Shown one piece after another: positions 1-12,746 of a stretch of 12,746 bases of DNA. The DNA comes from Cytophagales bacterium. GTDB taxonomy: Bacteria; Bacteroidota; Bacteroidia; Cytophagales; Microscillaceae. The stretch lies in assembly GCA_013297825.1 (NCBI GenBank), contig JAAFIN010000147.1, positions 1-12,746 on the forward strand, given 5' to 3'. Under the pieces are notes generated by a model. That model ran no database searches, had not been told where the DNA came from, and worked only from the letters and a program-made list of their open reading frames with translations. Position 1 is the stretch's first letter. Each line of letters starts with the position of its first letter. The translations under genes were made by a program, and so were the position numbers.

Positions 1-1012
1 CTAACAACATTCCCAAACCTCCGCCCAAAGTCGCACCAGCAACTACCGCCCCAAATATTTCCAAAGGGTGAGCTTTTACGCTTTGCGAAAAAATAATAGG
101 TTGCACCAAAACACTATCCAACGTAATTGCAAGCACAAAAGCAGGCAACAAATGCCCCAAAGCTACCCCAAAATCCCACAAAGTACGTGCTTCTTGTGTG
201 TCTGTTGAAAGCGTAACCACACTCGCAAACACAAAACCAATTCCAACACCTAAATACGGAATAAGATTAAAAACCGCCACAAATATCGCAATCGTAAAGG
301 CATATTTTACCCCAAAAATACTTAACCCAATCGCCAACACCACAAAGAAAATGCCTATTTGCATCATCAAACCCAACAAATAACTACGCAATAATACTTC
401 TATTTTGTACAAAGCAGTAACTACTACCTCAAAATACGCATTGGGAATTACTGCTAAAAATTGCCTTCGCAAAAGATTTTTTTCATACAAAAGCATAAAT
501 GTCAAGAAAAAAACCGCACTCGCATACACCAATACCGAACCTGTAACAGACAAAATATTTTGTAAAATATGACTAAAATCCAAACTTTTTACAAATTGGG
601 TACTTAATACTGTAAGTTCATTGAGCAAAAAACCTGCTTTGCGATTAGGATAAACATTTTTTATCAAAAAATTTTCTATGGAAGATAATGGATTTTGGAA
701 AGCATTTATCACATCTTGGTAATTGATTTTTTGTAAAATAATTGCTTGTTCGCTGATAAGTGGCACTAACATTCCCACAAAAAACGCAGGCAACAACACC
801 AACACCACCAAACTTATAATTACCGCAAGCATACGAGGAATTTTTACACCAAAAATGCTGTGCCTTACCAAAAATTCGGTTAAAGGTCGCAAAATAGATG
901 TAATAAATGCAGATAATAATAAATATGTGAATAAACTTTGAAAATAATAAAATCCAAAACCTATTGCCAAAAAAATCAAAAATATCGTAATTGTACGCTT
1001 TGAAGGCAACAT
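1..1012 (-). CDS. AI-2E family transporter (UPF0118/PerM-like permease); the C-terminal end runs off the window start, so the CDS is partial
   Basis: I translated the minus strand by hand from the ATG (reverse complement of 1010-1012) to position 2. This gives 337 aa with no stop: MLPSKRTITIFLIFLAIGFGFYYFQSLFTYLLLSAFITSILRPL...AVFNLIPYLGVGIGFVFASVV...LEIFGAVVAGATLGGGLGMLL. It is a multi-helix hydrophobic protein with the characteristic NLIPY(L/I)G motif of AI-2E transporters. It is absent from the ORF track only because its stop codon lies outside the window. Confidence 0.75.
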   Translation of the reverse strand, partial: MLPSKRTITIFLIFLAIGFGFYYFQSLFTYLLLSAFITSILRPLTEFLVRHSIFGVKIPRMLAVIISLVVLVLLPAFFVGMLVPLISEQAIILQKINYQDVINAFQNPLSSIENFLIKNVYPNRKAGFLLNELTVLSTQFVKSLDFSHILQNILSVTGSVLVYASAVFFLTFMLLYEKNLLRRQFLAVIPNAYFEVVVTALYKIEVLLRSYLLGLMMQIGIFFVVLAIGLSIFGVKYAFTIAIFVAVFNLIPYLGVGIGFVFASVVTLSTDTQEARTLWDFGVALGHLLPAFVLAITLDSVLVQPIIFSQSVKAHPLEIFGAVVAGATLGGGLGMLL

Positions 1013-1046
1013 ATTTTAGGTTTCTTTTTTTAGGTTTCTTTTAAAT

Positions 1047-1620
1047 TTAAAAATTCTCCCAATAAGATTTAAAATTAGGATAATATTTTTCTAATGCAGT
1101 TTTGATTTCTTTTTTTAAAGCAAAAAATTCATTTTTGAAATCTTTAAAATCAAAAGTAATTTTATTTTCAGAAATATTTTTATCTACTAAATATATTTTA
1201 TCATTTTCACACAAAAATTCTAAATTAAAATTTTGGTGCATACTTTTGATATTAAATACTTGTTTTTGTTGTTTTTCTAATTTTTCTAATAAAAATTCTA
1301 ATTGCACAACAAGATAAATATATTTTATCATTTTCACACAAAAATTCTAAATTAAAATTTTGGTGCATACTTTTGATATTAAATACTTGTTTTTGTTGTT
1401 TTTCTAATTTTTCTAATAAAAATTCTAATTGCACAACAAGATAAAAAACTTCTGCATTTTTGATTTCAATTTTTTTCTCTGGATTTTGAATTTCCTGAAT
1501 AATTAGATTGCTGTATGCTAATTCTGTGGAAAAGCTATCACTATCCAAATCATTTGGGTCTATGTCTTGGTTTTCATTAGCCCAAATTTCTGCATCAAAT
1601 TCAAAAGTAAATATTTTCAT
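1047..1620 (-). pseudogene. Hypothetical protein gene (ancestral product about 148 aa) split by a perfect 127-bp tandem duplication that introduces a +1 frameshift. The ORF-track entries 1252..1620 and 1047..1337 are its two halves.
   Basis: Both listed ORFs share the identical 44-aa block YLVVQLEFLLEKLEKQQKQVFNIKSMHQNFNLEFLCENDKIYL. The 5' ORF runs into garbage (SCCAIRIFIRK...) straight after the block, while the 3' ORF continues sensibly (VDKNISENKITFDFKDFKNEFFALKKEIKTALEKYYPNFKSYWENF). The two frames differ by 1 nt, and 127 mod 3 = 1. Removing one repeat copy restores a single 447-bp ORF. I recognise no known domain. Confidence 0.6.
1188..1441. repeat. Perfect direct tandem duplication, 2 x 127 bp (copy 1 about 1188-1314, copy 2 about 1315-1441; boundaries ambiguous by about 5 bp)
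   Basis: A direct read shows 1191-1313 and 1318-1440 are identical base for base (atatattttatcattttcacacaaaaattctaaattaaaattttggtgcatacttttgatattaaatacttgtttttgttgtttttctaatttttctaataaaaattctaattgcacaacaag). The offset is exactly 127 bp. Confidence 0.85.
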
Positions 1621-1625
1621 AAAAA

Positions 1626-1683
1626 GGTTTAAAGTTTAAGGTTCAAAGTTCAAGGTTTAAGGTTCAAAGTTTAAGGTTTAAAA
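1626..1683 (+). repeat. Array of about 8 tandem RGTTYAA heptamers (ggtttaa agtttaa ggttcaa agttcaa ggtttaa ggttcaa agtttaa ggtttaa). It forms the left arm of the composite repeat element.
   Basis: Read directly from the sequence. The array abuts the ATG (1620) of the minus-strand gene at 1252..1620. Confidence 0.8.
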
Positions 1684-1700
1684 TTTAGTATGAGAATTTT

Positions 1701-2054
1701 ACTAAGTAATAAATAAATTTTAATAAATAGAAGATTTATTTTACTAAATACTAAATAAATTTTAATAAATAGAATATTTATTTTATTAAATAATAAACAA
1801 ATTCTACTAAATAGAAGATTTATTTTATTAAATAATAAATAAATTTTAATAAATAGAATATTTATTTTACTAAATAATAAACAAATTTTAATAAATAGAA
1901 TATTTATTTTATTAAATAATAAACAAATTCTACTAAATAGAAGATTTATTTTATTAAATAATAAATAAATTTTAATAAATAGAATATTTATTTTACTAAA
2001 TAATAAATAAATTTTAATAAATAGAAGATTTATTTTATTAAATAATAAATAAGT
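1701..2054. repeat. Non-coding tandem array of a 42-bp unit, about 8.4 copies, with a 126-bp (3-unit) higher-order duplication
   Basis: The anchor 'aaatagaa' recurs at 1725, 1767, 1809, 1851, 1893, 1935, 1977 and 2019, a period of exactly 42 bp. The unit consensus is aYtaaataataaaYaaattYtaMtaaatagaaKatttatttt. Units 3-4-5 (1785-1910) are near-identical to units 6-7-8 (1911-2036). Each unit carries a small hairpin (aataaat-agaag-atttatt). The array is full of TAA/TAG stops, so it is non-coding. Confidence 0.85.
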
Positions 2055-2100
2055 TTTAAACTTTGAACCTTAAACCTTAAACCTTGAACCTTAAACTTTC
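2051..2100 (-). repeat. Heptamer array in inverted orientation (TTRAACY x about 6). It forms the right arm of the composite repeat element and is an imperfect inverted repeat of 1626..1683.
   Basis: The reverse complement of 2051-2100 is gaa agtttaa ggttcaa ggtttaa ggtttaa ggttcaa agtttaa aactt. These are the same heptamer types as the left arm, in opposite orientation. The array abuts the stop codon (2100-2102) of lpxC/fabZ. Confidence 0.75.
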
Positions 2101-3491
2101 TAAGATTTCCTCACAATACTTGCAGAAAGCACCGCTTCACACACAAGTCCGCCACGCACATACGCCTCGCCTTTCATTTTGGCAATACCTCTGCGAATAG
2201 GATACAACAATTCACATTGAAAAGTAATAGTATCACCAGGTTGCACCATTTTTTTAAATCTACATTCATCAATAGAAAGCAAATATGCCCAATAATTTTC
2301 AGGGTCAGGCACCGTACTAAGCACCAAAATCCCCCCTGTTTGAGCCATTGCTTCTATTTGCAACACACCAGGCATTACAGGATTATTTGGGAAATGCCCC
2401 ATAAAAAAAGGCTCATTGATGGTTACATTTTTGATGCCTGCCACGCTTGTATCGTCCAAATGATAAATTCTATCCAACAATGCAAATGGGTATCTGTGTG
2501 GAAGAATATTAGCAATGTGCTTCACGTCCATCAAAATAGGCATATTTGGGTTATAATCAGGAATACGTTTTTTGCTTTCAAGAAGCATAGCTTGTCTGAT
2601 TTTTTTGGCAAGACCAACATTTGCAGCGTGTCCAGGACGAATTCCCATAATTTGGGCTTTTAGTGGTTTTCCTACAAGTGCAAGGTCGCCAATCACATCA
2701 AGGAGTTTGTGGCGAGCAGGTTCATTTTTAAATCTAAGCGTAATATTGCTTAAAGTACCTTCTTTGTCAATGGTAATTTTTGGTTTGCCCATTAGTTTAG
2801 CAAGTCGGTCAAGTTCTTCTTCTGGGAGGATTTTATCCACAATTACAATGGCATTATCCACATCACCACCTTTTATAAGATTAGCATTAAAAAGTGCTTC
2901 CAATTCGTGCAGAAACACAAAAGTACGACAATTCGCAATTTCATTTCTAAATTCTGAAATATGGCTAATGCTTGCGTGTTGGTTATTTACGATATTTGAA
3001 TTATAATCTACCATTACCACCACACGATAATCATTGAGAGGCATTGCTGAAATTTCTACGCCTCTTGCTTGGTCAGTAAATACAATATTTTCTTTTACTT
3101 CATAATAAATTCTTAAAGCATCTTGTTCTTGCAATCCTACACTTTCCAATGCTTCCACAAACATAATAGAACTTCCGTCCATAATAGGTGGTTCTGCTCC
3201 ATCAATTTGAATAAGCAAATTATCAATTCCCAATCCTACCAATGCAGCAAGCGTATGCTCTACAGTATGTACTCTTGCACCATTTTGTTCTATGGTCGTA
3301 CCACGTGAAGTATCCACTACATTGTCCGCAAGGGCATCAATAATGGGCTGATTAGGTAAATCCACCCTTTGAAACTTGTAACCGTGATTAGGAGGTGCAG
3401 GCACAAAAGTCATAGTAGTTAATGCCCCAGTATGAAGTCCTACACCTGCTACTTTTACGGATTGCTGAATGGTACATTGTTTGTGGCTCAT
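2100..3491 (-). CDS. lpxC/fabZ: Bifunctional UDP-3-O-acyl-N-acetylglucosamine deacetylase / 3-hydroxyacyl-ACP dehydratase (LpxC/FabZ fusion, as is typical of Bacteroidota)
   Basis: The ORF is 463 aa. The N-terminal about 300 aa are LpxC-like ([27 protein letters not shown]..., [10 protein letters not shown]..., zinc-deacetylase fold motifs). The C-terminal about 150 aa are FabZ, carrying the hallmark [13 protein letters not shown] and [23 protein letters not shown] motifs. Confidence 0.9.
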
Positions 3492-3561
3492 AATTTATTT
3501 AAGAATTAGTTTTTTTTATAAAAAAACGAATTTATGTAAAATCAAATGTTGTGATTATTTG

Positions 3562-3594
3562 AAACCTATAAGGTTTTAAAAACCTTATAGGTTT
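3562..3594. promoter_or_regulatory. Perfect 33-bp palindrome (16-bp arms around a single central A) in the lpxC/fabZ upstream region. It is a candidate operator for a dimeric regulator.
   Basis: aaacctataaggtttt a aaaaccttataggttt. The arms are exact reverse complements. It lies about 70-100 bp upstream of the lpxC/fabZ ATG at 3491. It has no clean flanking T-run, so it is not a classical terminator. Confidence 0.4.
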
Positions 3595-3696
3595 ATAACG
3601 CTGAAAATTATTATTTTTTTGTGCAAAATTCCATTTTTAAAACACAAAAAAAAACTTTTTTTAAAAAATTAGCAAAATTTTATGAAACTTTTAAAC

Positions 3697-3768
3697 TTTA
3701 AAACCTTGAACTTTTGAGCTTTTTGAACTTTTGAACCTTTGAGCTTTTTGAGCTTTTGAGCTTTTAAA
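3697..3768 (-). repeat. Degenerate array of CTTTTGAR / TTGAACY units. It belongs to the same heptamer family in inverted orientation and overlaps the stop codon of the OMP gene.
   Basis: aaccttgaa cttttgag ctttttgaa cttttgaac ctttgagc tttttgag cttttgag cttttaaaac. The reverse complement gives (C)TCAAAAG / GTTCAAG units, as in the arrays at 1626 and 11457. Confidence 0.5.
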
Positions 3769-4525
3769 ACCCATAAAACGCCCCTAATTGCAATCCAAGC
3801 ACAATCGCACCAGCTTTTTTGTCAGGTACCCAAATTGTGTGTGCTTTTAAACTTAAATCTGCTGAAAATCTTTTTGAAAATTGATATGCACAACCTGCGC
3901 CAGGTGCAGCACCATAATCCACAGAATTAGAATTAAGGCTCAATGTGCTTGTGGCTAATGCAGCTTGCAATGGTTGAACATTACCAGGAATTCCTGTTCC
4001 TTGTATTTCGTAGTATTTTGCAATCAATTTACCAATTTTTATATCAATATTATCACTTCTACGCACATACACACCAAAATCCCAAGAAACGTAAGGACGA
4101 ATTTTTTTATTTTTTAAGATACTAAATTCTACGCCCATATTGATAGGATAAAAATCTACATTTGGCACTTTTATTTGGTCACTTTCAGGTGATGCTGCAT
4201 TGTAAAGGTCTAAAATTACGATTGTACCTTCACTTATCCCCAACGTTTTAGCGTATTCACCCAAATTTTCGCCTGCTCTACCAAAAGCAAGATATTGCAA
4301 AGATGTAGTAATTGTCCAGCGTGATTGTTCGCTTGTATTTTCGTCTATTTTTTTAGGAATGGTATATTTGCTTGTAACACCAAAACCATAACCGTTTTTG
4401 TTGATAGTTCCAAAATCACCTGTTGGAATTGCATAAGAGGGCATCAATCCAATACGAAAGTTTTGGGCAAAAGTGAAATTAGGATTTAAAAAAAAAAATA
4501 AATTAAAACGTATATTTTGGGGCAT
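3764..4525 (-). CDS. Outer-membrane beta-barrel protein (OmpA/OmpW-like beta-barrel fold, function unknown)
   Basis: The ORF is 253 aa. It has a weak N-terminal signal (MPQNIRFNLFFFLNPNFTFA|Q), alternating hydrophobic beta-strand patterning throughout, and the C-terminal aromatic residue typical of OMP beta-barrels (…LQLGAFYGF). Confidence 0.5.
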   Translation of the reverse strand: MPQNIRFNLFFFLNPNFTFAQNFRIGLMPSYAIPTGDFGTINKNGYGFGVTSKYTIPKKIDENTSEQSRWTITTSLQYLAFGRAGENLGEYAKTLGISEGTIVILDLYNAASPESDQIKVPNVDFYPINMGVEFSILKNKKIRPYVSWDFGVYVRRSDNIDIKIGKLIAKYYEIQGTGIPGNVQPLQAALATSTLSLNSNSVDYGAAPGAGCAYQFSKRFSADLSLKAHTIWVPDKKAGAIVLGLQLGAFYGF

Positions 4526-4603
4526 AAAAAAACAGTATTATTTTTTGTGAAAAAATTTATTTTAAGAAAAATAAATATAAACAAACTTCAAAATGTAAAT
4601 TAA

Positions 4604-5074
4604 ATGAATTACTTTTGGTTTTCAAAAAAAATAATAAAAATACTAAAAATACAACTTAAAATAACCATGAAAAAAGACATAGAATTTCCGCAAGTTGTGG
4701 GCGTATATGTAGCGGTTTTGCAAAATGAGGAACAAGATGGCTGGGAAGTTTTTTTGATAAATGAAAATAATTTTTCACTTACCAATGTATTTGTTACTTC
4801 CACAGGATATTTGGCAGAAGAAGACAATCCAAAAAAAATGAAATTCCAAAGTTCAACTTTACGACATTCTATTCCGATTTTGGAAGCAAATGAATACGCC
4901 AAAATTGAGCCTATTGATGAAAGTGTATTTCATATTTGCAATGAATATTGGGTAAGTTATTATGTAAATGATAAAATTTTTGATAAAAAGTTTATATTTT
5001 TACCCAACACCATTGCCAAAGAAAATTTTATTTTTATTGAAAAATTAGGCAAAAAAGGCGTTTTGCACGGATAA
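4604..5074 (+). CDS. Hypothetical cytoplasmic protein. The true start is probably the ATG at 4667 (MKKDIEFPQ…, about 135 aa), because the first 21 codons of the longer ORF are low-complexity.
   Basis: Non-low-complexity ORF with a plausible start at 4667. It is followed by a strong bidirectional terminator. No recognisable domain. Confidence 0.45.
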   Translation: MNYFWFSKKIIKILKIQLKITMKKDIEFPQVVGVYVAVLQNEEQDGWEVFLINENNFSLTNVFVTSTGYLAEEDNPKKMKFQSSTLRHSIPILEANEYAKIEPIDESVFHICNEYWVSYYVNDKIFDKKFIFLPNTIAKENFIFIEKLGKKGVLHG

Positions 5075-5164
5075 AAAAATAATGGTAAATGAAACAGCCA
5101 AATACAATGTTAAATTTGTTTTTGGCAAATTTTCACCTTTTTGTTGGTATTATAAAACGTATAT

Positions 5165-5207
5165 AAAAAAAACACCTTCCAAATCCAAAAATCTGAAAGG
5201 TGTTTTT
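5165..5207. terminator. Bidirectional rho-independent terminator between the convergent genes 4604..5074 (+) and 5233..5799 (-)
   Basis: aaaaaaaacaccttcc-aaatccaaaaatc-tgaaaggtgtttttaattttgtttt. The stem is about 10-11 bp (aaaacaccttc / gaaaggtgtttt, one bulge). An A-run lies on the left and a T-run on the right. Confidence 0.6.
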
Positions 5208-5232
5208 AATTTTGTTTTAAAAAAAGTATCTT

Positions 5233-5799
5233 TTATTGTTTCACAAATTTAAAAGATTCTTTTGTATTCATATTGTTACTTTTGCCTTTTGTATTTTTGG
5301 CAATCATAGCACGAAATTCTTTTTCAGTTTTAAATTCAGTAGCTTTGTCTTGTCCCATTTTAAAATCGTCTTTGTTTTTTGCTGCTTTTTCTTCAATGAG
5401 TGGCATAACTGAAAGATTTTTGCCTTCCACTTTGTATTTCAAATATGTATTTTTTCCTGGTTCTTTGTCATTGCTAAGTGTCATAAAATTCTCGCCATTC
5501 ACTTTGTGAATATTTACAACAATACCAGGACTTGGCTCACCTTGTGGATTTGGAGGAAGAATCATTTTGTAAGTTTTATCACCTGACGCAGTAAATTCAA
5601 TCGTTTCAATGGCTTGATTTAGTGGGTCGTCTTTTTTTGCAGTTTTTGGTGGTTGTAATTTCCATTTTCCTACAATAGATTTATCTTCTATTTGGTCTTT
5701 TGGTTCGCCTGCCATATATGCAGAACTGATACAAGATGTTGCACAGAAAGCAAGTGCAAGAATGATAAAATGAGTAACAAAATATGCGGTTTTTTTCAT
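5233..5799 (-). CDS. Lipoprotein, lipocalin-like domain
   Basis: The ORF is 188 aa. It has a signal peptide with a lipobox-like Cys (MKKTAYFVTHFIILALAFCATSC). The mature protein begins with a GKWKL motif (SIVGKWKLQ), typical of bacterial lipocalin-like lipoproteins. It is lysine-rich and hydrophilic. Confidence 0.6.
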   Translation of the reverse strand: MKKTAYFVTHFIILALAFCATSCISSAYMAGEPKDQIEDKSIVGKWKLQPPKTAKKDDPLNQAIETIEFTASGDKTYKMILPPNPQGEPSPGIVVNIHKVNGENFMTLSNDKEPGKNTYLKYKVEGKNLSVMPLIEEKAAKNKDDFKMGQDKATEFKTEKEFRAMIAKNTKGKSNNMNTKESFKFVKQ

Positions 5800-6036
5800 T
5801 TTTTTTTATAAAAAGTTGTATAAAATTTTTAGTGATTTAACATTGCAAACCTACATATTTATTTTTGATTATTTAAAAACTTTTTACCAAATGCCATTTT
5901 GAATTGATGAAATGTCATTTTTAATAAACAAAAGTGTTAAAATCATTTTTTTAAAAATTATTTTTTTATTAAAAAAAAAACCTGTATTTTTAGAAAGATT
6001 TTATAAATCAAAAGGTAATTAAATACCCTAATTTTT

Positions 6037-6078
6037 AATTTCTCATTCTTAATTCCTAATTCTTAATTCTTAATTATT
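6037..6078 (+). repeat. Six tandem AATTCYT heptamers ending 4 bp before the MVP start codon
   Basis: aatttct cattctt aattcct aattctt aattctt aattatt, then tact ATG. The period of exactly 7 was verified by the positions of 'aattc' at 6051, 6058 and 6065. Confidence 0.7.
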
Positions 6079-6081
6079 ACT

Positions 6082-12746: not shown

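Follow-up and report, generated by a model that had tools for sequence, protein, structure and literature searches.

Replication slippage leaves a short microhomology at the junction as its trace, and recombination between direct repeats makes a perfect tandem repeat of 127 nt unstable by its nature. In Streptococcus pneumoniae, phase variation of cap3A proceeds by tandem duplication (Waite et al. 2001; summarised in PMC11163986). As regards assembly, the largest SPAdes k-mer is 127 (PMC8048387), and SPAdes contigs have been reported to bear 127-bp overlapping ends that had to be removed manually (PMC6232296).

The window analysed here, which is the entire 12,746-nt Cytophagales contig JAAFIN010000147.1, bears a perfect 127-nt tandem duplication within a small gene and resembles each of these systems in part. 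Just as in cap3A, a perfect tandem duplication inside an ORF abolishes the reading frame, and the gene would be restored if exactly one copy were lost; here, however, neither on/off states nor recurrent duplications nor a phenotype were observed, and the event may not even exist in the cell. Of the defining features of phase variation, only the duplication itself could be shown for this locus. With the young pseudogenes created by slippage or microhomology it shares the TAAA at both ends of the unit, the out-of-frame insertion and the undiverged copies, although a 4-nt microhomology says little in DNA that is 78% A+T. With the k-mer-length redundancy of SPAdes contigs it shares the length of 127 nt, the perfect identity and the boundaries devoid of a biological signal. 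The documented case, however, concerns the ends of circular contigs, whereas the two copies of the present contig adjoin each other in its interior, the contig does not represent a rotated circle, and the identity continues for 4 nt beyond 127. The two live explanations, graph-assembler redundancy and a slippage pseudogene, are both well-known and ordinary kinds of event; the former had already been named as a possibility in the first-pass annotation of this DNA.

The duplication and the split gene

Positions 1188–1314 and 1315–1441 are 100% identical over 127 nt and lie head to tail. A repeat search, TRF and a direct string comparison all confirmed this duplication, which had been described in the first-pass annotation; the TRF row covers 1188–1445 with a period of 127, 2.0 copies and 100% matches. 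The identity goes past the 127-nt unit by 4 nt rightward and by 0 nt leftward: the TAAA at 1442–1445, a feature without strand, repeats the first four nucleotides of the unit (1188–1191 and 1315–1318), and the longest exact repeat of the whole window is 131 nt (the 127-nt unit plus TAAA). Since the per-base match probability in the 21% GC stretch around the duplication is only about 0.33, the 127-nt identity did not arise by chance. For the 4-nt extension the chance is about 0.0125–0.015 per side, or about 0.03 for both sides together, and the TAAA may represent either a junction microhomology or a chance extension. The junction between the copies reads ...ATTGCACAACAAGA|TAAATATATTTTATC... in the record, with ACAAGATAAATAT as the diagnostic word; with the flanks given in a second form it reads ...CACAACAAGA|TAAATATATTT..., and it arises only from two adjacent copies.

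As recorded, the small gene occupies positions 1047–1620 of the minus strand (574 nt) and is frameshifted, with the ATG at 1620 and the stop codon at 1047–1049. Relative to the gene, the copy at 1315–1441 (minus strand) lies on the 5′ side and starts at nt 180 of the gene, in codon 60, while the identical copy at 1188–1314 (minus strand) lies on the 3′ side. The upstream ORF, P0001 (1252–1620, minus strand), starts with the ATG and encodes 122 aa, namely the native residues 1–102 followed by an out-of-frame tail of 20 aa. The downstream ORF, P0002 (1047–1337, minus strand), encodes 96 aa from a GTG (86 aa in the public record) and holds the native residues 60–148. The two ORFs overlap and share an identical block, as had been noticed before, but the block comprises 43 aa (residues 60–102 of the reconstructed protein) and not 44. 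In public protein data, P0001 and P0002 occur only on this NCBI contig, and a word-indexed protein search matched nothing but the contig's own two fragments.

When one 127-nt copy was dropped, a clean ORF of 447 nt was obtained, i.e., 148 codons and a stop, in full agreement with the earlier proposal that an out-of-frame duplication had split an ORF of about 148 aa. The collapsed gene has no other lesion and keeps all 17 residues that are invariant in its family. Its stop-free run of 149 codons exceeds anything seen in 2000 shuffles of the 21% GC DNA, where the mean was 51 and the maximum 111.

The reconstructed protein and its relatives

HMMER, run as a full scan over 1.84 billion representatives, retrieved five homologues with E-values from 2e-36 to 1e-9: P0003 (153 aa), P0004 (148 aa), P0005 (162 aa), P0006 (199 aa) and P0007 (170 aa). 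Alignment to the reconstructed protein is collinear for all of them, at 27–54% identity; 17 residues are invariant, and the SxHQxFxL motif formed by invariant residues falls inside the duplicated block. The prediction had been that related genomes would carry the orthologue as one intact ORF of about 447 bp, and indeed each of the five homologues, 148–199 aa in length, contains the block once. Within this comparison the duplication is private to the present contig, since all five are single-copy across the duplicated block; none of them comes from the same species, so that they make a weak test for recurrent duplications in other strains.

Further searches left the family at this size. A profile search added no members, and neither a peptide pattern nor a degenerate DNA pattern for MHQNFNLE picked up relatives in metagenome scans. 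Homologues were not found in viral contigs, plasmids or phages, and the small gene and its neighbours in the window were absent from 80 genome loci around LpxC/FabZ. On a JGI contig (L101, from sample 3300080909), which is syntenic on the other side of LpxC/FabZ and 89% identical to the window in DNA over that gene, the sequence 'ATGAAAATATTTACAT' (MKIFT...) appears about 100 nt past the LpxC/FabZ stop, and the contig breaks off 16 nt into the gene; this is the same gene start as that of the small gene in the window, at the same position.

P0005 comes from GCA_031425615.1, a Cytophagales MAG. With 90% aa identity, the LpxC/FabZ of this MAG is the nearest one found, whereas the small protein is 39–42% identical to its counterpart there. 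The neighbours of the small gene also vary: LpxC/FabZ and an AI-2E family transporter in the window, DUF4139 and GATase in L081, SpoIIE and a TonB-dependent receptor in L082. Judging from these comparisons, the small gene evolves fast and its neighbourhoods differ among relatives, and it may be dispensable. A CdiI-like polymorphic-toxin immunity protein was considered as a candidate identity on account of CdiI fold matches, and it was ruled out because no toxin gene adjoins any member.

AlphaFold2 was run on the six-sequence alignment and returned a confident model (pLDDT 88.7, pTM 0.84). The 148-aa protein is predicted to adopt a PUR/Whirly-like fold with two beta-beta-beta-beta-alpha repeats, a likeness in fold only, with no family assigned. 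In the model, the duplicated block takes in the central helix together with three strands belonging to the second half, and P0001 would be devoid of the last strand and the long C-terminal helices. The domain search suggested in the first-pass annotation was carried out: Pfam, NCBIfam, PADLOC and PDB-sequence searches gave no family match for the reconstructed protein or its homologues, none of the six family members had a Pfam hit at E ≤ 1, and Foldseek gave no significant match, the best being human PURA (E 0.05, TM 0.47). The protein thus differs from PUR-alpha/Whirly-like proteins in lacking a sequence-level match to the family models, and also in its acidity: its pI is 4.65 (4.3–5.6 across the members), in contrast to typical nucleic-acid binders.

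Taken together, the five homologues, the high AlphaFold confidence and the stop-free run beyond that of 2000 shuffles allow us to conclude that the reconstructed 148-aa ORF is a real, conserved, single-copy gene. P0001 and P0002 are best treated as pieces of one 148-aa protein. A by-product of the work is the definition of a tiny uncharacterised protein family, with about six members in public data and a predicted PUR/Whirly-like fold.

These data also bear on the idea that the two overlapping ORFs are functional as they stand, as separate products or through programmed frameshifting. The downstream ORF does span the complete second beta-beta-beta-beta-alpha half of the predicted fold. Nevertheless, the homologues are single ORFs with the block present once in five cases out of five, the copies are identical in DNA, so that no selection has acted on the arrangement, and there is neither a slippery site nor a separate family for either half. 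We regard a functional two-ORF arrangement as close to refuted and give it hardly any credence.

Assembly or mutation as the origin of the second copy

Assembly is suspected mainly because the period of the duplication, 127, is exactly the largest SPAdes k-mer, a correspondence missed in the first-pass annotation; that SPAdes was used here at k = 127 is our assumption. When a de Bruijn graph is constructed with k = 127, neighbouring pieces overlap by exactly 127 bases, and two pieces written in succession with the shared word left untrimmed would yield X-U-U-Y, where U is a perfect 127-nt repeat. We infer this untrimmed join from the workings of de Bruijn graphs. If so, the extra 127-nt copy was made by the assembly and not by the cell, the organism's gene would be intact, and the annotated P0001 and P0002 would be spurious fragments. 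We lean slightly to this explanation, giving it about an even chance, the origin being otherwise an ordinary mutation. In its favour, the collapse restores a lesion-free ORF, the small gene is the only broken one among about 12 genes of the window, and the homologues are single-copy. Moreover, the contig passes cleanly through the 125-nt exact repeat at 1757/1883, the sole longer exact repeat being the 131-nt one; this clean passage fits a k of about 127, but long reads or read pairs would do equally well.

An origin in assembly has difficulties of its own. Within contigs SPAdes itself removes k-overlaps, and the explanation therefore requires some joining step outside the standard procedure. 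The TAAA beyond the 127 nt would have a chance of only about 0.03 under a pure k-overlap join. In addition, the lineage is full of tandem repeats, and only 440 nt from the duplication a 126-nt unit occurs twice with one mismatch, so that a real duplication of such a size is not far-fetched. Literature searches for an artefactual internal duplication of k length turned up only the terminal 127-bp case.

The best-known route to a k-length duplicate is a circular contig rotated without trimming. This route was rejected for the present contig: the end-to-start join gives '...GMLLD*' and not the AI-2E C-terminus '...GMLLAIPIYT...'. A search for a terminal overlap between the contig ends at k = 21–141 found none.

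The main competitor, which we hold to be a serious one though somewhat short of even, is a real and recent duplication. Replication slippage, or else an unequal exchange, involving the two TAAA tetranucleotides that lie 127 nt from each other would have frameshifted the gene and turned it into a young pseudogene, with codons 60–102 doubled, the gene inactivated, and a product consisting of residues 1–102 and a 20-aa nonsense tail. The 4-nt junction microhomology, expected in about 3% of cases by chance under the artefact model, argues for such an event, and so do about 20 TRF rows in the window, including the 126-nt super-unit with one mismatch at 1757–2007, which point to a lineage prone to events of this kind. 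The zero divergence and the absence of any other lesion fit a very recent duplication, and a de Bruijn assembler running with k = 127 would pass a single time through the loop formed by a real duplication of this length and so write exactly two copies; a fast-evolving small gene in varying neighbourhoods may also be one that the cell can lose. On the other hand, a period of exactly 127 would then have come about by a chance of roughly one in several hundred, and the other genes of the window are undegraded. By a rough estimate, the likelihood of a period of exactly 127 is about 0.002 for a real duplication and several tenths for a k-overlap artefact. The choice is thus between a coincidence of period of about 1 in several hundred and a coincidence of microhomology of about 1 in 30, with uncertain priors. 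The 'gene inactivation in progress' proposed in the first-pass annotation goes beyond the data, as nothing here favours inactivation over an artefact.

Independent data on the strain are available to a limited extent. A Logan contig (L087, run SRR9948921), assembled with a much smaller word size, is 100% identical to positions 2070–3590 of the window; given this identity, SRR9948921 holds short-read data of the same strain. A literature search for this run found nothing. The intact 148-aa protein was not found in public assemblies, Logan included, an absence that is nearly uninformative since, of nine other window proteins looked up, only three occur in Logan in exact form.

A duplication that is real could also act as a reversible switch, as the first-pass annotation had suggested, with the duplicated state off and the collapsed state on, the collapse being a recombination of the 127-nt repeats that removes exactly one copy. 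It is true that the loss of one copy restores the exact wild-type ORF, and cap3A provides a precedent for the mechanism. However, there is no sign of two states or of a mixed population, nor of recurrent duplications in the five homologues, and the gene is a small one without a known function or phenotype. Reversibility, besides, is common to any tandem duplication and is in itself no proof of a switch. We therefore consider that the suggestion over-reads the sequence, and rate a switch as improbable. Even a little less probable, in our opinion, is the fuller version in which the real duplication is one state of a duplication/collapse switch acting on a conserved, lineage-restricted PUR-like protein in a lineage prone to duplications of about 126–127 nt, this proneness being postulated because the 126-nt super-repeat adjoins the gene.

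The importance of these findings lies mainly in data hygiene. If the extra copy is an assembly artefact, two spurious entries (122 aa and 86 aa) replace one intact 148-aa member of a small family in the databases, and further 127-nt joins may sit in the same assembly. If the duplication is real, it would be one more young pseudogene made by slippage, an ordinary event.

The adjoining spacer and other features of the window

Downstream of the small gene lies an AI-2E family transporter gene (1–1012, minus strand), which is cut by the contig end, and upstream of it, on the same strand, a bifunctional LpxC/FabZ gene (2100–3491, minus strand). The small gene and LpxC/FabZ are separated by an AT-rich spacer (1621–2099, no strand) of 479 nt with about 11% GC. 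The earlier statement that the gene lies directly beside a repeat-rich spacer holds: its ATG (1620) is 4 nt from the first spacer repeat (1624). The spacer has inverted arms, 1624–1687 and 2056–2099, composed of heptamer repeats (GTTTAAG/GTTCAAA) and 82–93% complementary, and between the arms a 42-nt unit is repeated 8.7 times, with a super-period of 126 nt. No mechanistic link between the 127-nt duplication and this adjoining spacer was found.

Within the array, at 1757–2007, a 125-nt exact repeat occurs at a spacing of 126 (1757 and 1883), so that a 126-nt super-unit, slightly short of 127 nt, is duplicated almost perfectly; the repeat bears both on the guess of the assembler's k and on the local duplication rate. 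The relative L101 has a spacer of only about 100 nt here, beginning with (TAAGAAT)x4, and for this reason the array of about 380 nt is lineage-specific and has the look of an insertion or a local expansion.

Short tandem arrays with units of 7–8 nt are present in further intergenic regions as well (3686–3765, 6027–6079, 10797–10840 and 11461–11521), and the (TAATTCT)x7 at 6027–6079 corresponds, as its reverse complement, to the heptamer that follows LpxC/FabZ in L101. The word AAGGTTYAAAG, with one mismatch allowed, occurs 14 times in the window against 1.7 expected, almost always in intergenic positions, and the exact 13-mer AAGGTTCAAAGTT is absent from 100 related loci. By the look of these words, the intergenic repeats seem to form a lineage-specific family. 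A perfect 14-nt tandem repeat (TTTTAGGTTTCTTT x2) is located at 1014–1042, in the 34-nt gap between the stop of the small gene and the start of the AI-2E gene.

Apart from LpxC/FabZ (90% identical in amino acids), the closest genome found (L001, L002) has no gene in common with the window across 6 kb to the left and to the right, and its copy of the small gene is found at another site, flanked by genes for a SpoIIE phosphatase and a TonB-dependent receptor. As far as can be judged from these loci, gene order is heavily rearranged between near relatives. Rfam and tRNA scans for RNA genes in the window were empty.

On the plus strand, the window encodes a small protein (11955–12383) that carries a C-terminal sorting domain of type IX secretion and a leucine-rich-repeat-like protein of 476 aa (9373–10803); together with LpxC/FabZ, these place the contig in Bacteroidota (Cytophagales). 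An 829-aa protein encoded at 6082–8571 (plus strand) has Pfam matches to the shoulder domain of the major vault protein (E 1e-31), to a vault repeat and to SPFH/Band 7, and these identify it as a bacterial homologue of the major vault protein of eukaryotes.

Follow-up and report, generated by a model that had tools for sequence, protein, structure and literature searches.

The 480-bp spacer downstream of the lpxC/fabZ gene is probably a stack of tandem repeats that expanded in place, and not a discrete insert; formation of an RNA stem by its transcript is possible. The outer arms of the spacer represent a new sequence within a known class, the polar and often convergent heptamer repeats of bacterial gene boundaries, in the sense of shared genomic behaviour only. 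The window, i.e. the whole stretch of DNA that was analysed, has a length of 12,746 nt and represents all of NCBI contig JAAFIN010000147.1 (assembly GCA_013297825.1, Cytophagales bacterium). As originally predicted, the spacer is wholly repeat-built, non-coding and satellite-like, with two arms and a central 42-bp array. The parts of the spacer and the flanking genes are the following.

1047 to 1620, minus strand: downstream flanking ORF, an orphan, 148 aa after removal of one copy of a 127-bp duplication.
1626 to 1681, plus strand: left arm, eight tandem RGTTYAA heptamers at exact 7-nt spacing, TTRAACY on the gene strand.
1696 to 2059, no strand assigned: AT-rich minisatellite, 42-bp unit in 8.7 copies, 91% matches, 7% G+C.
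2056 to 2097, minus strand: right arm, six tandem heptamers, TTRAACY on the plus strand and RGTTYAA on the gene strand.
2100 to 3491, minus strand: upstream flanking gene for bifunctional LpxC/FabZ, 463 aa, with the stop codon TAG at 2100-2102.

The arms were anticipated correctly. About eight units had been predicted for the left arm, and eight were found, with a degenerate ninth unit that extends the arm to about position 1688. The right arm has the predicted inverted orientation. The placement of the arms at the start and stop codons also agrees with the prediction, with measured gaps of 5 nt (AAAAA) between the left arm and the downstream ATG (1620), and of 2 nt between the right arm and the lpxC/fabZ stop codon. 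Across 43-50 nt, the two arms are 84-86% complementary. Both have at least about four units, are intergenic, lie within 0-50 bp of a stop or start codon, and follow the strand rule of gene-boundary heptamers. They form a convergent pair between two co-oriented minus-strand ORFs.

The spacer had been distinguished from a CRISPR array, and rightly so: its units are contiguous, without spacers, and no Cas domains were found among the window ORFs. With respect to coding, the array is open in one frame, which is in phase with lpxC/fabZ, located after two stop codons and devoid of a start codon. For a 42-nt AT-rich unit, the chance of such an open frame is estimated at about 50%. The spacer has no match to Rfam families, and a scan for intrinsic terminators and sigma-70-type promoters identified nothing that exceeds shuffled sequences. 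Repeated promoter-like matches of the form TTAAAA-N16-TAAAAT are merely the unit sequence of the array. The Bacteroidetes -7 motif TAnnTTTG is absent from both strands of the spacer, which is uninformative, since only 3 of the 11 window genes have it, at 45-54 nt upstream. An oriC was ruled out, as a DnaA-box cluster is absent from the spacer and adjoining sequence, and integron attC sites and REP/BIME elements were set aside by motif order and sequence.

The central array consists of head-to-tail units in the 10-100 bp range of minisatellites, without spacers. The predicted tandem array is real, but the copy number is 8.7 instead of 8.4, and the unit is not made of A and T only, because 26 of the 364 bases (7.1%) are G or C. 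The 42-mer is a diverged dimer of a 21-mer, and a higher-order period of 126 bp (2.8 copies, 96%) completes a hierarchy of 21, 42 and 126 bp, with array self-identities of 0.68, 0.92 and 0.95 at the respective lags. Successive 126-mers differ at 5 and 6 positions. The 126-bp duplication that was taken as a sign of recent expansion is thus present, but the impression of recency may be assembler-shaped. The small hairpin that was thought to be present in each unit does not stand out from chance, with predicted energies of -1.4 to -3.3 kcal/mol (z from -0.64 to +0.12 against shuffles), and it is missing from some unit variants.

Within the window, the JGI metagenomes and IMG/VR, the 42-bp unit is private to this locus. 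Its pattern occurs eight times in the window, compared to zero expected occurrences, all of them in the array, and a 30-nt degenerate pattern had no match in JGI metagenome contigs or IMG/VR. A looser 22-nt pattern has nine single, non-arrayed AT-rich matches in viral contigs, which were attributed to chance. Derivation of the 42-mer from the heptamers was rejected, as the array has no 7-nt periodicity and no likeness to the arm consensus (p = 0.6-0.7). Derivation from the orthologous spacer of a syntenic relative, L211, was not significant either (p = 0.51).

The RGTTYAA family is not confined to the spacer. It is found at three further gene boundaries of the window, always with the same polarity, and a related family is found at another.

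3686 to 3770, minus strand: same-family array that runs over the stop codon of ORF 3764-4525, with a TTGAACY/TTGAGCT unit every 8-9 nt and polarity as elsewhere; absent from the orthologous spacer of L211.
6027 to 6081, plus strand: heptamers of a related family, TCTTAAT/TCCTAAT (complement AAGAATT), up to the ATG of a vault-protein-like gene.
10804 to 10827, plus strand: short same-family array of about two units, directly 3' of the stop codon of an LRR gene.
11459 to 11521, plus strand: same-family array of eight units, spaced by 7-8 nt, that borders on the start of a HAD hydrolase gene, with polarity as in the left arm.

The TTG start codon of the HAD hydrolase lies inside the last unit of the array at 11459-11521, and the family at 6027-6081 is the one that is present at the lpxC/fabZ stop codon in L211. 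In the window and elsewhere, the polarity of the RGTTYAA family is the same: the G-containing strand is coding after a stop codon, and its complement is coding before a start codon. The metagenome sample of the family comprised 120 loci, in Bacteroidota and Acidobacteriota (Pyrinomonadaceae) hosts. At these loci, long-ORF boundaries lie on the 3' side of TTRAACY in 41 cases and on the other side in 10 (p = 1.5e-5). All 15 inverted pairs have the convergent order RGTTYAA...TTRAACY, none the reverse, and their loops span 5-415 nt. Such pairs are found between groES and groEL, atpD and atpC, and gcvPA and gcvPB. The loop contents of different pairs are unrelated to one another, and one loop (L140) holds the gene for a 23S rRNA intervening-sequence protein (PF05635, E = 4.5e-35). 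Many of the metagenome arrays are single and unpaired. Literature string searches for RGTTYAA-type heptamer arrays returned nothing relevant.

The only close relative found is L211, which has a 95% identical LpxC/FabZ, the same OMP gene upstream and the same MKIFT... ORF downstream. Its orthologous spacer is only 100 nt long and contains (GAATTAA)x4 overlapping the lpxC/fabZ stop codon, but no second arm and no 42-bp array. It is thus a different 100-nt sequence, and not a clean empty site, so that its replacement by inserted DNA is formally conceivable. The spacer upstream of lpxC/fabZ is 76% identical between the window and L211, and the latter lacks the heptamer array and a 33-nt palindrome that are present in the window. 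Heptamer arrays therefore turn over fast, with unit, length and presence differing between genomes that share 95%-identical LpxC/FabZ. Among GTDB species representatives, the nearest (L002, 90%) has synteny limited to lpxC/fabZ, and in the next (L003, 79%) lpxA follows immediately. The exact-protein look-up with LpxC/FabZ led to one 1.5-kb Logan contig only, and those with the vault-like protein, the HAD hydrolase and the 122-aa piece of the downstream ORF to zero matches.

We infer that slippage during replication multiplied short motifs where genes end, and that slippage or unequal recombination amplified an AT-rich segment between them, latest in three-unit blocks. The 42-bp unit, traceable neither to the heptamers nor to the L211 spacer, would presumably also have arisen in place. 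Two arrays that each obey the polarity rule in one spacer are automatically inverted with respect to each other. In agreement with this, the complementarity of the arms at variable positions equals that of shuffled independent arrays (p = 0.50). Strict polarity and the 15:0 pair orientation are not explained by purely neutral slippage, and hint at a directional mechanism or a function.

Expansion in place would be compatible with a function of the resulting RNA. If polymerase reads through from lpxC/fabZ, the arms may pair into a duplex of about 44 bp, which would enclose some 380 nt of AU-rich sequence as a loop and draw the stop and start codons close to each other. A duplex of this kind could block 3' exonucleases or be cut by RNase III. 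It is conceivable, though doubtful, that the arms have been kept for this duplex as a target of RNase III, a stabiliser of the 3' end or a clamp for translational coupling in the read-through transcript, with the AT-rich array as a tolerated loop. In folding predictions for the whole spacer (-120 kcal/mol, z = -11.9 against shuffles), a 44-bp arm-arm stem is present in both the minimum-energy and the centroid folds. The arms directly adjoin the stop and start codons, the groES-groEL, atpD-atpC and gcvPA-gcvPB pairs lie inside operons that are normally co-transcribed, and the intervening-sequence protein gene in the L140 loop also fits an RNA-level role. In Xanthomonas, most related heptamer repeats are transcribed (PMC4692102), and hairpins of other repeat families are RNase III substrates or have a stabilising effect on transcripts (PMC3049150). 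However, no signature of selection for arm pairing was found in covariation and strand-folding tests. Arm-arm covariation is not beyond chance, and the sense RNA folds better than the antisense RNA in only 4 of 10 pairs. For groES-groEL (L132), the sense fold is much weaker (-12.2 compared to -36.7 kcal/mol). The many single arrays, the lack of a second arm at the same locus in L211 and the lack of an Rfam match also argue against a maintained RNA structure.

The assembly deserves scrutiny in view of a perfect 127-bp tandem duplication at 1188-1441 (1188-1314 identical to 1315-1441), about 180 bp from the spacer. It splits the downstream ORF into pieces of 122 aa and 96 aa as assembled, and removal of one copy restores an intact ORF of 148 aa, which starts with the ATG at 1620 and has its opening five codons kept in L211. 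The duplication is likely an artefact of assembly with k=127, being typical of two contigs joined without trimming of the k=127 overlap. Within the 42-bp array, exact repeats reach at most 125 nt (at lag 126), just below k-1, and the copy number in the assembly may thus be inexact. One could thus suspect that the arms are real, but that array length, copy number and 126-bp order are products of the de Bruijn assembly. An independent Logan contig indeed ends within the right arm. We consider this rather unlikely, since 126-mers differ at 5-6 positions and 42-mers by about 8%, so that the path through the array should be resolvable, and since similar arrays, among them a 42-bp higher-order repeat, are present in contigs that are unrelated, for example L132. 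At the lpxC/fabZ end, the independent Logan assembly contig L001 is identical to the window from 2070 to 3590, and bears out the stop codon followed by the first heptamers. The identical lpxC/fabZ is contained in sample SRR9948921.

The spacer had originally been read as MITE-like or satellite-like. As a composite of MITE or BOX type, it would have the heptamer arrays as terminal inverted repeats around an expandable inner module, and would be mobilised in trans. The layout does recall pneumococcal BOX, boxA-(boxB)n-boxC (PMC3049150), and BrickBuilt of P. gingivalis, a 23-nt minisatellite within a MITE (PMC4596501). The strict orientation of all 15 inverted pairs towards the interior is as expected of element termini, and the composite is present in the window but absent in L211. 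Nevertheless, this origin is very unlikely. The orthologous spacer of L211 lacks the whole composite, which comes close to the refuting case originally set out, and carries another array at this stop codon instead of an empty site. A search for target-site duplications found no direct repeat of at least 5 nt in the 36-38 nt outside each arm. A search for further copies had been proposed, and the 42-bp module was found in no other place searched. The arrays also occur singly at other boundaries of the window, and their complementarity is at chance level for such arrays. Finally, the loops of other pairs are mutually unrelated, and no transposase was found among the window ORFs.

The omega repressor of plasmid pSM19035 binds 7-bp heptad operators. 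That the contiguous heptads are likewise a protein-binding array at the DNA level, cooperatively occupied, with the 21/42-bp AT-rich repeats as bent or easily melted DNA that affects transcription, would fit a polarity that is tied to the inner and outer sides of the spacer and not to the direction of transcription, the exclusively convergent pairs, unit lengths of 21 and 42 bp (two and four whole helical turns) and the use of one heptamer in two phyla, but it is highly improbable, as no candidate binding protein was identified, the arrays sit on start and stop codons and not at promoter distance, TAnnTTTG is lacking, and the unit differs between close relatives at one site, which argues against a fixed recognition sequence.

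The GGGAATC repeats of Xanthomonas and the GGGGAYT repeats of Nostoc share one polarity, form convergent pairs, lie near stop codons with a preference for aligned ORFs, and are transcribed (Rehm 2015, PMC4692102). As in these families, the arms and the 120 metagenome loci are tandem 7-nt repeats, mostly of at least about four units, in intergenic regions between co-oriented ORFs. [quoted passage not shown] Convergent inverted pairs able to form stem-loops are frequent in both cases, and housekeeping genes, including groES, are adjoined. The differences concern the hosts, which are Bacteroidota and Acidobacteriota here, the window pair, which encloses a 364-bp minisatellite and not a short loop, and the sequence itself. 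RGTTYAA has at most two adjacent G residues and cannot form a G-quadruplex, so that the published G-quadruplex rationale is inapplicable. A non-G-quadruplex heptamer thus obeys the rules of polarity, convergence and proximity to stop and start codons of the G-quadruplex-forming heptamers, in two further phyla and in core operons.

It is tempting to go further, and to regard arrays of the RGTTYAA type, and perhaps all heptamer arrays of bacteria, as a distinct cistron-boundary element that is created or maintained by a directional process or by a trans-acting factor common to different phyla. This is a speculative and probably overly far-reaching view. It builds on arrays that always face into the spacer, on pairs that are convergent only, and on their tolerance in groES-groEL, atpD-atpC and gcvPA-gcvPB. 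If it were correct, the published explanation of polarity would be wrong or incomplete, because the RGTTYAA family cannot form G-quadruplexes. The composite in the window would then be an extreme form, with a loop that was free to inflate into a minisatellite.

The second known relative is the TAACTGA heptamer of Beggiatoaceae, Cyanobacteria and some Bacteroidetes (MacGregor 2015, PMC4679880). Like the arrays described here, TAACTGA arrays lie a few nt upstream of start codons in one orientation, and have a patchy distribution across phyla. In Flexibacter litoralis, a member of the Cytophagales, one reversed array directly follows a stop codon. Between strains, TAACTGA arrays differ by indels in 7-nt steps. 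Unlike in our case, the heptamer is a different one, inverted pairs are rare (one case), and there is no internal minisatellite.

With respect to composite elements, the spacer has an architectural likeness, and only that, to BOX of S. pneumoniae (Croucher et al. 2011, PMC3049150), as the arm stem encloses 8.7 inner units. BOX elements are likewise non-coding, intergenic and modular, with outer modules that pair and a variable number of inner tandem repeats, and an ORF can run through the repeats, as does one open frame here. However, the outer modules of BOX are unique 50-60-nt sequences and not microsatellites, and more than 100 copies with the same modules are present per genome, whereas no second copy was found in the data searched here. 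BrickBuilt of Porphyromonas gingivalis (Klein et al. 2015, PMC4596501) is similar in its Bacteroidota host, its always intergenic location, and its spacer-less minisatellite between leader and tail parts with inverted ends. It differs in being present 19 times per genome, at 49-591 nt from genes, and in its unit of 23 nt, accompanied by defined leader and tail modules. In contrast, the composite described here is a single one that directly adjoins both genes, and its arms are microsatellites. The central array alone resembles an ordinary bacterial VNTR in its head-to-tail 42-bp units with about 8% divergence, its higher-order period, and its presence in one lineage but not in a close relative, but has an unusually high A+T content (93%) and lies between two microsatellite arrays of opposed orientation. 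The result for this locus is thus mainly a correction: the picture of inverted arrays around tandem repeats arises of itself whenever two polar gene-boundary microsatellites share one spacer, and needs no mobile element.

The spacer at 1621-2099, between lpxC/fabZ and the downstream ORF, is built as the original prediction had it: a left arm of heptamers, an array of a 42-bp unit and an inverted right arm. Features of the window (a whole NCBI contig of 12,746 bp, G+C 31%, source a Cytophagales-like Bacteroidota) are listed below.

Repeat features and genes in the window
1188-1314 and 1315-1441: perfect 127-bp tandem duplication, 180 bp left of the spacer
1626-1681: left arm of eight RGTTYAA units, spaced exactly 7 nt apart
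1696-2059: array of the 42-bp unit, 8.7 copies, 91% matches (Tandem Repeats Finder)
2056-2097: right arm, six reverse-complement units
2100-3491, minus strand: bifunctional LpxC/FabZ (Pfam LpxC and FabA)
3562-3594: perfect 33-nt palindrome AAACCTATAAGGTTT-TAA-AAACCTTATAGGTTT in the spacer upstream of lpxC/fabZ
3686-3770: RGTTYAA-family array overlapping the stop of the ORF at 3764-4525
6027-6081: related heptamer array, TCTTAAT/TCCTAAT, reaching the ATG of the vault-like gene
6082-8571, plus strand: bacterial major vault protein homologue, 829 aa (Pfam MVP_shoulder 1.4e-31, Vault_3, SPFH)
10804-10827: RGTTYAA-family array immediately following the LRR gene stop
11459-11521: RGTTYAA-family array adjoining the HAD hydrolase start, the TTG start codon falling within its last unit
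Genes other than lpxC/fabZ include: AI-2E-type permease, vault-protein-like, LRR protein, HAD hydrolase, T9SS-tailed protein

The ATG at 1620 is at most 5 nt from the left arm, and the TAG at 2100-2102 at most 2 nt from the right arm. Tandem Repeats Finder also describes the central array as 2.8 copies of a 126-bp period (96%). Compared with itself, the array shows an identity of 0.68 at a lag of 21 nt, 0.92 at 42 nt and 0.95 at 126 nt, whereas a lag of 7 nt gives the background value of 0.46. This makes the unit a diverged dimer of a 21-mer, with a higher order of three units and no heptamer substructure. The array had been taken to be AT-only and to form a hairpin in every unit; its G+C content is 7.1%, and the folding of single units cannot be told from that of shuffled controls (z between -0.64 and +0.12). 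A frame in phase with lpxC/fabZ (1621-2102, minus strand) has 132 open codons across the array and would read as a 14-aa hydrophobic repeat (NLLFIKIYLLFNKI...). It comes after two stop codons, has no ATG, GTG or TTG start yielding at least 60 aa, and probably stays open by chance, the unit length being a multiple of three.

A caveat concerns the assembly. The 127-bp duplication breaks one ORF into overlapping ORFs of 122 and 96 aa, and dropping one copy gives an intact 148-aa frame. Because 127 is the largest k in a widely used assembler, the duplication most likely stems from a contig join left untrimmed. Within the central array, exact repeats reach at most 125 nt (lag 126), slightly less than k-1, so that the array is resolvable and its copy number of 8.7 is unreliable to a single unit. 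A separate, independent assembly from Logan matches the window at 2070-3590 without a difference and confirms that the first heptamers follow the stop codon. Among 5.8 billion proteins, the 148-aa downstream ORF has only its own fragments as homologues, and no Pfam family matched it.

The arms are not private to the composite. RGTTYAA-family arrays occur at three other gene boundaries of the window, and in all window cases the coding strand reads RGTTYAA past a stop and TTRAACY ahead of a start. The 33-nt palindrome holds the AAGGTTT/AAACCTT motif of the family. The spacer upstream of the HAD gene is also largely repeat-built, with short tandem repeats at 11522-11640 (about 4 copies of AATCCTGTT, 2.6 of CATTCAA and 2.3 of a 14-mer). 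Cytophagales do not in general carry gene-boundary heptamer arrays, as no heptamer-type array of at least 28 nt was found in 1.03 Mb around lpxC/fabZ from 80 other genomes.

LpxC/FabZ shares 95% identity with a protein from a JGI metagenome (locus L211), 90% with a Cytophagales MAG (L002) and 79% with a further Bacteroidetes MAG (L003). Synteny of L002 with the window ends at lpxC/fabZ; at 7540-7570 it has two TCCTAAT units right ahead of the ATG of a downstream phosphatase-family gene, which match in family and orientation the array before the vault-like gene of the window. In L211 synteny extends to both sides: its upstream gene closes with ...LGLQLGAFYGF as in the window, and the downstream ORF, whose first five codons are kept, begins ATGAAAATATTTAC in both. 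Its spacer between lpxC/fabZ and the ORF is 100 nt long, with four GAATTAA units over the TAA stop followed by unique AT-rich DNA, and contains neither an RGTTYAA arm nor the 42-bp array. GAATTAA differs from the window unit at 2 of 7 positions and agrees with it in phase and orientation. The spacers upstream of lpxC/fabZ are 76% identical where alignable; the window's array past the OMP stop, and the 33-nt palindrome with about 10 flanking nt, have no counterpart in L211. Over a protein divergence of about 5%, arrays at these boundaries thus arise, switch unit and vanish.

Scanning metagenomes for RGTTYAA four times in a row gave at least 120 loci, with G+C from 32 to 70%. Among the matches listed, the TTRAACY reading has a long ORF boundary no more than 25 nt away on its 3' side in 41 cases and on the opposite side in 10 (p = 1.5e-5), with starts limited to ATG or GTG and stops within the array permitted. 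For partnerless arrays among these matches, the counts are 31 versus 13. A few telomere-like (AAACCCT)n loci at contig ends (L086, 1-737; L113, 1-90 and 896-1122), which contain TTTAAGG variants, were left out; they are presumably of eukaryotic origin and have no relation to the bacterial arrays. All 15 inverted pairs among the matches listed run RGTTYAA...TTRAACY and none is reversed; their loops span 5-415 nt.

Inverted pairs in metagenome loci
L132: groES-groEL
L096: atpD-atpC
L122: gcvPA-gcvPB
L162: upstream of dnaX
L140 (415-878): complete gene for a 23S rRNA intervening-sequence protein (PF05635, E = 4.5e-35) within the 415-nt loop

By cluster names, L122, L162 and the further locus L082 belong to Acidobacteriota (Pyrinomonadaceae) and L132 to Bacteroidota. 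L132 has both heptamer families of the window (1-310 and 11916-12021); its AAGAATT-family arrays form an inverted AATTAAG/CTTAATT pair, and in its left arm six heptamers make up a higher-order repeat of 42 bp. Two loci (L088, 2144-2206; L149, 1947-2016) share a 599-codon ORF ending 16 nt from the array and appear to be one locus from related strains. Their first arrays have 4 and 5 units, a variation by a 7-nt step.

The spacer is tandem-repeat-built and evolutionarily young, and is best filed as gene-boundary heptamer repeats plus a private minisatellite. As the arms obey the class-wide polarity rule, they are inverted automatically. They probably arose by slippage at motifs beside the stop and start codons, and the central array from an AT-rich segment by slippage or unequal exchange; the 42-bp unit was traced neither to the heptamers nor to the L211 spacer. 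The arms are 84-86% complementary, and the predicted gene-strand RNA fold has 44 consecutive arm-arm pairs at -120 kcal/mol (shuffles -65.7 +/- 4.6). A read-through transcript would form a long stem closing the loop. A structural RNA role of this stem is unlikely and finds no support in the sequence: no arm covariation was found, the sense strand folds better in only 4 of 10 pairs, and in the L132 pair the sense fold is much worse. Neither covariation nor sense-strand folding preference revealed selection on the stem. At the variable R/Y positions the arms match in 10 of 12 cases, no more than expected from shuffled free-register arrays (mean 0.80; p = 0.50), a result that also speaks against a mobile element. 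The spacer is repeat-only, non-coding and not a CRISPR array, as originally predicted, and the accompanying proposal of a MITE-like mobile element is unsupported by the refuting condition set out with it: the L211 spacer lacks the composite, no target-site duplication surrounds it, and the 42-bp unit has no further copy in the window (the part of this genome covered by the search), JGI metagenome contigs or IMG/VR.

The boundary behaviour of the RGTTYAA arrays is already known from other heptamers. GGGAATC in Xanthomonas and GGGGA(T/C)T in Nostoc form arrays of about four units that prefer aligned ORFs, with 70-75 convergent inverted pairs per genome and the majority of arrays transcribed (Rehm et al., PMC4692102), and TAACTGA arrays sit a few nt ahead of start codons (MacGregor, PMC4679880). 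Unlike the heptamers of Rehm et al., the RGTTYAA of the window is unable to form a G-quadruplex, and G4 formation therefore cannot account for the polarity. What is new here is a G4-incapable heptamer that follows the same polarity: the sequence is new, and the kind is known.

Follow-up and report, generated by a model that had tools for sequence, protein, structure and literature searches.

Among long SSRs, those with heptanucleotide units have been described as the most abundant class in many genomes, and polymerase slippage has been blamed for them (Mrazek 2007, as it is presented in PMC4679880 and PMC4692102). In the work of Rehm 2015, such arrays lie on average 28 nt from the upstream ORF (PMC4692102). 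In the Beggiatoaceae, the cyanobacteria, and the Bacteroidetes, including Flexibacter/Bernardetia litoralis, heptamers abut start codons and replace the ribosome-binding site (MacGregor 2015, PMC4679880). The TAACTGA repeats described there have been hypothesised to be recognised by a repeat-binding protein. The same paper notes that each heptamer is bound by a single CspB protein, whose preference is for T/C-rich sequences, TTCTTTT among them (PMC4679880).

A different use of a heptamer has been described for HMW1 and HMW2 of H. influenzae, the one heptamer switch in a 5'-UTR that is well studied. Its (ATCTTTC)n tract consists of 11-63 near-identical units, and the switch needs both the long hairpin that the repeats form, one arm of which is G-rich, and cleavage of this hairpin by RNase III (PMC12721329). 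This repeat controls a surface adhesin in a host-adapted pathogen (PMC12721329, PMC8262952). Initiation of translation in Bacteroidota relies on weak structure, on adenines upstream of the start, and on a depletion of AUG, and an A at positions -3 and -6 is a positive determinant in F. johnsoniae (PMC6847099). The leaders of F. johnsoniae have a mean length of 33 nt and 87% of them exceed 10 nt, while the -7 element of this organism, TAHHTTTG, is found 4-5 nt from the TSS and carries a nearly invariant G (PMC6847099).

Here, we analyse a heptanucleotide tract in a window of 12,746 nucleotides, the whole stretch of DNA under study and a complete NCBI contig, of which 29% is non-coding. The window encodes an LpxC-FabZ fusion gene and a Por_Secre_tail protein, both of which fit Bacteroidota. 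The LpxC-FabZ fusion is typical of this group. The gene directly downstream of the tract had been predicted to encode the major vault protein (MVP), and this assignment was confirmed by the Pfam matches of the ORF to MVP_shoulder (1.4e-31) and Vault_3 (1.6e-08), with a further match to Band_7. We found 6928 homologues of the protein, the named ones including members of Microscillaceae and Bernardetia, and an exact-protein look-up with the MVP sequence of the window returned no identical record. The ATG at 6082 was taken as the MVP start because the N-terminus that follows it, MAEENRE, is conserved in orthologues. MVP homologues of Cytophagales have been described previously (bioRxiv 10.1101/872010). 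Since the vault-protein genes of bacteria are little understood, any handle on how they are expressed would be useful; nothing links the array specifically to vault biology.

The tract consists of seven in-register units, AATTTTT (6030), AATTTCT (6037), CATTCTT (6044), AATTCCT (6051), AATTCTT (6058), AATTCTT (6065), and AATTATT (6072), and its 7-nt period is exact, with no indel between units (Table 1). When the window was analysed with TRF, this tract was reported at 6029-6079 with a period of 7, 7.3 copies, 81% matches, and a score of 60. The original prediction had described a perfectly periodic (AATTCYT)x6 tract at 6037-6078 that ends 4 bp before the ATG. Its tandem heptamers and their regular spacing are present, but the sequence is less regular than was claimed: AATTCYT is matched exactly in three of these six units (6051, 6058, and 6065), each of the other three has one mismatch, and the longest perfect period-7 run extends over 19 nt, or 2.7 units (6057-6075). 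The prediction also missed the seventh, degenerate unit at 6030-6036, and the array and the ATG are in fact separated by 3 nt (ACT). This spacer provides an A at -3, and the last unit of the array provides an A at -6.

Table 1. Features of the MVP upstream region and of other heptamer arrays. Positions are those of the window, except for the one marked L003, which is on the contig of the 85% relative.
Feature	Position	Strand	Basis or remark
Exact match to the -7 consensus, TATTTTTG; alternative promoter	5860..5867	+	Motif scan
Block TATTTTTAGAAAGATTTT; inferred MVP promoter	5985..6003	+	Conserved with the 85% relative; alignment and motif scan
66-nt run before the ATG without G, ATG, GTG, or TTG	6016..6081	+	Computed
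Block AATTAAATACCCT; left border of the array, anchors the orthologous alignment	6017..6029	+	Conserved with both close relatives
Heptanucleotide tandem array, seven in-register units	6030..6078	+	Sequence reading, TRF, shuffle test
Core, three units that are exactly AATTCYT	6051..6071	+	Pattern search
3-nt spacer ACT, from array to MVP ATG	6079..6081	+	Sequence reading
MVP homologue, 829 aa; its leader holds the array	6082..8571	+	ORF list, Pfam
(RAACYTT)n array, 3-6 nt before the ATG of ORF 1252..1620(-) (array + TTT + ATG)	1624..1687	-	
Complementary-orientation (AAGGTTY)n array, right after the lpxC-fabZ stop (2100..3491, minus strand)	2056..2099	-	
(RAACYTT)n array, ~8 units, 2 nt (CC) before the TTG of HAD hydrolase gene 10833..11456(-)	11461..11521	-	
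Glyoxalase/HPPD-like gene behind the second AATTCCT array	L003 5221..6312	-	Unrelated to MVP

The tract is non-coding, as it lies between ORF 5233..5799(-) and the MVP gene, in a 282-nt intergenic region with a GC content of 16%. The period-7 self-match score of the tract is 20. Of 2000 dinucleotide-preserving shuffles made from the intergenic region, with any period from 4 to 15 allowed, one attained this score, and of 300 shuffles of all the non-coding DNA in the window, none did. These data demonstrate that the periodicity of the tract is above chance.

The original prediction had called for a check of the heptamer copy number in related strains. Two close relatives are on record, with 94% and 85% identity, and the lineage was surveyed over ~35 kb of the window clade and a second contig of a relative of ~12 kb (~47 kb in total). 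In the 94% relative, which is represented by two JGI metagenome contigs (L001 and L002), the MVP leader reads ...AATTAAATAGCCTG ATTTCCT AATTCTT AATTCCT AATTCTT AATTAAA TTT ATG. In the 85% relative (L003, GCA_031425615.1), it reads ...CCCT AATTTCT AATATATT[CCCCCTTTGGGTTTAGGGGG]CTTTT AATTCCT AATTCCT CTT ATG, and a GC hairpin inserted inside the array splits its units into 1+2. At MVP, the window has an array of ~7 units, the 94% relative one of ~5, and the 85% relative one of 1+2 (~3), so the copy number differs between relatives, in steps of ~7 nt. When the leaders of the window and of the two relatives were aligned, conserved blocks were found on both sides of the array, namely TTTTAGAAAGATTTT and TAAAT-CCCT to its left and the ATG to its right; between them, the window and the 94% relative are separated by two indels of 7 nt, one of 1 nt, and a few exchanges of C and T. 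From these results, we conclude that the unit number of the MVP array is not conserved and that it turns over in the manner of slippage.

These comparisons also bear on the earlier proposal that the tract is a candidate slipped-strand phase-variation site. The slippage part of this proposal is supported, as the 7-nt indels among orthologues give the tract the appearance of a slippage product; phase variation is not favoured for a tract that is short and degenerate. It is also disfavoured by the tracts of L001 and L002, two independent metagenome assemblies of the 94% relative, which are identical and so argue, weakly, against hypervariability.

Four more distant relatives with ~66-72% identity were also analysed. 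No array was found in the MVP leaders of any of them (L123, L125, L128, and L130, the last being Bernardetia litoralis), and the last ~30 nt before their ATG are non-repetitive, A/C-rich, and G-poor. Because these relatives at ~70% identity are without the array, we take it to be limited to a narrow clade. Scans of a metagenome collection with a pattern for the MVP 5' coding region and with the junction of the array and MAEENR each yielded 0 further members of this clade. In all three clade members, AATTCYT units adjoin the ATG although the flanking sequences are rearranged; their persistence beside the start codon may mean that the sequence itself is under selection and not just tolerated.

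For the position of the MVP promoter, the upstream region was scanned for TAHHTTTG, since a sigma-70-type scan is unsuited to Bacteroidota; the latter scan gave no match inside the array. The -7 consensus used is that of Flavobacterium, not of Cytophagales, so its matches are candidates. The best promoter candidate for MVP is TATTTTTA (5985-5992), which has one mismatch to the Flavobacterium consensus, an A in place of the nearly invariant G, and is part of a block that is kept in the 85% relative although the flanking genes differ (Table 1). A promoter at this position would be predicted to produce a leader of ~85 nt that holds the whole array. Initiation from the exact consensus match further upstream would give a leader of ~210 nt, and that motif is not conserved in the 85% relative. 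Further matches with one mismatch include those at 5959-5966 and 6029-6036. A leaderless mRNA, with TAATTATT in the last unit as the -7 box, was considered and rejected, as this sequence has two mismatches, including one at the invariant G, and is unconserved in the relatives.

No -7-like (TAHHTTTG) motif was found between the array core and the MVP ATG. All of the candidates are upstream of the core, and with any of them as the promoter the core would lie downstream of the TSS. It was proposed earlier that a change in copy number would change spacing; with zero -7 candidates between the core and the ATG this is unlikely, and the gain or loss of units would therefore be expected to alter the length of the leader and not the spacing of the promoter. 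Based on these scans and alignments, the array most likely lies downstream of the TSS, in the 5' leader of MVP.

The composition of the putative leader was compared with that expected for initiation in Bacteroidota. The last 66 nt before the ATG are free of G and of ATG, GTG, and TTG, and by direct reading the recurrence of TAA every 7 nt places stops in all three sense frames. The leader together with the first 30 coding nucleotides (6000-6111) is predicted to fold at -9.1 kcal/mol (z = +0.38 versus shuffles), so this region is no more stable than shuffled sequence. When the leader was searched for an HMW-like hairpin or other structure, none was found, and there was no match to Rfam at the gathering threshold anywhere in the window. 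These findings agree with the original view of the region as an unstructured Bacteroidota leader without a Shine-Dalgarno sequence. Positions -12 and -13 of the window are T and C and not the favoured A, and the two close relatives have not kept the A at -3 and -6.

The heptamer had also been thought probably specific to this locus, a claim that is contradicted by a second array in the 85% relative. This array, TTAATTCCT AATTCCT AATTCTC AATTCCT AATTAAA ATG, ends at the ATG of an unrelated gene, which is glyoxalase/HPPD-like (dioxygenase-like). Within the ~47 kb surveyed, AATTCYT arrays were seen at MVP in three genomes and at this one other gene. The genome of the window contains at least two unit families, AATTCYT and RAACYTT, and the second of these precedes the start codons of two genes on the minus strand (Table 1). 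At the HAD hydrolase gene, the leader has ~8 units in the window, ~3 in an 89% relative, and ~1 in a 79% relative, and the HAD arrays are identical in both metagenome assemblies of the 94% relative. The complement of RAACYTT (AAGGTTY and kin) is found directly after the stop codon of 3764..4525(-), as it is after that of lpxC-fabZ. TRF placed the period-7 arrays of Table 1 outside the MVP leader at 1627-1687, 2056-2096, and 11482-11520 and detected further ones at 11575-11592 and 12389-12411, and period 7 stands out in the window among periods 4-12. The window has 10 genes, of which two or three carry a period-7 array at the start codon, and other arrays follow directly after stop codons.

Arrays of this unit also occur well beyond the lineage. 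Species-representative genomes were scanned with the pattern (AATTCYT)3AATT, and at least 119 loci were found; among the loci listed are those of cyanobacteria, many Bacteroidota, Verrucomicrobiota, Planctomycetota, Chloroflexota, Treponema, Clostridia, Patescibacteria, and others. Among the matches listed, these foreign arrays are often flanked by other heptamer arrays. This spread over many phyla, often at 0-13 nt before housekeeping genes, likewise speaks against locus specificity. The genes whose start codons are abutted at this distance include those for ribulose-phosphate epimerase (Rpe), class-III aminotransferase, NAD-dependent sugar dehydratase, riboflavin kinase/FAD synthetase (RibF), riboflavin synthase, arginyl-tRNA synthetase (ArgS), and amidase (GatA).

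The orientation of 128 listed arrays from other genomes was analysed by placing them relative to genes, within 30 nt, with mechanical ORF calls. Where a gene start lies downstream, AATTCYT is the sense strand in 23 cases and the opposite strand in 17, so that the sense-strand bias of these 128 arrays before starts is not significant (p = 0.43). Arrays directly after a stop codon have AGRAATT as the sense strand in 47 cases, compared with 14 in the other orientation (p = 3e-5). In a scan of viral contigs, the AATTCYT target was found at 84 loci, and composition-matched control heptamers were found at 37, 39, and 49. The idea that AATTCYT is a special cosmopolitan element was rejected on this basis: the three controls in viral contigs are only ~2-fold rarer, and the wide spread therefore reflects a general abundance of AT-rich heptamers, with AATTCYT a generic unit.

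We consider it probable, with moderate confidence, that the tract is a slippage-born heptanucleotide SSR in the proximal MVP leader, one that is tolerated or mildly useful, is drifting, and is neither a fast switch nor specific to MVP. Under this proposal, replication slippage upstream of the MVP start would have made the tract and would still change its length, and the tract would be one of many arrays in an intergenic-rich, AT-rich Cytophagales-like (Bacteroidota) genome. If it is downstream of the TSS, the array would form the 3' end of the MVP leader, over ~50 nt. In this position it would be tolerated, and perhaps mildly useful, for Shine-Dalgarno-independent initiation, because it contains no G and no competing starts, has stops in all frames, and comes with A at -3 and -6; an array without G would also be expected to leave the leader with little structure. 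Distant orthologues would satisfy the same need for composition with their non-repetitive A/C-rich leaders, and the unit number would drift over evolutionary time without being conserved itself. What was observed directly is the repeat itself, a periodicity above chance, the turnover seen among orthologues, the recurrence at other genes and in other phyla, and the freedom from predicted structure. We infer that the array is transcribed and that its effect on translation lies between neutral and mildly favourable.

A second possibility, which we regard as doubtful, is that the heptamers of the leader mRNA (or of single-stranded DNA) form a binding platform on which each unit is recognised in turn by an OB-fold protein, such as a cold-shock-domain protein (Csp) or ribosomal protein bS1, or by a CsrA-like factor, which would place the genes that carry arrays in a post-transcriptional regulon. 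Such a mechanism was proposed for start-proximal heptamers by MacGregor 2015 (PMC4679880). It is consistent with the forward pyrimidine-rich arrays that abut several start codons in the window and in a relative, and with the AATTCYT units that are kept beside the ATG in all three clade members. A platform of this kind is not easily reconciled with a unit number and an exact sequence that are not conserved, with orthologues at ~70% identity that are without the array, with the lack of a significant sense-strand bias among the 128 arrays listed, or with downstream genes that are functionally unrelated, and our analysis identified no candidate binding protein.

It is unlikely that the tract is a contingency locus (a phase-variation or rheostat site), at which the gain or loss of heptamers would reversibly tune MVP expression in a population as it does with the (ATCTTTC)n repeats of HMW1/2. 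The two have in common that heptamers are prone to slippage (PMC4679880) and that the likely promoter is on one side of the tract and the start codon on the other (PMC12721329), and at MVP the unit number does vary between related genomes in steps of ~7 nt. Compared with the 11-63 conserved units at HMW, the MVP tract has a longest perfect run of 2.7 units and an 81% match, and its leader has no HMW-like hairpin (fold z = +0.38). Moreover, the two assemblies of the 94% relative agree exactly in their MVP and HAD arrays, housekeeping genes elsewhere are preceded by the same arrays, the relatives are free-living Cytophagales, and the MVP product is not a known surface antigen. The MVP tract thus differs from a contingency locus in having neither a long near-perfect repeat, nor a between-promoter or structured position, nor a gene for a surface determinant. 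Rapid phase variation at the tract is unlikely because the repeat is short and degenerate.

A broader proposal, and one that we think quite improbable, is that the arrays of this Cytophagales lineage form a genome-wide post-transcriptional code. In such a code, the pyrimidine-rich AAUUCYU and RAACYUU arrays, set in register with start codons, would be read unit-wise by a protein that binds single-stranded RNA, such as Csp or bS1, or would pair with the complementary purine-rich arrays behind the stop codons of other genes, and the number of units would set the rate of translation. If this were true, slippage would provide an evolvable dial for translation without Shine-Dalgarno sequences, for the vault protein and for other genes.

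There is very little probability that the tract acts as promoter or operator DNA, as part of the core promoter or as a double-stranded array bound by a transcription factor, with its unit number setting the -33/-7 spacing or the occupancy of an operator. AT-rich direct repeats can bind regulators, and the first degenerate unit overlaps a -7-like sequence with one mismatch, TAATTTTT (6029-6036). However, this sequence has no G at 6036, where the -7 element is nearly invariant (PMC6847099), the sigma-70-type scan was empty in the array, and there is no -7-like motif 3' of the core, so changes in unit number could not alter the spacing between promoter elements. In addition, a 7-bp period would be out of phase with the DNA helix, and identical arrays are found in many phyla, both behind stop codons and in front of unrelated genes. 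Finally, an assembly artefact or chance low-complexity sequence is hardly credible: although the window is a short MAG contig with an AT-rich spacer (16% GC) and repeats can be mis-assembled, orthologous arrays are present in three further independent assemblies, 1 of 2000 shuffles reached the periodicity score, and a tract of 49 nt is well inside the length of a single read.

On its own, the tract matters little, as its genome is rich in repeats and it adds another of the heptanucleotide kind. The orthologue series of ~7, 5, 3, and 0 units shows a repeat filling the ribosome-landing region in a phylum that is without Shine-Dalgarno pairing, and the locus is well suited as a natural test for telling neutral filler from repeats that tune translation. 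It is also a caution that not every upstream repeat is a phase-variation switch.

Among the known systems, the SD-independent regions of Bacteroidota (Baez 2019, PMC6847099) are like the MVP leader of the window in being unstructured and G-poor, in their AUG depletion, and in the A at -3 and -6. The determinants of those regions are positional adenines (-3, -6, -12, and -13), whereas the feature found here is a repeat. The (ATCTTTC)n tracts of HMW1/HMW2 (PMC12721329, PMC8262952) are likewise pyrimidine-rich heptamers placed between promoter and start codon, and they are transcribed, as the MVP array probably is. Unlike them, the MVP tract has seven degenerate units, no hairpin, and no G-rich partner, and it precedes the gene for a cytoplasmic-type protein in an environmental bacterium.

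Heptanucleotide long SSRs offer a closer comparison. The cyanobacterial STRR heptanucleotide repeats were reportedly described in 1990 by Mazel, and, like the GGGAATC and GGGGAYT families of Xanthomonas and Nostoc (Mrazek 2007; Rehm 2015, PMC4692102), they are intergenic 7-nt arrays, with many arrays per genome. At conserved positions, close relatives have arrays that differ in length and in sequence; slippage has been suggested as their origin, and they hug the ends of genes, as do the 47 of 128 listed AATTCYT arrays that directly follow a stop codon. The STRR, GGGAATC, and GGGGAYT families are G-rich and quadruplex-capable, or specific to cyanobacteria, and they abut stop codons, whereas the MVP array contains A, T, and C only and abuts a start codon. 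The MVP tract has the features of a heptanucleotide long SSR: it is tandem and non-coding, it is accompanied by several others in its genome, and its length is polymorphic in steps of one unit.

In its placement, the MVP array resembles the TAACTGA repeats (MacGregor 2015), which are forward 7-nt units a few nucleotides from a start codon, in the place of a ribosome-binding site. Those repeats also have few or no G, precede functionally unrelated genes, and differ by 7-nt indels between close strains. The MVP array ends 3 nt before its ATG, has no Shine-Dalgarno sequence, and is part of a 66-nt stretch free of G. The host lineages overlap as well, since an array of the TAACTGA type is located 4 nt before a gene of B. 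litoralis (L130 7856-7889). The unit here is AATTCYT, it is degenerate, and it occurs in a genome with at least two unit families; because of its different unit, the MVP tract is an analogue and not a member of the TAACTGA family. From these comparisons, we conclude that the tract is a fresh case of a known class, the heptanucleotide repeats that abut start codons (Mrazek 2007; MacGregor 2015).

In the window, the TTG start codon of the HAD hydrolase gene (10833..11456(-)) lies 2 nt past a (RAACYTT)n array. The number of these units at the HAD gene was ∼3 in the 89% relative (L342/L343 1-75) and ∼1 in the 79% relative (L340 1380-1460, from the genome that is the 85% relative at the MVP locus), and the annotated TTG start of this gene in the 89% relative falls within the heptamer array. 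Because RAACYTT-family units include TTG, they are able to provide start codons. Additional short-period repeats are found upstream of the HAD array (11523-11640, minus strand), and the 500-bp spacer at 11457-11954 is mostly made of differing micro- and minisatellites.

In the genome of the 85% relative, near-identical GC hairpins are present at sites that hold heptamer units in the window, one of them in the MVP leader and the other upstream of the HAD gene. These hairpins may represent a small element, either REP/MITE-like or resembling a terminator, which jumps into arrays or takes their place.

Inverted heptamer arrays are also present within 1624-2099, on both sides of a minisatellite, and here the order on the minus strand is the lpxC-fabZ stop codon, (AAGGTTY)n, the minisatellite, (RAACYTT)n, and the ATG of the next ORF. 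In the same part of the window, a perfect tandem duplication lies within two ORFs that overlap each other (1047..1337(-) and 1252..1620(-)); this may be either a recent gene-disrupting duplication or an assembly artefact.

Features of the window and of compared loci
Feature	Location	Strand	Description
127-bp tandem duplication	window 1188-1445		2.0 copies, identity 100%
Inverted arms	window 1631-1674 / 2056-2099		44 nt each, complementarity 95%
42-bp minisatellite, AT-rich	window 1696-2059		8.7 copies, match 91%
(AAAAGYTC)n array	window 3686-3765	-	period 8-9 nt
(RAACYTT)n array	window 11461-11521	-	∼8 units
(AACAGGATT)n	window 11523-11557	-	short-period repeat upstream of HAD array
(TGAATGN)n-type repeats	window 11575-11639	-	upstream of HAD array
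GC hairpin CCCCCTTTGGGTTTAGGGGG	L003 9959-9978		MVP leader, 85% relative
GC hairpin CCCCCTTTGGGTTAGGGG	L340 ∼1395-1415		upstream of HAD gene, same genome
Inverted (AATTCTT)n array pairs	L034 3034-3116, 4793-4858, 5617-5699
Multi-array viral contigs	L168, L181, L197		IMGVR_UViG_3300013383_000066
	L140, L147		IMGVR_UViG_3300014204_000458
TAACTGA-type array	L130 7856-7889		∼4.9 units

In a Chloroflexia MAG (L034, DASVQO010000194.1), inverted (AATTCTT)n pairs, ∼20 nt apart, occur at least three times within 7 kb, and they would fold into long AT-rich intergenic hairpins; similar inverted pairs are found in L007 and L092. Some viral contigs contain at least four separate (AATTCYT)n arrays each, and giant-virus MAGs were the source of many matches to the control heptamers, so heptamer arrays are common in viral or virus-binned DNA too.

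The (AAAAGYTC)n array in the window starts right after the TAA stop codon of the gene at 3764..4525(-). Based on this array and the one at 2056-2099, purine-rich-sense arrays occur immediately downstream of stop codons in this genome. The (AATTCYT)n arrays of many phyla (L004-L122) are asymmetric at gene ends, as an AGRAATT-sense array lies ≤30 nt after a stop codon (often at -6 to +10) in 47 of the 128 arrays among the genome-contig matches listed, whereas only 14 such arrays point the other way (p = 3e-5). Comparable hugging of the upstream ORF has been described for other heptamers (PMC4692102). In Bernardetia litoralis (L130, CP003345.1), only 4 nt separate the TAACTGA-type heptamer array from the start of the queuosine-synthesis gene that follows it, an independent confirmation of what MacGregor 2015 (PMC4679880) observed in this organism.
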